Source: Bacteroidia bacterium (lineage in GTDB: Bacteria > Bacteroidota > Bacteroidia > UBA4408). Taken from it: DNA of 51,044 nt. Numbering within the stretch: the stretch's first letter is position 1; every line of letters begins with the position of its first letter. The stretch is taken from contig JALRAS010000005.1 in assembly GCA_023262495.1 (NCBI GenBank), positions 3,672 to 54,715 on the forward strand, in the 5' to 3' direction. The notes beneath the pieces were generated by a model, which did no database searches, had not been told where the DNA came from, and worked only from the letters and a program-made list of their open reading frames with translations. This document shows, piece after piece, positions 1-51,044 of the stretch. Both the position numbers and the translations under genes were made by a program.

Positions 1-197
1 TATACAATAGGGTATCCGGCTGTTTCGCAAATCTCAACCTGATCGGCACCTGCTTTTTTAAGTGATGCTGCTACTGCTTCGGCAGTTTTTACAACATCAT
101 TTTTGTATGCAGGGTCGGCACTTACCGAAGGAATACGTAATAATTCAAAAAGTTCATCAAGGAATCGTTGTTGGTTGCTTTGGATATAGGCATTCAT
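1..197 (-). CDS. M20-family dipeptidase, 5' part (runs off the window start)
   Basis: Manual translation from ATG at 197 gives MNAYIQSNQQRFLDELFELLRIPSVSADPAYK...ETAGYPIVY, the typical M20 dipeptidase N-terminus. Not in the ORF track. Confidence 0.8.
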   Translation of the reverse strand, partial: MNAYIQSNQQRFLDELFELLRIPSVSADPAYKNDVVKTAEAVAASLKKAGADQVEICETAGYPIV

Positions 198-217
198 AGT
201 AATTCTGTATTTTTATA

Positions 218-1741
218 TTAATTAAACAATGGAATATTTCTTTGGTTGAAATCTTTTATTGCCGTGGCCATGTATAAATTTCTCCACGTGGCAGCTGCCT
301 CTTTATTCAACAAGTCAAGGATAGGTTTATCATCGCACAATAGGGGAACTTCGGAAAGTTCTTGTGACTCAAATTGAAAACTTTTATGGGCGGTTTTAAA
401 ATCGTGCTTTGAAGCAAATATCAAAATATTGCCTTCTTCCTCTTTGGCTGCGCTAGATAGTAAATGATAATGAAAATTTGATTGCTTTAAGGTCTTTACT
501 ATAGCTTTTATGCCTTTGCTTTTTTCACCTGTTTTAAAGCCATAATTATTAATCACCAACATCCCATTGGTATTAAGGAGTGCTTTTACTTGACTTAAAC
601 TTTCTTCGGTAATCAAATGAGAAGGATTTTCTTCACCCTTAAAAACATCGAATACAATCAAATCATATTTTTTTTGCGTAGTATTGACATACCTGCGCGC
701 ATCGTCAACAAATACCTTGGTGCGCTTGTTTAGGGAGAAGAATTGTTGTGCTGCATAAACAACGCGTTCATCAAATTCAACAGCATCAACTTCAAAATTA
801 TTTTTAACGAGTTCGTTGGCAACAACACCTCCACCTAATCCCAACAACAGCGCCTTTTTTCCTTCCACCTGCTTGCTTGCTTCATCAACCAGCAACGATA
901 CATAGGGGAAGTAGCGGTGTGCTGTGTCTTGTTGGTTATCGTATGTTTGAATTACTCTATTGAATAGCATCATGCGAATATAGGAAACAGGTGTTTGTTG
1001 CTGTTGGTATACCGGATAATCAACCACCATGATTTGGCCCAGTAATCCCTCTTTACTATACAGTATTTTGATGTCGGATATGGCAGTTTCTTTGGTCAGA
1101 ATAAGTTTACCAAACAACATCAATAAAAGTGAAGCAATCAAGAATATTTTTCTTTGCTTAATGATTGCAATAAGCGGAAGTAGGCCCAGTATTGCGCCTG
1201 TTATAAAGGCGGGCTTACTTAATCCAAAGGTTGGAATAATGTAAAATCCCATGCCAAAGGTGGCAATAATACCGCCAACCGTGGAAACAGCATAAATATT
1301 ACCGGCCATATTGCCTGCATGATGCTGATGGTCGCTTAGTTTTTCAATGATGAGAGGTGATACCATCCCCATTAAAAATACCGGAGGCATCAGAAAAAGT
1401 ATGGTCGAGAAAATGATGGATGTTAGAAAGGGAAGATGGGTACTCCATGCAATAATGATACTTGCACTAATGGGCATGGCCGCGGTGAAAACAGCTGCAA
1501 CAAGCAAAACGTAAAATAGTAATTTGGCATTTTGACTCCGTCCTGCCCAATATCCTCCTGTAAAATATCCGGCAGCCAAACCACCTAGGGTAACAGCCAT
1601 AACGGTTGCCCAAACGTAAAGAGATGAGCCAAAGTAAGGGGCTAGCATTTTAGCACCAATCAACTCCGCACTCATCACTGCTGCTCCCTCGGTAAAGGAG
1701 AGGGTGTACAAGAAGAGTCGATTAGGATTGGCTTGTATCAT
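218..1741 (-). CDS. Fused membrane (MFS-like)/spermidine synthase-like SAM-dependent methyltransferase
   Basis: N-terminal TM helices (ELIGAKMLAPYFGSSLYVW), then GLGGG, DARRY and DLIVFDVF motifs. Start moved to ATG 1741, which forms a TAATG overlap with the upstream stop. Confidence 0.85.
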   Translation of the reverse strand: MIQANPNRLFLYTLSFTEGAAVMSAELIGAKMLAPYFGSSLYVWATVMAVTLGGLAAGYFTGGYWAGRSQNAKLLFYVLLVAAVFTAAMPISASIIIAWSTHLPFLTSIIFSTILFLMPPVFLMGMVSPLIIEKLSDHQHHAGNMAGNIYAVSTVGGIIATFGMGFYIIPTFGLSKPAFITGAILGLLPLIAIIKQRKIFLIASLLLMLFGKLILTKETAISDIKILYSKEGLLGQIMVVDYPVYQQQQTPVSYIRMMLFNRVIQTYDNQQDTAHRYFPYVSLLVDEASKQVEGKKALLLGLGGGVVANELVKNNFEVDAVEFDERVVYAAQQFFSLNKRTKVFVDDARRYVNTTQKKYDLIVFDVFKGEENPSHLITEESLSQVKALLNTNGMLVINNYGFKTGEKSKGIKAIVKTLKQSNFHYHLLSSAAKEEEGNILIFASKHDFKTAHKSFQFESQELSEVPLLCDDKPILDLLNKEAAATWRNLYMATAIKDFNQRNIPLFN

Positions 1742-2928
1742 TAATTTTTTGAACCACTTTTGATGATGGTATATTTTGTTTTTAGTTTTAAAAACCAACC
1801 TTCGAAGTAGGCATACGACAGCCATGATACCAGAATGGTGAGTGCGGTTACTGAAGCATAAATAACCAACTGCGGTATGAGTTCGTTGGAAGGCATGATG
1901 CCTGCTGCTTTCATTAAATAAATTACAAGCGGTATCAACATGAAGTGGTACATGTACATGCTATACGAAATTTTACCTAAGAAATTAAACACATCATTTT
2001 CAAGTTTGATGATGGAATCGGGATTGCCCGAAACATTGGCAATAATAAATAGGAAAATTACACTGTAAACTAAGTGAATGCCATCTTGTATGGCAGGAGG
2101 TGTAAATAAAATCAAAATAGGAATACAGAGTAAGCACATTGGAAGCACAATAGGTTGGTACACCAAATTTTTAAATTGTGTTTTGTAATTGTAAAGTAGG
2201 TAGGCACCCATACCACCAATTGTCATAGATTCTATTTTGGTCATAGCCAAGAATTTTTTAATGATTGCAAGTGTTGGACTGCCATATCCGGCCTTGAACA
2301 AAATTAACACAAATACCTTAAGACCAATCATGATGCAAAATACAATGACCAACATTTTGAAAATATTACCGGCTTTTTTGGCAAGTACAGGCCATATCAA
2401 ATAAAATTGTTCCTCAACACCAATCGACCATGTTTGACTAATCATAGGCACAGGTGAAAAAATGGCATGGGCAATATTTGGGAAGATAATTAAATAAAGG
2501 AATAGATTGATTCCAAAATGATCGTTAAGTTCTTTACTTGAAAAGCTAATCGATCCATTGACAATATATGGAACAACAAAAAAACCCAAAATAACAATAA
2601 GGTAGTAGAGGGGCCAAATTCTCAAGATCCTTCGCAAGTAGAACTTTTTAACTGCAATTGTTCCTGTTTTTGCTTTCTCAACAAGGAGTAAATAAGTGAT
2701 TAAAAAACCACTCAATACAAAGAAGAAATAAACTCCCAAACCTCCTGCCTCAAACACAAATGTATTTACAGCACTTTTCAAGGTTAGGATATTTGAACTA
2801 TGATTTCCCCACAAATTTGGTAACCCCATAAAATGTTTCACCAATTCTATATGTGTAACCACTACTGCCATTGCAGCAAAGAAACGCAGCCCGTTTAACC
2901 CCGGAAAATAAACCTTGTTATTATCCAT
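1741..2928 (-). CDS. Acyltransferase family 3 (OafA-like membrane O-acyltransferase)
   Basis: LNGLRFFAA, GVYFFFVLSGFLIT, RRILRIWPLYY, WSIGVEEQFY and GKISYSMYMYH motifs. Confidence 0.9.
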   Translation of the reverse strand: MDNNKVYFPGLNGLRFFAAMAVVVTHIELVKHFMGLPNLWGNHSSNILTLKSAVNTFVFEAGGLGVYFFFVLSGFLITYLLLVEKAKTGTIAVKKFYLRRILRIWPLYYLIVILGFFVVPYIVNGSISFSSKELNDHFGINLFLYLIIFPNIAHAIFSPVPMISQTWSIGVEEQFYLIWPVLAKKAGNIFKMLVIVFCIMIGLKVFVLILFKAGYGSPTLAIIKKFLAMTKIESMTIGGMGAYLLYNYKTQFKNLVYQPIVLPMCLLCIPILILFTPPAIQDGIHLVYSVIFLFIIANVSGNPDSIIKLENDVFNFLGKISYSMYMYHFMLIPLVIYLMKAAGIMPSNELIPQLVIYASVTALTILVSWLSYAYFEGWFLKLKTKYTIIKSGSKN

Positions 2929-2992
2929 TACAGGTTAAAATAAAATGGTTGCATTTCATGTTGACAGGGTATATTGATTTGTTATCGCTTCG

Positions 2993-3000
2993 CAAAATTA
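2993..3000 (-). promoter_or_regulatory. Bacteroidota -7 promoter box (TAATTTTG) for the acyltransferase operon
   Basis: Matches TAnnTTTG about 65 nt upstream of the ATG. Confidence 0.45.
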
Positions 3001-3159
3001 TTTTAATCAAACTGCTCATAGTTGCTTCATCAGTTAACCGGTAATTTGCAGCATATCAATCAAAAAAATCACTCCAATACACTGCTGCAAATTTCAGTTC
3101 ATTGGCATTATTTTGAGCAACAAATATCTTAATTTTTTTTAATCTCTCGAGATGCCTTT

Positions 3160-3289
3160 TATACCAATTGCATTTATTTTTTAGTCCAACTAAAAAATAA
3201 ATTTGCAATGATTAATGCCGATACTACCTGAAAATAGTACAATGAGGCAATGTCGAAATTGGACTAAATTGAAAGTGTAATCGGTATTA
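3160..3289. mobile_element. Small MITE-like element with imperfect ~30-bp terminal inverted repeats
   Basis: Left end TATACCAATTGCATTTATTTTTTAGTCCAA versus reverse complement of right end AATACCGATTACACTTTCAATTTAGTCCAA. The right-end 21-mer recurs at 29558-29578. Confidence 0.5.
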
Positions 3290-3377
3290 ATTATCAGGGG
3301 TACTTTTGCTCGGGAAAATCATATTGTAATCAAAGGCACGCAAATGCATACCAGACAAAGCGATTGATAGATGTTAG

Positions 3378-4031
3378 CTACTTTTTTTTGATTTCGCTGC
3401 TGAGTTCAATGACTGTATTATACACGTATGTCTTGTGCTTTTTTATAGACACGCCAATGTATAAGACCTCGGGATTGAGTAGCGATTTTCTATGACTCAA
3501 GCTAGGAATGCCCTCGTCAATGAGTAAATCTATAACTATGCTAAAGGCATCGCCATAGCCATATTGACAATTTTCAAACACTTTTTTATATCTCTTGCTC
3601 AAGTGTGCTGCGCGCATTTCATAAGTTTCACCGGTGGGTGAATTGTGTCCTACCTTACCTTTAACGCCCATTTCGGTAGCATGTTTTTTAGCCATTTCAT
3701 ACAGGTCAAATTTAGGTTCAATGCATCCTGTTGCTTGCATGTTGTTGAGATCTTTCAGTAAACTGCTTAAGTAAGAAGTCTTCTCTATGGCTGCAGAATC
3801 TAGATAGTCTTTAAGATAGGTATCTGCAAACAACTTAGGATTGATACGTACCATGTTGATGTACATCACAACAGCTTTTTCTTCAGCCGTAAGATAGCCG
3901 GTTGATTGCGCAGTTTGACATTTTTTTAGCAATGAATCGGGCCACTCTGCTGACAATGCCCCAGCAGGGCAACTCAAAAAAACATACATGACCAATCCAA
4001 TATAGTGCTTCATTCTTTTATTATCATGCAA
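3378..4031 (-). CDS. CAP (SCP-like) domain secreted protein
   Basis: Signal-like N-terminus; INMVRINP, AKKHATEM, GHNSP, ENCQYG and HRKSLLNP motifs. Confidence 0.85.
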   Translation of the reverse strand: MHDNKRMKHYIGLVMYVFLSCPAGALSAEWPDSLLKKCQTAQSTGYLTAEEKAVVMYINMVRINPKLFADTYLKDYLDSAAIEKTSYLSSLLKDLNNMQATGCIEPKFDLYEMAKKHATEMGVKGKVGHNSPTGETYEMRAAHLSKRYKKVFENCQYGYGDAFSIVIDLLIDEGIPSLSHRKSLLNPEVLYIGVSIKKHKTYVYNTVIELSSEIKKK

Positions 4032-4056
4032 AAATTATGCATCAATTGTGCCAAAC

Positions 4057-5700
4057 TTAAAATACTTGTTTCCCATCGCTGAATGTTTTTAAAACCTTGA
4101 TATAAGGAATATCATACTCATTGCAATTCATAATGTCTTTATCAATAATGATAAAGTCAGCTGCTTTGCCCACTTCCAGGCTGCCTCTCATTTTCTCTTC
4201 AAATCCTGCATAAGCAGCCCAACTCGTGAATGCTCTTATTGCCTGTTCGCGCGATATTTTATTTTGCGATTCAAAACCGCCTGCCGGTATTCTTCTCAAA
4301 TCTTGACGTGTTACCGCGGCATAAATACCTCTGAAGGGATTGATACCCTCAACCGGAAAGTCACTACCACCGGCAATCATCCCCGCGTGTTCAATTAACT
4401 TCTTTAAAGCATAGGCATTTTTAGTCCGTTCTTTTCCAATACGATCATATACCCAATACATGTCGGAAGTTGCATGTGTGGGCTGAACCGATGGAATGAT
4501 TTTATTCAAAGCAAATTTTTTAAAGTCAGATTCATCAATGACCTGTGCATGCTCTATTCTCCATCTTCTATGCCTATCATTGCCAAGTACCTGATGATAC
4601 AAATCAAGGATAAAACGATTGGCAGAATCACCAATGCAATGCGTGTTCATCTGGAATTGTGAACGTGCAATTTTTTGGGCAACTGCTCTCAAGGAATCGG
4701 GATGCGATAGTAAAAAACCTGCCTCATTTTTTTTATCTTGGTATGGCTTCAATAAGCATGCTCCTCTCGATCCCAGAGCCCCGTCAGCATATACTTTAAA
4801 TGCCCTTACGCTGAGGTTTTCTTTAATGATTGGCCCACTTTTAAGGTAATGTTTTAAATTATCCTGATCAGCAGACAGCATCAAGTGTAGTTTCATTTTA
4901 AGTTTGCCGCTCGTTTGCAAACTATCTAAAAATTCTACTATTTTTTTTGAAAGTCCTGCATCGGCCACAGAGGTGAGACCTACCTCAAAACAATTTTTTT
5001 GTGCAGTCATCAAAGCATCAAAACGCTCTGATACCGATGGGTCGGGAATGTGCTTGCTTACCTCATTTACTGCGTTGTCAATAAGCATACCGGTGAGGGT
5101 TTGCTTTCCGTTTTTAGTGATTATTTCAAATACACCACCCTCAATTTTGTTGGCAGCGGTAATGCCTGCAAGGTCGAGTGCCTTCTGATTAGCTAATGCA
5201 GCGTGGCCATCCACACGCGACAGGAGCACAGGTCGGTCAGGGAACAATTTGTCTAAGCTGTCTTTAGTTGGAAAGTCCTTCACCTTCCAATCGTTTTGAT
5301 CCCAACCTCTTCCCTTTATCCATAGTGATTTTGATGTGGTGGAAAATTCCTGTACGCGTTGAATTACCTCGTTGAATGAACGTGTGCCTGTGAGATCTAC
5401 CTCGCGCAATCCTAATGCATAATAATAGAAATGCGTATGGGCATCATACAAGCCAGGGAGTACGGTCTTTCCTTGTAAGTCAATCTTTTCAGGAGCATCA
5501 TACAATTCAAAAATTTTGGCCGTTGTTCCAATAGCAGCAATTTTTCCATCTTTTACAGCCATGGCAGCGTGCTTTGAAAATGCACTGTCAACGCTATAGA
5601 TAGTAGCGTTGTATAAAATCATATCTACTTGTGTATGACTTTTACATCCCGCAAGTGCAATGATGAGTAGGGAACAGATAATGCTGATGATGTTTCTCAT
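4057..5700 (-). CDS. Amidohydrolase 3 (YtcJ-like) lipoprotein
   Basis: LAGC lipobox; PGLYDAHTH, DGALGSRGA, HCIGD, RIEHAQ and GSDFPVE motifs. Confidence 0.9.
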   Translation of the reverse strand: MRNIISIICSLLIIALAGCKSHTQVDMILYNATIYSVDSAFSKHAAMAVKDGKIAAIGTTAKIFELYDAPEKIDLQGKTVLPGLYDAHTHFYYYALGLREVDLTGTRSFNEVIQRVQEFSTTSKSLWIKGRGWDQNDWKVKDFPTKDSLDKLFPDRPVLLSRVDGHAALANQKALDLAGITAANKIEGGVFEIITKNGKQTLTGMLIDNAVNEVSKHIPDPSVSERFDALMTAQKNCFEVGLTSVADAGLSKKIVEFLDSLQTSGKLKMKLHLMLSADQDNLKHYLKSGPIIKENLSVRAFKVYADGALGSRGACLLKPYQDKKNEAGFLLSHPDSLRAVAQKIARSQFQMNTHCIGDSANRFILDLYHQVLGNDRHRRWRIEHAQVIDESDFKKFALNKIIPSVQPTHATSDMYWVYDRIGKERTKNAYALKKLIEHAGMIAGGSDFPVEGINPFRGIYAAVTRQDLRRIPAGGFESQNKISREQAIRAFTSWAAYAGFEEKMRGSLEVGKAADFIIIDKDIMNCNEYDIPYIKVLKTFSDGKQVF

Positions 5701-5703
5701 GTG

Positions 5704-6459
5704 CTATTTTCTGAAGGTTGTAGTAGCGTTTGCCTGTGCTTTTGGGGTAATAGTAATGTCGCTGATATTCACATGCTCGGGGCGCGAAGCTGCCCAATAA
5801 ACCGCATCGGCAACATCATGGGCACTCAAGGGGGTAAGTCCTGCATAAACTTTTTTTGCTCTTTCGCTGTCGCCCTTATATCTTACCAAACTGAATTCTG
5901 TTTCAACCATGCCGGGCGCTATATTGGTCACTCTGATGCCGTGTTGCAACAAATCTATGCGCATGGTTTGAGACAATGAATCAACGGCATGTTTTGTTGC
6001 ACAATATACATTACCGTTGGCATAGTTTTCTTTACCTGCTATGGAGCTGATGTTGATGATATGTCCTGCTTGCTGCAATACCATCATCGGTGCCACAATT
6101 CGCGCCATATAAAGCAAACCTTTGATATTGGTATCAATCATTGTTTCCCAATCGCTATGCAGCCCTTCGTGAATCGGATTGAGGCCCGCAGCTAATCCTG
6201 CGTTATTAATGAGTATATCAATTTGTTGGTAGTCGGTCGGCAATTTTGTGATTGCGTTTTCGCAAGCCACCTTATTGGTTACATCAAATACCAGTGGCAA
6301 GGTGTTAGTGCCATATTGAGTTTGAAGTGTTTGCGTCAATTGTTTGAGTTTTTCTTCACGCCTTCCTGTGATGATCAATCGATAACCGTTTTCGGCAAAG
6401 ATGTGCGCGCAGGCTTCTCCTATGCCTGAAGTTGCTCCTGTTATAAGTACTGTTTTCAA
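5704..6459 (-). CDS. SDR-family NAD(P)-dependent oxidoreductase (YdfG-like)
   Basis: TGATSGIG, NNAG, YCATK and PGMVETEFS motifs. Confidence 0.9.
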   Translation of the reverse strand: MKTVLITGATSGIGEACAHIFAENGYRLIITGRREEKLKQLTQTLQTQYGTNTLPLVFDVTNKVACENAITKLPTDYQQIDILINNAGLAAGLNPIHEGLHSDWETMIDTNIKGLLYMARIVAPMMVLQQAGHIINISSIAGKENYANGNVYCATKHAVDSLSQTMRIDLLQHGIRVTNIAPGMVETEFSLVRYKGDSERAKKVYAGLTPLSAHDVADAVYWAASRPEHVNISDITITPKAQANATTTFRK

Positions 6460-6480
6460 CGTTTATATAATTTATTGCTG

Positions 6481-6488
6481 CAAAAGTA
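6481..6488 (-). promoter_or_regulatory. Bacteroidota -7 promoter box (TACTTTTG) for the SDR-amidohydrolase-CAP operon
   Basis: TAnnTTTG match about 22 nt upstream of the start codon. Confidence 0.5.
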
Positions 6489-6584
6489 AGATTAAAATAC
6501 TTTGAAGGGTGCACTAAAATTTCTGTTAATAAACTTTCAATTGTGAGATAAAAAACTTTACTTTGAGAGTCTAAACTTAACTAT

Positions 6585-8363
6585 ATGAGTAATCCACTAA
6601 AAGGCGGAGAGTTTTTGATCCGCACCACCGAAGCGAAAGATATTTTTATTCCGGAACAATGGAACGAAGAACAACAAATGATTGCCCAATCATGCCATGA
6701 TTTTTTGGCTGCAGAAATTTGGCCGAATCTCGATAGAATTGATGCTCAAGAGGAAGGGCTTACAGTGTCATTGTTAGATAAGGCAGCCGAATTAGGTTTG
6801 CTTGGGCTCAATGTTCCTGAAGAATATGGAGGTTTTGAAAAAGATTTTGTTACCGGCATGTTGGCTACTGAAGTAATTGGTGCCGGACATTCATTTGCGG
6901 TATCTATCTCTGCACACACCGGTATTGGAACACTTCCCATATTGTATTATGGTAATGAAGCACAAAAACAAAAATACATTCCTAAATTGGCAAGTGGCGA
7001 GTGGAAAGCTTGCTACTGTCTAACAGAGCCCAACTCGGGATCTGATGCCAACAGTGGTAAAACAAAAGCCGTGTTGAGTGCCGATGGAAAGCATTACATC
7101 CTTAACGGTCAAAAAATGTGGATTACCAACGGAGGATTTGCTGATGTATTTACCGTGTTTGCCAAAATAGATGATGATGAAAATTTAAGTGCGTTCATTG
7201 TTGAAAAAAGTTTTGGTGGCATAACACTTAATCCCGAGGAGCATAAGATGGGAATAAAAGGCAGCAGCACCCGACAAGTATTTTTCAATGATTGTAAAGT
7301 GCCTGTCGAAAATTTATTGAGCGAAAGACAAAACGGTTTCAAGATTGCTGTTAACATATTAAACATGGGCCGTGTAAAGTTGGCTGCAGCAGCGCTTGGT
7401 GGCTGTAAGCGTGCTTCAGGTATTTCAGTAAACTATGCCAACGAGCGTCAACAATTTGGCCGCCCTATTGCAAAGTATGGTGCCATACGACACAAATTAG
7501 CAGAGCAAGCGATTCGCATTTACGCCATGGAGAGTGCGCTGTATAGAGTTACTCAAAATATTGAAGATGCCATCAATGCTTATGCAGCATCAGGAATGGA
7601 CAAAGGAAAAGCCATTTTAAAAGGGGTAGAGCAGTTTGCTCCCGAGGCAGCAATCATGAAAGTTGCCGGTAGTGAGGTGCTTGATTATGTTGTTGATGAA
7701 GGTGTTCAAATATACGGTGGTATGGGATACAGTGCCGAAGCGCCTATGGACAGAGCTTATCGCGACAGTCGTATCAATCGAATCTTTGAGGGAACCAACG
7801 AAATCAACCGTATGCTCATTGTGGATATGATGCTGCGTAAAGCTATGAAAGGAGAGTTAGATTTAATGGGGCCCGCACAAAAGGTTGCTGCCGAGTTAAT
7901 GAGTATCCCCGATTTTGGTGGCGATGATGATACTCCTTTTGCGAAAGAGAAAAAATATATCGAAAATTTCAAAAAAGCGGCTTTGATGGTAGCCGGTGCT
8001 GCGGCACAAAAGCTCATGATGGAGTTGTCAAAAGAGCAGGAGGTGTTGATGAATATTGCCGACATGATAATTGATTTATACATCTCTGAAAGTGTGATGC
8101 TGCGTGTTGAAAAATTATGCAGCATGAAAGGTGCCGATCATTGTAAAGAGCAATTAGAAATGATGCGTGTATACATCAACGATGCTGCGGATCGTATTCA
8201 TAAAAATGGTAAAGATGCCATCAATTCCTTTGCTGAAGGTGATGAGTTACGCATGATGTTGATGGGCTTGAAACGTTTCACTAAAACAGATCCATTCAAT
8301 AGCAAAGAGGCACGTAGAGTTGTTGCAGCCAAATTAATTGCAGAGAATAAATACTGTTTTTAA
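6585..8363 (+). CDS. Acyl-CoA dehydrogenase (long, ACAD9/VLCAD-like form)
   Basis: CLTEPNSGSD, LNGQKMWITN, KMGIKGSST, RQQFGRPI, GGMGY and RIFEGTNEI motifs. Confidence 0.95.
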   Translation: MSNPLKGGEFLIRTTEAKDIFIPEQWNEEQQMIAQSCHDFLAAEIWPNLDRIDAQEEGLTVSLLDKAAELGLLGLNVPEEYGGFEKDFVTGMLATEVIGAGHSFAVSISAHTGIGTLPILYYGNEAQKQKYIPKLASGEWKACYCLTEPNSGSDANSGKTKAVLSADGKHYILNGQKMWITNGGFADVFTVFAKIDDDENLSAFIVEKSFGGITLNPEEHKMGIKGSSTRQVFFNDCKVPVENLLSERQNGFKIAVNILNMGRVKLAAAALGGCKRASGISVNYANERQQFGRPIAKYGAIRHKLAEQAIRIYAMESALYRVTQNIEDAINAYAASGMDKGKAILKGVEQFAPEAAIMKVAGSEVLDYVVDEGVQIYGGMGYSAEAPMDRAYRDSRINRIFEGTNEINRMLIVDMMLRKAMKGELDLMGPAQKVAAELMSIPDFGGDDDTPFAKEKKYIENFKKAALMVAGAAAQKLMMELSKEQEVLMNIADMIIDLYISESVMLRVEKLCSMKGADHCKEQLEMMRVYINDAADRIHKNGKDAINSFAEGDELRMMLMGLKRFTKTDPFNSKEARRVVAAKLIAENKYCF

Positions 8364-8380
8364 ATAAAAATGAAAGGTAT

Positions 8381-8408
8381 GTGGTTGGAGTAAACTCCAA
8401 CCACTTTT
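8381..8408 (+). terminator. Intrinsic terminator after the acyl-CoA dehydrogenase gene
   Basis: GTGGTTGGAG-TAAA-CTCCAACCAC, a perfect 10-bp stem followed by TTTT. Confidence 0.75.
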
Positions 8409-8484
8409 GGAAACTTGTAGTTGCATTTTTCCTGCTTCCTGCATCAAGTACAATTGGTTAGCAACACTTCTTTACACCAAATTT

Positions 8485-8895
8485 TTATTGTAACATCAGG
8501 AGTAATGTTGATGCTCTTAATTGACCAAAAATAATGGCCTTTTGATTAAATGCGATCCCACATGCGATTGCGTCCTCCTTACTAATATCAATGATCAATA
8601 ATGACATTTCGTTGGGCCAGCCTTTTGTTCCTTCTCCATAACCCAAAACAAATTTATATCCTCGAGTTTCTACGTAGTTGATGAGTTGCTTATGACGCAG
8701 TTCGTTTTGCTCTGCCGTTAACAATTCAGAGAGAGGATTATAGGCGGTTATAAAGGCGTATGTTGTGCAGTTGTTTTCAATTAACAAATGGTCAAGTTTC
8801 TCATTTTTTTTACCCACTTGTATCACTATATCTTCAACAATATACCTTGTCTTTGCATAAGCTGATTTGAGCTCTCGGTTTTTATGTGTATACAT
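8485..8895 (-). CDS. DUF3293-family protein; putative SAM lyase-like fold
   Basis: AY..T.Y N-terminus, FITAYNP, N..RH..L, G.G...W..E.S and A...G..FNQ.AI motifs typical of DUF3293. The SAM-lyase link is inference. Confidence 0.75.
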   Translation of the reverse strand: MYTHKNRELKSAYAKTRYIVEDIVIQVGKKNEKLDHLLIENNCTTYAFITAYNPLSELLTAEQNELRHKQLINYVETRGYKFVLGYGEGTKGWPNEMSLLIIDISKEDAIACGIAFNQKAIIFGQLRASTLLLMLQ

Positions 8896-8938
8896 ATTAT
8901 ACCTTAACTTATGATTAATTAATACTTGATTTTGGCTA

Positions 8939-10078
8939 TTATTTCAACAATTGTAATTGCCCAATAACAAGCGCATCAATAATTTCCCAGGGCACATTAG
9001 CTTTTCCAAAATGTCCGTAGGCAGCTGTGCCAATGTAAATAGGTGCTTTTAACCCTAAGGTGCGTATGATACCCTGAGGTGTTAAATCAAACAGTGATTG
9101 AATGGCTTCCTCTATTTTTGATTCATCAATAACTCCTGTTTCATGCGTATTTACATATAAACTTGTTGGTTCCGCTTTTCCTATGGCGTATGACAGCTGA
9201 ATAGTGCACCGAGTGGCAAGGCCTGCCTCAACAATATGTTTGGCAACATATCTTGCTGCATAGGCGGCTGAGCGGTCAACCTTACTCGGATCCTTTCCGC
9301 TAAAAGCACCACCTCCATGCGGGCACGAACCACCATAAGTGTCAACAATAATTTTACGACCTGTAAGGCCTGTATCGCCATGCGGACCTCCAATTGTGAA
9401 GCTACCAGAAGGATTAATCATAATCACCGGATTGCCTTTCAGATCATAAGAACTAATCACCGGATGAATAATTTGCTCGGTAACAAATTTGCTTAATGCA
9501 GCCTGTGAAATGTGTTTCACATGTTGTGTAGACAATACAATGTTTTCGATGGCAACAGGTATATTGTTTTCATACCTGATGGTTACCTGTGATTTGGCAT
9601 CAGGCAATAGTACAGAGTCTTCTTGCATTCTTACTTCCCTTTGTTTTTCCATCAGTTGATGCGCTATCATAATGGGCATAGGCATTAGCGCAGGCGTTTC
9701 TCTACAGGCATAGCCAAACATTATTCCTTGATCACCTGCGCCACCATCGATAACACTGCTGTTAATTTCCGGACTTTGTTCGTGTAGTAAATTGATGTAA
9801 GCGGCATCTGCTTCACTGAATCCAGTAGCACTATCAGTGTAACCAATTTCTTTAATCACTGCTCTTGCTATGGCAATGGCATCAACATGTACTTTTGAGG
9901 TTACTTCACCGGCAATCACCAATTGTCCTGTTGTAATGAGGCATTCGCAGGCTACTTTGGCTTCGGGGTCTTGTGCTAAATAGGCATCTAAAATGGCATC
10001 AGAAATTTGATCGGCTACTTTATCGGGATGTCCGTTTGATACCGATTCGCTTGTAAATTGAAATGTTTTTGTTTTCAT
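8939..10078 (-). CDS. metK: S-adenosylmethionine synthetase (methionine adenosyltransferase), possibly an accessory paralog
   Basis: FTSESV.GHPDK, GAGDQG, GDTGLTGRKIIVDTYG and GGGAFSGKDPSKVDRS motifs. Likely start is ATG 10078 (MKTKTFQFTSES); the alternative is 10108. Confidence 0.97.
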   Translation of the reverse strand: MKTKTFQFTSESVSNGHPDKVADQISDAILDAYLAQDPEAKVACECLITTGQLVIAGEVTSKVHVDAIAIARAVIKEIGYTDSATGFSEADAAYINLLHEQSPEINSSVIDGGAGDQGIMFGYACRETPALMPMPIMIAHQLMEKQREVRMQEDSVLLPDAKSQVTIRYENNIPVAIENIVLSTQHVKHISQAALSKFVTEQIIHPVISSYDLKGNPVIMINPSGSFTIGGPHGDTGLTGRKIIVDTYGGSCPHGGGAFSGKDPSKVDRSAAYAARYVAKHIVEAGLATRCTIQLSYAIGKAEPTSLYVNTHETGVIDESKIEEAIQSLFDLTPQGIIRTLGLKAPIYIGTAAYGHFGKANVPWEIIDALVIGQLQLLK

Positions 10079-10120
10079 GTGTATTGTTTTTAAGTTTTTA
10101 CAATACATCAGTAATGGGAT

Positions 10121-10218
10121 GGCAACATGTTATTTTGACGAAATGTCCGCATCTAACTGCCACCGTGGAGTTGCTACTCTCGGTTGGCACCTTTGCCTAG
10201 GCAAAAGATTCCTGATGT
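10121..10218 (-). promoter_or_regulatory. SAM-I/IV-variant-type riboswitch (copy 1, directly upstream of metK)
   Basis: Minus strand: P1 CATC/GATG; P2 TTTGCC-TA-GGCAAA; P3 TGCCAACCG...CGGTGGCA with the SAM-I-clan asymmetric bulge; P5 GAC/GTC; L3 GCAAC can pair with 3' tail GTTGC (pseudoknot). Confidence 0.8.
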
Positions 10219-10280
10219 AATCAATAAATTAAATGGTTGATTAAGTAATATTTGTTTTAAATTTCATGTGAGTCATTTGG

Positions 10281-10679
10281 TTATACCCTGTAAATGTCGG
10301 CTTCATTTCTTTTGAATCCGGCTAGCACTGTGGACCTGTCATCAGGGCTTTTCATCACAACTTCAAAAAACTTACATGATTTAGGAAGCGCACCAAAAAT
10401 GAGTATAAATGTATGCGTTTTATCAATGGGTAGCAAAGTGCCATTAGGCCAAAAAGTAATGTTTTCGGCATGCAGTAACTTGCTTTTAGGAGAACCCTCA
10501 TCGGTAATTAAATAGGTATTGGGGGTAATGCAGATGTGAAAATCTTTGACATCTGTGATGAGTTCAATGATGACGGTTACCTGCGACTCTCTTAAGGGAA
10601 ATTTGTTGGGGTGTATTTCCATTTTGAGAATCGGCTTTTTTGCCGGTGTTGAATGAGAGGAATTAGATTGACTGTTCAT
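10281..10679 (-). CDS. Conserved hypothetical protein (beta-rich, Bacteroidota-type)
   Basis: 132-aa ORF with SKLLHAENIT, F.LIF..LPK.C..F and RN..DIY motifs, resembling an uncharacterised Bacteroidota family from memory; 6-nt gap to the upstream ORF. Confidence 0.7.
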   Translation of the reverse strand: MNSQSNSSHSTPAKKPILKMEIHPNKFPLRESQVTVIIELITDVKDFHICITPNTYLITDEGSPKSKLLHAENITFWPNGTLLPIDKTHTFILIFGALPKSCKFFEVVMKSPDDRSTVLAGFKRNEADIYRV

Positions 10680-10685
10680 AATTGA

Positions 10686-11036
10686 TTAATTATTTTCAGA
10701 GGTTTGTAAATCTTCTTCCTTCACACATGTCTCTGTTTTCTGTTTTTTGCTCGTTGCTATGTTACTTTTTCGTGCCCTGCTTTTTTCCGATTGAAGATCG
10801 AGCTTTATAAAGCGCCACCTGTAAAATGCAGGCTCCTGAAACTCATAATAACTGAGTCTTGGATTTACAATTTCTTCAAGCTGACATGATTCCGTTGGTA
10901 AAGCTCTAACAGTGTAAACCTTCATGGCCTCAGGAAATTTCATGAACTCGGCATACGCATTATTTTTAAGTACCTCCGAGAAGTCATCATTAATACATAA
11001 GATTTTATCACCTATTTTAAAATTAGGAATTTTCAT
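10686..11036 (-). CDS. Hypothetical protein, SH3/KOW-like small domain of a type common in phages
   Basis: FKIGDKILCINDD...P....VYTVR....LEEIVNP.....F..WRF pattern; AT-rich translation start region. Confidence 0.65.
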   Translation of the reverse strand: MKIPNFKIGDKILCINDDFSEVLKNNAYAEFMKFPEAMKVYTVRALPTESCQLEEIVNPRLSYYEFQEPAFYRWRFIKLDLQSEKSRARKSNIATSKKQKTETCVKEEDLQTSENN

Positions 11037-11233
11037 TGTTATTAAATTTTAGTTAGTAATTATTTGATTTGAAAAAGATGCTCAATAGGTTATGAGCCCG
11101 TGGTGCAAATCAGCAATTTCAGCTGTAATTTGTAACCAAATAACAGGATAACGGATCAACCGTAATGAAAATTAAAATAGTGTTTCATACAACAATTTTT
11201 GTTGCATGCAGGAGTAAAATAAAGTAGGGTAAA

Positions 11234-11333
11234 CTGAACTAATTTTGGCAGTGTGCCCGCATTATTTTTACCACCGTGGTGTTCAACTCGGTTGGCAGTA
11301 GCTCCTTTTTAGGGGAAGCAACTTCTGAATGCA
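11234..11333 (-). promoter_or_regulatory. SAM-I/IV-variant-type riboswitch (copy 2, leader of the unit)
   Basis: Minus strand: P1 GCATT/AATGC; P2 GCTTC...GGAGC; P3 TGCCAACCG...CGGTGGTA; P5 GGCA-CAC-TGCC; L3 TGAAC can pair with 3' tail GTTCA. Covaries with copy 1. Confidence 0.75.
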
Positions 11334-11378
11334 TGGTTAATATTTAGAGAACTTTTTTCGAAATTTCTTTCGATGGCA

Positions 11379-11411
11379 CAAATGTAATTGAAAGAAATTT
11401 AATTAAGCAAA
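11379..11411 (-). promoter_or_regulatory. Bacteroidota -33/-7 promoter (TTTG-N21-TACATTTG) driving the riboswitch/metK unit
   Basis: caaa at 11408-11411 and caaatgta at 11379-11386 on the + strand, with a 21-nt spacer, about 45 nt before riboswitch copy 2. Confidence 0.65.
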
Positions 11412-11673
11412 TAAGATTGAAAAAATTAACAAAAAATGATGAGCGTAGATAAATAGCTGCTTCCCAACCGCGAATATTAACTACAATTATTTTGTGAATG
11501 AATGACTTAATTTTTGAGCTTAGATTAATGAAAGTTAAACATAGCAATTAAGAATGGCTTATAGAAATAAGATTTGCTAGTATTCATGTTAACTTGTCTT
11601 CACTCGAATTGATACAATTGTAAACAATTATTCGCTACCTTTATTTTCCATAAAAAATACACGCACCATTAAT

Positions 11674-12771
11674 ATGAAATACAAAAGAATGCCAATAGAG
11701 GCCGAATCGCCCGAAGAGCTTGGATATGGCAATATTGAATGCAACCTTGCCGAAAGCTCGGTTACTGATACCAATTTCAAAGATCTCGATTTTAATATTA
11801 AAGATATTACCTTGTGCTATGGCGATCACAAAGGTTTGCCTGCTTTGCGCGAATTAATAGCAGCCGATTACGGCCTTCAACCTGAGCATATTATTTTGGT
11901 GCCCGGTGCTGCTGCAGGATTATTCATTGTGGCCACATCACTGCTCAATAAAAATAGTCAGTTACTGGTTGAACGGCCCAACTACGCCACTAATATAGAA
12001 ACACCGCGTTTGTTGGAGTGTGAAATTAATTTTATCGATTTGCACTTTGAAACGCAATACAAGCTCGACTTGTACAGACTTAGCACGATGGTAAAAAGTA
12101 TGCCTTCATTAATCAGTATTACCACCCCACACAACCCCACAGGCAGTGTGCTTACGGAGGAAGAATTAATGGAGGTAGTCGAACTTTCGCGCAGGCATGG
12201 CAGTTATTTACTCGTTGATGAAACATACCGTGAGTTAAGTTTCAACAATCCGCCACCATTGGCAGCAAGTATCAGCGATAACGTTATTTCTGTTTCATCG
12301 GTGAGTAAGGCCTACGGTTTACCCGGTATAAGAATGGGTTGGATTGCATGTAAAAACAAGCATTTGTTGGAAACATTCTTAGCCGCCAAAGAACAGATTT
12401 TTATTTGTAACTCGTTGCTTGATGAGCATGTGGCCTTGCATTATCTGCAGCATAAGCAGCAATTTTTTGCCCCTATCAAGCAGCATATCAACAATAATTT
12501 TAAGGTACTTGAGGAGCACATGAATAGCAGTAAAAATTTAGAATGGGTAAAACCACAGGGAGGTGTAGTATGCTATCCCAGAATTATACCAAGTATTGAT
12601 TACAAAGTATTTTATAAGGAACTCTATCACAAACATAAAACTTTGGTTGGTGCGGGGCATTGGTTCGAAACATCACAAAAATACATGCGCATAGGTTTTG
12701 GTTGGCCCACAAAGGAAGCGCTGCAACAAGGGCTCCATCATATAGAAGCAACTATTGATGGTTTAAAATGA
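11674..12771 (+). CDS. PLP-dependent aminotransferase class I/II
   Basis: PHNPTG, DETY, SVSKAYGLPGIRMGW (PLP lysine) and RIGFG motifs. Confidence 0.9.
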   Translation: MKYKRMPIEAESPEELGYGNIECNLAESSVTDTNFKDLDFNIKDITLCYGDHKGLPALRELIAADYGLQPEHIILVPGAAAGLFIVATSLLNKNSQLLVERPNYATNIETPRLLECEINFIDLHFETQYKLDLYRLSTMVKSMPSLISITTPHNPTGSVLTEEELMEVVELSRRHGSYLLVDETYRELSFNNPPPLAASISDNVISVSSVSKAYGLPGIRMGWIACKNKHLLETFLAAKEQIFICNSLLDEHVALHYLQHKQQFFAPIKQHINNNFKVLEEHMNSSKNLEWVKPQGGVVCYPRIIPSIDYKVFYKELYHKHKTLVGAGHWFETSQKYMRIGFGWPTKEALQQGLHHIEATIDGLK

Positions 12772-12780
12772 TAATTTAAT

Positions 12781-12788
12781 TAAGTTTG
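12781..12788 (+). promoter_or_regulatory. Bacteroidota -7 promoter box (TAAGTTTG) for panB
   Basis: TAnnTTTG match about 30 nt upstream of the ATG. Confidence 0.5.
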
Positions 12789-12819
12789 GCAAATCTTTAC
12801 TCATTAATACATTCTGAAA

Positions 12820-13635
12820 ATGTCAGTTCATAAAGAAGTAAAAAAAGTAACTACCAACACCTTGCAGGAGATGAAGCGCAAAGGAGAAAAAATTGCTATG
12901 CTCACAGCGTACGATTTTTCAATGGCAAAGATCATTGATGCTGCCGGCATAGATGTCATCTTAGTGGGCGACAGTGCCAGTAATGTGATGGCGGGTCATG
13001 AAACTACCTTGCCAATTACATTGGATCAAATGATTTATCATGCGGCCTCTGTAATTAGGGGTGTTGACAGGGCTTTGGTTGTGGTTGATTTGCCTTTTGG
13101 TTCTTATCAGGGCAATTCTAAGGAGGCACTCACTTCAGCCATACGTGTCATGAAAGAGTCGGGAGCGCACGCTGTAAAGATGGAGGGAGGTAAAGAAATT
13201 GAAGAATCAGTAAAACGAATTTTATCTGCCGGTATTCCTGTAATGGGTCACTTGGGTTTAACACCGCAGTCGATTTATAAATTTGGCACCTACAACGTAC
13301 GCGCCAAAGAAGAGGAAGAAGCCAAGCGCTTAATTGAAGATGCACACGTGTTGGAAAAAGCCGGCTGCTTTGCCATTGTGCTCGAGAAGATACCTGCCGC
13401 ATTGGCCACCCAAGCAGCCACAGAAATTTCGGTGCCTATGATAGGGATAGGAGCGGGTAGTGGAGTTGATGGTCAGGTACTCGTATTACATGATATGCTG
13501 GGTTTGAATGTAGGGTTTAATCCAAGGTTTTTAAGACGTTATCTCAATCTATTTGATGACATTAAACAAGCAGTGGGAAGCTATGTGAGCGATGTAAAGG
13601 CAAAAGATTTTCCAAATGCAGGAGAACAATATTAA
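12820..13635 (+). CDS. panB: 3-methyl-2-oxobutanoate hydroxymethyltransferase
   Basis: [33 protein letters not shown] and [14 protein letters not shown] motifs. Confidence 0.97.
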
Positions 13636-13646
13636 ATAGGCGCTTT

Positions 13647-15581
13647 ATGACCTTAAAAAAATTATTCAGAAAAAAATCTGCCGCGCATATTCTTGAACAA
13701 TTAGATCATGCTAAAGATGAACAAGGAGGTTTGGCTCGGCACCTGGGAGTGCGCGATTTAACAGCATTTGGTATAGCCGCTATCATTGGTGCCGGCATTT
13801 TTAGTACCATTGGCAAAGCAAGTGCCGATGGTGGCCCTGCTGTAATTTTTCTGTTTTTATTTACTGCCTTGGCATGTGGTTTTGCAGCATTTGCTTATGC
13901 AGAATTTGCTTCTATGGTTCCCGTAAGTGGCAGTGCTTATACCTATTCATATGTGGCATTTGGTGAATTCTTCGCATGGATTATTGGTTGGGCACTCATC
14001 ATGGAGTATGCTATCGGAAATATCGTAGTGGCCATTTCTTGGAGCGATTATTTTGTTTCATTGCTCGAGGCAATCAATATTCCCGCATTGGGTATTAGTG
14101 GCATTCATATACCTGAATGGGCAACAATGGATTTCTTTACTGCACGCAACGGATACGAAGAAGGAACAAGGTTATTGGCTGCAGGAAACGTTTTAGATGG
14201 TTCAGCTTTGTCGCAATACAACGCATGGAAATATGCTCCAACATTAGGAAACTTTCATGTGGTGCTTGATATACCGGCTTTGCTCATTATTTTTTTGATA
14301 ACCGCTTTGGTATACAGGGGTATGAAAGAAACGCGCAACGCAGGCAATGCCATGGTGGTGGTTAAACTTGCAGTAGTTTTAGTCATCATTTTTGTGGGGA
14401 TATTTTATGTTGATGTAAATAATTGGCATCCGTTTGCGCCCAACGGTATCAGCGGTATTTTGAAAGGAGTTTCCGCAGTATTTTTTGCCTATATAGGTTT
14501 TGATGCCATCAGCACAACTGCCGAAGAATGTAAAAATCCACAACGCGATTTGCCCAAAGGAATGATGTATGCCATAATCATTTGTACGGTACTTTACATT
14601 GCGGTGGCATTGGTTTTAACAGGTATGGTCAGTTATAAGGAGTTGAATGTGGGAGATCCGCTTGCCTTTGTTTTTGAAAAATTACATTTAACAAAATTAT
14701 CGGGATTGATTTCGGTAAGTGCAGTGGTGGCAATGGCAAGTGTGCTATTGGTTTTTCAAATGGGGCAACCGCGTATTTGGATGAGTATGAGTAAAGATGG
14801 ATTACTCCCAAAGAAGTTTGCGCACATACATCCTAAATATAAAACTCCCGGATTTAGTACTATCATAACAGGTTTTGTAGTGGGTATTCCGGCATTGTTT
14901 ATGGATTTAAGTACAGTGGCCGATATATGTAGTATAGGTACCTTGTTTGCTTTTGTGCTTGTGTGCGCAGGCGTATTAAAATTGCAGTTAGATCCGCATG
15001 CACCCGAAAGAAAATTCAAAACACCTTACATCAATGGGAAGTACATTGTGCCTGCGTTATTTGTGAGCGGTGTATTGATAGCGCTGCTGTTTAACCAAAC
15101 CAATACAATGAACTTTTTGAAGTGGCAAAAATTGAAAGACAGTGAACAAATAATTGCTGCGCTTGATGTGCATGATAAATTTGAGTTGCAGAAGTCGGCT
15201 ATGCAGGATCAACTGATTGATGTTTCACTTTTTAAATCTGCAGATGTTGCTGCTGAAATTATGAACAGCACGGATGCTAATCAGTTGCAATTATTCTTGG
15301 AAAGAAGCCCCATCGATAAAGCAAAATACATGCAAACGGGCTGGGAGGTTTTCAAGCATCAAATTCCTTATTGGATATTTATTTTGATAGCGCTGCTGAT
15401 GTGTTTTTACAGTTATAAACATTCCTTCTCACTTATTCCTGTGTTGGGCATGATGTGTTGTTTGTATATGATGAGTGAGCTGGGTGTTCACAATTGGATT
15501 GGATTTACGGGATGGCTGTTGGTGGGATTGGTGATTTATTTTGGATACGGTTATAGGCACAGTAAGCTGAATGTGAATTAA
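13647..15581 (+). CDS. APC-family amino acid permease (CAT/YfnA-like)
   Basis: IIGAGIF, YAEFAS..P.SGSAYTY, FFAYIGFDA, EE.KNPQRD and SIGTLFAF motifs; multiple TM helices. Confidence 0.92.
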   Translation: MTLKKLFRKKSAAHILEQLDHAKDEQGGLARHLGVRDLTAFGIAAIIGAGIFSTIGKASADGGPAVIFLFLFTALACGFAAFAYAEFASMVPVSGSAYTYSYVAFGEFFAWIIGWALIMEYAIGNIVVAISWSDYFVSLLEAINIPALGISGIHIPEWATMDFFTARNGYEEGTRLLAAGNVLDGSALSQYNAWKYAPTLGNFHVVLDIPALLIIFLITALVYRGMKETRNAGNAMVVVKLAVVLVIIFVGIFYVDVNNWHPFAPNGISGILKGVSAVFFAYIGFDAISTTAEECKNPQRDLPKGMMYAIIICTVLYIAVALVLTGMVSYKELNVGDPLAFVFEKLHLTKLSGLISVSAVVAMASVLLVFQMGQPRIWMSMSKDGLLPKKFAHIHPKYKTPGFSTIITGFVVGIPALFMDLSTVADICSIGTLFAFVLVCAGVLKLQLDPHAPERKFKTPYINGKYIVPALFVSGVLIALLFNQTNTMNFLKWQKLKDSEQIIAALDVHDKFELQKSAMQDQLIDVSLFKSADVAAEIMNSTDANQLQLFLERSPIDKAKYMQTGWEVFKHQIPYWIFILIALLMCFYSYKHSFSLIPVLGMMCCLYMMSELGVHNWIGFTGWLLVGLVIYFGYGYRHSKLNVN

Positions 15582-15679
15582 CTGCAACGCCTGATGAAGT
15601 AATTTTTGGTATTAAAAGCCACACAATAGTTTAGTTTTAAGTTTAAGTTATATATTTGTCCTTATCGGACACGCGCATT

Positions 15680-16387
15680 ATGGTTTTTAAAAAATATCAA
15701 ATCAACATTTTATTTAGTTTTTTTTCATTCATCATCATGTTGACTTTGTGTGCAGGATGCGGTACTTTTACCACTGATGAAATAAACAGTGGGACAATCG
15801 AATACGAAATCAGTTATCCCAACCCTTCGGAAATTACAATGAGTTTGGATTTAATGCCTAAAACTTTGACCTACAGGTTTTCAGAGAATCATACATGCAG
15901 TGAAATTTCAGCGGGTTTAGGTGCGCTTAAAACAAATGTGTTAACCGATTTTAATGAGAAGAAAGTGATACAAACGCTCAACCTGATGGGCAAAAAATAC
16001 AAGGTAGATTTCGATCAAGCAACAATCGATAGCATGTTGCAAGCCGAGCCACCCATCAAAATTGTAACCACTCAAGAAACAAAAAAAATTGCCGGTTATG
16101 ACTGTTACAAGGCTAAATGCACCACCAAAGATGCAGGCGGAGCGCTGATCAACTATGAAGTATACTATACAAAGGCAATCAAGGTGCCCAATCTAAATTG
16201 GTTCAATGCTTATAAAGCCATTGATGGCATGTTGATGGAATACAGGGTTAAGCGTTATGGCATCAATATGGTATTCAAAGCCAAAACAGTTTCTCCTGAT
16301 GGTGCTGATGATAGCGCATTTCAATTAGAAGGTGACTATAAAAGTATTCCTGCTGCTGAAATGGAAAGCTACTTTAAAATGTATTAA
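15680..16387 (+). CDS. Putative lipoprotein, DUF4412/GLPGLI-like
   Basis: CAGC lipobox-like motif and ETKKIAGYDCYKA motif. The TTG at 15656 lies in a TATATTTG promoter box, so ATG 15680 is preferred. Confidence 0.65.
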   Translation: MVFKKYQINILFSFFSFIIMLTLCAGCGTFTTDEINSGTIEYEISYPNPSEITMSLDLMPKTLTYRFSENHTCSEISAGLGALKTNVLTDFNEKKVIQTLNLMGKKYKVDFDQATIDSMLQAEPPIKIVTTQETKKIAGYDCYKAKCTTKDAGGALINYEVYYTKAIKVPNLNWFNAYKAIDGMLMEYRVKRYGINMVFKAKTVSPDGADDSAFQLEGDYKSIPAAEMESYFKMY

Positions 16388-16548
16388 ACACTTTGCTTAT
16401 CAGTAATTAGTTTAACGAGTCATACTTAATTGGTTGGGTGTATGTCCAAACAATATCTATCTCCTGTACCCAAAAAGTAATGTTGTATTGTTTTCAAATT
16501 GGGATAAATTAACACCACAATGAAACTAAAAATTAATCACTTGTGTTT

Positions 16549-16556
16549 TACCTTTG
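16549..16556 (+). promoter_or_regulatory. Bacteroidota -7 promoter box (TACCTTTG) for the AsmA-like gene
   Basis: TAnnTTTG match about 24 nt upstream of the ATG. Confidence 0.55.
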
Positions 16557-16579
16557 TATAACAATCAAAATTATCAGCA

Positions 16580-19294
16580 ATGAAAAAAGCCATCAAGATT
16601 ATCGGAGTTGTATTGTTATTAATGATAGCATTAATACTCACTGCACCATTTATATTCAAGGACAAACTGGTTGCGTTAGTAAAAGAAGAGGCCAATAAAA
16701 ATTTGAATGCCAAAGTTGACTTTGGCGTTTTTGATTTAACCATAATCAAAAGCTTTCCTCATTTTACCTTCAGCATCGATCAAGTAAGTGTGGTTGGTAT
16801 TAATGAGTTCGAAAATGATACATTACTGTCGCTTGGAAATCTTGAATTAAAGATGGATTTAATGAGTGTGATCAAGGGCGATCATATCAAAATTCAATCG
16901 ATTGTTTTAAACACGCCCCGCATTCAGGCCTTGGTATCAAAAAACGGGAAAGCCAATTGGGATATCACTAAACCATCTAAAGATAGTGCCACAACCTCTG
17001 AGCAACCGAGTAAATTTCAATTGAGCTTAAAGAAATTTGCTATCAATAACGGATACCTACTGTACGATGATCAACAAGCCAACATGCGTGCTGAATTAGC
17101 CGGCTTAAACCATGAACTACAAGGCGATTTTACCCAAGATAATTTTTTAATGAACACCATTACTAAGATTGCTTCGCTTGATGTTGCTGAAGGTGGCGTG
17201 TGTTATTTTAAGCATGTAGAAACCGAAATTAAAGCAGATTTAGAAATGGATATGAAGGCATCGAAATATACGTTCAAAGAAAATGAATTTAGACTCAATG
17301 CATTGGTATTTGGCCTTGATGGCTTTGTGGCAATGCCTAAGGAAGATATTGATATGGATATCAAATTCTTGGCCAAGAAAGCTGCTTTCAAGGAATTTTT
17401 ATCGCTCATTCCCGGTGTGTATACCAAAGATTTTGCCGATGTGAAAACTGCCGGTAATTTGGCTTTTAGCGGTTATGCAAAAGGAACTTATAATGATAAA
17501 AGAATGCCCGCATTTGGTTTGACTTTGAAGGTGGATAATGCCATGTTTCAATACCCATCATTACCTAAAAAAGTAGAGAACATCAACATCGATTTAAGTG
17601 TAAGCAATAACGATGGTGTGCCCGATCATACCATCACCGATATCCGAAAGTTTCATGTTGAAATGGCTGGTAACCCAATAGATGTGCGTATGAGAATTGC
17701 CACCCCGGTGAGCGATGCAAACATTGATGGTACTGTTAAAGGTAAAGTTGATTTAAATAGCATGAAGGATATTATTCCTATGGAAAAAGATGAAAAATTA
17801 AATGGGGTGATTACTGCCGATGTTGTGTTAAAAGGCAGTATGTCAGCCATTGAAAAAGAGCAATACCAAGATTTTAATGCCAGCGGAAATATGACCATTG
17901 AAGGAATGCAATACCAAAGCAAAGCTACACCCTATGGCGTTAATATTAAAAAAGCATCCTTGGATTTTACACCAAAGTATCTAGATTTAACTGCCTTTGA
18001 TTGTATGCTTGGAAAAAGCGATTTACAGGCAAAAGGTAAAATTGAAAACTATATGGCCTATGCCATGAAAGATGAAATGCTGAAAGGCAATGTAAGTTTA
18101 TCTTCTAATTATTTTGATTTGAATCAGTTTATGACTGATGAGCCCGAAAGAGCAGCAAAACCTGCAGACACAGCAGCAATGACTGTAGCTGAAATTCCTG
18201 CCAACCTCGATTTTACAATTACTTCAGCTTTCAATAAGTTGATTTACGATAACATGGATATAAGCAATGTAAAGGGCAAACTTACAATGGCAAATAGCGA
18301 ATTGCGTATGCAAGATGTAAGTATGAATTTGTTAGATGGTTCAATGATATTAAACGGTCTTTATGGAACTAAAAATGTAAAAGCGCCTGTGATAGATTTC
18401 AACATGGGCATCAAAAATTTTGATATACCCAAAACCTATAAAACATTTAATACAGTGCAAAAAATGGCTGGTATTGCCGAGTATGCAACGGGCAGTTTTA
18501 ATTGCGAAATCAGTTTTAGTGGTATCATGGATGCCCACATGAATCCCGTTTATCAATCATTAAATGGTGCTGGCCGATTGCAAACCCAAAATGTAGTATT
18601 AAGCAATTACGCACCACTAAACAAAGTGGCCGATGCTATTAAAATGGATAAGTATAAGCGTTTGAGTCTCAATAATACCAACCTTTCCTTTAAGTTTAAA
18701 GATGGTGGCGTTGATGTAGAACCATTTGATATCAAAGCTGGCGACAGTAAGCTCACGGTACAGGGTAGAAGCAATTTTGATCAAACCATCAATTTTCCAT
18801 TAACCTTTGATATTGCACGCAGCGATTTTGGTGGCGCAGCCAATAACATGCTCAATGGCTTGGTGGCCCAAGCAAACAGCAAGGGAACAAATTTTTCCTT
18901 GGGAGAAAGGGTGCAGCTGAGTGCTCTACTAACCGGTACAGCCAAAAATCCTGTAGTAAAAACAAACTTAAAAGCGGCAGCAGGAAATATGGTTGATGAT
19001 TTAAAAAACAAAGCCAAAGAAGAAATCGATAAAAAGAAAGCTGAACTTGAAGCCAAAGCCAAAGCAGAATTGGACAAGAAAAAAGCAGAGGCTGAAGCAG
19101 CACTCAATAAAACTAAAGCAGAGGCCGAAGCCAAAGCCAAAGCAGAGGCCGACAAAGCCAAAGCTGAAGCCGAAAGGTTAAAAAAAGAAGCAGAAGCCAA
19201 GGCCAAAGCAGAGGCCGATAAAGCCAAAAAAGCTGCCGAAGAAAAAGCCAAGAAGGAGGCAGAAAAAAAATTGAAAGGACTTTTTGGTAAGTAG
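16580..19294 (+). CDS. AsmA-family envelope protein with a C-terminal Lys/Ala/Glu coiled tail
   Basis: N-terminal TM anchor, GKANWDI motif, long beta-rich body, and a C-terminal (KAKAEA)n tail ending LKGLFGK. Confidence 0.85.
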   Translation: MKKAIKIIGVVLLLMIALILTAPFIFKDKLVALVKEEANKNLNAKVDFGVFDLTIIKSFPHFTFSIDQVSVVGINEFENDTLLSLGNLELKMDLMSVIKGDHIKIQSIVLNTPRIQALVSKNGKANWDITKPSKDSATTSEQPSKFQLSLKKFAINNGYLLYDDQQANMRAELAGLNHELQGDFTQDNFLMNTITKIASLDVAEGGVCYFKHVETEIKADLEMDMKASKYTFKENEFRLNALVFGLDGFVAMPKEDIDMDIKFLAKKAAFKEFLSLIPGVYTKDFADVKTAGNLAFSGYAKGTYNDKRMPAFGLTLKVDNAMFQYPSLPKKVENINIDLSVSNNDGVPDHTITDIRKFHVEMAGNPIDVRMRIATPVSDANIDGTVKGKVDLNSMKDIIPMEKDEKLNGVITADVVLKGSMSAIEKEQYQDFNASGNMTIEGMQYQSKATPYGVNIKKASLDFTPKYLDLTAFDCMLGKSDLQAKGKIENYMAYAMKDEMLKGNVSLSSNYFDLNQFMTDEPERAAKPADTAAMTVAEIPANLDFTITSAFNKLIYDNMDISNVKGKLTMANSELRMQDVSMNLLDGSMILNGLYGTKNVKAPVIDFNMGIKNFDIPKTYKTFNTVQKMAGIAEYATGSFNCEISFSGIMDAHMNPVYQSLNGAGRLQTQNVVLSNYAPLNKVADAIKMDKYKRLSLNNTNLSFKFKDGGVDVEPFDIKAGDSKLTVQGRSNFDQTINFPLTFDIARSDFGGAANNMLNGLVAQANSKGTNFSLGERVQLSALLTGTAKNPVVKTNLKAAAGNMVDDLKNKAKEEIDKKKAELEAKAKAELDKKKAEAEAALNKTKAEAEAKAKAEADKAKAEAERLKKEAEAKAKAEADKAKKAAEEKAKKEAEKKLKGLFGK
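19010..19270 (+). repeat. Coding low-complexity tandem repeat (AEAKAKAEADKAK-like units)
   Basis: Recurrent AAAGCCAAAGCAGAGGCCGA-type units at the 3' end of the AsmA-like gene. Confidence 0.8.
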
Positions 19295-19371
19295 TAACCT
19301 TGCTTGTAATATTGTATCTTGTGATTACACAGATGCCATTAAATATCACCATACACCACTAAAAAATATCA

Positions 19372-21360
19372 TTGTTGAAACACCTATTCATTACACTGCT
19401 CATCATTAACTGTGTTCTTGCACCACAACTTTCAGCGCAGGAAGAAAATCAAAGTGCTTGCCCCGAAATAACCAATAAAAAAGCAATTGAGTATCTCGAA
19501 AAAGGACGCAATAAAAAGAAATACGAGTTCAAAGAACGTATGGAATATGTAAAGAAGGCACTTGAAGAAGAGCCCGATTTTGCCGAGGCGCAATACGAAA
19601 TGGCAGCCCTGCAAATAACCTTAGCAGTTGGCAACGGCACCGGATTTAAGCCTGCTGAAAAATATCTCTTACGCGCTATCGAATTATGTCCTGACATTAA
19701 TCCTTATGCCTATTATTACCTCGGACAAATTGCATGGGGTGGCGAAGATTATGCTAAGACAGTAAGCTATTTTGAAAAGTTTACTAAAAACCCCGAAAAT
19801 GCCAAAAAACCCGAAGATTTTGACAAGGCTGCTGCCCTATTAAGACAAGCAAAATTTTATGAGCAGATTTATAAAAACAAAGTAGAGTTTGATCCTAAGC
19901 CCATCAAAAATATCGACACCTTTGAAGATGAATTCCTGCCCATGCTATCGCCTGATAATGAATTTTTATACTACACAAAAAGATACATGAAGCAGGGTAA
20001 AGACGTGCTCTTTCCACAACAGGTTGAAGAGTTAACAGAAGCCCAAAGAAGTAATGGTGAATTTGTGAAGCCGCATGCTATGGACATGCCATTCAATACA
20101 CCCGGTGAAAATTATGGCGGCATCACTTTTTCTCTCGATAACAAACATCTGTTTATTACCGTTTGCAAAGCCAATAAAAAGGGCTATGTCAATTGCGACA
20201 TTTATACCTCAGATTTTAACCGTGAAGAGGAGTGGGGGCCACTCAAAAATTTGGGGCCAAACGTAAACACCGAAGATGGCTGGGAGGCGCAACCCTCCTT
20301 AAGTTCAGATGGTAAAACCCTCATCTTTGCAGGTGCACGTGCAGATGGAAAGGGAATGGATTTATACAAAACAGAACGCGAAAATACCAATGCTGAATGG
20401 CAGCCGGCAGTAAATATGGGACCACAAATTAATACCGATAAAAACGAAAAATCACCCTTCATTCATAGCGATAGCCAAACCTTATATTTCACATCAGACG
20501 GTTGGCCGGGAGTTGGTGGGTATGATATTTTCTTTGCTAAAATGAATGATGACGGAAAATGGACAACACCCAAAAATATTGGTATTCCAATTAATACCGA
20601 GAAAGATGAGGTAGGATTTTTTGTGAGCACCGATGGGCAATTGGGCTATATCAGCAGCAAAGATTTAAAAGGCAAAGGAGCAGGAGGATGGGATATCTTT
20701 TCATTCCCGCTATACAAGGAAGCACGCCCCGAAAAAATTCTTTTCATCAAAGGCGAGCTCAGAGATGAAACAGGAGCACTCATGAGCAATACTAAAATAG
20801 AAATCGAAACCATGTCATCTAAAAAGAAAACCATGTTAGATGTTGATTCGGTAACAGGAAAATACACCACCGTAGTAACGTTAAAAGGCGATGAAGATGC
20901 CATACTTACGGTAAAACGCCCCGATTACGGCTTTTACAGTACCTACATCAAAGCAGGTGATACAACCATAGGCAAGCCCATAAAAATTAATATGGATGTA
21001 AAGCCCATCGAAAAAGGAGCAACTTTCAATATCAAGGATATTAATTATAAAAGCAATTCGGCTGATCTTACCGAAGAAAGCAAACGTGTGCTACAAAAAT
21101 TTGCCGAGTATTTAAACGAAACCAAAGATTTATCTATAGAAATTCGCGGGCATACCGATAATGTTGGTAATCCAAAATCAAACTTAGCACTAAGCACCGA
21201 TAGAGCATTCACAGTCATGGATTTTTTGTTGCAGCATGGCATACCCAAATCGCGTGTGTCCTTCAAAGGCTTTGGCGATACCAAACCTATAGCCGACAAT
21301 AGCACCGAAACAGGAAGAGCCAAGAACCGAAGAACAGAGTTTGTCATATTGGGTAAATAA
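19372..21360 (+). CDS. TPR + PD40 + OmpA_C peptidoglycan-binding protein (PorE-like architecture)
   Basis: TPR helices; PD40 repeats (PSLSSDGKTLIF, SPFIHSDSQTLYF); OmpA_C motifs (IEIRGHTDNVG, NLALSTDRA, GRAKNRRTEF). Confidence 0.9.
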   Translation: MLKHLFITLLIINCVLAPQLSAQEENQSACPEITNKKAIEYLEKGRNKKKYEFKERMEYVKKALEEEPDFAEAQYEMAALQITLAVGNGTGFKPAEKYLLRAIELCPDINPYAYYYLGQIAWGGEDYAKTVSYFEKFTKNPENAKKPEDFDKAAALLRQAKFYEQIYKNKVEFDPKPIKNIDTFEDEFLPMLSPDNEFLYYTKRYMKQGKDVLFPQQVEELTEAQRSNGEFVKPHAMDMPFNTPGENYGGITFSLDNKHLFITVCKANKKGYVNCDIYTSDFNREEEWGPLKNLGPNVNTEDGWEAQPSLSSDGKTLIFAGARADGKGMDLYKTERENTNAEWQPAVNMGPQINTDKNEKSPFIHSDSQTLYFTSDGWPGVGGYDIFFAKMNDDGKWTTPKNIGIPINTEKDEVGFFVSTDGQLGYISSKDLKGKGAGGWDIFSFPLYKEARPEKILFIKGELRDETGALMSNTKIEIETMSSKKKTMLDVDSVTGKYTTVVTLKGDEDAILTVKRPDYGFYSTYIKAGDTTIGKPIKINMDVKPIEKGATFNIKDINYKSNSADLTEESKRVLQKFAEYLNETKDLSIEIRGHTDNVGNPKSNLALSTDRAFTVMDFLLQHGIPKSRVSFKGFGDTKPIADNSTETGRAKNRRTEFVILGK

Positions 21361-21366
21361 TTTTTT

Positions 21367-21457
21367 GGGCGTTCCCTTTTTGTTTGATGGCAAGCACATC
21401 AAACAAAAAGGTCGTGCTTTCCGCCCCGCATGGCGGGATAGCTCCAATCACTAACGC
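21367..21457 (+). ncRNA. Structured repeat RNA, Flavo-1-like (copy A)
   Basis: GGGCGTT-[15-bp hairpin]-GGTCGTGCTTTCCGC-[hairpin]-GCTCCAATCACTAACGC, 6 nt after the OmpA gene stop. Covaries with copies B and C. The family name is from memory. Confidence 0.55.
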
Positions 21458-21475
21458 AAACTTCCGTATATAACC

Positions 21476-21547
21476 CTTACACCTAATCACTCGTACTCCT
21501 TTGCAACGAGTACGCATCACATATGCGTTTGCAACGCATGAATAACT
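21476..21547 (+). repeat. 72-bp direct repeat, copy 1 (two REP-like TTTGCAAC-centred hairpins)
   Basis: Matches 21671-21742 with 2 mismatches; contains CGTACTC..GAGTACG and ATGCGTT-TGC-AACGCAT. Confidence 0.9.
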
Positions 21548-21558
21548 CTTCTCTCTGC

Positions 21559-21603
21559 TCTCGCTCGCGTCCCGCGAGTGAGGCTACAAACAGGCCTCTT
21601 GCC
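21559..21603 (+). repeat. REP-like palindromic element; inverted partner at 23283-23326
   Basis: TCTCGCTCGCGTCCCGCGAGTGAG (21559-21582) is the exact reverse complement of 23303-23326, with imperfect similarity extending about 20 nt further. Confidence 0.85.
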
Positions 21604-21670
21604 GATTCATAATTTTTACGTGCATAACAATGCTATCAACACCAAAATGCTACATTCATAATTCAACACG

Positions 21671-21742
21671 CTTACACCTAATCACTCGTACTCATTTGCA
21701 ACGAGTACGCATCACATATGCGTTTGCAACGCATAAATAACT
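21671..21742 (+). repeat. 72-bp direct repeat, copy 2
   Basis: Matches 21476-21547 at 70 of 72 positions; offset 195 nt. Confidence 0.9.
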
Positions 21743-21981
21743 ATTCCATTTTTTTGCGAGTATAAGATTTAAATAATGAGTCAGCATTTACATTTTAAAA
21801 TTCAATGCTGAATATAAACCCCATAAATTTACCTTGATGAATGCACCACCACAAAGTCTTCAGCACAGTATCTGTTGCTAACATTACTATTCATGTCATT
21901 GAGAACAAGTCTTTAAGAAATGTTTATATTTGTTTTTAAATAACAAGTACATTACCTTAAAACGATAATCAATCTATTTTT

Positions 21982-23142
21982 ATGAAGATGATAACGACCA
22001 AACAACTGCTAATTTTTTGTCTTTCATTGTTAAGCAGTATGTTTACTTATGCCCAGCAAGTAGGCCATACCACCTATACCTTTACCGATGCATCGAGAAA
22101 CAACCGACAAATTACAACAGAGATTTATTACCCTGCCACTATAGCGGGCAACGATACGCCAATCATGCCGGGAAGTTTTCCGCTCCTTGTATTTGGTCAT
22201 GGTTTTGTGATGGTGTACAGTGCATATGATAATATTTGGAATGCCTTGGTGCCAGAAGGTTATATAGTGGCCTTGCCAACCACTGAAGGAAGTTTTGCCC
22301 CTGTGCATAATGATTTTGGATTAGACCTTAAATTTTTAGTTACCCAAATGCAATCCACGGGAGCCGGCACTTCAATACCTGCTGCCAGTGTTGGGCTAAC
22401 TTCGGCTATTATGGGGCACTCGATGGGCGGTGGCTCTTCTTTTTTATCCGCTGCAGGCAATACCAATATAACCACTATGGTAACATTTGCTGCCGCAAAT
22501 ACCAATCCTTCATCTGTAACAGCAGCTGCACAGGTGAGCGTGCCAACCCTTATTTTTAGTGGTGCAAATGACTGTGTAGCACCTCCGGCACAACATCAAG
22601 ATTTGATGTATGATGCTTTAACAGCAGCCTATAAAACACAAATCTATGTCACAGGTGGTGGGCACTGTTACTTTGCAAATAATAATTTAAACTGCACTTT
22701 TGGTGAGTCAACCTGCACACCTTCGCCCAGTATCACACGTGCTGCGCAACAAGATGCTACTAACGATTTAATGAAGCTTTGGTTGAGTTATTATTTAAAA
22801 GGCGATTGCACTTCCTCTGTGGCATTTCAAGATTCTTTAGCTGCAAGCAATCGGATTACCTTTCGTCAAAATCAATCTATAGCTTGTATCACCGCTTTAT
22901 CGGAAAACCATAGTCATTCCGATTTTAATATTTTTCCCAATCCTGCAAACGATAACGTACACATAACCGCAACCGATGAGCCAATACATTCTGTGAGCAT
23001 ATATGATGCTAAAGGCAGGTTGGTATACACTGCAAATATCCATGATGTTACATCATTCATACTTGACCTATCAAACTATCACGAAGGATTTTACTGCGCA
23101 GTAATAAACAACCGTGTAAGCAAAACCTTTATGGTTAATTAA
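21982..23142 (+). CDS. T9SS-secreted alpha/beta hydrolase (chlorophyllase/cutinase-like) with type A C-terminal sorting domain
   Basis: Signal peptide, FGHGF oxyanion region, GHSMGGG nucleophile elbow, GANDCVAP (Asp), GGGHCYFA (His), and a CTD (IFPNPAND...IYDAKGRLV...GFY). TATATTTG promoter box at 21925-21932. Confidence 0.88.
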   Translation: MKMITTKQLLIFCLSLLSSMFTYAQQVGHTTYTFTDASRNNRQITTEIYYPATIAGNDTPIMPGSFPLLVFGHGFVMVYSAYDNIWNALVPEGYIVALPTTEGSFAPVHNDFGLDLKFLVTQMQSTGAGTSIPAASVGLTSAIMGHSMGGGSSFLSAAGNTNITTMVTFAAANTNPSSVTAAAQVSVPTLIFSGANDCVAPPAQHQDLMYDALTAAYKTQIYVTGGGHCYFANNNLNCTFGESTCTPSPSITRAAQQDATNDLMKLWLSYYLKGDCTSSVAFQDSLAASNRITFRQNQSIACITALSENHSHSDFNIFPNPANDNVHITATDEPIHSVSIYDAKGRLVYTANIHDVTSFILDLSNYHEGFYCAVINNRVSKTFMVN

Positions 23143-23280
23143 TTCCTGGAATTTGAGCTGCCCTATGTTGTGCCCAAACGATTGGTCACACCAACGATGG
23201 CGAAAAAAGTTCCTTCATCATTCAAGTTCATCATTCCTTGTTGCTTGTTCAATATTCAAAACAACTTCACATCAATTCGC

Positions 23281-23413
23281 AGGCCGGAGGCCTATTGGTA
23301 AGCTCACTCGCGGGACGCGAGCGAGAACACAAACGATGGTGGTAGCTGTATTTAGGTTGGCGCGGACGCCAACCTTGGACAAATATGAAGAGCGTAGTTC
23401 GGAAACTACGCTC
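23281..23413. repeat. Cluster of four REP-like hairpins with GGA-containing loops
   Basis: AGGCC-GGA-GGCCT, CTCGCG-GGA-CGCGAG, AGGTTGGCG-CGGA-CGCCAACCT and GAGCGTAGTT-CGGA-AACTACGCTC. Confidence 0.8.
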
Positions 23414-23452
23414 AGGAGGGGCGACCACAAACGATTGCGAAGATTGTAAAGC

Positions 23453-23540
23453 GCAAAAGGGACAGCAGCGGCATCCTCCCGGCCAACAGGGCGGGAGATA
23501 TAGCGGATGGCCCGGTGACTGCGGCAGCAGGCATTTGCCC
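23453..23540 (-). ncRNA. Structured repeat RNA, Flavo-1-like (copy B)
   Basis: Minus strand GGGCAAA...CCGGGCCATCCGCTATATCTCCC...GGGAGGATGCCGCTGCTGTCCCTTTTGC, beginning at the EEP gene stop codon. Confidence 0.55.
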
Positions 23541-24640
23541 TAATTACCCGTAACTTTTAATTGACAACTGATGGCGTAGTGATCCGAAAGTTTTTCTTGA
23601 TGGGTGAGGTACTCGAATGCCTCAAATTGAGTGCTATGCAAAATATAATCGATGCGGTAGCTGGGAAATATGCCCACGTAAGTTTTACCCCATCCTTTAC
23701 CGGCTTCTACAAAAGCATCGGTGAGGTTGTTGGTCATGGTTTGATAAGTGTAGGAAGCGGGTGTATCATTAAAGTCGCCACACACAATTACAGGATATGG
23801 CGAACTACTGATGCTGCGTGCCACGCTGTCAACCTGCTCAGCTCGCTTGATGAAGGCACGTTTGAGTCTTCTTGCAATTTTTTTTGAACCACTGTATTCG
23901 TCCACTTCTACACTATCATTACCAAGTGCATCTATAAATTGATAGTCTTCCTTGAGCAAATGTATGCTTTGCAAGTGCATGTTATACACGCGCACGGTAT
24001 CGTTATGAATAAGCATATCGGAATAGATGCAAATGTTGTTGCTTTTTTCGCGGAAGTTAACATGCCCTGAATTGATAATTTTATATTTGCCATAAGTAGC
24101 AATTCCCCAGTGATGTTTGTTGCGCAGGGTTAATGTAAATTCGTAATCGTTATACGGTAGTTGTAAAATTTGTTTAAGTGAATCTACATTGATGTACTCA
24201 TTATCATCATCGGCATAAAACTCCTGAAAAGCAATAATATCGGGCTTTTCTTTTTTTATAAACTCAAATATTTGTTGCCTTGTTTCTTTGTTTTTGCTCC
24301 AATTGTACAAGTCAAAAAGACGAACATTGAAGCTCATGATCTTAATGGCTTGTGTATTTTGCGGAAGCTCTTTGCTGCTTAATCTAAGTTGAAAAATGGT
24401 ATTAAAATGAAAAAAACCTATAACAAGTGCAATACCCGAAAACAGCATAAGCTTACTCTTACGCAACAACCAAAATAGCAAGAAAAAAATATTGAGGATG
24501 TAAATAGCAGGGTAGGCCAAACCTAAAAAAGCCAGTGGCCAAAATTTGGCCGGACTCACATAGGCATTCATGTAGCACAAGAGCAAAGCGCCAATGGCTA
24601 ATAAATTAAAAAAGAAAAATACTTTTTTTAGCAAAGACAT
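23540..24640 (-). CDS. Endonuclease/exonuclease/phosphatase (EEP) family membrane-anchored protein
   Basis: N-terminal TM helices; MSFNV, DIIAFQE, HLQS, CGDFND, RIDYI and SDHY motifs. Confidence 0.92.
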   Translation of the reverse strand: MSLLKKVFFFFNLLAIGALLLCYMNAYVSPAKFWPLAFLGLAYPAIYILNIFFLLFWLLRKSKLMLFSGIALVIGFFHFNTIFQLRLSSKELPQNTQAIKIMSFNVRLFDLYNWSKNKETRQQIFEFIKKEKPDIIAFQEFYADDDNEYINVDSLKQILQLPYNDYEFTLTLRNKHHWGIATYGKYKIINSGHVNFREKSNNICIYSDMLIHNDTVRVYNMHLQSIHLLKEDYQFIDALGNDSVEVDEYSGSKKIARRLKRAFIKRAEQVDSVARSISSSPYPVIVCGDFNDTPASYTYQTMTNNLTDAFVEAGKGWGKTYVGIFPSYRIDYILHSTQFEAFEYLTHQEKLSDHYAISCQLKVTGN

Positions 24641-24676
24641 AGCATACTATCAGCACAAATCGATAAAACGAATGAA

Positions 24677-24708
24677 TATCACAAGGCAAAATGCATTGCC
24701 TTGTGATA
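24677..24708 (-). terminator. Probable terminator hairpin after the S46 peptidase gene
   Basis: TATCACAAGGCAA-N6-TTGCCTTGTGATA, a 13-bp stem 19 nt after the stop. Confidence 0.55.
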
Positions 24709-24727
24709 AGGTGTTGATACGTTTGAA

Positions 24728-26893
24728 TTAATTGGTCAGTTTCATTTCGTTTACCAAATTAGTGGCACCTGCCAATTTATCCATAATGAATAATACATAG
24801 CGGATGTCAACACAAATGGTGCGCTTTAGTTGCGGATCGAACACAAGGTCTCCGGTCATGGCTTCCCAATTGCCATCAAAAGCAATACCAATCAATTCTC
24901 CTTTGTCATTCATAACGGGGCTGCCCGAGTTACCTCCTGTAATATCATTGTTGGTTAAAAATGCCACTTTAAGTTCCCCATTTTCGGCATAACGTCCAAA
25001 GTCTTTTTTCTTGATGAGTTCAATCAATTTTTCGGGCACATAAAATTCAGATGTTTTATCCTTTTTTGCTTTCTGCAAAATACCATCTGTGGTGGTGTAG
25101 TAATTAAAGTTAACAGCATCGGCAGGTGCGTATGATTTAATATTGCCATATGTTAAACGCTCGGTGCTATTGGCATCAGGATAAAATGTTTTATCTTTTC
25201 TAAACTTCATCAATCCTTCTAAATAAATTCTTTTCAAGCGATCGGTTTGTGCCATAAATTTTTGTTGAGCAGGAGCAATTTGTGCGGTGTTAAATTGTGT
25301 AAGCTCGTTGTTTAGCACAAACACAGGGTCTTTCTCAAAGCTCTTTGCATCGGGTTTAGCAAGCCATTTTTCAAACTTCTCTTTTGAGGTGAAGATACTT
25401 TTTTCAAAAAGTTTATCGGCCCATTTGCTCACTTTTTCTTCATTACTTTTTCCTTTTCCTGCAGCAATTTTAGCAATTGCGGGTGGGAGCTTTGCAGCAG
25501 GAATATCGGCTATGTACATCAAAATCATTTCTTTCACTACCGATAAATCTGTTTGTGTATCATAATCTTTAAAAAACTCATCGGCTGCTGATTTGGCATC
25601 TGCAGTAGCTTCTGCAAGTGCTTTGGCATCGGCAGGTTTTTTTGCTGCTTCATCTTTTACTCTTGAGGCAATTCTGATTAGCTGCGCTGCTTCACAACTT
25701 TTACCGGCCAAATTAAGATATAATAATTGAGAAACCATATCCTTGTATCCATCTACAGCGGTGGCATATTCGCTCAAAATATCGGCATATTTGGCATTGC
25801 CTTCGCTACTTTTAGCCCAAGCAGTAAAGGCGGCTTCTTCTTTTTTTCTTTGTGAAATAACGTCTAGTCTTTCGAGTCCTTCATTTTGCCCAATATAGTA
25901 TTTCCATGAGTTAGCCATTGAAGCATGTTTTGCTGAATATTGTATGCGCACTTTGGTGTCGGCATCCATATTTTTTTTCCATGTTTCGAGTCGTTTGCCA
26001 AACAATTTAATTTGAACGGGATTGATGTATTGCATTTGCAATTCCATACCGGGTGAAGTGATGTAGCGATTTGTTCTACCCGGGAAACCCATGATCATGG
26101 CAAAGTCACCTTCTTTATATCCTTTCAGCGAAACAGGAATAACGTGCTTTGGCTTGTAAGGAACATTATCAGCAGCATATTCGGCCGGTTTGTTGTCTTT
26201 GTTGGCATAAATGCGCAATAGTGAGAAATCTCCTGTATGACGTGGCCACATCCAATTATCCGTATCACCGCCAAACTTTCCTATTGATTGCGGTGGAGCG
26301 CCAACCAAGCGCACATCTTTGAATGTTTCGTATACAAATAAATAAAATTCATTGCCATTAAACATGTCCTTTACAACAGCTTTGTACTTGCCATCTTCGG
26401 CAGCTTTCTTAGAAATTTCTTTGGTGGCATCGCCAATCATTTTGCTGCGGTCTGCAGCAGATGTATTGTCATCAATGCCTTTTAAAACCTGTGCAGTAAC
26501 ATCTTCCATTCTCACTAAAATGGAAGCAGTTTGTCCGGGTATTTTAAGCTCTTCGTTGAATGATTTAGCCCAAAAACCATCATCAAGATAATTATGTTCC
26601 ACGGAGCTATTTTCTTGAATAGCGCTGTAAGCGCAATGATGATTGGTAAACAATAAACCGTTTTCTGATACAATTTCTGCCGTGCAAAATTCGAGACTTA
26701 CGATGGCATCTTTTAAAGCAGCTTGGTTAATGTTATAAATTTCTTCGGCAGTTAATTTGCAGCCATGCTTGGCCATATCCTCAGCATTCAAACGCTTTAC
26801 CAACATAGGAAGCCACATACCCTCATCAGGTATGGCAAATAGGTTAACACAATAAAATGTAACTATGGTAAAGGTTAATAAAATCTTCTTCAT
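24728..26893 (-). CDS. S46-family dipeptidyl peptidase, DPP7-type
   Basis: DEGMWLP, TNHHC, DNWMWPRHTGDFS and TGGNSGSPV motifs. FDGNWE has Gly where DPP11 has Arg (FDRNWE). Confidence 0.93.
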   Translation of the reverse strand: MKKILLTFTIVTFYCVNLFAIPDEGMWLPMLVKRLNAEDMAKHGCKLTAEEIYNINQAALKDAIVSLEFCTAEIVSENGLLFTNHHCAYSAIQENSSVEHNYLDDGFWAKSFNEELKIPGQTASILVRMEDVTAQVLKGIDDNTSAADRSKMIGDATKEISKKAAEDGKYKAVVKDMFNGNEFYLFVYETFKDVRLVGAPPQSIGKFGGDTDNWMWPRHTGDFSLLRIYANKDNKPAEYAADNVPYKPKHVIPVSLKGYKEGDFAMIMGFPGRTNRYITSPGMELQMQYINPVQIKLFGKRLETWKKNMDADTKVRIQYSAKHASMANSWKYYIGQNEGLERLDVISQRKKEEAAFTAWAKSSEGNAKYADILSEYATAVDGYKDMVSQLLYLNLAGKSCEAAQLIRIASRVKDEAAKKPADAKALAEATADAKSAADEFFKDYDTQTDLSVVKEMILMYIADIPAAKLPPAIAKIAAGKGKSNEEKVSKWADKLFEKSIFTSKEKFEKWLAKPDAKSFEKDPVFVLNNELTQFNTAQIAPAQQKFMAQTDRLKRIYLEGLMKFRKDKTFYPDANSTERLTYGNIKSYAPADAVNFNYYTTTDGILQKAKKDKTSEFYVPEKLIELIKKKDFGRYAENGELKVAFLTNNDITGGNSGSPVMNDKGELIGIAFDGNWEAMTGDLVFDPQLKRTICVDIRYVLFIMDKLAGATNLVNEMKLTN

Positions 26894-26946
26894 TGTATAA
26901 TAAAGTTTAAGTTTAAGAATTAAATAGTAAAAGGGTTGAAAAGGGT

Positions 26947-27561
26947 CTAAAATAAACCGTGTATCTCTGCATCAATTTTGCTCACAATTACGCCAAGGTC
27001 TTCATTAGATTCTGCAAAGTTGAGGTTGTCAACTTCAATGATAAGCAGTTTGCCATGATTGTAGGTAGAAATCCAAGCTTCGTAACGCTCATTAAGTCTT
27101 TTGAGATAATCGAGTCGAATAGAGTTTTCGTAATCTCTGCCTCTTTTTTGAATTTGATTAACAAGTGTGGGCACCGATGCTCTTAGGTAAATAAGCAAAT
27201 CAGGAGGTTGTACAAACCCATCCATCAGGTTGAAAAGTGTAAAATAATTTTCGAAATCACGGGTAGTCATTAAGCCCATGCTATGCAGGTTTGGCGCAAA
27301 GATGTAGGCATCTTCATAGATTGTTCTGTCCTGAATAACATTTTTACCACTCTTTCTGATTTCGAGTACCTGATTAAAACGGCTATTTAAGAAGTAAATT
27401 TGCAGGTTAAAGCTCCAACGCTGCATGTCTTCGTAAAAATCGTTGAGGTAAGGATTGTCATCAGCATCTTCAAAATGAGCTTGACAATTGTAGTGCTTAG
27501 CGAGCAGGGTGGTAAGCGTTGTTTTCCCGGAGCCGATGTTTCCGGCTATTGCAATATGCAT
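26947..27561 (-). CDS. Deoxynucleoside kinase
   Basis: GNIGSGKTT P-loop, DRTIYED and RGRDYE motifs. Confidence 0.93.
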   Translation of the reverse strand: MHIAIAGNIGSGKTTLTTLLAKHYNCQAHFEDADDNPYLNDFYEDMQRWSFNLQIYFLNSRFNQVLEIRKSGKNVIQDRTIYEDAYIFAPNLHSMGLMTTRDFENYFTLFNLMDGFVQPPDLLIYLRASVPTLVNQIQKRGRDYENSIRLDYLKRLNERYEAWISTYNHGKLLIIEVDNLNFAESNEDLGVIVSKIDAEIHGLF

Positions 27562-27690
27562 AATGTGAAACGTTTAATTTTTGAGCCGACTAAAGTAAAA
27601 AAAATATCAAGTTAAAAAGGTATGAATGTGCAGTAATTCACAATTTTTGAAAACTTTCTTGGTTTTTACACATAAGTGTATGCAAATACT

Positions 27691-27698
27691 TACCTTTG
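27691..27698 (+). promoter_or_regulatory. Bacteroidota -7 promoter box (TACCTTTG) for tatA
   Basis: TAnnTTTG match about 18 nt upstream of the ATG. Confidence 0.5.
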
Positions 27699-27716
27699 CG
27701 GTCATAATATGCAGTC

Positions 27717-27980
27717 ATGATTTTACTCACTTTATTGTTTTTAAATCTTGGAGGGTCTGAAGTAATGCTCATCTTGTTGGTGATTTTACTTTTTTTCGGG
27801 TCTAAGAACATTCCTAATTTGGCCCGTGGATTGGGCAAAGGAATGCGTGAGTTTAGAGAAGCAACAGATGGTATTAAAAGAGAAATAGAAAACAGTGCAT
27901 CACCTGTTACGGATGAAATGAAAAAGGCAAGTGATGGTATTCAGCAGCAAATAAACGAACACAAAGCTGCAAACAACTAA
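27717..27980 (+). CDS. tatA: Twin-arginine translocase TatA/TatE subunit
   Basis: GGSE..LILLVILLFFG.K.IP.LARGLGKGMREF motif. Confidence 0.9.
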   Translation: MILLTLLFLNLGGSEVMLILLVILLFFGSKNIPNLARGLGKGMREFREATDGIKREIENSASPVTDEMKKASDGIQQQINEHKAANN

Positions 27981-27991
27981 ACAGAATTATT

Positions 27992-29173
27992 TTGAAACAC
28001 GTTTTATCGGGCACCCTCAATTTGGTTGTATCGTGCCACTATGGATTTGAGGAACTGCTAGCTGAGGAACTCAGCGCCCTTGGCTTCGAGCAAATAAATT
28101 TACACAACCGTTCGGTAACCTGCACAGGTACGCTTGAAATGGTTTACCGTGCTAATTATTGCTGCAGGTTGGCCTTAAGGGTTTTAATTAAGATAGCCTC
28201 ATTTGAAGCACCAGATAGCAATACTTTGTATGAAGAGGTGTATGATTTGCCATGGGAGCAATTGATTGATGCTGATGCTAAAATTGCCATCAACAGTATT
28301 TGTAATCAGTCGCAGTTCGATAATACCATGTTTGTATCGATGCGCGCCAAAGATGCTATTGCCGATTTCTTCCGTCATCGCACGGGCATTAGACCATCGG
28401 TAGATAACGATAACCCTGATTTAAGAGTGCAGGTACATATTTTTAAGGAGCAGGCCACAGTGTTGCTCGACTCTTCGGGCGATTCATTGCACATGCGCGG
28501 ATATAGAACTGCAGTGAACAAGGCACCTATCAGTGAAGTGTTGGCAGCCGGTCTCATTATTAAATCGGGTTGGACACCCGATCAAGCATTTTATGATCCA
28601 ATGTGCGGGTCAGGCACCTTTTTGATTGAAGCGGCTATGATGTCGACTAATACGCCTGCCGGTTTTTACAGAAAGGGATTTGGTTTTGAAAGATGGAAAG
28701 GTTTCGATAGAGCGCTATTTGAACATGTTGTTGCAGAGGCATGCAGTAAAAGAAAATTACTCACCAAATGTGTCATTGAAGGTAGCGATAGTGCAAGGAA
28801 AAGTTTGAGCATTAGCCGAGACAACATCAAGTTTGCAGGTTTATCAGGGCTTATTAAAACATCTTTAGCCGATTTTGAAACAGCACCGGCTCCCGAAGAA
28901 CCCGGCACCATTATCATCAACCCACCGTATGGCGGGCGTTTTGATAAAGACGATGTGGAAGTGTTGTACCAGCGAATTGGTGATACGCTTAAAAAAAATT
29001 ACAAAGGCCACACGGCATGGATCATTACTGCAAACAGAGAAGCCGTGAAGCACATTGGCTTACATGCCACCAAAAAATTTATTGTATTTAACGGACAGTT
29101 AGAGTGCAGATTCCTTAGATATGATATATACGAGGGCTCTAAAAAAGCCAAGCATCAACAGGGCAGTATATAA
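27992..29173 (+). CDS. THUMP-domain RNA methyltransferase (RlmL-like, m2G)
   Basis: DSSGDSLH.RGYR, APISE.LAAG, DPMCGSGT and NPPYG motifs. Confidence 0.9.
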   Translation: MKHVLSGTLNLVVSCHYGFEELLAEELSALGFEQINLHNRSVTCTGTLEMVYRANYCCRLALRVLIKIASFEAPDSNTLYEEVYDLPWEQLIDADAKIAINSICNQSQFDNTMFVSMRAKDAIADFFRHRTGIRPSVDNDNPDLRVQVHIFKEQATVLLDSSGDSLHMRGYRTAVNKAPISEVLAAGLIIKSGWTPDQAFYDPMCGSGTFLIEAAMMSTNTPAGFYRKGFGFERWKGFDRALFEHVVAEACSKRKLLTKCVIEGSDSARKSLSISRDNIKFAGLSGLIKTSLADFETAPAPEEPGTIIINPPYGGRFDKDDVEVLYQRIGDTLKKNYKGHTAWIITANREAVKHIGLHATKKFIVFNGQLECRFLRYDIYEGSKKAKHQQGSI

Positions 29174-29233
29174 TTCCTTTATTATTTTTAGTAGTAACAA
29201 TGCCTTGCAAACGAGGATGAGATTGAGTGACTT

Positions 29234-29302
29234 GGGCAATCCATCGCTCTGCTCAGGCCGGGCCATTCGCGCTACACGGTAGCTTGCTGCTGTCCCTATT
29301 GC
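29234..29302 (+). ncRNA. Structured repeat RNA, Flavo-1-like (copy C)
   Basis: GGGCAAT...CCGGGCCATTCGC-GCTAC-ACG-GTAGC-TTGCTGCTGTCCCTATTGC, about 60 nt after the methyltransferase stop. Confidence 0.55.
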
Positions 29303-29557
29303 AATTTTTCTAAAAGGAATAACGGTCAAAGTAGGCAAATCCTTTCAACAGCATAACATCATCAATACAGCTTAAATAGCTTCGGCTATCGGCAGAACAC
29401 GTTCTTAAACCCGAATTAATCAGTAGAAGTTACGCAGGTAACGCACTGGTCATTTTATGTGGGTAATCTCGCTTAGCAGGTGTTTTAAATCCATTGAACC
29501 AATCGATTGAATTACAGCTGTTTTAGCGATTCCGCATTTTCTAATGCAGCATTTGGG

Positions 29558-29578
29558 TTGAAAGTGTAATCGGTATTA
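29558..29578 (+). repeat. 21-bp exact copy of the right end of the MITE-like element at 3269-3289
   Basis: TTGAAAGTGTAATCGGTATTA occurs at both sites. Confidence 0.8.
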
Positions 29579-29641
29579 TTTAGCTGCAACAATTAGGACT
29601 CACAGTCACGAGTTTGAGAATTAGTATTTAAAGTTGCCTAA

Positions 29642-29685
29642 AAATAATAAACCCGCCTGACTGCAGTCAGGCGGGTTTATTATTT
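29642..29685. terminator. Perfect 44-bp palindrome; bidirectional intrinsic terminator
   Basis: AAATAATAAACCCGCCTGACTG|CAGTCAGGCGGGTTTATTATTT, 15 nt after the stop of the minus-strand T9SS gene, between convergent genes. Confidence 0.85.
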
Positions 29686-29700
29686 AATGATTGATTTGAA

Positions 29701-31680
29701 TTATTTTTTCACCATCATTTTGCGAGTAACGCTTTTGTTACCTGCTTTCACAGTGTAAAAATATAATCCTGAAGCAAGGTCAGAACCATCGATGTTCACA
29801 CGGTGAGAACCTGCCATCATGTTGCCTTTGTCAAATGTTGCAACAGTGGTACCAAGAGTATTCACGATATCAATAGTTACATGAGCTGTTTCAGTTAAGC
29901 TTAGGTTAAAGCTAGTCTGTAAATCGAATGGATTTGGAGCATTGCCGCTTACATCAAAACCTTCTGCTTTACCAATGCTTCTTACACTAACAAATTCTGA
30001 TTGATCGAATTCAATTCCACTAACAAAGAAATGTTTCATGGGTAAGGTAACATCAACAATGTTTGGCCATTCATTCGGTAATGAAACGGTTGCTGGTGTT
30101 TTGTATAAAGTACCGTTTTGTAGGGTAATGTTTGAGATGTATAAGAAATAGTTCTCGGCATCTTCAGTAAATTGCTTAGTTGCTGTCCACTTTTGATTGG
30201 TTACATCATATCCTTTACCAAAAATATTTGGCTTGTTATTTTGTAATTCATCGTTTGGATCTGGGTTTGTATCAAGCCAGTAGTAAAATAATTTAGAACC
30301 ATCATCAGAACGACTCATTTGCATCCTTGCATCAATTTCAAAAGGAGCACCTGTATCATCGGTAAAAGGAGAGAAGTCAGCTGCATTGTCAGTGTTTAAT
30401 GAATCTACCATTACAGCATCCCAACCATTAGCAGTGGTGTAGGTGTCAAACATATAAAAAGTTTTTACCGGAGAAGCTGCATTGTAGGCAAAAGTGTACC
30501 CTAATGAATCATTGCTCATTGTAAAACCGCTTATTACAGTTGAGAAAATGTGTAAATTACCATTTTCGTCAACAGCGCAATCCATTCCTTTTGCCATGGA
30601 GAACCAAGCTTTGCCCGGACCGGTAAAACCATTATCGGCACTTACCCATGCGGCATCAAGTGTTGAGTCAATAGCAGGAATTGAAGAGAAGTTGAAGTTT
30701 GGCAATTGATTCCAAGTTGCACCGGCATCGGTAGTTTTGTATACAATTGGCGCATAACCTTTTGCTGTATCATTGGTGATTGCAGCATCAACACCGTTAA
30801 AAATAACATAACCTATGTTTCCGGCTTTATTCCAAGCGGTTTGAGCAATAGTGTATGTTTCGTTAGAACCATCTGTACCTACGTAGAAGTTAGGTTTTAA
30901 AGAGTCAACTGTCCAAGTGAAAGTATTGCCGTTTGGAGTTGCATAATTAAGGGATGCTCCTCTGTACAATTGAGCAATAGCAGTTGTTCCGTTTGGATCG
31001 GCATACAATCCGCCAGTTACAATTGTTTTTAGGTCAGTGGCGGTGGCACCAATACGCGCAAAACCTTGATTGATAACACCGGCAGAACCATCAATGTTAA
31101 AAGTTGGTGTAATGTTGGTACTGTCAAGCTTGGCTGAAGAAAAATAATTTCCAATCCAACCTGAACCTGAAGTGATAGGTCCTGAAATGGTTGCAAAAGC
31201 ATTATTGATGTCGGTATTACCCGATGGATTAAAAATAGCACCACTTGGATAACGACAGAGGTTCACAGCATCATTGGTTTGAACGATTGAATCCCATGTT
31301 GTACCGTAATTGGTTGAAAAAGTGTTTAATATATAACCTGAGTTGGAGCCCACCAATAAATCCATGTATTGGCTACTGATGCGATGTGTAAATAGCACAG
31401 CATTTAATTGTTGGTTGGCAGTTAAGCAGTTTGATTCGGTAACAATTAAGCCATAAGCATTTCTTGATCCGGCAAACTGAGTTTTTGTTACTGCACGATT
31501 AGAGCCTCCTTGATTGAAATTAAAAGGCGGCCTTTGTTGCGTTGCTGCAGGAAAACGAAAACCATCGTTGTTGTTGAATTTAAAATTCGTTTTGTCCTGA
31601 AGCTTAAAGGTTTTTTGTGACTGCGCAAAGTTCACTGTAGTGAAACCTATACCAATCGCTAGGAGTAAAATTTTCTTCAT
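29701..31680 (-). CDS. T9SS type A sorting-domain protein with Asp-box/BNR-like repeats; function unknown
   Basis: Signal peptide; STNYGTTW, TTDAGATW and SRSDDG motifs; CTD (NAPNPF...LASGLYFY...TRKMMVKK). TAAATTTG promoter box at 31734-31741. Confidence 0.85.
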   Translation of the reverse strand: MKKILLLAIGIGFTTVNFAQSQKTFKLQDKTNFKFNNNDGFRFPAATQQRPPFNFNQGGSNRAVTKTQFAGSRNAYGLIVTESNCLTANQQLNAVLFTHRISSQYMDLLVGSNSGYILNTFSTNYGTTWDSIVQTNDAVNLCRYPSGAIFNPSGNTDINNAFATISGPITSGSGWIGNYFSSAKLDSTNITPTFNIDGSAGVINQGFARIGATATDLKTIVTGGLYADPNGTTAIAQLYRGASLNYATPNGNTFTWTVDSLKPNFYVGTDGSNETYTIAQTAWNKAGNIGYVIFNGVDAAITNDTAKGYAPIVYKTTDAGATWNQLPNFNFSSIPAIDSTLDAAWVSADNGFTGPGKAWFSMAKGMDCAVDENGNLHIFSTVISGFTMSNDSLGYTFAYNAASPVKTFYMFDTYTTANGWDAVMVDSLNTDNAADFSPFTDDTGAPFEIDARMQMSRSDDGSKLFYYWLDTNPDPNDELQNNKPNIFGKGYDVTNQKWTATKQFTEDAENYFLYISNITLQNGTLYKTPATVSLPNEWPNIVDVTLPMKHFFVSGIEFDQSEFVSVRSIGKAEGFDVSGNAPNPFDLQTSFNLSLTETAHVTIDIVNTLGTTVATFDKGNMMAGSHRVNIDGSDLASGLYFYTVKAGNKSVTRKMMVKK

Positions 31681-31845
31681 TGCTTTTGAATTAGTTGTGT
31701 ATTAAATTTAGTTGATTTTTATGTTAAAGGTTACAAATTTAGTTAGCAATAGATAAAAAACAAATTTTATTCAAAACTTTTTATGAGGCGTCATTAGTGT
31801 TAGACCTAATTTGATTTAGCTTTGCCCAATCTAATTCATAAAGGT

Positions 31846-32634
31846 ATGCAAGAAGCGCTAAAATCATTTGAAAAACTGCTTAAAATTATGGACGATCTGC
31901 GTGCAGGTTGCCCCTGGGATCGCGAACAAACTTTTGAATCGCTCCGACACTTGACCATAGAAGAGGTGTATGAGTTAAGCGATGCCATCATGAAAAATGA
32001 TAAACAGGAAATAAAGAAGGAAATAGGAGATGTGTTGCTACACATTGTTTTTTATGCTAAAATTGGCTCTGAAACAGCCGATTTTAATATTACCCAAGTG
32101 ATTGATGCCTTGTGTGAAAAATTGATTTTTCGACATCCACATATTTATGGAGATCCCAATAATGGTGGAAAATTAATTGAGGTTGAAAATCAAAATCAGG
32201 TGAAGGAAAACTGGGAAAAACTAAAAATGAAGGAAGGTAATAAGTCTGTTTTAGGTGGTGTTCCGGTTTCGTTGCCGGCCATGATCAAGGCACAGCGTAT
32301 TCAAGAAAAAGTTCGTGCGGTTGGTTTTGATTGGGATAATCCTGCTCAAGTGTGGGACAAAGTGAATGAGGAATTATTAGAATTTAAAACTGAAATTGAC
32401 AACAATGCCGATCATACTAAAAAGGAAGAGGAGTTCGGTGATGTGTTGTTTAGTTTAATCAATTACGCGCGATTTGTGGGAATCAATCCGGAAGATGCCC
32501 TCGAAAAAACCAACCGAAAATTTATCAAGCGTTTTCAGTATCTGGAAGAGGAATCAAAAAAAGATGGAAAAAAACTCACGGAAATGACGCTAAACGAGAT
32601 GGATATATATTGGAATCGGGCCAAGAGTATGTAA
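31846..32634 (+). CDS. mazG: Nucleoside triphosphate pyrophosphohydrolase MazG
   Basis: LRAGCPWDREQT, EE.YEL.DAI, EIGDVLL, RHPH and EEEFGDVLF motifs. The TTG at 31822 lies within a TAGCTTTG promoter box, so ATG 31846 is preferred. Confidence 0.95.
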   Translation: MQEALKSFEKLLKIMDDLRAGCPWDREQTFESLRHLTIEEVYELSDAIMKNDKQEIKKEIGDVLLHIVFYAKIGSETADFNITQVIDALCEKLIFRHPHIYGDPNNGGKLIEVENQNQVKENWEKLKMKEGNKSVLGGVPVSLPAMIKAQRIQEKVRAVGFDWDNPAQVWDKVNEELLEFKTEIDNNADHTKKEEEFGDVLFSLINYARFVGINPEDALEKTNRKFIKRFQYLEEESKKDGKKLTEMTLNEMDIYWNRAKSM

Positions 32635-32733
32635 TAAATGCAGTTATCACTATCGTGCGGTTGATAGATAATTGTTTTTCTTTTGAAATGATTCCACTAA
32701 TGAGATTTAATTTGCACGCTAAAAGCATCAATA

Positions 32734-34200
32734 TTGAGCGCAATTAAAAAACTGGCTTCTCAAACGGCTGTTTATGGCCTTAGCAGTATTCTCGGCAGAT
32801 TACTCAATTATTTATTGGTGCCACTTTACACTAATATTTTCCTTCCCGAAGAATATGGTGTGGTAACCGAATTTTATACCTATGTTTCCTTTTTTGCAGT
32901 GATGCTTACCTACGGTATGGAAACTGCATTTTTCAGATACAGTCAAAAGGAGGATACCAATCAAACTACAGTATATGCAACGGCATTGTTATCAGTAATT
33001 ACAACTACCGCTATTTTTTTGTTGTTTGGATTTTTATTTTCCGATCATATTGCACAATCGCTCAGTTACCAACAACATGTGTGGTACATACAGTGTTTTT
33101 TAATCATCATAGCTATCGATGCGGTTACAGCAATTCCATTTGCCAAACTAAGAGCAGAAAATAAAGCACTCCGTTTTGCGGGTATTCGCTTGGTTAATAT
33201 ATTTCTAAACATTAGCGTAAACCTATTCTTTCTGCTGCTATGTCCGGCCGTTGTAAAAGACTATCCTGAGCAACTGAGCCATTTTTACGATGCACAAATT
33301 GGAGTTGGTTATATTTTTATTGCCAATTTACTGGCAAGTGTAGCCACACTATTGTTGCTGATGCCGCAATTTAAAATCAAGTTGCAATTCGATAAAAAGT
33401 TATGGAATGAACTAATTAAATATGCCCTGCCACTGTTGCTTGTAGGACTAGCAGGAATGATTAATGAAACAGCTGACAGGGCTATGCTCAAATATCTGCT
33501 CCCTGCGGGAAGTAATGTGATGGCAGAAATTGGTATTTATGGCGCATGCTATAAAATCAGTATCATCATGACCATCTTTATTCAAACCTTCAGGTATGCA
33601 GCAGAGCCATTTTTTTTCAGTCATGCCAAAAATAAAGATGCCAATCAATTGTATGCCGATGTAATGAAATACTTTGTGATTGCCTGTGCAGCCATTTTTT
33701 TAATCACATTACTTTACCTTGATATTGTCAAATTTTTTGTTGGTAAAAAATATTGGGCCGGCTTGCCTATTGTACCTATTTTATTGTTGGCCAACTGGTT
33801 TCTAGGAATATACTTCAACCTTACGGTGTGGTACAAACTTACCAACAAAACCGGCTATGGTGCCGGTATCAGCATTTTCGGGGCCTTGCTTACCATCGTT
33901 TTTAATTTCATATTTATTCCATTATTTGGCTACTACGGTGCAGCATGGACAACCCTCATTTGCTATGCAGCAATGATGCTTACCAGCTATTTTCAAGGCC
34001 AAAAACATTTTCCTATCAACTATGATTTAAAACGAATTATCGGTTACATCATTTTTGCAATTACCTTGTATTTGCTGTCGAACTTGTTTGCTAATTACTC
34101 AGTATCGCTAAAATTATTGTTGAATACAGTATTGCTATTCTTTTTCTTAGGAACTGTTTTCAAGCTCGAAAAAAAACAATTCAAAAGTGTTGCGCTTTAA
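32734..34200 (+). CDS. Polysaccharide flippase (Wzx/MOP superfamily)
   Basis: LASQTAVYGLSSILGR, YGMETAFFR and FRYAAEPFFF motifs; about 14 hydrophobic segments. Confidence 0.88.
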   Translation: MSAIKKLASQTAVYGLSSILGRLLNYLLVPLYTNIFLPEEYGVVTEFYTYVSFFAVMLTYGMETAFFRYSQKEDTNQTTVYATALLSVITTTAIFLLFGFLFSDHIAQSLSYQQHVWYIQCFLIIIAIDAVTAIPFAKLRAENKALRFAGIRLVNIFLNISVNLFFLLLCPAVVKDYPEQLSHFYDAQIGVGYIFIANLLASVATLLLLMPQFKIKLQFDKKLWNELIKYALPLLLVGLAGMINETADRAMLKYLLPAGSNVMAEIGIYGACYKISIIMTIFIQTFRYAAEPFFFSHAKNKDANQLYADVMKYFVIACAAIFLITLLYLDIVKFFVGKKYWAGLPIVPILLLANWFLGIYFNLTVWYKLTNKTGYGAGISIFGALLTIVFNFIFIPLFGYYGAAWTTLICYAAMMLTSYFQGQKHFPINYDLKRIIGYIIFAITLYLLSNLFANYSVSLKLLLNTVLLFFFLGTVFKLEKKQFKSVAL

Positions 34201-34810
34201 TCTCACAAAGGTCAGCTGTTTTATGCTGTGTTTCATCTGCGCTTTTCACACTAATGCATCAGGGCAAAATTGCGATACGATTTATTATCATGACGGCAGT
34301 GTGCTCATGATTACAATTAAAATAAATGAAAAAGATTCTGTGTTGCTTTGTCGTGATATTGATGGTAAAAATATACTTGTAAGTGATGTTATATCCTACC
34401 AGTTTTTCGATAAAAAATTTAATAAAAAGCGTACAGTTACAATTATCGATAAGGTATTGTATGAAGATTACTGCATATCCGAATCGGATACGATTTATCA
34501 ATACATACAACATCACGATGCATTTGATTTAACGCTCAAGCAATTTTACAGCTATTTGGAGCAGCAGGTGGTATATCCCAAAAATGCTTTAAAGAAAGGC
34601 ATACAGGCCCAAGTAAAAGTGAGTATGGTTATCGATAAAAAAGGAGTCATCACACAAATTACTTCACTCACCAAACACGAATGGGGATTCGAAGAATCAC
34701 TCATTAAAACAATCAGCGATAAAAAGCAGTTTGGTTTTGTGCTGTACCACAACAAACCTGTTAATTATTATTTGGAAATACCTTTTGCATTTGTCATCAA
34801 AAAAAGATAA
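34187..34810 (+). CDS. TonB C-terminal domain-containing protein
   Basis: YPKNALKKGIQAQV.V...IDKKG.I and KPVNYY..IPF.F motifs; signal-like N-terminus. Confidence 0.7.
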   Translation: MLRFNLTKVSCFMLCFICAFHTNASGQNCDTIYYHDGSVLMITIKINEKDSVLLCRDIDGKNILVSDVISYQFFDKKFNKKRTVTIIDKVLYEDYCISESDTIYQYIQHHDAFDLTLKQFYSYLEQQVVYPKNALKKGIQAQVKVSMVIDKKGVITQITSLTKHEWGFEESLIKTISDKKQFGFVLYHNKPVNYYLEIPFAFVIKKR

Positions 34811-34943
34811 TTAAATGCAATGCAGTTTGAGAAATACAGATGAATAACTCTATTAAAATTTATTACATTTATGCCCTTAAAAGTCACGTTTGATTGAAAA
34901 AAATCTCGGTAAAATTAAATTTTAAAACACCTACATTCGTTTC

Positions 34944-35534
34944 ATGAACAAACTCATTAGATATTTATTACAAGGTATTTTATTTACCGTGCCTGTTGCG
35001 ATAACCGTATACGTTATTTTAACCATTACCCGATGGGTTGGTAATGGAGTAGATTTTTTAGGAATAGCCATACATCCATTAATTGATCCGCTATTGGGCC
35101 TCATCGGAGGAATAATTGTTTTAATTCTAATTGGAGCATTAGGCACTTCAATCTTTTTTTATCCGGTATTTAAGCGCATAGAACAGGTCATTGAAAAAAC
35201 CCCTTTTCTAAAAATTGTTTATACCTCTGTTAAAGATCTGCTCTCGGCTTTTGTTGGACAGAAAAAAAAATTCAACAAACCTGTTATTGTTAAAGTAAGC
35301 GAACACCCCTTAATGGAAAAATTAGGTTTTATCACGCAGCACTCCTTAAAAGATTTAGGCATTGAAGGAAAAAAAGTAGCTGTTTATTTTCCTTTGAGTT
35401 ACAGTCTTTCGGGCGATTTATTTATCATTCCTGAAGAAAATATCAAGCCGGTGAATGTGCCTGCCGCTGAGTTTATGAAGTTTATTATATCGGGCGGTGT
35501 AACCGAAATTGATGAGAACGCAGAACACGATTGA
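34944..35534 (+). CDS. DUF502-family membrane protein
   Basis: Two TM helices; P..K.VY.SVKD, LGFIT, VYFP.SY..SG and KFIISGGV motifs. Confidence 0.85.
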   Translation: MNKLIRYLLQGILFTVPVAITVYVILTITRWVGNGVDFLGIAIHPLIDPLLGLIGGIIVLILIGALGTSIFFYPVFKRIEQVIEKTPFLKIVYTSVKDLLSAFVGQKKKFNKPVIVKVSEHPLMEKLGFITQHSLKDLGIEGKKVAVYFPLSYSLSGDLFIIPEENIKPVNVPAAEFMKFIISGGVTEIDENAEHD

Positions 35535-35537
35535 TTA

Positions 35538-36029
35538 ATGAAAAATGTAAGCAAAATTTTGATGGTTTGTTTGGGCAACATTTGCCGTTCGCCCTTAGCG
35601 GAGGCAATTATGCGAGAAAAATTAAAGCAATTTAATCTCCCAATTGCTGTAGACTCTGCCGGAACATCTAACTATCATATTGGTGAAAATCCCGATAGCA
35701 GAAGCATTGCTAATGCTGCTAAAAATGGTATCGATATTAGTCAACTTAAAGCGCGTCAATTCAGCGCGCATGATTTTGATCAATTTGATTTGATTTATGT
35801 GATGGATGAGAGTAATTACAATAATGTAACAGCATTGGCTCGTGATGAAAATGATAGCAATAAAGTAAGAATAATCATGAATGAGCATGAAGCCCTTGGT
35901 TATACGCATGTGCCCGATCCCTATTTTGGTAAGGAAAAAGATTTTCAGTTGGTATTTGATTTGCTTGATAAAGTATGCGAAAAAATATGCCGAAATTTTC
36001 AGCAACAACTGACCAACATCAATCATTAG
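35538..36029 (+). CDS. Low-molecular-weight protein tyrosine phosphatase
   Basis: VCLGNICRSP, DSAGT and VPDPY motifs. Confidence 0.95.
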   Translation: MKNVSKILMVCLGNICRSPLAEAIMREKLKQFNLPIAVDSAGTSNYHIGENPDSRSIANAAKNGIDISQLKARQFSAHDFDQFDLIYVMDESNYNNVTALARDENDSNKVRIIMNEHEALGYTHVPDPYFGKEKDFQLVFDLLDKVCEKICRNFQQQLTNINH

Positions 36030-36032
36030 CAT

Positions 36033-37892
36033 ATGTGTGGTATAGCGGGCTATTTTTCTCCTTCCGGAAGATTTCACAAAGAACATCTTGAACAAGCAAC
36101 ATTAAGTTTACAACACCGAGGTCCCGATGCAGGAGGCACTTATTTCGAGAGTTGTGTGGGACTCGGACACCGTAGATTGAGCATCTTGGATTTATCAGAA
36201 GGTGCTAATCAGCCCATGATGAGTGGTAATAATCGCTTTGTAATTGCCTACAATGGAGAGGTTTTTAACTTCAAAGAAATTGCAGAAGAGATAAAAAAGT
36301 TCCGACCTGGTATTGTATTCAAAACAAGTTCCGATACCGAAATAATAATTGAGGCCTTTGCCCTTTGGCGTCAAAATATGGTAAATAAGCTCAACGGTAT
36401 GTTTGCCATTGCTATTTACGACAGAGATCATGATTCACTGCATATTTTCAGAGATAGATTGGGCATAAAGCCATTGTATTTTTATTGGGATGATCGTGAC
36501 TTTTTCTTTGCATCAGAGTTAAAAGCTTTTAAAGCGCTCAAAGGGGCAATCAATTTTGAATTAAACGAGCATGCCTTACCTTACTTTTTTCATTTAGGAT
36601 TTATTCCTGAGCCGCACAGTATTTATAAAAACATTTACAAATTCCCTGCTGCGTCTTATTTAAAACTCAACAAGCACGGATTTGAAATCAGCGACTATTG
36701 GTCGCCCGCGTCCAAGCTCACATCAGAGTTGATGACAGATGAAAAAAAATCAAAACAACAGCTCAAAGAACTACTGGTTTCTTCGGTTAACTACCGCATG
36801 ATTAGTGATGTGCCTTTTGGAACTTTTTTGAGTGGAGGAATTGACAGTAGTTTGGTTACTGCTGTGGCTCAAAGTATTTCAAATGTACCTGTTAAAACCT
36901 TCTCTATTGGCTTCGATCAAAAAGAACACAGCGAAGGTCATTATGCAGCCGCAGTAGCATCGTATCTTAAAACAGATCACCATGCATTTGATGTGAGTCA
37001 ACAAGATGCGATTGATTTAGTAGATAGTCTTGATCAGGTATATGATGAACCCTATGCAGATACCTCAGCCATACCAACTATGCTTGTGGCCAAACTTGCC
37101 CGAAGATATGTTACCATGACGCTGTCAGGCGATGGCGGTGACGAATTGTTTATGGGTTACGGTGCGCACAGATGGGCAGAACGCTTTTCAAATCCGCTCA
37201 TAGCAGGCCTCAGAAAACCCATACAAATGGCACTTAGCATGGGTAATAATCGTGCTAAAAGAGTTGCCCATCTTTTTGAAGCCTATGCTCGCGAAAACGT
37301 GCAAAGCAATATTTTTTCGCAGGAGCAAAATATGTTTTTTTCAAAAGAATTGAAACGAATACTTAATTTGAAAGGCATTGAAGATATTGCTTATATGCCC
37401 CTGATGCAAGAGCTTAAACGCAAGCTGTCTGCAAAAGAGGCGCAGGCACTATTCGATATGTATGTTTATTTAAAAGATGATTTATTGGTAAAAGTTGACC
37501 GCGCAACCATGCAGCATTCTCTCGAAACGCGCGTTCCATTGCTTGATTACAGAATTGTTGAGTTTGCGCTCAATCTCGATGAAAATTTAAAAATAAAAGG
37601 CAATGTGTCGAAGTACTTGTTGAAAGAGTTGTTATATGATTATGTGCCAAAAAGTTATTTCGACAGGCCTAAAAGAGGGTTTTCCATTCCTATGCACATT
37701 TGGCTTCGACATGATTTTAAGGCCTATGCCGAGAAGTATGTAACCAAAGAAATGTGCGAAAGATATGGCATAGTCAAGTGGGATTACGCGCAAAAAATAT
37801 ACAACCACTTCTACAAAGATAAACTCGATTTATATTACAATCGCCTGTGGCTCATCATCAGTATTCACAAATTTATGGAGCGCAACTTTTAA
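36033..37892 (+). CDS. asnB: Asparagine synthase (glutamine-hydrolysing) / glycan amidotransferase
   Basis: MCGIAG, HRGPD, GHRRLSILD, NGE, RDRLGIKPLY, LSGGIDSS and SGDGGDELF motifs. Confidence 0.93.
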   Translation: MCGIAGYFSPSGRFHKEHLEQATLSLQHRGPDAGGTYFESCVGLGHRRLSILDLSEGANQPMMSGNNRFVIAYNGEVFNFKEIAEEIKKFRPGIVFKTSSDTEIIIEAFALWRQNMVNKLNGMFAIAIYDRDHDSLHIFRDRLGIKPLYFYWDDRDFFFASELKAFKALKGAINFELNEHALPYFFHLGFIPEPHSIYKNIYKFPAASYLKLNKHGFEISDYWSPASKLTSELMTDEKKSKQQLKELLVSSVNYRMISDVPFGTFLSGGIDSSLVTAVAQSISNVPVKTFSIGFDQKEHSEGHYAAAVASYLKTDHHAFDVSQQDAIDLVDSLDQVYDEPYADTSAIPTMLVAKLARRYVTMTLSGDGGDELFMGYGAHRWAERFSNPLIAGLRKPIQMALSMGNNRAKRVAHLFEAYARENVQSNIFSQEQNMFFSKELKRILNLKGIEDIAYMPLMQELKRKLSAKEAQALFDMYVYLKDDLLVKVDRATMQHSLETRVPLLDYRIVEFALNLDENLKIKGNVSKYLLKELLYDYVPKSYFDRPKRGFSIPMHIWLRHDFKAYAEKYVTKEMCERYGIVKWDYAQKIYNHFYKDKLDLYYNRLWLIISIHKFMERNF

Positions 37893-37952
37893 ATATAATT
37901 TGAGTTTTTAAACATTTTAACGTAGGTTTGGAACAATAAAAAGATAAGTATT

Positions 37953-38873
37953 ATGCAGATTTCAGTTGTCATACCTGTTTATAATGAATCAGCTTTGATT
38001 GATGAGTTGTACGAGGCGGTGATGTCGGCAATGAAAAAGTTTACCGATGATTTTGAAGTGATATGTGTGAATGATGGGAGCAAGGATAACACGCTTGAAA
38101 AATTATTTCATTGCCACCAAAAAGATAAACGCTTTAAGGTACTGAATCTCTCCAGAAATTTTGGTCATCAGAGTGCCTACACTGCCGGATTGAACTACGC
38201 CAAAGGGGATTTTGTAGCGATGATGGATGGCGATTTACAGGATCCGCCAGAGTTGATTGAAGCCATGTACAAATGTGCCATTGAAAATAATTCAGATGTG
38301 GTTTATGGCCGAAGAACCGAACGCAAAGAAACATTCTTTAAGAAATTCTCAATTAAGCTATTTCATTTTATTTTTAATAAGCTAAGCAATATCAATGCAC
38401 CTGCCAATGTGGGAAATTTTAGTGTGATGAATAGGAAGGCGCTACAAGCTTTTCTTGCCCTTGAAGAAAAAAACAGATATCTACCGGGCTTACGCTTTTT
38501 CATTGGTTTTAAGCAAGATTATGTAGACTATAGTCGTGATGATAGAACGATTGGTGAAGCAAAAATGAACTTTAGCAGACTGCTTAAATTGGCACTCGAT
38601 GCGATTTTCTCTTTTTCTAAATTACCCATTAAAATTTGCCTCTATCTTGGAATCATAGGAATAATTTTTACCTTGATAGGAGGGATGGTAGTGATATATA
38701 AAAAGCTAACCGGTGAGGCAATTACAGGTTGGACATCCATACTTGTCAGTTTATACTTTTTAGGTAGTGTGCAATTGCTTTTTATGGGTATCATTGGCGA
38801 ATATGTGCATCGTATTTTTGTGGAAACACAAAACCGACCGGTATATATCGTTAAAGATTTCTTCGAGGACTAA
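37953..38873 (+). CDS. GT2 polyprenol-phosphate glycosyltransferase (GtrB/DPM-like)
   Basis: VIPVYNE, NDGSKD, LSRNFGHQ and MDGDLQDPP motifs, two C-terminal TMs, and GIIGEY...RP.YIV. TAGGTTTG promoter box at 37923-37930. Confidence 0.92.
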   Translation: MQISVVIPVYNESALIDELYEAVMSAMKKFTDDFEVICVNDGSKDNTLEKLFHCHQKDKRFKVLNLSRNFGHQSAYTAGLNYAKGDFVAMMDGDLQDPPELIEAMYKCAIENNSDVVYGRRTERKETFFKKFSIKLFHFIFNKLSNINAPANVGNFSVMNRKALQAFLALEEKNRYLPGLRFFIGFKQDYVDYSRDDRTIGEAKMNFSRLLKLALDAIFSFSKLPIKICLYLGIIGIIFTLIGGMVVIYKKLTGEAITGWTSILVSLYFLGSVQLLFMGIIGEYVHRIFVETQNRPVYIVKDFFED

Positions 38874-38875
38874 TC

Positions 38876-40381
38876 ATGTTGAAACAACTAAAAGCGGTCA
38901 TCAAGCGTAACCCTTCTGCTTTCAGAATTGTTGCTTTTGGTTTTTTATTGCGACTACTTTTTACCTACGTTATTGCTCCATTTTATTTCAACCGCGAAAA
39001 TATTTATCTAGATGGTGATACCACCTCTTGGATGGCCGGATTGTATCACATGGTATACAAAGGCGAATTCACCATGATGATTGACCGTGAAATGGCTTAT
39101 TATTGCCGTATGCCGGGCTATTCATTTTTTCTTGCGCCAGCTTTTTTCATGGTTTCTCTTTACCTCAAGTTATTTGTAAGCGAGGCAGCTTCCATTCAAC
39201 CCGAAATGTGGTATCCCGTATTAAAAATTACTGCAATTTTTCAAATGATTATCGATAGTATCAGTATTTATTTGATGTATTATGTGGTATTAAAAACGTT
39301 AAAAAGTTACCAAGCAGCTATTGTAGCAGCGCTATTGTACGCCTCTTATCCGTTCATCATTGTTTGGAATCCGGTGTGCTATTCAGAGGTGCCTTCGGTA
39401 TTTTTTAGTTTGCTGGCTATGGCAATTTTTCTAAGAAGTGAGCAAAAAATTTGGCTCGCTTTTGCTGGATTCTGCCTTGGTTTTGCTGTTTTAAACCGAC
39501 CGCAGTATGCCTTGCTTGCTCCACTTATGTGTATCATCTTTTATCAAAAGTATCAATCTTCATTGTTCCGAAATTTAAGCAAGATTGTGGTGTTTTTTGC
39601 TTTTTTTACCATCACTTATGGTGCATGGCCGCTTCGAAATTATGTCCGATTCAATAAAATTGTTCTTACCCAAGACCTCCGTGGTTACGATTGCTGGAAT
39701 GATGATGTAATTGCATTTATGCAATACATTTACAGCGTAAAATCAGAATGGAATCCGCAGTTTACGCAAATCATTCAAAACAAAACAGTTGTTTTTCCGA
39801 AAGAGTCATACCGCACAGTTGAGGACTCTTTATTGTTAGAAAAGGCAGTGTACATGGCTAAAAATTGTGGCCGTGGCTTTAGCGAGTGGGATGGATATTG
39901 GAAAAAAACAATTCCTATATTTGATATCACGGGTGATTGCTCATCAGAAATCGCATCTATTTTTAATCACTTACGAAAAAATCAAATCAAACATCATCCA
40001 TACAACTTTTATGTAAAATTACCCTTGTGTAACTTAAACAAAGCGATCTTCAAATCAGGTCTCGCGGGTGAAGTAACTATGGCAAGAAGACTTGGTGAAA
40101 ATTTGTTTTATTACCGCAGCTTGCTCATTCTTTTAGGATTAGCAGGTATTTTCATGATGTTGTTTAAGCAAGAAACAAGACCGATTGCTGCATTTGTAGG
40201 TTTATTTTTTGTTATGCTATACGGGTACCTATGCTTTGGAACAAGTCCTCAATGCCGCAATATCGAGATCAGATATTTTTTACAGGCCGATATATTGTTG
40301 CTCATTCCTGCCGCATTTTTATTGGCTCGTTTATCTTTCGTAAATAGTTTTACGGCAAGATTTTTTCCTGAAAAACGATAA
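38876..40381 (+). CDS. GT-C fold membrane glycosyltransferase (ArnT/PMT-like)
   Basis: Polytopic; GD...Y/W loop and RMPGY, SE, LNRP, W.LRNY and RY motifs; 2-nt gap after the GT2 gene. Confidence 0.7.
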   Translation: MLKQLKAVIKRNPSAFRIVAFGFLLRLLFTYVIAPFYFNRENIYLDGDTTSWMAGLYHMVYKGEFTMMIDREMAYYCRMPGYSFFLAPAFFMVSLYLKLFVSEAASIQPEMWYPVLKITAIFQMIIDSISIYLMYYVVLKTLKSYQAAIVAALLYASYPFIIVWNPVCYSEVPSVFFSLLAMAIFLRSEQKIWLAFAGFCLGFAVLNRPQYALLAPLMCIIFYQKYQSSLFRNLSKIVVFFAFFTITYGAWPLRNYVRFNKIVLTQDLRGYDCWNDDVIAFMQYIYSVKSEWNPQFTQIIQNKTVVFPKESYRTVEDSLLLEKAVYMAKNCGRGFSEWDGYWKKTIPIFDITGDCSSEIASIFNHLRKNQIKHHPYNFYVKLPLCNLNKAIFKSGLAGEVTMARRLGENLFYYRSLLILLGLAGIFMMLFKQETRPIAAFVGLFFVMLYGYLCFGTSPQCRNIEIRYFLQADILLLIPAAFLLARLSFVNSFTARFFPEKR

Positions 40382-40384
40382 TAT

Positions 40385-41215
40385 CTATTCTTGAATTTTA
40401 GATATGGGACTCGCAAGTCCTCTGTAATCTTTGAGGTCCATCTTTACAGAACCAACAAGTATATTTGCCTGCGCTCTGATAGGAATTTTGTTTTCATCAT
40501 CAGATATCCATACATTCAAGTCCTCTTCATCCTTAAAAATTCTACCTTTTTGTATCACCGGTCTAAACTTGATACACTTAAACTTTCCTAATGAAGTAGT
40601 GATGGTTTCTTTTCCTACATACTTTATTTTCATCGGAAATAACTCTTCATCAACAAAACTATTGATGGTATAAATATTGCCTGGCTTGGCATTACTAAAA
40701 TCAATACAACGAGCAAAATAAAAGGAGGAGATCATATCTTGTAAATCTCTTTTATCTTTGGGAACATCATAGGTTTTACCTTCACTGATCACTTGATTGG
40801 TGTGGTGGTTATACACATAGTTTTGATTGATTTTATAACCGCCTTCATCCACTCTTCTGATGAATGCCATTGGCAATAATGCCTCCCTATCAATATAGGA
40901 TTCGTAGCGGTCGCGAACCTTAAAAAACCAATCGAAAGCGCCAATACTTTTACCAATTCCAACCACATGGTAAGTTGGTCGGCCTCCAAATTCACGTTCT
41001 TCATTGGTTACCTCTAAAGTAGCAATTCCAGCATCAATGGCACCATAGTGCAAACGATAGGTAAGTAATTCCCCTGTTTTAAAGGCCTTATTTTTTTTGG
41101 GTGAAAAAGGATCGGGATTTATATGGCTATTTGTTTGTGCATTAAAGCCACTTGAAGCGAGTAAAATGAGTGCAAATACACATAAAGCGAATTTAACATC
41201 AAGCAAGGTTTTCAT
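40385..41215 (-). CDS. DUF3108-family secreted protein
   Basis: AFK.GE.L.Y..HYG...AG, FFKVRD.YESY and W.SDD.NKIP motifs. Confidence 0.85.
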   Translation of the reverse strand: MKTLLDVKFALCVFALILLASSGFNAQTNSHINPDPFSPKKNKAFKTGELLTYRLHYGAIDAGIATLEVTNEEREFGGRPTYHVVGIGKSIGAFDWFFKVRDRYESYIDREALLPMAFIRRVDEGGYKINQNYVYNHHTNQVISEGKTYDVPKDKRDLQDMISSFYFARCIDFSNAKPGNIYTINSFVDEELFPMKIKYVGKETITTSLGKFKCIKFRPVIQKGRIFKDEEDLNVWISDDENKIPIRAQANILVGSVKMDLKDYRGLASPISKIQE

Positions 41216-41337
41216 AAAAAAGAATTTCTATTTAATGGATACCAATCAAACGCTGTTCCAAAAAATTCAACTGTTAAAAATACTTATAGAGCAATGGTCA
41301 ATGTGAAAACAAAAGACCAATATTTTAATAATCGGCA

Positions 41338-43248
41338 TTATCTCAAGAGGTTTTGATAAAAAGCAGCTTTTTCAGGTTCTTTCATATTCATATAGGTAAC
41401 AGCCAAAAAATTAATGGCCTTCTTGTTGCTTGGATCCAACTCATACGCCTTGGTGAACCATACAATAGCTTCACTATAATTGCCTGAGGCCCCGTAGCAA
41501 CTACCAAGATTTATCATAGCATCAATGAAGCGAGGATTTAAGTCAATCGATTTTTTAAAAATATCAATGGCTTCCACGAATCTTCCTTTATTGAAATAAT
41601 AGGCACCTAAATTACTTAATGCAACACTATTGGAAGGGTTATACTGAAGTCCTTTTTGAAAATAAACCGCAGCACTATCCATCAAGTTGAGCTTATAAAA
41701 CCCAACACCAATTTGTGTCCAACCATCAGAGTATTCGGGAAAAATTGATACGGCTTTTTTTACCTCTTCAATCCCTTTCAACAGGAATGCCTTTCGTTTA
41801 ACTGAATCTTTTTCCTCTTCCCCAATTTTTTTTATGAGTTCGTTGCCTAAATAGTAGTGTGTTTTGGCACTTTGTGGATTCAGATCAACGTCATGTGTGT
41901 AGAGTGTAAGATTATCTTTCCAATCCATGTTTCTGCTGATTGTTTTTATGCTGTACAGTAACAAAATTAAGGCAATCACATAGGAAAACTGTTTCCTTTT
42001 TTCATCACTCGACCATTTGCTAAGGTCGGCAACATTTAACTTAAAGAGTAATGCCATTAAGTAGGAGAGGCCTAAACAAAAACCCATAGAAGCCAAGAAT
42101 GTAAAACGTTCTGCTTTAGCAGCACCAATGGTAATAAACAAATTAGAATATAATGAAAGTCCTGCAAAAATGAATAGTAATGAGAACGATAAAACAGGAT
42201 GTTTTTTGTAGGTGATAAATACAAGCATGAGTGCAGTGAACACAATTAAAATTCCTATCAATATACTCAGGTTCATTCCGCTCTCCAATGGTATTGAGTT
42301 GTATGAATAATCGTATATAAGCGGATGAGGTAATACAAATAATTGGAAATAATCACCAAGCACTTGCATGCTTCCTGCTAGTTTAAGAAAAAAATTAGCT
42401 TGTGTGCCAATTGGGTTATCAATTGTTGTAACGCTTTGCAGACCTGCAAACGAGCCAAGAATTCCTTTTCTTAACAACATATAAAGTGCCAATGGAAGCA
42501 ACATGGCTGCCGCAGCGCCCGTATATTTTGTCGATGCATCTCTTCTAAAATAAAATAGCATAAGCCCCATAATTGGAATTACCAGAATAGCTGACTCCTT
42601 GGCCAGAAAGGCAATAAAGATGCTTAACGCACCGGCAATAAGTGATAATATTTTACCCGTATCAACATACTTGAGCACTTGGTAAATACTTATGAATGAA
42701 AACAGGAAACAGAGTAATTCATCTCTACTTTTGATATTGCCTGCAACCTCTGTATGTATGGGATGAGCCATAAATAATAACACCGCAGCTATTAACACAT
42801 TTTCATTGAGATGAGGGAGTAAACGTAATAATGTTTTCAGTAGGATAAAACCACAACAGATGTATACCAAAATATTCATTAAATGACCAAGGAAAGGATT
42901 GTCGGGCGAAAGCGACCACTCAATGGCAAACATGACCAAAGATAGTGGGCGGTATAATCCGTCATTCACATTGAGATAACCGGTTCTATAGCTGGTTTTA
43001 AAAATCATCCCAATGTTTTTTGCTCCTTGATTCACAATGTTGTTTTCCTTGATAACCGAAAAATCATCAAGTACATAGCCATTTGAAAGCGTGTTGCCGT
43101 ATGTTATAAGTGCAAGTAAAGTAATCAACAGATAAAAAGGCATAATGCTTTTTTGCACGCTCGAAGCAGGTTTTGGCGCAGCTTTGGCTTGTTCGTGCGA
43201 CTGCTGAAATTTTTCTCGCTTGGTTGGTTTTTTTTTCGGCTGTTGCAT
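41338..43248 (-). CDS. TMTC-like GT-C membrane protein with C-terminal TPRs (putative protein O-glycosyltransferase)
   Basis: Y.NTL.N.YVLDD...I..N, YRPL, HP.HTE.., KE, DYS, AERF and RN.DW motifs, followed by TPR repeats. Confidence 0.85.
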   Translation of the reverse strand: MQQPKKKPTKREKFQQSHEQAKAAPKPASSVQKSIMPFYLLITLLALITYGNTLSNGYVLDDFSVIKENNIVNQGAKNIGMIFKTSYRTGYLNVNDGLYRPLSLVMFAIEWSLSPDNPFLGHLMNILVYICCGFILLKTLLRLLPHLNENVLIAAVLLFMAHPIHTEVAGNIKSRDELLCFLFSFISIYQVLKYVDTGKILSLIAGALSIFIAFLAKESAILVIPIMGLMLFYFRRDASTKYTGAAAAMLLPLALYMLLRKGILGSFAGLQSVTTIDNPIGTQANFFLKLAGSMQVLGDYFQLFVLPHPLIYDYSYNSIPLESGMNLSILIGILIVFTALMLVFITYKKHPVLSFSLLFIFAGLSLYSNLFITIGAAKAERFTFLASMGFCLGLSYLMALLFKLNVADLSKWSSDEKRKQFSYVIALILLLYSIKTISRNMDWKDNLTLYTHDVDLNPQSAKTHYYLGNELIKKIGEEEKDSVKRKAFLLKGIEEVKKAVSIFPEYSDGWTQIGVGFYKLNLMDSAAVYFQKGLQYNPSNSVALSNLGAYYFNKGRFVEAIDIFKKSIDLNPRFIDAMINLGSCYGASGNYSEAIVWFTKAYELDPSNKKAINFLAVTYMNMKEPEKAAFYQNLLR

Positions 43249-43313
43249 AAATATTTTTTCTTTTACTTAAATAGCAGTGGCTGCTAATTAATAAATTCAA
43301 GTGTTGAAGTCAA

Positions 43314-43802
43314 TTACTTCATGTTCACAAACTGCAATGGAATCTCGAAGTTAGCAGTCCTGATGGCGGCAATAACGGCTTTCAACTCATCAATCTTTTT
43401 TCCTGAAACACGAACCTGTTCATCCATGATTTGCGCCTCTACTTTCAGTTTCATGTCCTTTACATGCTTCACAATTTTCTTTGCTGTTTCTTTATCAATC
43501 CCTTGTTTAATTTTGATATCTTTCTTAAGCATATTGCCCGATGCATATTGTTCCTTTCCAAAATCTAAGGCAAGGGGATTCAAACCTTGTTTGATCATCC
43601 TATTTCTAATAGTGTCTTCAATGGCCTCAATCCTCATTTCACTTTCAGTCAGTATATGCACAATTAGCAACTTTTTATCTAATTCAATACTGCTGCCAGA
43701 ACCTTTGAAATCATATCTAGAAGTGATGTCTTTTCGAGCTACATTAATAGCATTGTCTAGTGTTTGAATGTCAATTTTGTTAACGATGTCAAATGATGGC
43801 AT
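43314..43802 (-). CDS. yajQ: YajQ-family nucleotide/c-di-GMP-binding protein
   Basis: MPSFDIV, NA.N, RYDFKGS, QVRVSGKKIDEL and PLQF.N motifs. Confidence 0.95.
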   Translation of the reverse strand: MPSFDIVNKIDIQTLDNAINVARKDITSRYDFKGSGSSIELDKKLLIVHILTESEMRIEAIEDTIRNRMIKQGLNPLALDFGKEQYASGNMLKKDIKIKQGIDKETAKKIVKHVKDMKLKVEAQIMDEQVRVSGKKIDELKAVIAAIRTANFEIPLQFVNMK

Positions 43803-43811
43803 AGGGAGTAT

Positions 43812-44825
43812 TTATGGTCTAATTTTTTTGAATTTTTCGGGTCTTAAAATTGGGTTAATCATTTTAAACCACAAAGGTGGCATAAGGGCAACATAAAACA
43901 TTCCATAATAGCCCGAGGGTAATGAGTAACCTTGATGATGTTGAAGCACTTGATATGGCTTTGAAGCTCTCAGGTGATGATCGGCATGTCGTGATAACTC
44001 CACAAGTCCGTATCGGCTGGTAATTTTATTACTCTGCCATGCATGGTGTGTACTAAATTTTTCAGAAAGATCTCTGCTCAATCCATAATGCTCAATGTAG
44101 TTCACATATTCCAATAAAAAAATAGCCATGGCAGCGTATGCCAAGTATACAGCTAAAACCCCAATCCCAAATATGATGGTGATCAGAGCCAAAATCAACA
44201 ACTCGATGAGGGAACTTAAGGTTACAAAATTAAAAAAATGACTTCCACTATGATGGTAGATGCGTCTTCTTTCTGAATAGAAGGCACTCATAAATTGACC
44301 CGGAATGGTACGAAAGATAAAACTATATAAATTTTCTCCATAACGAGCAGTGGCAGGGTCGCCCTCGGTACAAACATATTTGTGGTGCCCCTTAATATGT
44401 TCGATATAAAAGTGAGCATAATTAACCTGGAATAAATTAAATATGCCCAATGCCCTCAACAAAGCAGATTTACGGTGTATAAGTTCGTGCGCCACAACAA
44501 TTCCGTTTGTTCCGGCATGAATGCCAGATGACAAAACCGCTGCAACCAAAAATATCCCTGTAAGGCGCTCACTGATGACCCCATTGAGCAAGGTGAAGGT
44601 AACACTAAAATGCAGCGCGCTCAATAGGATAAGAATGATGGTAGGCAGCACATCGCCTTCTTTAGTATCATTTGAATCAGTTGCATCGGGTAAAAACCAC
44701 TCCAAAACAGGTAACAATAACATTGAATAAATGATGTTCAAGGCGGCTGACCAACCTCCGTATATATTGCCAATCAAGCAGAGTATAGCAGGAATACAGG
44801 CAAATAAGTATCTTAATGAAAACAT
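43812..44825 (-). CDS. alkB: Alkane 1-monooxygenase-like membrane di-iron hydroxylase
   Basis: His boxes HELIH, EHIKGHH, NYIEHYG and LSRHADHH, plus DPATAR and LPSGY. ATG 44825 preferred over 44900. Confidence 0.8.
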   Translation of the reverse strand: MFSLRYLFACIPAILCLIGNIYGGWSAALNIIYSMLLLPVLEWFLPDATDSNDTKEGDVLPTIILILLSALHFSVTFTLLNGVISERLTGIFLVAAVLSSGIHAGTNGIVVAHELIHRKSALLRALGIFNLFQVNYAHFYIEHIKGHHKYVCTEGDPATARYGENLYSFIFRTIPGQFMSAFYSERRRIYHHSGSHFFNFVTLSSLIELLILALITIIFGIGVLAVYLAYAAMAIFLLEYVNYIEHYGLSRDLSEKFSTHHAWQSNKITSRYGLVELSRHADHHLRASKPYQVLQHHQGYSLPSGYYGMFYVALMPPLWFKMINPILRPEKFKKIRP

Positions 44826-44913
44826 AAAAGGTGTTTTTACTCCATTCAAATATATTAATTTAAATAAAAACAAGCGTATTTGGTGATTAAAATAAACCAA
44901 TTATGATTGGAAA

Positions 44914-44935
44914 TTGACTACAGTGCTGTAGTCAA
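44914..44935 (-). terminator. Hairpin between the methyltransferase and alkB-like genes
   Basis: TTGACTACAG-TG-CTGTAGTCAA inverted repeat; only a short T run follows on the minus strand. Confidence 0.4.
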
Positions 44936-44949
44936 AGCGAACAAAAAAA

Positions 44950-45648
44950 TCAGGATTTTATGGCTCTTGTTATTTCCCTTTTACCGGGCGGCCCAGGCAA
45001 ACTCTCCACTAAAAAACCGATTGACCTCAAGCTACGTTTTACCGATCCTTTAGCACAGTATGTTAACAACATGCCGCCTGAATCAATGGAATCAAACATC
45101 TTTTGTAGTATTTCTTCTGACCATATTTCCGGCTGAGTTCGTGGGCCAAAAGCATCAAAATATACAAGATCATATTCGTTTTTAGGAAGGGTAATTTCTT
45201 CAATCTTACGATGATGTAACAGGCAGTAAAAATTTGTTGCGGCTTCGAATGTTGTATTGGCAGGAGATGTATGCAATTGCTTCAAAAACTTTTCTGAATC
45301 GATACTTTTTATTTGATTGTGGTAACCAAGCTCTGCAATGATGTCGGGCTCAATAGGGTTTGCTTCCACAGCCGTATATTCGATGAGGTGCATGTTTTCA
45401 GACTTTAAAAAAGTGTCATAGGTTAACAGGCAATTCAGACCAGTTCCCAGTCCAATTTCTAAAATACGAACAGCTGATTTTTGTATTTGTAACAGGCCAT
45501 TTTGTATGTAAACATGAGTGCTTTCTTGCAGGGCGCCATGCATAGAATGATAATGTTCATCACTATTGGGCAACGATAAAGTCATTGAGCCATCTGCAGT
45601 TAAAACTGCTTGAGGTTTGATATATGACGAGGTATTTCCGATGAACAA
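44950..45648 (-). CDS. mnmD: tRNA (mnm5s2U34) methyltransferase, stand-alone MnmC N-terminal domain (MnmD)
   Basis: TADGS.T, HYHS.HGA.QES.HVY, LEIGLGTGLN, YFDAFGP and PGPPGKRE motifs. Confidence 0.85.
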   Translation of the reverse strand: MFIGNTSSYIKPQAVLTADGSMTLSLPNSDEHYHSMHGALQESTHVYIQNGLLQIQKSAVRILEIGLGTGLNCLLTYDTFLKSENMHLIEYTAVEANPIEPDIIAELGYHNQIKSIDSEKFLKQLHTSPANTTFEAATNFYCLLHHRKIEEITLPKNEYDLVYFDAFGPRTQPEIWSEEILQKMFDSIDSGGMLLTYCAKGSVKRSLRSIGFLVESLPGPPGKREITRAIKS

Positions 45649-45652
45649 GCCC

Positions 45653-47704
45653 CTACTTTTTTACCGCAAAATACTTGTAAATTTCATGCTGCGCTCTTTT
45701 CTTAATACCATCAGGCGCTTGACGATATGGATTATCCTGCTTCTCATTTAAAATTCTAACCTTGGTACTGCCGTTCCATTGCAGATCAAAAGTTTTCTTT
45801 ATTTCTTTTTTAAGCGCGGGATCGTAAATTGGGCATGCCACCTCGGTTCTAAAGTCGAGGTTGCGTATCATCCAATCGGCAGAGGAAATAAAAACTAGTT
45901 CATTGCCGTTATTGTGAAAAACCATGCTGCGCGCGTGTTCCAAAAATTGATCAACCAAGCTGATGGCTTGTATGTTTTCACTCATGCCCTTTACACCGGG
46001 TACAAGTGAGCATATCCCGCGTATAATCAATTCCACTCTAACTCCCGCATTGCTGGCGGCATATAGTTTCTTAATCAGTTCTTCATCTGTTAAACTGTTT
46101 AGCTTTAACTGTATCAATGCGGGCTTGTTGGCTTTGGCATTTTTAATTTCATTTTGAATGAGCTTAATAATTTTATTTCTCATAAAAAATGGCGCCACCA
46201 ATAAAGACTTGTATGTTCCTGTTTTGTAATTATTCTTGAAGAAGTGAAATACTTTTTCTACTTCCGAGGTGATGCGTTGATTGCATGTGAGCAAACTGAA
46301 ATCACTGTAAACTTTGGCTGTAACTTCATTGAAATTACCGGTTCCGATGTGCGCATAGGCAATTGATTTGTTGTTTTCCTTGCGGGTAACGTAAATTAAT
46401 TTTGAATGTACCTTAAGCCCCTGAACACCATAAATAAGTGTTGCTCCTTCATCTTGCAACTTATTAGCAATGTTCAAATTGGCCTGTTCATCAAATCTTG
46501 CTTGAAGCTCAACCACCACCGTTACATTTTTTCCATTTTGTAATGCGTTTATTAGAGCATTGATGATTTTTGAATTTTTGGCTACCCGATAAAGAGTAAC
46601 TTTGATATCCACAACAGCAGGATCAATGGCCGCTTCGCGTAAGAAATCGATGATATGGTCAAAACTTTGATATGGGAAAGTAAGCAAAATGTCCTGTTTT
46701 CTGAGCACTTCAAACATGCTTTTATTTCCTTTCAAACGCGGATGCTCAAGCGTTGGTAAAGGGGCACTAATAAGATTTGTACCGCCTACTTTTGGAAACT
46801 TCATGAAGTCTTTAAAGTTATGATAACGACCTCCGGGAATGAGTGCCTGATTTTTATCAATCTTCATGCTCTTAGTAAGATATTCAAGCATATCTTTTGG
46901 TATTTGTTGATCGTAAACAAGTCTTACCGGATCACCAATTTTTCTTTGCTTTAAGCTTTTTGAAATTTTTTCAGTAATGCTTTTTGATAAATCACTATCG
47001 ATGTCTAGCTCTGCATCGCGAGTAAGCTTGATGGTATAAGCGCCATACGTATCAAAGTTGAATACAAAGAAAATATCCTCCAAGCAATACCTGATAACAT
47101 CATCAAGTAAAATAAGGAATGTGTCTTCTTTATGCTCATTACCGGGCAACTGCACAAATCGCGGCAAGTCATCAGGAACTTGTATCAGCGCATATCTTGA
47201 ATCTTTACTCTTGGTTTTATGAGATAATTTTACAGAAAGATAAATCGATTTATCGCGCAGTGATGGCAACTTGCTGGTATGTTGCAACATGATAGGCACA
47301 AGCAGCGGGCGCACATTTTCCTTGAAATAATTCTTAACAAACTCACCTTGTTTTTTACTGATAGTTTTCTCATCTACAATAAATACATGATTGCTTTTTA
47401 AACCCACCAAAATTTCGGCATAAATACGGTCGAATTCTTTTTGCTGATGAACAACAATCGCTTGAATTTTGTGCAGCACTTTGGTGGGATTTTCACCGAT
47501 ATACGATTTTGCATCTTTCCCCAAGTTAATCATTCTCTTGTAGGTTCCCACCCGCACACGGAAGAACTCATCAAGGTTGTTGGAAAAAATACCCAAGAAT
47601 TTAATTCTCTCAATGAGTGGTAAGCTTTTATCAGCAGCTTCTTGTAGCACTCTTGCATTAAATGATAACCAACTAATATCCCTGTTAATCAAGGTTGCTT
47701 TCAT
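45653..47704 (-). CDS. ppk1: Polyphosphate kinase 1
   Basis: NRDISWLSFN.RVLQEA, NLDEFFRVRV, ELQARFDEQAN, KVHSK, GTGNFN and SSADWM.RNL motifs. Confidence 0.97.
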   Translation of the reverse strand: MKATLINRDISWLSFNARVLQEAADKSLPLIERIKFLGIFSNNLDEFFRVRVGTYKRMINLGKDAKSYIGENPTKVLHKIQAIVVHQQKEFDRIYAEILVGLKSNHVFIVDEKTISKKQGEFVKNYFKENVRPLLVPIMLQHTSKLPSLRDKSIYLSVKLSHKTKSKDSRYALIQVPDDLPRFVQLPGNEHKEDTFLILLDDVIRYCLEDIFFVFNFDTYGAYTIKLTRDAELDIDSDLSKSITEKISKSLKQRKIGDPVRLVYDQQIPKDMLEYLTKSMKIDKNQALIPGGRYHNFKDFMKFPKVGGTNLISAPLPTLEHPRLKGNKSMFEVLRKQDILLTFPYQSFDHIIDFLREAAIDPAVVDIKVTLYRVAKNSKIINALINALQNGKNVTVVVELQARFDEQANLNIANKLQDEGATLIYGVQGLKVHSKLIYVTRKENNKSIAYAHIGTGNFNEVTAKVYSDFSLLTCNQRITSEVEKVFHFFKNNYKTGTYKSLLVAPFFMRNKIIKLIQNEIKNAKANKPALIQLKLNSLTDEELIKKLYAASNAGVRVELIIRGICSLVPGVKGMSENIQAISLVDQFLEHARSMVFHNNGNELVFISSADWMIRNLDFRTEVACPIYDPALKKEIKKTFDLQWNGSTKVRILNEKQDNPYRQAPDGIKKRAQHEIYKYFAVKK

Positions 47705-47718
47705 ACGTCACAATGCTT

Positions 47719-48156
47719 TTACTTAGAAATTTTATCAATATTTTTAGAGAGTTTTGCCTTTGATTTGTTTTGATGAGACACGGCATTCATCAAGTTATTT
47801 CCTCTGCGTATTTTTTTTACGCCTGTTTTTTTGGTTGGAGCAGCAACGGAGGAGGCAACCTTCTCGACTACTTTTATTTGATTTGTTTTTTTTACTGCAA
47901 CTTTCTTATTTTCATTTTGCTTGCTTTCGCCATTCAACTTATTCTCGGGGACTTCAACTTTGTCGACTAAGCCAATTGCTTCCATTTGTTTCTGAAATTT
48001 TTTTTGTGTTTTCAAGAACTTTTTGGCCAGGTCTTTGCAATGGTTCTTGATGTTTTTTGAGAAAATAATGGCAACTGCGGGATCAATTTCACGGAATACT
48101 TTTTCTGTTTGCCTAAGGAGCAACTGTTCAAGATCCTTTTTGTGATTTTTTTCCAT
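47719..48156 (-). CDS. Lysine-rich hypothetical protein upstream of ppk1
   Basis: 145-aa ORF with a helical N-terminus and a basic low-complexity tail; TATATTTG promoter box at 48177-48184; 14-nt gap to ppk1. Confidence 0.65.
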   Translation of the reverse strand: MEKNHKKDLEQLLLRQTEKVFREIDPAVAIIFSKNIKNHCKDLAKKFLKTQKKFQKQMEAIGLVDKVEVPENKLNGESKQNENKKVAVKKTNQIKVVEKVASSVAAPTKKTGVKKIRRGNNLMNAVSHQNKSKAKLSKNIDKISK

Positions 48157-48253
48157 AATCCTGTTTCTTTAAAACGCAAATATATACTTATGATAGGTTT
48201 TATTGCAATATCATTAAAATACTTAACATTGGAGTAAATTTATCTATACAAAT

Positions 48254-49456
48254 ATGTTTTTTAAGATGACTGAAAATGTAATTAATGCGGCAAAGATGCT
48301 TGCAATGATGACTTTGCTGTTATTTTCAGTAGGTGTTCATGCACAAGAGAAAATGATTACCGGTGCCGAAAATACTGCAGCATGGTTTCCTTTGGTTAAG
48401 GATAAAAATATTGCACTTGTGGCTAATCAAACCAGCATCATTGGTCAAACACATCTAGTAGATACAATGCTTCGTTTGGGATTGAAAGTTGCTAAAATAT
48501 TTTCTCCCGAGCATGGTTTTAGAGGCGCTGCAAGTGCAGGTGAAAAGGTAAGCGATGATGTGGATTCAGCAACTGGGATATCTGTTGTTTCATTATACGG
48601 CAATAATAAAAAACCTACCGCTGAAGCGCTGCAAGGCATTGATATCATGATTTTTGATTTGCAGGATGTTGGAGTACGATTCTACACTTATATCAGCACC
48701 ATGCATTATGTGATGCAGGCCTGTGCCGAGCAAAAAATTCCACTCATCATTTTGGATCGTCCAAATCCAAACGGCTTTTATGTTGATGGTCCTGTTTTGC
48801 AAGATTCCTTTGCCTCATTTGTGGGAATGCACAAGGTGCCTGTAGTGCACGGTTTAACTATTGGAGAGTATGCACAAATGATCAACGGAGAGCATTGGCT
48901 AAAGCAAAATATTGCATGCGAAATTAAAGTCATTCCTTGTGTTGGATACACGCATCAATCGCGGTATTTTTTACCTGTCAAACCCTCTCCCAATTTACCT
49001 AATCAACTTGCCATTTATTTATATCCAACACTGTGTTTTTTTGAAGGTACTGTTATTAGTGTAGGACGAGGAACAAGTAAACCTTTTCAACAATATGGGC
49101 ATCCACTGCTCATGAACAGCGAAACATCATTTGTTCCCAAAAGCATGCCGGGAGCAAGCAATCCGCCTTATGCCAATGAGGTTTGTTTTGGTTATGACTT
49201 GAGCAATTATGATGATGTTTCCGACTCACTAAGCTCTGGTATTCACCTAGAAATACTTATAGATGCGTACCGCAATTTTCCGGATAAGAAAATTTTTTTC
49301 AACTCATTTTTCAATAAACTTGCGGGTAATGATATCCTCCAAAAACAGATTGTTTCAGGCAAATCTGTAGCAGAAATTAAAGCCTCTTGGCAGTCAGATT
49401 TACAACAGTACAAAATTGTGAGGAAGAAATATTTGCTCTACCAAGACTTTGAATAA
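48254..49456 (+). CDS. DUF1343 / NamZ-like exo-beta-N-acetylmuramidase
   Basis: FSPEHGFRG, SLYG, FDLQDVGVRFYTY, LDRPNPNG, PSPNLP and SVGRGT motifs. Confidence 0.9.
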   Translation: MFFKMTENVINAAKMLAMMTLLLFSVGVHAQEKMITGAENTAAWFPLVKDKNIALVANQTSIIGQTHLVDTMLRLGLKVAKIFSPEHGFRGAASAGEKVSDDVDSATGISVVSLYGNNKKPTAEALQGIDIMIFDLQDVGVRFYTYISTMHYVMQACAEQKIPLIILDRPNPNGFYVDGPVLQDSFASFVGMHKVPVVHGLTIGEYAQMINGEHWLKQNIACEIKVIPCVGYTHQSRYFLPVKPSPNLPNQLAIYLYPTLCFFEGTVISVGRGTSKPFQQYGHPLLMNSETSFVPKSMPGASNPPYANEVCFGYDLSNYDDVSDSLSSGIHLEILIDAYRNFPDKKIFFNSFFNKLAGNDILQKQIVSGKSVAEIKASWQSDLQQYKIVRKKYLLYQDFE

Positions 49457-49517
49457 ATTACCTCTGCCAAATAAACTATTGCTACTCTATCAAATACAAT
49501 TTTAGGAATACAACAAC

Positions 49518-50072
49518 TCAGATAGAATAGTCTTTGAGGTGTTGTGGGTTATCCTCGGGGGCAATCAGTTTAATAGTTTCTATGGCCTTACCAAGTCGGT
49601 TAAGCGCAATATCTTCACCTCCGCTATTTTCCCATTCGGGCTGATTTTTTTTCCTGTTTTCAATAAATGAGTACTGAGCAACGATGAGCAATCTTTCTTT
49701 TTGCTGAATGATAAAATAACATTTAGAAAAAGCTTTTTTATGAGGATTCACTGCTGAAACATAAGCCCGATAAATTTTTCCGAACTGATGATTGTTGTAT
49801 TTTCTGATCATAAAAAGGAGCGCAGGGGTACAACTTACATCTTCGTTTTCATAGAGTGCAGCAATATCATGATCTTCTTTCTTTTGGTAGGCCACCCCAA
49901 ATTGATCCTGGAGATGTTGTGTGCCATAACTGTTAAGCTCATCAACCAAAGGATTGAGTATTTTAATATCTTGCTTGAGGTAAGCACTTAGGGCACTTGC
50001 CTGCAAGTTTAAAAACGCCTGCATGAACGCTACTACCGGTAATTCTATTTTTTCCATTTGGGTTGTGAGCAT
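49518..50072 (-). CDS. Hypothetical protein
   Basis: 184-aa ORF, 14 nt downstream of the amidohydrolase gene; no confident motif. Confidence 0.6.
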   Translation of the reverse strand: MLTTQMEKIELPVVAFMQAFLNLQASALSAYLKQDIKILNPLVDELNSYGTQHLQDQFGVAYQKKEDHDIAALYENEDVSCTPALLFMIRKYNNHQFGKIYRAYVSAVNPHKKAFSKCYFIIQQKERLLIVAQYSFIENRKKNQPEWENSGGEDIALNRLGKAIETIKLIAPEDNPQHLKDYSI

Positions 50073-50086
50073 GTATTGCTAGTGAA

Positions 50087-51044
50087 TTATTTAAGCCCGT
50101 ATTTTGACTTGTATTTCTTGTAAAGTTGATGCTGTATGTTATCTAAGTTGACCATTCTGCCTGAAATGAATGCTGCATTGATATGACTGCTTTTCATATC
50201 GAGTAGGTCGCCTTCACAAATTAAAATATGTGCACCTTTTCCTTTCTCAATACTTCCTGCCGATTTATCTATACCCAAAATTTTAGCAGCATTGAATGTG
50301 ATTGAACTAAGTGCCTGTTCTTTGCTTAAACCCCATGCAGCGGCAGTGCCTGCCATAAACGGAAGGTTTCTTATTTGCCAAAAACCATCACAGCTTAGCG
50401 CATACAATATACCTGCATCCTGCAGTTTTTTTGGTAATTTGTAGGCTGCATCAATATCATGATCATCATCAGGAGGCAGCGAGTGTGTGCGGCCTAGTAT
50501 TACCGAAACATTGTGCTCTTTCAATAAATTTAAAACTAAATCAGCATTGGCTCCTCCAACAAGCGTGAAGGTTAATTTGTACTTATTGCAAAGGCTGATG
50601 GCAGCCATAATTTCTTTCACATAGTCGGCATGAATGTATAAACGTTTCTTCCCATTAAACAAGCCACGCATGGCCTCCAAATGCAAATTCTTAACCTCAG
50701 GAGAAGGATTCATATTGTAGGCATAGGCATCTGCAAAAATCGTTTCCAATTGCTGCAATTCCTTGTTGATTTTTTCTCTTTGTTTCTTCTCAAAGTCCTC
50801 TTGATTGTTTTCGCCATAGTAAACCCTCATCGATGGCCAATTGATATGAATGCCTTCATCGGTAAGGTAAGCGGCATCTTCCCAATTCCAGGCATCCAAT
50901 TGCACAACAGACGAAGTTCCGCTTACCACACCCCCTTGAGGCGTAATTTGGGCAAGTAAAATACCATTGGAGCGAATGGTGGGAGTAATTTTACTGTCAG
51001 TATTGTAGGCAATAATTGATCGAACACCGGGATTGATACTACCC
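50087..51044 (-). CDS. Amidohydrolase family protein, 3' part (start lies outside the window)
   Basis: The frame stays open to the window end (GSINPGVRSIIAYNTDSKITPTIRSNG...); RNLPF.AG.A and N.AKILG...GSIEKGK motifs. Confidence 0.85.
   Translation of the reverse strand, partial: GSINPGVRSIIAYNTDSKITPTIRSNGILLAQITPQGGVVSGTSSVVQLDAWNWEDAAYLTDEGIHINWPSMRVYYGENNQEDFEKKQREKINKELQQLETIFADAYAYNMNPSPEVKNLHLEAMRGLFNGKKRLYIHADYVKEIMAAISLCNKYKLTFTLVGGANADLVLNLLKEHNVSVILGRTHSLPPDDDHDIDAAYKLPKKLQDAGILYALSCDGFWQIRNLPFMAGTAAAWGLSKEQALSSITFNAAKILGIDKSAGSIEKGKGAHILICEGDLLDMKSSHINAAFISGRMVNLDNIQHQLYKKYKSKYGLK

Follow-up and report, generated by a model that had tools for sequence, protein, structure and literature searches.

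Control of metK by SAM riboswitches is known from the S-box, SAM-II, SMK and SAM/SAH leaders, in which a SAM aptamer directly upstream of metK provides negative feedback. Two aptamers for the same ligand can also occur on one unit, as tandem or serial riboswitches, and the accessible part of one source expects this arrangement to sharpen the response (PMC12452182). The phage SAM lyases T3 gp0.3 SAMase and Svi3-3 (family PF23780) have a known role in counter-defence, as described in the accessible parts of two reports (PMC7877911; 10.1101/2023.02.27.530186). A SAM-lyase fold has also been described for a cellular, non-phage enzyme, the SAM-AMP lyase, which acts on a SAM derivative; only two residues are given there, in the accessible text, as structurally common to SAM and SAM-AMP lyases, a Glu at the T-loop end and a B-loop Gln (PMC12255297; PMC7877911). 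Here, a bacterial locus is described that resembles each of these systems in part.

The locus lies in a 51,044-nt stretch of contig JALRAS010000005.1 from a Bacteroidia bacterium, in the following called the window. On its minus strand a promoter, a SAM-I/IV riboswitch, the genes for ORF116 and ORF132, a second SAM-I/IV riboswitch, an intact short-form metK and a DUF3293 gene follow each other. This composition and order had been proposed in a sequence-only reading, and every part was found where it had been placed or close to it. The source genome is that of a freshwater Bacteroidota, and the cassette is a small accessory operon. Nucleotide homology to G003, a relative whose flanking proteins are about 97% identical, stops at 8362 and picks up again at 11672; the cassette of about 3.3 kb (8363-11671, minus strand) is absent from this relative, which carries 516 unrelated bases instead. 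The cassette is rare: DUF3293 was found in 4/27 genomes of the order and in 12 of 401 genomes, and MetK2 in 3/27 genomes of the order. The neighbouring aminotransferase gene is a core gene (21 of the 27 genomes of the order). Between species ORF132, DUF3293 and ORF116 are 50-65% identical, compared with 82-94% for the flanking genes of the same species. In three species none of the four frames is disrupted, although the small proteins diverge by 35-50%, and a near-identical cassette was kept in 19 runs. A perfect 10-bp palindromic hairpin at 8381-8404, read from the sequence, is likely the terminator shared by the convergent fadE and DUF3293 genes; it is missing from the output of the terminator scan because its T-run is not adjacent.

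A Bacteroidetes-type promoter-like site was located by motif search and conservation at 11379-11412 (minus strand), with TTTG at 11411-11408 and TAcaTTTG at 11386-11379; the underlying consensus is what we take to be that of Bacteroidetes promoters. Three TAnnTTTG motifs were found versus 1.6 expected, and this site is the only one with an upstream TTTG on the minus strand between 8300 and 11700, in agreement with the single promoter that had been proposed. The motif is kept in all four genus genomes that carry the unit (G000, G004, G005 and G006). A hint of expression comes from a 242-nt contig that spans the ORF116/ORF132 junction with 0 differences, a single short contig from an RNA library that may contain DNA.

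The two aptamers, RS1 (11231-11337) and RS2 (10121-10223), both on the minus strand, matched RF01725 over its full length (1-99 of 99) with 49.6 and 47.2 bits, respectively, above the gathering score of 41.1 bits, and thus the two SAM riboswitches of the sequence-only reading were confirmed. RS2 was absent from the gathering scan of the whole window and was detected in a 3.4-kb scan and in the scan of its own genome. SAM-I/IV riboswitches form a pseudoknot of the P3 loop with the 3′ tail, and by inspection only, complementary pentamers were seen at these sites (UGAAC/GUUCA in RS1, GCAAC/GUUGC in RS2). RS1 is nearly identical across the four genomes, and its leader is conserved in G004, G005 and G006; RS2 and its leader are kept in G005 and G006, and an equivalent of RS2 is present in locus L046. 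The RS1 leader contains a 10-bp hairpin (11186-11208, minus strand), which was read from the sequence, appears in the minimum-free-energy fold and is conserved in the four genomes. Its 5′ arm can alternatively pair with the 5′ strand of P1, and it may function as a terminator. In the RS2 expression platform (10076-10111, minus strand; pairing read from the sequence), CUGAUGUA (10111-10104) is able to pair with the 5′ strand of RS2 P1 (10219-10212), and a hairpin GUAUUGU/ACAAUAC (10106-10100/10087-10081) adjoins the metK2 start codon at 10078. This putative sequestor hairpin has one compensatory change, U-A to A-U, in G005 and G006. The alternative pairings of both leaders are consistent with OFF switches. 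The SAM-I/IV class was present in just 13 of the 151 genomes of the class sample, in which it also precedes metH and a transporter gene. We are highly confident of the architecture and of a SAM-controlled expression of the unit.

ORF116 (10686-11036) and ORF132 (10281-10679), minus-strand reading frames for proteins of 116 and 132 aa, are separated by 6 nt, and neither has a Pfam or NCBIfam match. ORF116 is an orphan small protein that is 62-65% identical in G004, G005 and G006; its closest Atlas clusters are viral, and in G507 a member of its family lies behind a riboswitch-led metK. ORF132 is predicted to be an Ig-like beta-sandwich (AF2 model, pLDDT 86.2; best structural Z 5.8, generic), it has 214 family representatives at E<=1e-3, and paralogues sit behind other SAM-I/IV riboswitches.

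The metK called atypical in the sequence-only reading turned out to be a second, short-form copy with all catalytic motifs kept. metK2 (8939-10078, minus strand; open frame 8939-10108, conserved ATG at 10078) matched TIGR01034 with 521.4 bits (cut-off 309.4), contains all three MAT domains (PF00438, PF02772, PF02773) and is separated from the DUF3293 gene by 43 nt. The genome's housekeeping long-form metK of 427 aa is encoded on another contig (C88), and the two are about 49-54% identical, depending on the alignment. The motifs GHPDK, GAGDQG, DTGLTGRKIIVDTYGG and HGGGAFSGKD, the conserved catalytic motifs of MetK, are invariant in an alignment of six sequences. A riboswitch-led second metK was found in four of the five riboswitch-metK genomes examined (G525, G197, G457 and G507).

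The last gene of the unit (8485-8895, minus strand) encodes a DUF3293 protein, which matched PF11697 over profile positions 1-73 of 73 with 63.6 bits (cut-off 25 bits). A literature search found no paper mentioning DUF3293. The AlphaFold (AF2) model (pLDDT 92.6) has the topology beta1-alpha1-beta2-beta3-alpha2-beta4, with a beta2-beta3 T-loop of 7 residues. Among 48,161 chains T3 SAMase was the sole match with Z of at least 8 (7ock_L, Z 9.1, rmsd 2.4, 98 residues), followed by Svi3-3 (6zm9_A, Z 7.2) and a next match of 6.1. Foldseek returned probabilities of 0.97-1.0 for SAM-lyase chains and listed PII-like c-di-AMP binders lower down, so that phage SAM lyases were the top PDB matches in both aligners; annotated phage SAM hydrolases in BFVD matched the model at E 1.6e-3. 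E96 and Q118 are invariant in 15/15 sequences, and E96 opens beta-3 straight after the T-loop of the model. In the predicted secondary structure the two residues occupy the Glu and Gln positions of the lyases, which is a positional match and not a residue-level superposition, and hhalign with T3 SAMase pairs the same Glu and Gln, weakly (probability 1.7). The SAM-lyase likeness claimed in the sequence-only reading is thus backed by two independent structure aligners and an invariant Glu/Gln position. At the sequence level, the PF23780 HMM gave no match to the window's DUF3293 protein at E<=10, versus 143 bits for T3 SAMase itself, and the homologue of locus L049 reached 12.8 bits (cut-off 28). 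Taken together, DUF3293 very probably belongs to the SAM-lyase superfamily, while the chance that it is a real lyase is put at about even.

Absence of the combination elsewhere had been named beforehand as grounds for refutation, and this was not what was found. The cassette is kept in three genus genomes, and in a fourth it is cut by the contig end; in other Bacteroidota, and on one viral contig that carries an integrase, SAM-I/IV, metK, the ORF116 family and DUF3293 again occur in sets, with their order changed. A same-strand SAM-I/IV riboswitch was found upstream of DUF3293 in 5/35 genome loci (L032, L033, L046, L049 and L055), in G507 and on one of ten scanned viral contigs (L081). A metK lies within 6 kb of DUF3293 in five of the 35 loci and is lacking as a neighbour in the other 30, and 29/35 have neither a riboswitch nor a metK nearby. 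In L049, L081 and L055 the gene behind the riboswitch is DUF3293, with no metK. DUF3293 was further found on 12 IMG/VR contigs, where its neighbours are serine integrase or T7-like replication genes, and giant phage proteins in BFVD contain it as a domain. Families are common to the variable arrays of different lineages, in which small genes lie on the same strand: an 85-94-aa family in G507, Flavobacterium aciduliphilum and G525; a 94-aa family, which in L046 is fused to DUF3293; a 135-aa family in G507, with a weak match in F. aciduliphilum (20% identity, E 4e-8); and a family of 191 aa in G507 and G472.

As the best, still tentative reading, which is given somewhat less than an even chance, the cassette is a mobile SAM-starvation operon that combines a spare synthetase with a lyase-type degradative arm. 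A transcript from the single promoter would run through two serial OFF switches of the SAM-I/IV class, with termination as the probable mechanism of RS1 and masking of the metK2 start region as that of RS2. At high SAM little product would be made. A drop in SAM would first allow synthesis of ORF116 and ORF132, and MetK2 and DUF3293 would be made only past the second checkpoint, RS2. MetK2 would be functional and, as a spare methionine adenosyltransferase, replenish SAM. DUF3293 would represent a bacterial branch within the SAM-lyase (PII-like) superfamily of phages; it would bind a SAM-type ligand through E96 and Q118, and its most likely reaction would be the cleavage of SAM, or of a sulfonium derived from it, to a thioether (MTA) and homoserine lactone. 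It would thus be the degradative arm of an induced SAM cycle, either as a ceiling against overshoot or for the clearance of unusable sulfonium species; this ceiling or clean-up purpose is doubtful. Because L049, L081 and L055 have no metK, a ceiling on the spare MetK is excluded as the general role of DUF3293. Against the best reading it is also observed that induction of a SAM-degrading enzyme by low SAM is a positive feedback loop and metabolically counter-intuitive, that most DUF3293 loci carry neither riboswitch nor metK, and that DUF3293 falls outside PF23780 by sequence. In the genome a search for salvage genes revealed no MtnN above the cut-off, no MtnA and a weak MTAP-like match (69 bits, cut-off 275), and therefore MTA derived from a lyase would not enter canonical methionine salvage.

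An alternative explanation, which seems unlikely, is a phage-conflict module: the riboswitches would guard the SAM pool, SAM collapse caused by a phage SAM lyase or otherwise would derepress the cassette, MetK2 would restore SAM for SAM-dependent defences, and the small, fast-evolving proteins would be further effectors. The host DUF3293 would hit the phage enzyme, e.g. as a poisoning subunit of a same-family trimeric lyase, or would drive the cell into a committed state without SAM; a Glu and a Gln that are invariant at catalytic positions would not be expected of a dead decoy. In a sharper form, considered quite improbable, the mobile cassette would respond to an anti-defence protein, the restored SAM would serve restriction or BREX, and the lyase-family and small proteins would neutralise the phage enzyme or commit the cell to arrest. 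Pointers to such a role are the rare indel, the high divergence of three of the cassette proteins compared with the flanking genes, the phage-borne DUF3293 genes, the viral relatives of ORF116, the counter-defence role of the known lyases and an HNH nuclease gene matching PADLOC restriction models (E 1e-21) that adjoins the G507 array. The gene context of the window gives no support: within about 12 kb of the cassette no R-M, BREX, integrase or PADLOC-listed gene was found, and PADLOC-DB 2.0 matched none of five proteins of the genome at E<=1 (the four cassette proteins and ORF138 on contig C263). No strong PADLOC match was found among the 20 proteins of the L105 and L055 arrays either; only a PP2C scored, at E 3e-7 with a candidate model. 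The proposal of a counter-counter-defence made in the sequence-only reading retains the circumstantial pointers and stays speculation, because defence and mobility genes are lacking nearby, the neighbour is a core gene and three other genomes carry a spare metK under riboswitch control, without DUF3293. The latter fits plain SAM homeostasis, as the riboswitches before metH and the transporter gene fit ordinary metabolism, and the homeostat also proposed in that reading is favoured over counter-counter-defence.

The futile-cycle paradox would be escaped if DUF3293 were not an enzyme but a PII-like protein that binds SAM and, as a sensor, as a buffer or as a partner, adjusts MetK or some other target at low SAM. 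The analogy is with T3 SAMase, which binds MetK. Members of the PII-like/GlnB-like class bind nucleotides at trimer interfaces according to the accessible parts of PMC7877911 and PMC12255297, c-di-AMP binders appear in the Foldseek list, and the DUF3293 gene lies beside metK in three lineages. This is nevertheless judged improbable: the conserved residue pair is that of the lyases, 30 of the 35 DUF3293 genes have no metK neighbour, and the T-loop of 7 residues resembles that of lyases (10-12) and fails the long-loop criterion of signalling PII proteins (>20; loop lengths from the accessible part of PMC12255297). The variable arrays with shared families and the presence/absence variation could also mean that the genes are hitch-hiking cargo from one mobile phage-like array, under riboswitch control by descent and with no integrated function in the host. 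Such cargo is very improbable in view of the intact frames in three species, the nearly invariant aptamers and leaders and the near-identical cassette in 19 runs; in addition, the same families come together again in differing orders, in one case fused, and this suggests that their linkage is selected for.

DUF3293 gains a testable biochemical assignment: it would be a cellular and phage-borne branch of the SAM-lyase superfamily, tied to SAM by riboswitches in several lineages. The regulatory paradox is that a lyase homologue would be induced when its presumed substrate is scarce; its solution should bring to light a novel step of SAM repair or turnover, or else a new kind of phage-host interplay around SAM. 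The uncharacterised small-protein families (ORF116, ORF132, ORF138 and others) form a SAM-I/IV regulon in Bacteroidota. Because the carrier F. aciduliphilum DSM 25663 is a cultured strain, experiments are feasible.

Compared with the known SAM-riboswitch-controlled metK genes, the aptamer directly upstream of metK is shared, and SAM-I/IV followed by metK was found in five further genomes of the class. Here, however, the regulated copy is a dispensable second metK and the housekeeping copy is unregulated, a further riboswitch and two orphan genes precede it, and a SAM-lyase homologue follows. With the phage SAM lyases the modelled DUF3293 protein shares the ferredoxin-like PII-type fold, the short T-loop and the Glu/Gln positions, and DUF3293 relatives are phage-borne too. 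In contrast, DUF3293 forms a Pfam family of its own and shows no significant match by sequence, it has an additional module of 44 residues at the N-terminus and an invariant motif, N53-P54/N64, that is peculiar to it, and here it is chromosomal, bacterial and under a predicted SAM OFF switch. The SAM-AMP lyase, with the same Glu/Gln pair, is in the structure list of DUF3293 at Z 5.3, weaker than T3 SAMase, and DUF3293 here lacks a CRISPR, CorA or Cas10 context. A true tandem SAM-I/IV pair precedes the short metK of G525, whereas RS1 and RS2 are separated by about 1 kb that contains two genes, and would thus create two expression tiers in one operon, and not a composite switch.

The cassette lies on contig C229 (window at 3672-54715) of a 2.99 Mb genome, G000, with a completeness of 97%. 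It is flanked by a fadE-type acyl-CoA dehydrogenase gene (6585-8363, plus strand) and a class I/II aminotransferase gene (11674-12771, plus strand), as the sequence-only reading had placed it. The composition claimed there, i.e., two riboswitches, two orphan ORFs, a metK and a DUF3293 gene on the minus strand, was confirmed by Rfam and HMM calls. The first SAM-I/IV aptamer, RS1 (11231-11337, minus strand, 49.6 bits), is followed on the same strand by the open frames ORF116 (10686-11036) and ORF132 (10281-10679), the second aptamer RS2 (10121-10223, 47.2 bits), the metK gene (metK2, 8939-10108, with a conserved start ATG at 10078; 521 bits versus an equivalog cut-off of 309) and the DUF3293 gene (8485-8895, 63.6 bits versus a cut-off of 25). 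The Rfam gathering score was 41.1 for both aptamers; a whole-window gathering scan showed RS1 alone, and RS2 was seen in a scan of 3.4 kb and in one of the whole genome. The intergenic gaps are 6 nt between ORF116 and ORF132, 57 nt between ORF132 and RS2, and 43 nt between metK and the DUF3293 gene, and a perfect 10-bp hairpin (8381-8404) closes the unit. ORF116 and ORF132 had no match in Pfam, NCBIfam, PHROG or PADLOC. The aminotransferase gene was ruled out as a member of the unit, because it is a core gene found in 21 of 27 genomes of the order. A gene for a fused MFS/spermidine synthase (221-1825, minus strand; NF037959, E 1e-55) is located about 6.5 kb away from the cassette; spermidine synthase is an MTA-producing enzyme of the SAM pathway.

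Upstream of RS1 a promoter-like TTTG/TAcaTTTG pair of the Bacteroidetes type is present (11411-11379, minus strand), which was retained in all four genomes bearing the unit. It is the sole such pair on this strand between 8300 and 11700, in agreement with the single promoter that had been noted. A sigma-70 promoter scan yielded 13 sites versus 12.0 expected, and sigma-70 scoring is uninformative for this phylum. In the RS2 leader the P1 5′ strand (10219-10212) can pair alternatively with 10111-10104, which overlaps a hairpin of 7 bp (10106-10100 with 10087-10081) whose end is two bases short of the start codon; this hairpin has a U-A to A-U swap in the relatives G005 and G006. In the RS1 leader the aptamer is followed by a conserved 10-bp hairpin (11208-11186), the 5′ arm of which is complementary to the P1 5′ strand. 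Because of these alternative pairings, both leaders would fit OFF switches. If transcription starts at one promoter only, expression of ORF116 and ORF132 would require one open switch, and that of MetK2 and DUF3293 two. A metatranscriptome contig of 242 nt (sequencing run X20) was identical to 10523-10764 with 0 differences and spans the ORF116/ORF132 junction. This is the only part of the organism's sequence that X20 covers; the remaining pieces are short matches to conserved metK sequence, the ends of which are loose, and since the library may hold DNA, the contig is only a hint at expression of this stretch.

The history of the cassette could be followed in the relatives within the order. 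In G003, the flanking proteins of which are about 96-99% identical, 516 unrelated bases separate fadE from the aminotransferase gene. The nucleotide homology to the window ends at 8362 and restarts at 11672, and thus the cassette is a 3.3-kb indel. The whole unit with both riboswitches is present in G005 and G006, which belong to the same genus, and in the congeneric G004 the part RS1-ORF116-ORF132 is present up to the contig end. Between G000 and G005/G006 the identities were 94% for panB, 82-83% for the aminotransferase and a transporter, and 85-86% for MetK2, while ORF116 (62-65%), DUF3293 (56-59%) and ORF132 (50%) were less similar. In G005 and G006 the unit is on the opposite side of the aminotransferase gene relative to the window. 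Upstream of RS1 a remnant of an aminotransferase 3′ end was found in G005, G006 and G004; in G005 (5840-5983 of locus L022) and G004 (1141-1284 of locus L029) it covers residues 317-364, is 40-42% identical and lies between RS1 and panB. This diverged remnant suggests that the cassette arrived via a rearrangement by which an earlier copy of the neighboring aminotransferase gene was disrupted. Near-identical copies of the cassette stretch were present in 19 public runs, the labels of which were freshwater, lake, river, aquatic or aquaculture. Contigs of the runs X6 and X9 match up to 11447 and from 11673 on and differ in between, showing that the stretch upstream of the promoter varies among populations.

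The window metK is a spare copy. A second metK of G000 on contig C88 encodes a protein of 427 aa with insertions typical of its relatives; this long form, about 52-55% identical to MetK2, is present in 27 of 27 genomes of the order, and the short MetK2 (at least 85% identity) in only three, i.e., G000, G005 and G006. MetK2 has kept every hallmark motif. In a class sample of 151 genomes, a SAM-I/IV riboswitch followed by metK was found in five further genomes, and in four of these the riboswitch-led metK is a second copy, so that riboswitch gating of a spare MetK is a trait more widely found in the class. Three of the genomes (G525, G197 and G457) have a riboswitch-led second metK of the MetK2 type, 65-68% identical, and are devoid of DUF3293. 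Such gating fits the well-known feedback control of metK (PMC2864571). G525 has a true tandem SAM-I/IV pair (C87:4111-4203 and 4265-4355; loci L085/L098/L101), 62 nt apart, upstream of its short MetK2-type metK. A tblastn search of GenBank phages matched MetK2 to 133 records, the best of the matches listed being at most 56.5% identical; an identity-band tally placed one record at 60-80%. A phage origin of MetK2 was not supported, because the phage matches were no closer than cellular metKs.

The proposed likeness of DUF3293 to SAM lyases gained support from two structure aligners. An AlphaFold model built from a 15-sequence alignment had a mean pLDDT of 92.6. In a Foldseek search of the PDB, ranks 1, 2 and 4-7 were the phage SAM lyases Svi3-3 (6zm9, 6znb) and T3 SAMase (8bb1_E, 7ock), with weak E values of 3.8e-3 to about 0.1 and probabilities of 0.98-1.0; a further T3 SAMase chain was at rank 10 (probability 0.97). 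An independent aligner placed T3 SAMase at the top of 48,161 representative chains (Z 9.1, rmsd 2.4 over 98 residues) as the sole match with Z of at least 8, followed by Svi3-3 (7.2) and a next match at 6.1. The BFVD matches included a phage "DUF3293 domain-containing protein" (E 6e-10) and annotated SAM hydrolases at E 1.6e-3. Four residues are invariant in the 15-sequence alignment, E96 and Q118 among them. According to two studies (PMC12255297; PMC7877911), SAM lyase and SAM-AMP lyase have just two structurally conserved residues in common, a catalytic Glu, which is at the C-terminal end of the T-loop, and a B-loop Gln, and short T-loops are a feature of these lyases. With hhalign the positions of E96 and Q118 were paired with T3 SAMase residues, in a weak alignment (probability 1.7). 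A PDB profile search with DUF3293 gave nothing relevant at E≤10, PHROGs and PADLOC gave no match, and the SAM lyase family PF23780 did not match the window protein and scored one homologue at 12.8 bits versus a cut-off of 28. By sequence comparison, DUF3293 and PF23780 are thus distinct families. Taking the fold ranking and E96/Q118 together with this distinctness, DUF3293 is likely a member of the SAM-lyase superfamily and not of the Pfam family, with a putative enzyme activity.

DUF3293 is rare, being present in 4 of 27 genomes of the order and in 12 of 401 genomes of a phylum sample. A pattern scan with a 7-sequence alignment, using one genome per species, yielded 35 loci. A metK is located within 6 kb in five of them, namely L032 and L033 (G005 and G006), L046, L041 (divergent) and L065 (convergent). 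Five of the 35 loci (L032, L033, L046, L049 and L055) have a SAM-I/IV riboswitch upstream on the same strand; the riboswitch counts are lower bounds, because gathering thresholds were applied to large inputs, which had once missed RS2. The neighborhood of metK, DUF3293 and SAM riboswitch, for which the earlier reading had proposed a survey, recurs in G005/G006, in L046 and in G507. L046, from a Chitinophagaceae MAG, has a riboswitch, a MetK2-type metK (67% identical) and DUF3293. In L049 the riboswitch directly precedes DUF3293 without a metK, in L055 (Flavobacterium aciduliphilum) it heads a nine-gene same-strand array containing DUF3293, and in L065 it is 3.6 kb off and not collinear. G507, from another family, has the order riboswitch, second long-form metK, ORF116-family gene, four small genes, DUF3293, one gene, second riboswitch and three small genes. 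Because SAM-I/IV is so scarce (13 of 151 genomes of the class sample, 18 matches in about 0.5 Gb), a chance adjacency of riboswitch and DUF3293 in five or more lineages was estimated to be negligible. Directly upstream of the G507 array is an HNH nuclease gene (L105:165-1058), which matches PADLOC restriction-type HNH models (E 1e-21). DUF3293 has an N-terminal HAD-like hydrolase fused to it in two genomes from the same genus (L015:188-1315, minus strand; L017:637-1755, plus strand), and in L041 (6436-6873) the gene behind DUF3293 is of the HAD_SAK_2 type ("Swiss Army Knife" RNA repair).

Several small-protein families are also found behind these riboswitches. About 390 nt behind a third SAM-I/IV aptamer of G000 (C263:3627-3718; L006:1501-1592; 43.1 bits) lies the 138-aa orphan ORF138 (L006:1984-2400), which has no similarity to ORF116 or ORF132. 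Homologues of ORF138 are behind riboswitches in G005 (C248) and G004 (C152), and one is in the F. aciduliphilum array (L055:3488-3919). ORF132-family genes follow the ORF138 homologue in G005 and, as a fusion with an HTH, a riboswitch in G447. Among 214 representatives of the ORF132-family domain, some have an N-terminal transposase/resolvase-type HTH (L086:1743-2357; P0058; L031:2-295), and the domain is directly behind SAM-I/IV riboswitches in other lineages. ORF132 is predicted to fold as an Ig-like sandwich of a generic kind (best Z 5.8, Foldseek E≥0.025) without a functional lead, and Pfam searches with 18 longer relatives gave only the HTH fusion and repeat proteins. A family of 85-94 aa occurs in G507, in F. 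aciduliphilum and right behind the tandem-riboswitch metK of G525. The DUF3293 protein of L046 (1751-2470) has a C-terminal extension of about 100 aa that is homologous (49% identity) to the separate 94-aa gene of the G507 array (L105:3364-3648), so the two families are joined here by a gene fusion. The SAM-I/IV targets of the class also include metH, an NhaC-type carrier, an AAA ATPase and further orphans.

DUF3293 was also found on 12 IMG/VR contigs, ten of which (L071-L077 and L079-L081) were scanned for riboswitches. Of these ten, L081 carries a SAM-I/IV aptamer (55.9 bits) immediately in front of DUF3293, with an excisionase-like gene and a serine integrase next to them. No riboswitch was found on L071-L074, L076, L077, L079 and L080 at E≤0.01, nor on L075 at gathering. 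GenBank phages gave no tblastn match for DUF3293 or ORF116, and no ORF116 relative was found in IMG/VR. DUF3293-like domains are present inside very large phage proteins of 769-1477 aa (BFVD A0A7D7K093_2, A0A6J5P8Z9_3, A0A1P8DIX9, A0A0C5AMW7; Foldseek E 2.7e-5 to 2.8e-3), one annotated as structural protein and one as ART-PolyVal-like.

Our preferred reading, held tentatively and at somewhat less than an even chance, is a SAM-starvation operon. Upon a fall of SAM the operon would be made and MetK2 would refill SAM, while DUF3293, as a putative lyase-type degradative arm, might control overshoot or remove unusable sulfonium species. However, a lyase induced at low SAM would constitute positive feedback, riboswitch-DUF3293 pairs occur without metK, and canonical MTA salvage was not found in G000. 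A feeding of the lyase product into methionine salvage was rejected, as the genome yielded neither an MtnA nor an MtnN above the cut-off, although at 97% completeness their absence is not proven.

Alternatively, the cassette might guard against phage conflict, and the sequence-only reading had proposed to test for enrichment near R-M/BREX or mobile regions. Housekeeping genes surround the cassette, and neither R-M nor BREX nor an integrase was found among them. We regard such a guard as unlikely. It seems similarly improbable that DUF3293 is a non-catalytic, PII-like SAM binder; a complex prediction for two copies of MetK2 and DUF3293 (score 0.00, mark 0.32) was used neither for nor against an interaction. 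That the genes are hitch-hiking cargo appears more doubtful still.

In the literature searched, no mention of DUF3293 was found, and nothing relevant on SAMase with riboswitch or on SAM lyase, bacterial homolog and riboswitch; the supplementary SAM-I/IV gene-context lists of Weinberg 2010 were outside this search. Taken together, the SAM riboswitch, metK and the SAM-lyase fold belong to known kinds of parts, and what appears to be new is that a bacterial SAM-lyase homologue is gated by a riboswitch, that it is coupled to a spare MetK and that a regulon of small proteins is attached.

Follow-up and report, generated by a model that had tools for sequence, protein, structure and literature searches.

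The locus studied here raises the question of why a short run of genes in a Bacteroidia genome carries two riboswitches for S-adenosylmethionine (SAM) and whether both act on the same metK gene. The window, i.e. the whole stretch of DNA that was analysed (51,044 nucleotides), had been read in a first-pass annotation as holding two diverged SAM-I/IV-type riboswitches that might gate metK twice in one transcript. The first half of this reading holds: by the curated Rfam model, both elements are SAM-I/IV riboswitches, and they are predicted to bind SAM. In the covariance-model search that the annotation had proposed as a check (Rfam scan range 9900-11600), each copy matches RF01725 over model positions 1-99 of 99, above the gathering score of 41.1 bits, and both lie on the minus strand:

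11231..11337, minus strand: SAM-I/IV aptamer copy 2 (RF01725, 49.6 bits, E 1.1e-06)
11332..11328 with 11263..11259, minus strand: P1 of copy 2
11285..11281 (L3, TGAAC) with 11239..11235 (tail, GTTCA), minus strand: putative pseudoknot strands of copy 2
10121..10223, minus strand: SAM-I/IV aptamer copy 1 (RF01725, 47.2 bits, E 3.8e-06)
10217..10214 with 10153..10150, minus strand: P1 of copy 1
10174..10170 (L3, GCAAC) with 10126..10122 (tail, GTTGC), minus strand: putative pseudoknot strands of copy 1

A scan of the whole window at the gathering score reported copy 2 alone, copy 1 being lost at the filters, and three other Rfam rows in 9900-11600 were chance matches far under their own gathering scores. 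Over the whole genome, RF01725 recovered copies 1 and 2 and, on a different contig, a third one, and it had no match in 14 control genomes. The minus strand, the two open reading frames between the copies and the accessory nature of the metK gene are points absent from the first-pass annotation.

According to Weinberg et al. 2010 (PMC2864571), SAM-I/IV aptamers have a P2 devoid of the internal loop (k-turn) of SAM-I and SAM-IV. Both window copies lack this loop: in the Infernal alignment, P2 of copy 1 is a perfect 7-bp hairpin (CTTTTGC-CTAG-GCAAAGG) and that of copy 2 is longer and has a single U-U mismatch. They also share with RF01725 the P3/junction core, the simple P2, the P4 hairpin located 3' of P1 and the complementarity between L3 and the tail. 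As aptamers they are thus no different from the family; it is the context that differs, one copy lying inside a gene cluster and the target being an accessory metK paralogue. The strings previously read as P1, P5 and pseudoknot are all present on the minus strand, and the compensatory differences between the copies are real: CATC/GATG (copy 1) versus GCATT/AATGC (copy 2) in P1, GAC/GTC versus GGCA/TGCC in P4 (called P5 in that reading) and GCAAC/GTTGC versus TGAAC/GTTCA in the L3-to-tail complement (5 bases per copy). Structural selection on both copies, proposed on this basis, is borne out by covariation in P1, P3 and P4 among 33 SAM-I/IV sequences (32 distinct) aligned to a covariance model built here. 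Standard pairs fill 92.5% of the cells of these helices, versus 23-54% when the partners are slid by 1-3 columns, in an alignment that, being model-fitted, leans towards structure; a count based on MAFFT, with 13 sequences, puts the paired cells at 91.0%. Furthermore, 9 of the 18 pairs have changed on both sides, and the covariation score was reached by none of 500 shuffles. For the putative pseudoknot, a sequence's own loop and tail (11 distinct sequences) score 5.0 on average versus 3.9 for 106 cross pairs, with overlapping values and some cross pairs higher; the two window copies score 5.0-5.5 on their own, and the loop of each forms 4 bp (counted by eye) with the tail of the other.

Copy 2 is 94-96% identical in the sister genomes and copy 1 86-87% in two of them (G001 and G003), the closest relative of copy 2 outside the genus being the metK2-proximal aptamer of G143, a genome of a distant relative (77% identity). 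It is very improbable that either copy, or both, has decayed and lost SAM binding. The P1 of copy 1 is merely 4 bp long in this genome, with an outer A-C mismatch flagged by Infernal, but both copies exceed the curated threshold across the full model and keep all the invariant columns of the 13-sequence alignment, including the core CCAACCGRG ... ACGGUGG ... AUGNGR. They are also conserved with compensatory changes while the proteins encoded by the neighbouring ORF132 are only 50% identical across the genomes of the genus.

The spacing of 1.1 kb given in the first-pass annotation is correct, but the pair is not one tandem leader since two conserved open reading frames, ORF116 and ORF132, both conserved in the sister genomes, separate the copies. 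The copies belong to a dispensable minus-strand cassette of ~2.9 kb that is probably one operon:

8519..11443, minus strand: accessory cassette (promoter, copy 2, ORF116, ORF132, copy 1, metK2 and DUF3293 gene), one conserved block
10686..11036, minus strand: ORF116, 116 aa, no Pfam, NCBIfam or PHROG match
10281..10679, minus strand: ORF132, 132 aa, small beta-sandwich protein from an unnamed family that is widespread in Bacteroidota
8939..10078, minus strand: metK2, second paralogue of S-adenosylmethionine synthetase (379 aa, ATG start at 10078, 3/3 Pfam MetK domains, E 1e-39 to 1e-65)
8485..8895, minus strand: DUF3293 gene (PF11697, E 2.6e-17), final gene of the cassette, conserved behind metK2 in G001 and G003

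The cassette is accessory and moves as a block. Indeed, window positions 11443..8519 match the sister genomes G001 and G003 as a single blastn block (74% identity), with no blastn similarity beyond the block edges among the compared loci of these genomes; the block lies 5' of an aminotransferase gene here and 3' of it in G001 and G003; and the aminotransferase-panB-permease genes are kept without the cassette in three other genus members (G004-G006). The MetK2 protein is 54% identical to the product of the other metK of the genome (~430 aa, contig C88). G000, G001 and G003 each carry such an additional metK of ~427-430 aa, and in G002 and G004-G007 only a metK of ~427-431 aa was returned, the cassette of G002 being interrupted by a contig end. 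Among 300 other genomes of the class, 4 were found to carry the metK2 type, behind a SAM-I/IV riboswitch in every case, and no riboswitch was found near the long metK at E<=0.01 in 5 loci. As this rare type always lies behind SAM-I/IV and no known riboswitch was found at the housekeeping metK, the data point to metK2, a dispensable spare copy, serving as a backup enzyme during SAM starvation.

The ORF132 family comprises 656 cluster representatives at E<=0.001 and has no Pfam match; its AlphaFold model (pLDDT 80.1) gives solely generic Ig-like/beta-sandwich matches (top Z 5.8). It was rejected as a general member of a SAM regulon, a SAM-I/IV element lying nearby in 1 of 40 loci with the Rfam model and in 1 of 80 with the model built here. 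ORF132 is not genuinely similar to the 138-aa protein encoded behind the third riboswitch of the genome, the match extending over 17 residues at E 0.018.

How each copy could act is suggested by the sequences that follow it. Copy 1, judged from its leader, looks like a translational OFF switch for metK2:

10104..10111, minus strand: proposed anti-sequestor partner CTGATGTA, complementary at every base to the P1 5' strand TACATCAG (10219..10212)
10080..10107, minus strand: sequestor hairpin TGTATTGT...ACAATACA, separated by 1 nt from the metK2 start codon
10107..10100 and 10087..10080, minus strand: arms of the sequestor hairpin

The alternative pairings are present in the leader. CTGATGTA and TACATCAG form an 8-nt Watson-Crick complement; when the downstream leader was shuffled, 5 of 1000 cases were as good. 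The pairing is part of the minimum-energy fold of the leader when no constraint is set, and the complement overlaps the hairpin at the start codon in its 5' arm. This hairpin folds at -5.8 kcal/mol (z -2.7), and its inner pair is changed from T:A to A:T in G001 and G003 with pairing kept. The energies of the two states (-37.5 vs -32.6 kcal/mol in the window, -35.7 vs -34.9 in G001 and -36.2 vs -35.7 in G003) are near each other, which fits the requirement of a switch. The same design, with other sequences, occurs in independent metK2 leaders, namely those of G162 (8 nt, 11/1000 shuffles), G237 (9 nt, 8/1000) and G143 (its copy G143-B, 8 nt, 19/1000); in the leader of G063, contiguous complementarity is limited to 6 bases (269/1000). 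An in-frame ATG also lies upstream of the metK2 start, at 10108, in an open frame that is not conserved in G001. In the proposed mechanism, the P1 5' strand of copy 1 (UACAUCAG) would pair with the downstream CUGAUGUA as long as SAM is absent, so that the start region stays open; in the presence of SAM, P1 and the pseudoknot would form and release the CUGAUGUA segment, which would close the hairpin one base before the AUG and block initiation of metK2.

Copy 2 is followed by a conserved platform of about 100 nt:

11186..11208, minus strand: 10-bp hairpin CATGCAACAA-AAA-TTGTTGTATG, within the conserved ~100-nt platform of copy 2
11156..11188, minus strand: putative mini-ORF of 10 codons (MKHYFNFHYG, stop), whose ATG is formed by the final three bases of the 3' arm of the hairpin

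The fold of the platform reaches -14.1 kcal/mol over a 66-nt stretch (z -2.9). The hairpin is conserved in the four genomes of the genus, persists in both states of the minimum-energy folds and has a homologue after the copy-2-like aptamer of G143. These folds also pair the core CCAACCG with a downstream CGGTTGA, but G143 does not keep this pairing, having one mismatch (by eye). An anti-sequestor CATGCA/TGCATG was considered and rejected: it covers 6 nt, 312 of 1000 shuffles were as good and it is not energetically favoured. Conservation of the leader within the genus stops at the stop codon of the mini-ORF, and G143 has a 10-codon frame at the same place, ending in Y-G-stop, with two synonymous differences. 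The idea of a conserved peptide was nevertheless dropped because in the third copy of the genome the ATG, although likewise buried in a hairpin, opens a frame of 41 codons that runs over a shared AUUACG motif in another register. A metagenome pattern scan for copy-2-type platforms returned 21 loci, the same platform being found only in one that is near-identical to the window (L126). Terminator scans found no canonical terminator at the copy 2 hairpin or at its G143 homologue, and the sole terminator-like site of the window leader (11097..11080) is not conserved in the sister genomes; copy 2 is therefore not called a terminator switch. It would gate the entire unit at its leader, by way of the platform whose hairpin buries an AUG, premature termination, translation of the leader ORF and RNA decay being candidate outputs.

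These features also bear on a quite improbable reading, in which copy 2 would mainly yield a short leader RNA, terminated in a SAM-dependent way, or a leader peptide; this product would have its own function, and copy 2 would have little effect downstream. The end of the conserved platform about 100 nt before ORF116 and the recurrence in a distant relative of the 10-codon frame with its hairpin-buried AUG speak for it; the lack of a canonical terminator call at the conserved hairpin speaks against it, as does the presence of the same module directly before metK2 in G143, which fits control in cis.

Whether the two copies act in series depends on whether they share a transcript, and hence on the promoters:

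11379..11386, minus strand: -7 promoter box of the exact Bacteroidota type, TACATTTG, exactly 50 nt before copy 2
11408..11411, minus strand: candidate -33 element TTTG, 21 nt upstream of the -7 box, read from the sequence
11359..11372, minus strand: 5' hairpin CGAAA-GAAA-TTTCG, located where the transcript is predicted to start

The TACATTTG box is conserved exactly 50 nt ahead of copy 2 in the window, G001, G002 and G003; by the Bacteroidota promoter consensus, the TTTG would be its -33 element. In the sister genomes, the 5' hairpin is CAAAA...TTTTG, both strands having changed so that A:T replaces G:C. The first-pass annotation had seen no TAnnTTTG box just upstream of copy 1, and there is indeed none: 11386..11379 is the sole exact minus-strand box within 8657..12629, and no conserved exact box lies between the copies in the four genomes of the genus. 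One-mismatch boxes occur inside ORF132, where G003 also has a non-conserved exact box. In a calibration on the genome, 52-58% of the 141 divergent gaps held an exact box on their sense strand, compared with 8-14% of the 76 convergent ones; as only about half of the promoters are marked in this way, the absence of an exact box before copy 1 is weak evidence. The terminator scan found no terminator-like site between ORF132 and copy 1. In a single RNA run, the ORF116/ORF132 junction alone is bridged, by one metatranscriptome contig of 242 nt that shows 0 differences; such contigs give no transcript ends, and stretches that they leave uncovered are uninformative. Three of the four RNA contigs retrieved were 32-36-nt fragments of metK from other organisms.

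Cautious preference goes to a single operon running from the promoter to the DUF3293 gene and carrying two SAM-OFF switches, a translational one (copy 1) and one at the leader (copy 2). Less probable, though a real possibility, is an arrangement of two independent units, in which copy 2 would serve ORF116-ORF132 and copy 1, with its own non-canonical promoter or processing site, would serve metK2-DUF3293, with no series gating. Several observations suit such units: ~45% of the promoter-bearing gaps of the genome lack an exact TAnnTTTG box, the 57-nt spacer before copy 1 holds a conserved CATTTAATT segment, and a riboswitch lies directly between a promoter-like box and metK2 in 4 of 4 other metK2 lineages. 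Moreover, the two copies share about 58% identity and fall into different sub-lineages, which would be expected had two units been joined. However, the spacer contains no exact or conserved near-consensus box, upstream read-through would reach copy 1 as no terminator-like site follows ORF132, and the entire cassette is conserved and relocates as one block. Double gating of metK2 within one transcript, as the annotation had suggested, is plausible, with the single conserved box, the lack of a terminator-like site, the inheritance as a block and the tandem found in G143 in its favour. In the single-operon reading, both riboswitches would be SAM-OFF switches, and co-transcription would place ORF116 and ORF132 under one gate and metK2 under two in series, so that the shut-off of the spare synthetase would be steeper and tighter; we infer this OFF logic, the co-transcription and the physiological role of the cassette.

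Tandem riboswitches for the same ligand are known, with 'pseudo-cooperative' and 'bi-mechanism' kinds and counts of 164 double SAM-I, 44 double SAM-II, 149 SAM-II/SAM-V and 7+2 SAM-II with SAM-I/IV in the text of Sherlock et al. 2022 (PMC9481103). As in the tandems described there, two complete switches with the same ligand lie ahead of one gene, the second would act on translation and action in series would sharpen the response. Unlike in those tandems, the window switches are about 1.0-1.1 kb apart and enclose two coding genes, and their co-transcription is putative; because of these genes, the upstream part of the unit would see one switch only. The arrangements named in that text do not include a homotypic pair of SAM-I/IV switches, and no direct report of such a tandem or of a riboswitch internal to an operon in this way was found in the literature, although the supplements of Weinberg et al. 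2010 and Sherlock et al. 2022 may list cases. The nearest parallel is G143 (locus L121), where two SAM-I/IV aptamers (49.7 and 60.9 bits) lie 61 nt apart before a metK of the same type (68% identical protein), the metK-proximal aptamer and its hairpin/mini-ORF platform resembling window copy 2. In G143, however, no gene lies between the aptamers, and the copy-2-like module is proximal there and distal in the window. Double control of this metK type thus appears, from the sequences, to recur in G143.

The genes under a single switch include ORF116, whose family accompanies a riboswitch-controlled metK in three lineages, its homologues adjoining this gene in G237 and G120. Its AlphaFold model alone is poor (pLDDT 51.7) and unfit for a structure search. 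In a docking prediction with the MetK2 dimer, however, ORF116 scores 0.61 versus 0.31 for the best control and contacts both subunits at their interface, which makes it a candidate MetK-binding protein. A language-model search gave phage hypothetical proteins as look-alikes of ORF116, but sequence searches were empty: tblastn against 50,697 phage records gave nothing at E<=0.001, and PHROGs gave no match. A more specific proposal, unlikely at this stage, is a split tandem working as a two-threshold SAM-starvation module, in which copy 2 would open the operon at moderately low SAM, copy 1 would lock MetK2 until deeper depletion and ORF116 would be a small regulatory partner at the MetK dimer interface. 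In eukaryotes, MAT2A-MAT2B is a SAM synthetase with a small regulatory subunit; the predicted position of ORF116, in contact with both subunits at the MetK2 dimer interface, recalls it by analogy only.

The aptamers themselves are ordinary, and what goes beyond the first reading is the split pair, the dispensable second metK and the ORF116 family. If the cassette forms one transcript, the genes of a single operon would see either one or two switches, i.e. control would be graded inside the operon, and such grading by a split same-ligand pair is not described in the text of the tandem-riboswitch review (PMC9481103). The occurrence of ORF116 in the metK units of three lineages, together with the controlled docking result, makes it a directly testable candidate MetK-binding protein; in the unlikely two-threshold reading, ORF116 would be a previously unrecognised regulatory partner and, by analogy, a bacterial counterpart of the regulatory subunit of SAM synthetases.

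The cassette that holds the two aptamers comprises the following features, listed from the promoter, with coordinates of the window.

11386..11379, minus strand: exact -7 box TACATTTG, with a TTTG 21 nt upstream
11372..11359, minus strand: small hairpin between the box and copy 2
11337..11231, minus strand: copy 2 (promoter-proximal) aptamer, RF01725
copy 2 to ORF116, minus strand: leader of ~195 nt
11036..10686, minus strand: ORF116
10679..10281, minus strand: ORF132
ORF132 to copy 1, minus strand: spacer of 57 nt
10223..10121, minus strand: copy 1 (metK2-proximal) aptamer, RF01725
start at 10078, minus strand: metK2, 379-aa SAM synthetase with all three MetK Pfam domains
8895..8485, minus strand: DUF3293 gene

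As the first-pass annotation had proposed, both aptamers are SAM-I/IV-type riboswitches, a class described in the part of Weinberg 2010 (PMC2864571) considered here. Indeed, an Rfam scan of window 9900-11600 returns them as full-length RF01725 matches (49.6 bits for copy 2 and 47.2 bits for copy 1; gathering score 41.1 bits); a scan of the entire window with default filters lists copy 2 and not copy 1. A genome-wide search retrieves both and a third SAM-I/IV aptamer (G000:C263:3627-3718, 43.1 bits), and the same search gives 0 RF01725 matches in 14 control genomes.

All the paired strings quoted for the two copies can be read on the minus strand: CATC/GATG versus GCATT/AATGC in P1, GAC/GTC versus GGCA/TGCC in the 3' hairpin (P4, called P5 earlier) and GCAAC/GTTGC versus TGAAC/GTTCA between L3 and the 3' tail. 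The compensatory changes claimed from them hold for the helices. In 33 matches aligned to our own covariance model, for which 13 aptamers were taken from this genome and from relatives, 92.5% of the P1, P3 and P4 cells are paired versus 23-54% with slid partners, figures biased towards the model structure by the fit to that model; both sides change in 9 of the 18 helix pairs, and the covariation score is reached by none of 500 shuffles. Counted on a MAFFT alignment of 13 sequences, 91.0% of the cells are paired. The pseudoknot is found in both copies, its complementarity separating own from foreign tails weakly (means of 5.0 versus 3.9).

Since two protein-coding genes lie between them, copies 1 and 2 do not form a tandem leader. 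Gating of metK2 in series by both copies has a slight edge in our judgement. To judge from its distribution, TAnnTTTG is the promoter box of this genome, exact sense-strand copies occurring in 52-58% of 141 divergent gaps versus 8-14% of 76 convergent gaps. The box before copy 2 is the sole exact minus-strand box from 8657 to 12629, in agreement with the reported lack of one just upstream of copy 1, and its distance to copy 2 is exactly 50 nt in four genomes. Between the copies, no exact box occurs in the window or in the same-genus genome G001, and the one found in G003, another genome of the genus, is inside ORF132 and non-conserved. The terminator scan finds no terminator-like site after ORF132, and the relocation of the cassette as one block also counts towards a single unit. 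However, metK2 may instead escape series gating through a separate non-canonical promoter before copy 1: roughly 45% of the promoters of this genome lack an exact box, one-mismatch boxes are present inside ORF132 and transcript evidence is limited to one 242-nt contig over 10523-10764.

Other same-strand pairs in the class also speak for series gating. In G143, metK2 is preceded by a pair of SAM-I/IV switches (49.7 and 60.9 bits) with 61 nt between them, and among 151 class genomes further pairs occur in G136 (1.3 kb apart) and G120 (4.2 kb apart). The G136 pair (L151, G136:C47:126400-130900) is another split pair, in a gene cluster unrelated to metK: it surrounds an IS200-like Y1_Tnp gene and precedes an AAA_5/MoxR-like ATPase gene. 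At locus L010 (G024:C161), a degenerate aptamer-like stretch ~150 nt 3' of a SAM-I/IV aptamer retains the CCAACCGAG core without its ACGGTGG partner and may, from its sequence, be a decayed tandem copy.

We read copy 1 as a SAM-OFF translational switch on metK2. The 5' strand of its P1, TACATCAG (10219..10212), can pair over 8 nt without mismatch with CTGATGTA (10111..10104), a match equalled in 5 of 1000 shuffles of the leader downstream. CTGATGTA shares bases with the 5' arm of a hairpin that runs from TGTATTGT to ACAATACA (10107..10080) and ends 1 base before the metK2 ATG. Without SAM, TACATCAG would pair with CTGATGTA and leave the metK2 start open, while with SAM, P1 would form and the hairpin would close beside the ATG. 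In Bacteroidota, initiation depends on the leader being free of structure and not on a Shine-Dalgarno site. Folded without constraints, the leader in the window adopts the long-range helix, with the start accessible, and forcing P1 plus the hairpin costs little in energies computed without ligand or pseudoknot terms (-37.5 versus -32.6 kcal/mol here, -35.7 versus -34.9 in G001, -36.2 versus -35.7 in G003). The hairpin is kept in G001 and G003 through a T:A to A:T exchange. Furthermore, the same design occurs with other sequences in independent metK2 leaders, namely those of G162 (GTCATCAA/TTGATGAC, 11/1000 shuffles) and G237 (TTGCATTTA/TAAATGCAA, 8/1000) and in the proximal switch of G143 (TGCATTCA/TGAATGCA, 19/1000); in G063, the complement is limited to 6 contiguous bases (269/1000).

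The output of copy 2 may be attenuation, leader-ORF translation coupled to termination, or RNA decay. About 100 nt 3' of copy 2 are conserved in four genomes of the genus, with divergence thereafter. This stretch includes a 10-bp hairpin (11208..11186), the end of whose 3' arm is the ATG of a 10-codon frame (11156-11188, minus strand), the stop of which marks the end of conservation. The G143 proximal switch, the nearest aptamer to copy 2 outside the genus (77%), has a homologous hairpin and frame (L121, about 2725-2693, minus strand); both frames end in Tyr-Gly-stop and show two synonymous differences. The frame could encode a leader peptide or be a coincidence of RNA constraints. A simple mechanism is disfavoured by a P1-strand complement of only 6 nt (312/1000 shuffles), by retention of the hairpin in all low-energy folds, by terminator scans that call no canonical terminator at this hairpin and by the third genomic copy, which does not keep the frame. 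As the hairpin lies ~150 nt before ORF116, it cannot directly mask the ORF116 start codon.

Sequence comparison presents metK2 as a spare copy carried by a movable block. A long metK (~427-430 aa, 54% identical to metK2) is additionally present in this genome, G001 and G003. Near the long metK, 5 loci show no Rfam riboswitch at E<=0.01. Searches of G002 and G004-G007 returned only the ~427-431-aa type, the G002 cassette contig stopping before the metK2 position. Of 300 other class genomes, 4 carry the short type (62-69% identity), and these come from three families. The cassette gene order is common to G001 and G003, and to G002 up to its contig end. A single block (window 11443..8519, 74% identity) aligns with G001 and G003, 5' of an aminotransferase gene in the window and 3' of the same gene in those genomes; aminotransferase-panB-permease is retained without the block in G004-G006. 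Downstream, where the DUF3293 and acyl-CoA dehydrogenase genes converge, a 10-bp hairpin, GTGGTTGGAG-TTTA-CTCCAACCAC (8381-8404), with a T-rich run behind it is probably their shared terminator; a simple terminator scan does not call it.

ORF132 has no Pfam match; the unnamed Bacteroidota family that includes it is large, with 656 representatives at E<=0.001. The protein is modelled with confidence as a beta-sandwich (pLDDT 80.1), for which structural matches are generic only, and ORF132 proteins are just 50% identical within the genus, whereas the aptamers are well conserved. A general link of the family to riboswitches was rejected, SAM-I/IV being nearby at just 1 of 80 loci elsewhere. The third aptamer (L003 1501-1592) lies directly behind an exact box, TATATTTG, and precedes a ~390-nt leader and a 138-aa protein of unknown family; in G003, this protein has a homologue (E 3e-23), behind which come an ORF132 paralogue, located in that genome's third riboswitch locus, and an N-formylglutamate amidohydrolase-family gene (PF05013).

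ORF116 is rare (4 of 300 other class genomes). A homologue lies directly 3' of metK2 in G237 (43% identity, E 5e-21), and in G120 another directly adjoins the stop codon of a long metK under SAM-I/IV control. Modelling supports a putative binding of ORF116 to the MetK2 dimer: co-folding of residues 1-82 with two MetK2 chains scores 0.61 (best of 3 controls 0.31), runs share at least 77% of contacts with a partner pLDDT of at least 78, and the predicted contacts set residues 59-67 against both subunits. Of 157 solved complexes, 116 attain the pass mark, as do 2 of 215 mismatched pairs, counts that are approximate for a three-chain job with our own alignments. Other small proteins, without Pfam matches, neighbour metK elsewhere: an unnamed family of about 85-92 aa with motif KLGIVGVHQQAL follows riboswitch-controlled metK in two families of the class (L121, 1168-1446, minus strand; L147, 1829-2086, plus strand), and a Cys-rich 77-89-aa protein occurs in L147 and L024, both likenesses being judged by eye.

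Same-ligand tandems and transcription-plus-translation pairs are already known, and two switches in series are expected to sharpen the response (PMC9481103); the passages of that paper considered here name SAM-II with SAM-I/IV and no homotypic SAM-I/IV pair. The new elements are a split riboswitch arrangement within an accessory metK2 cassette and the link between ORF116 and MetK, for which binding is predicted.
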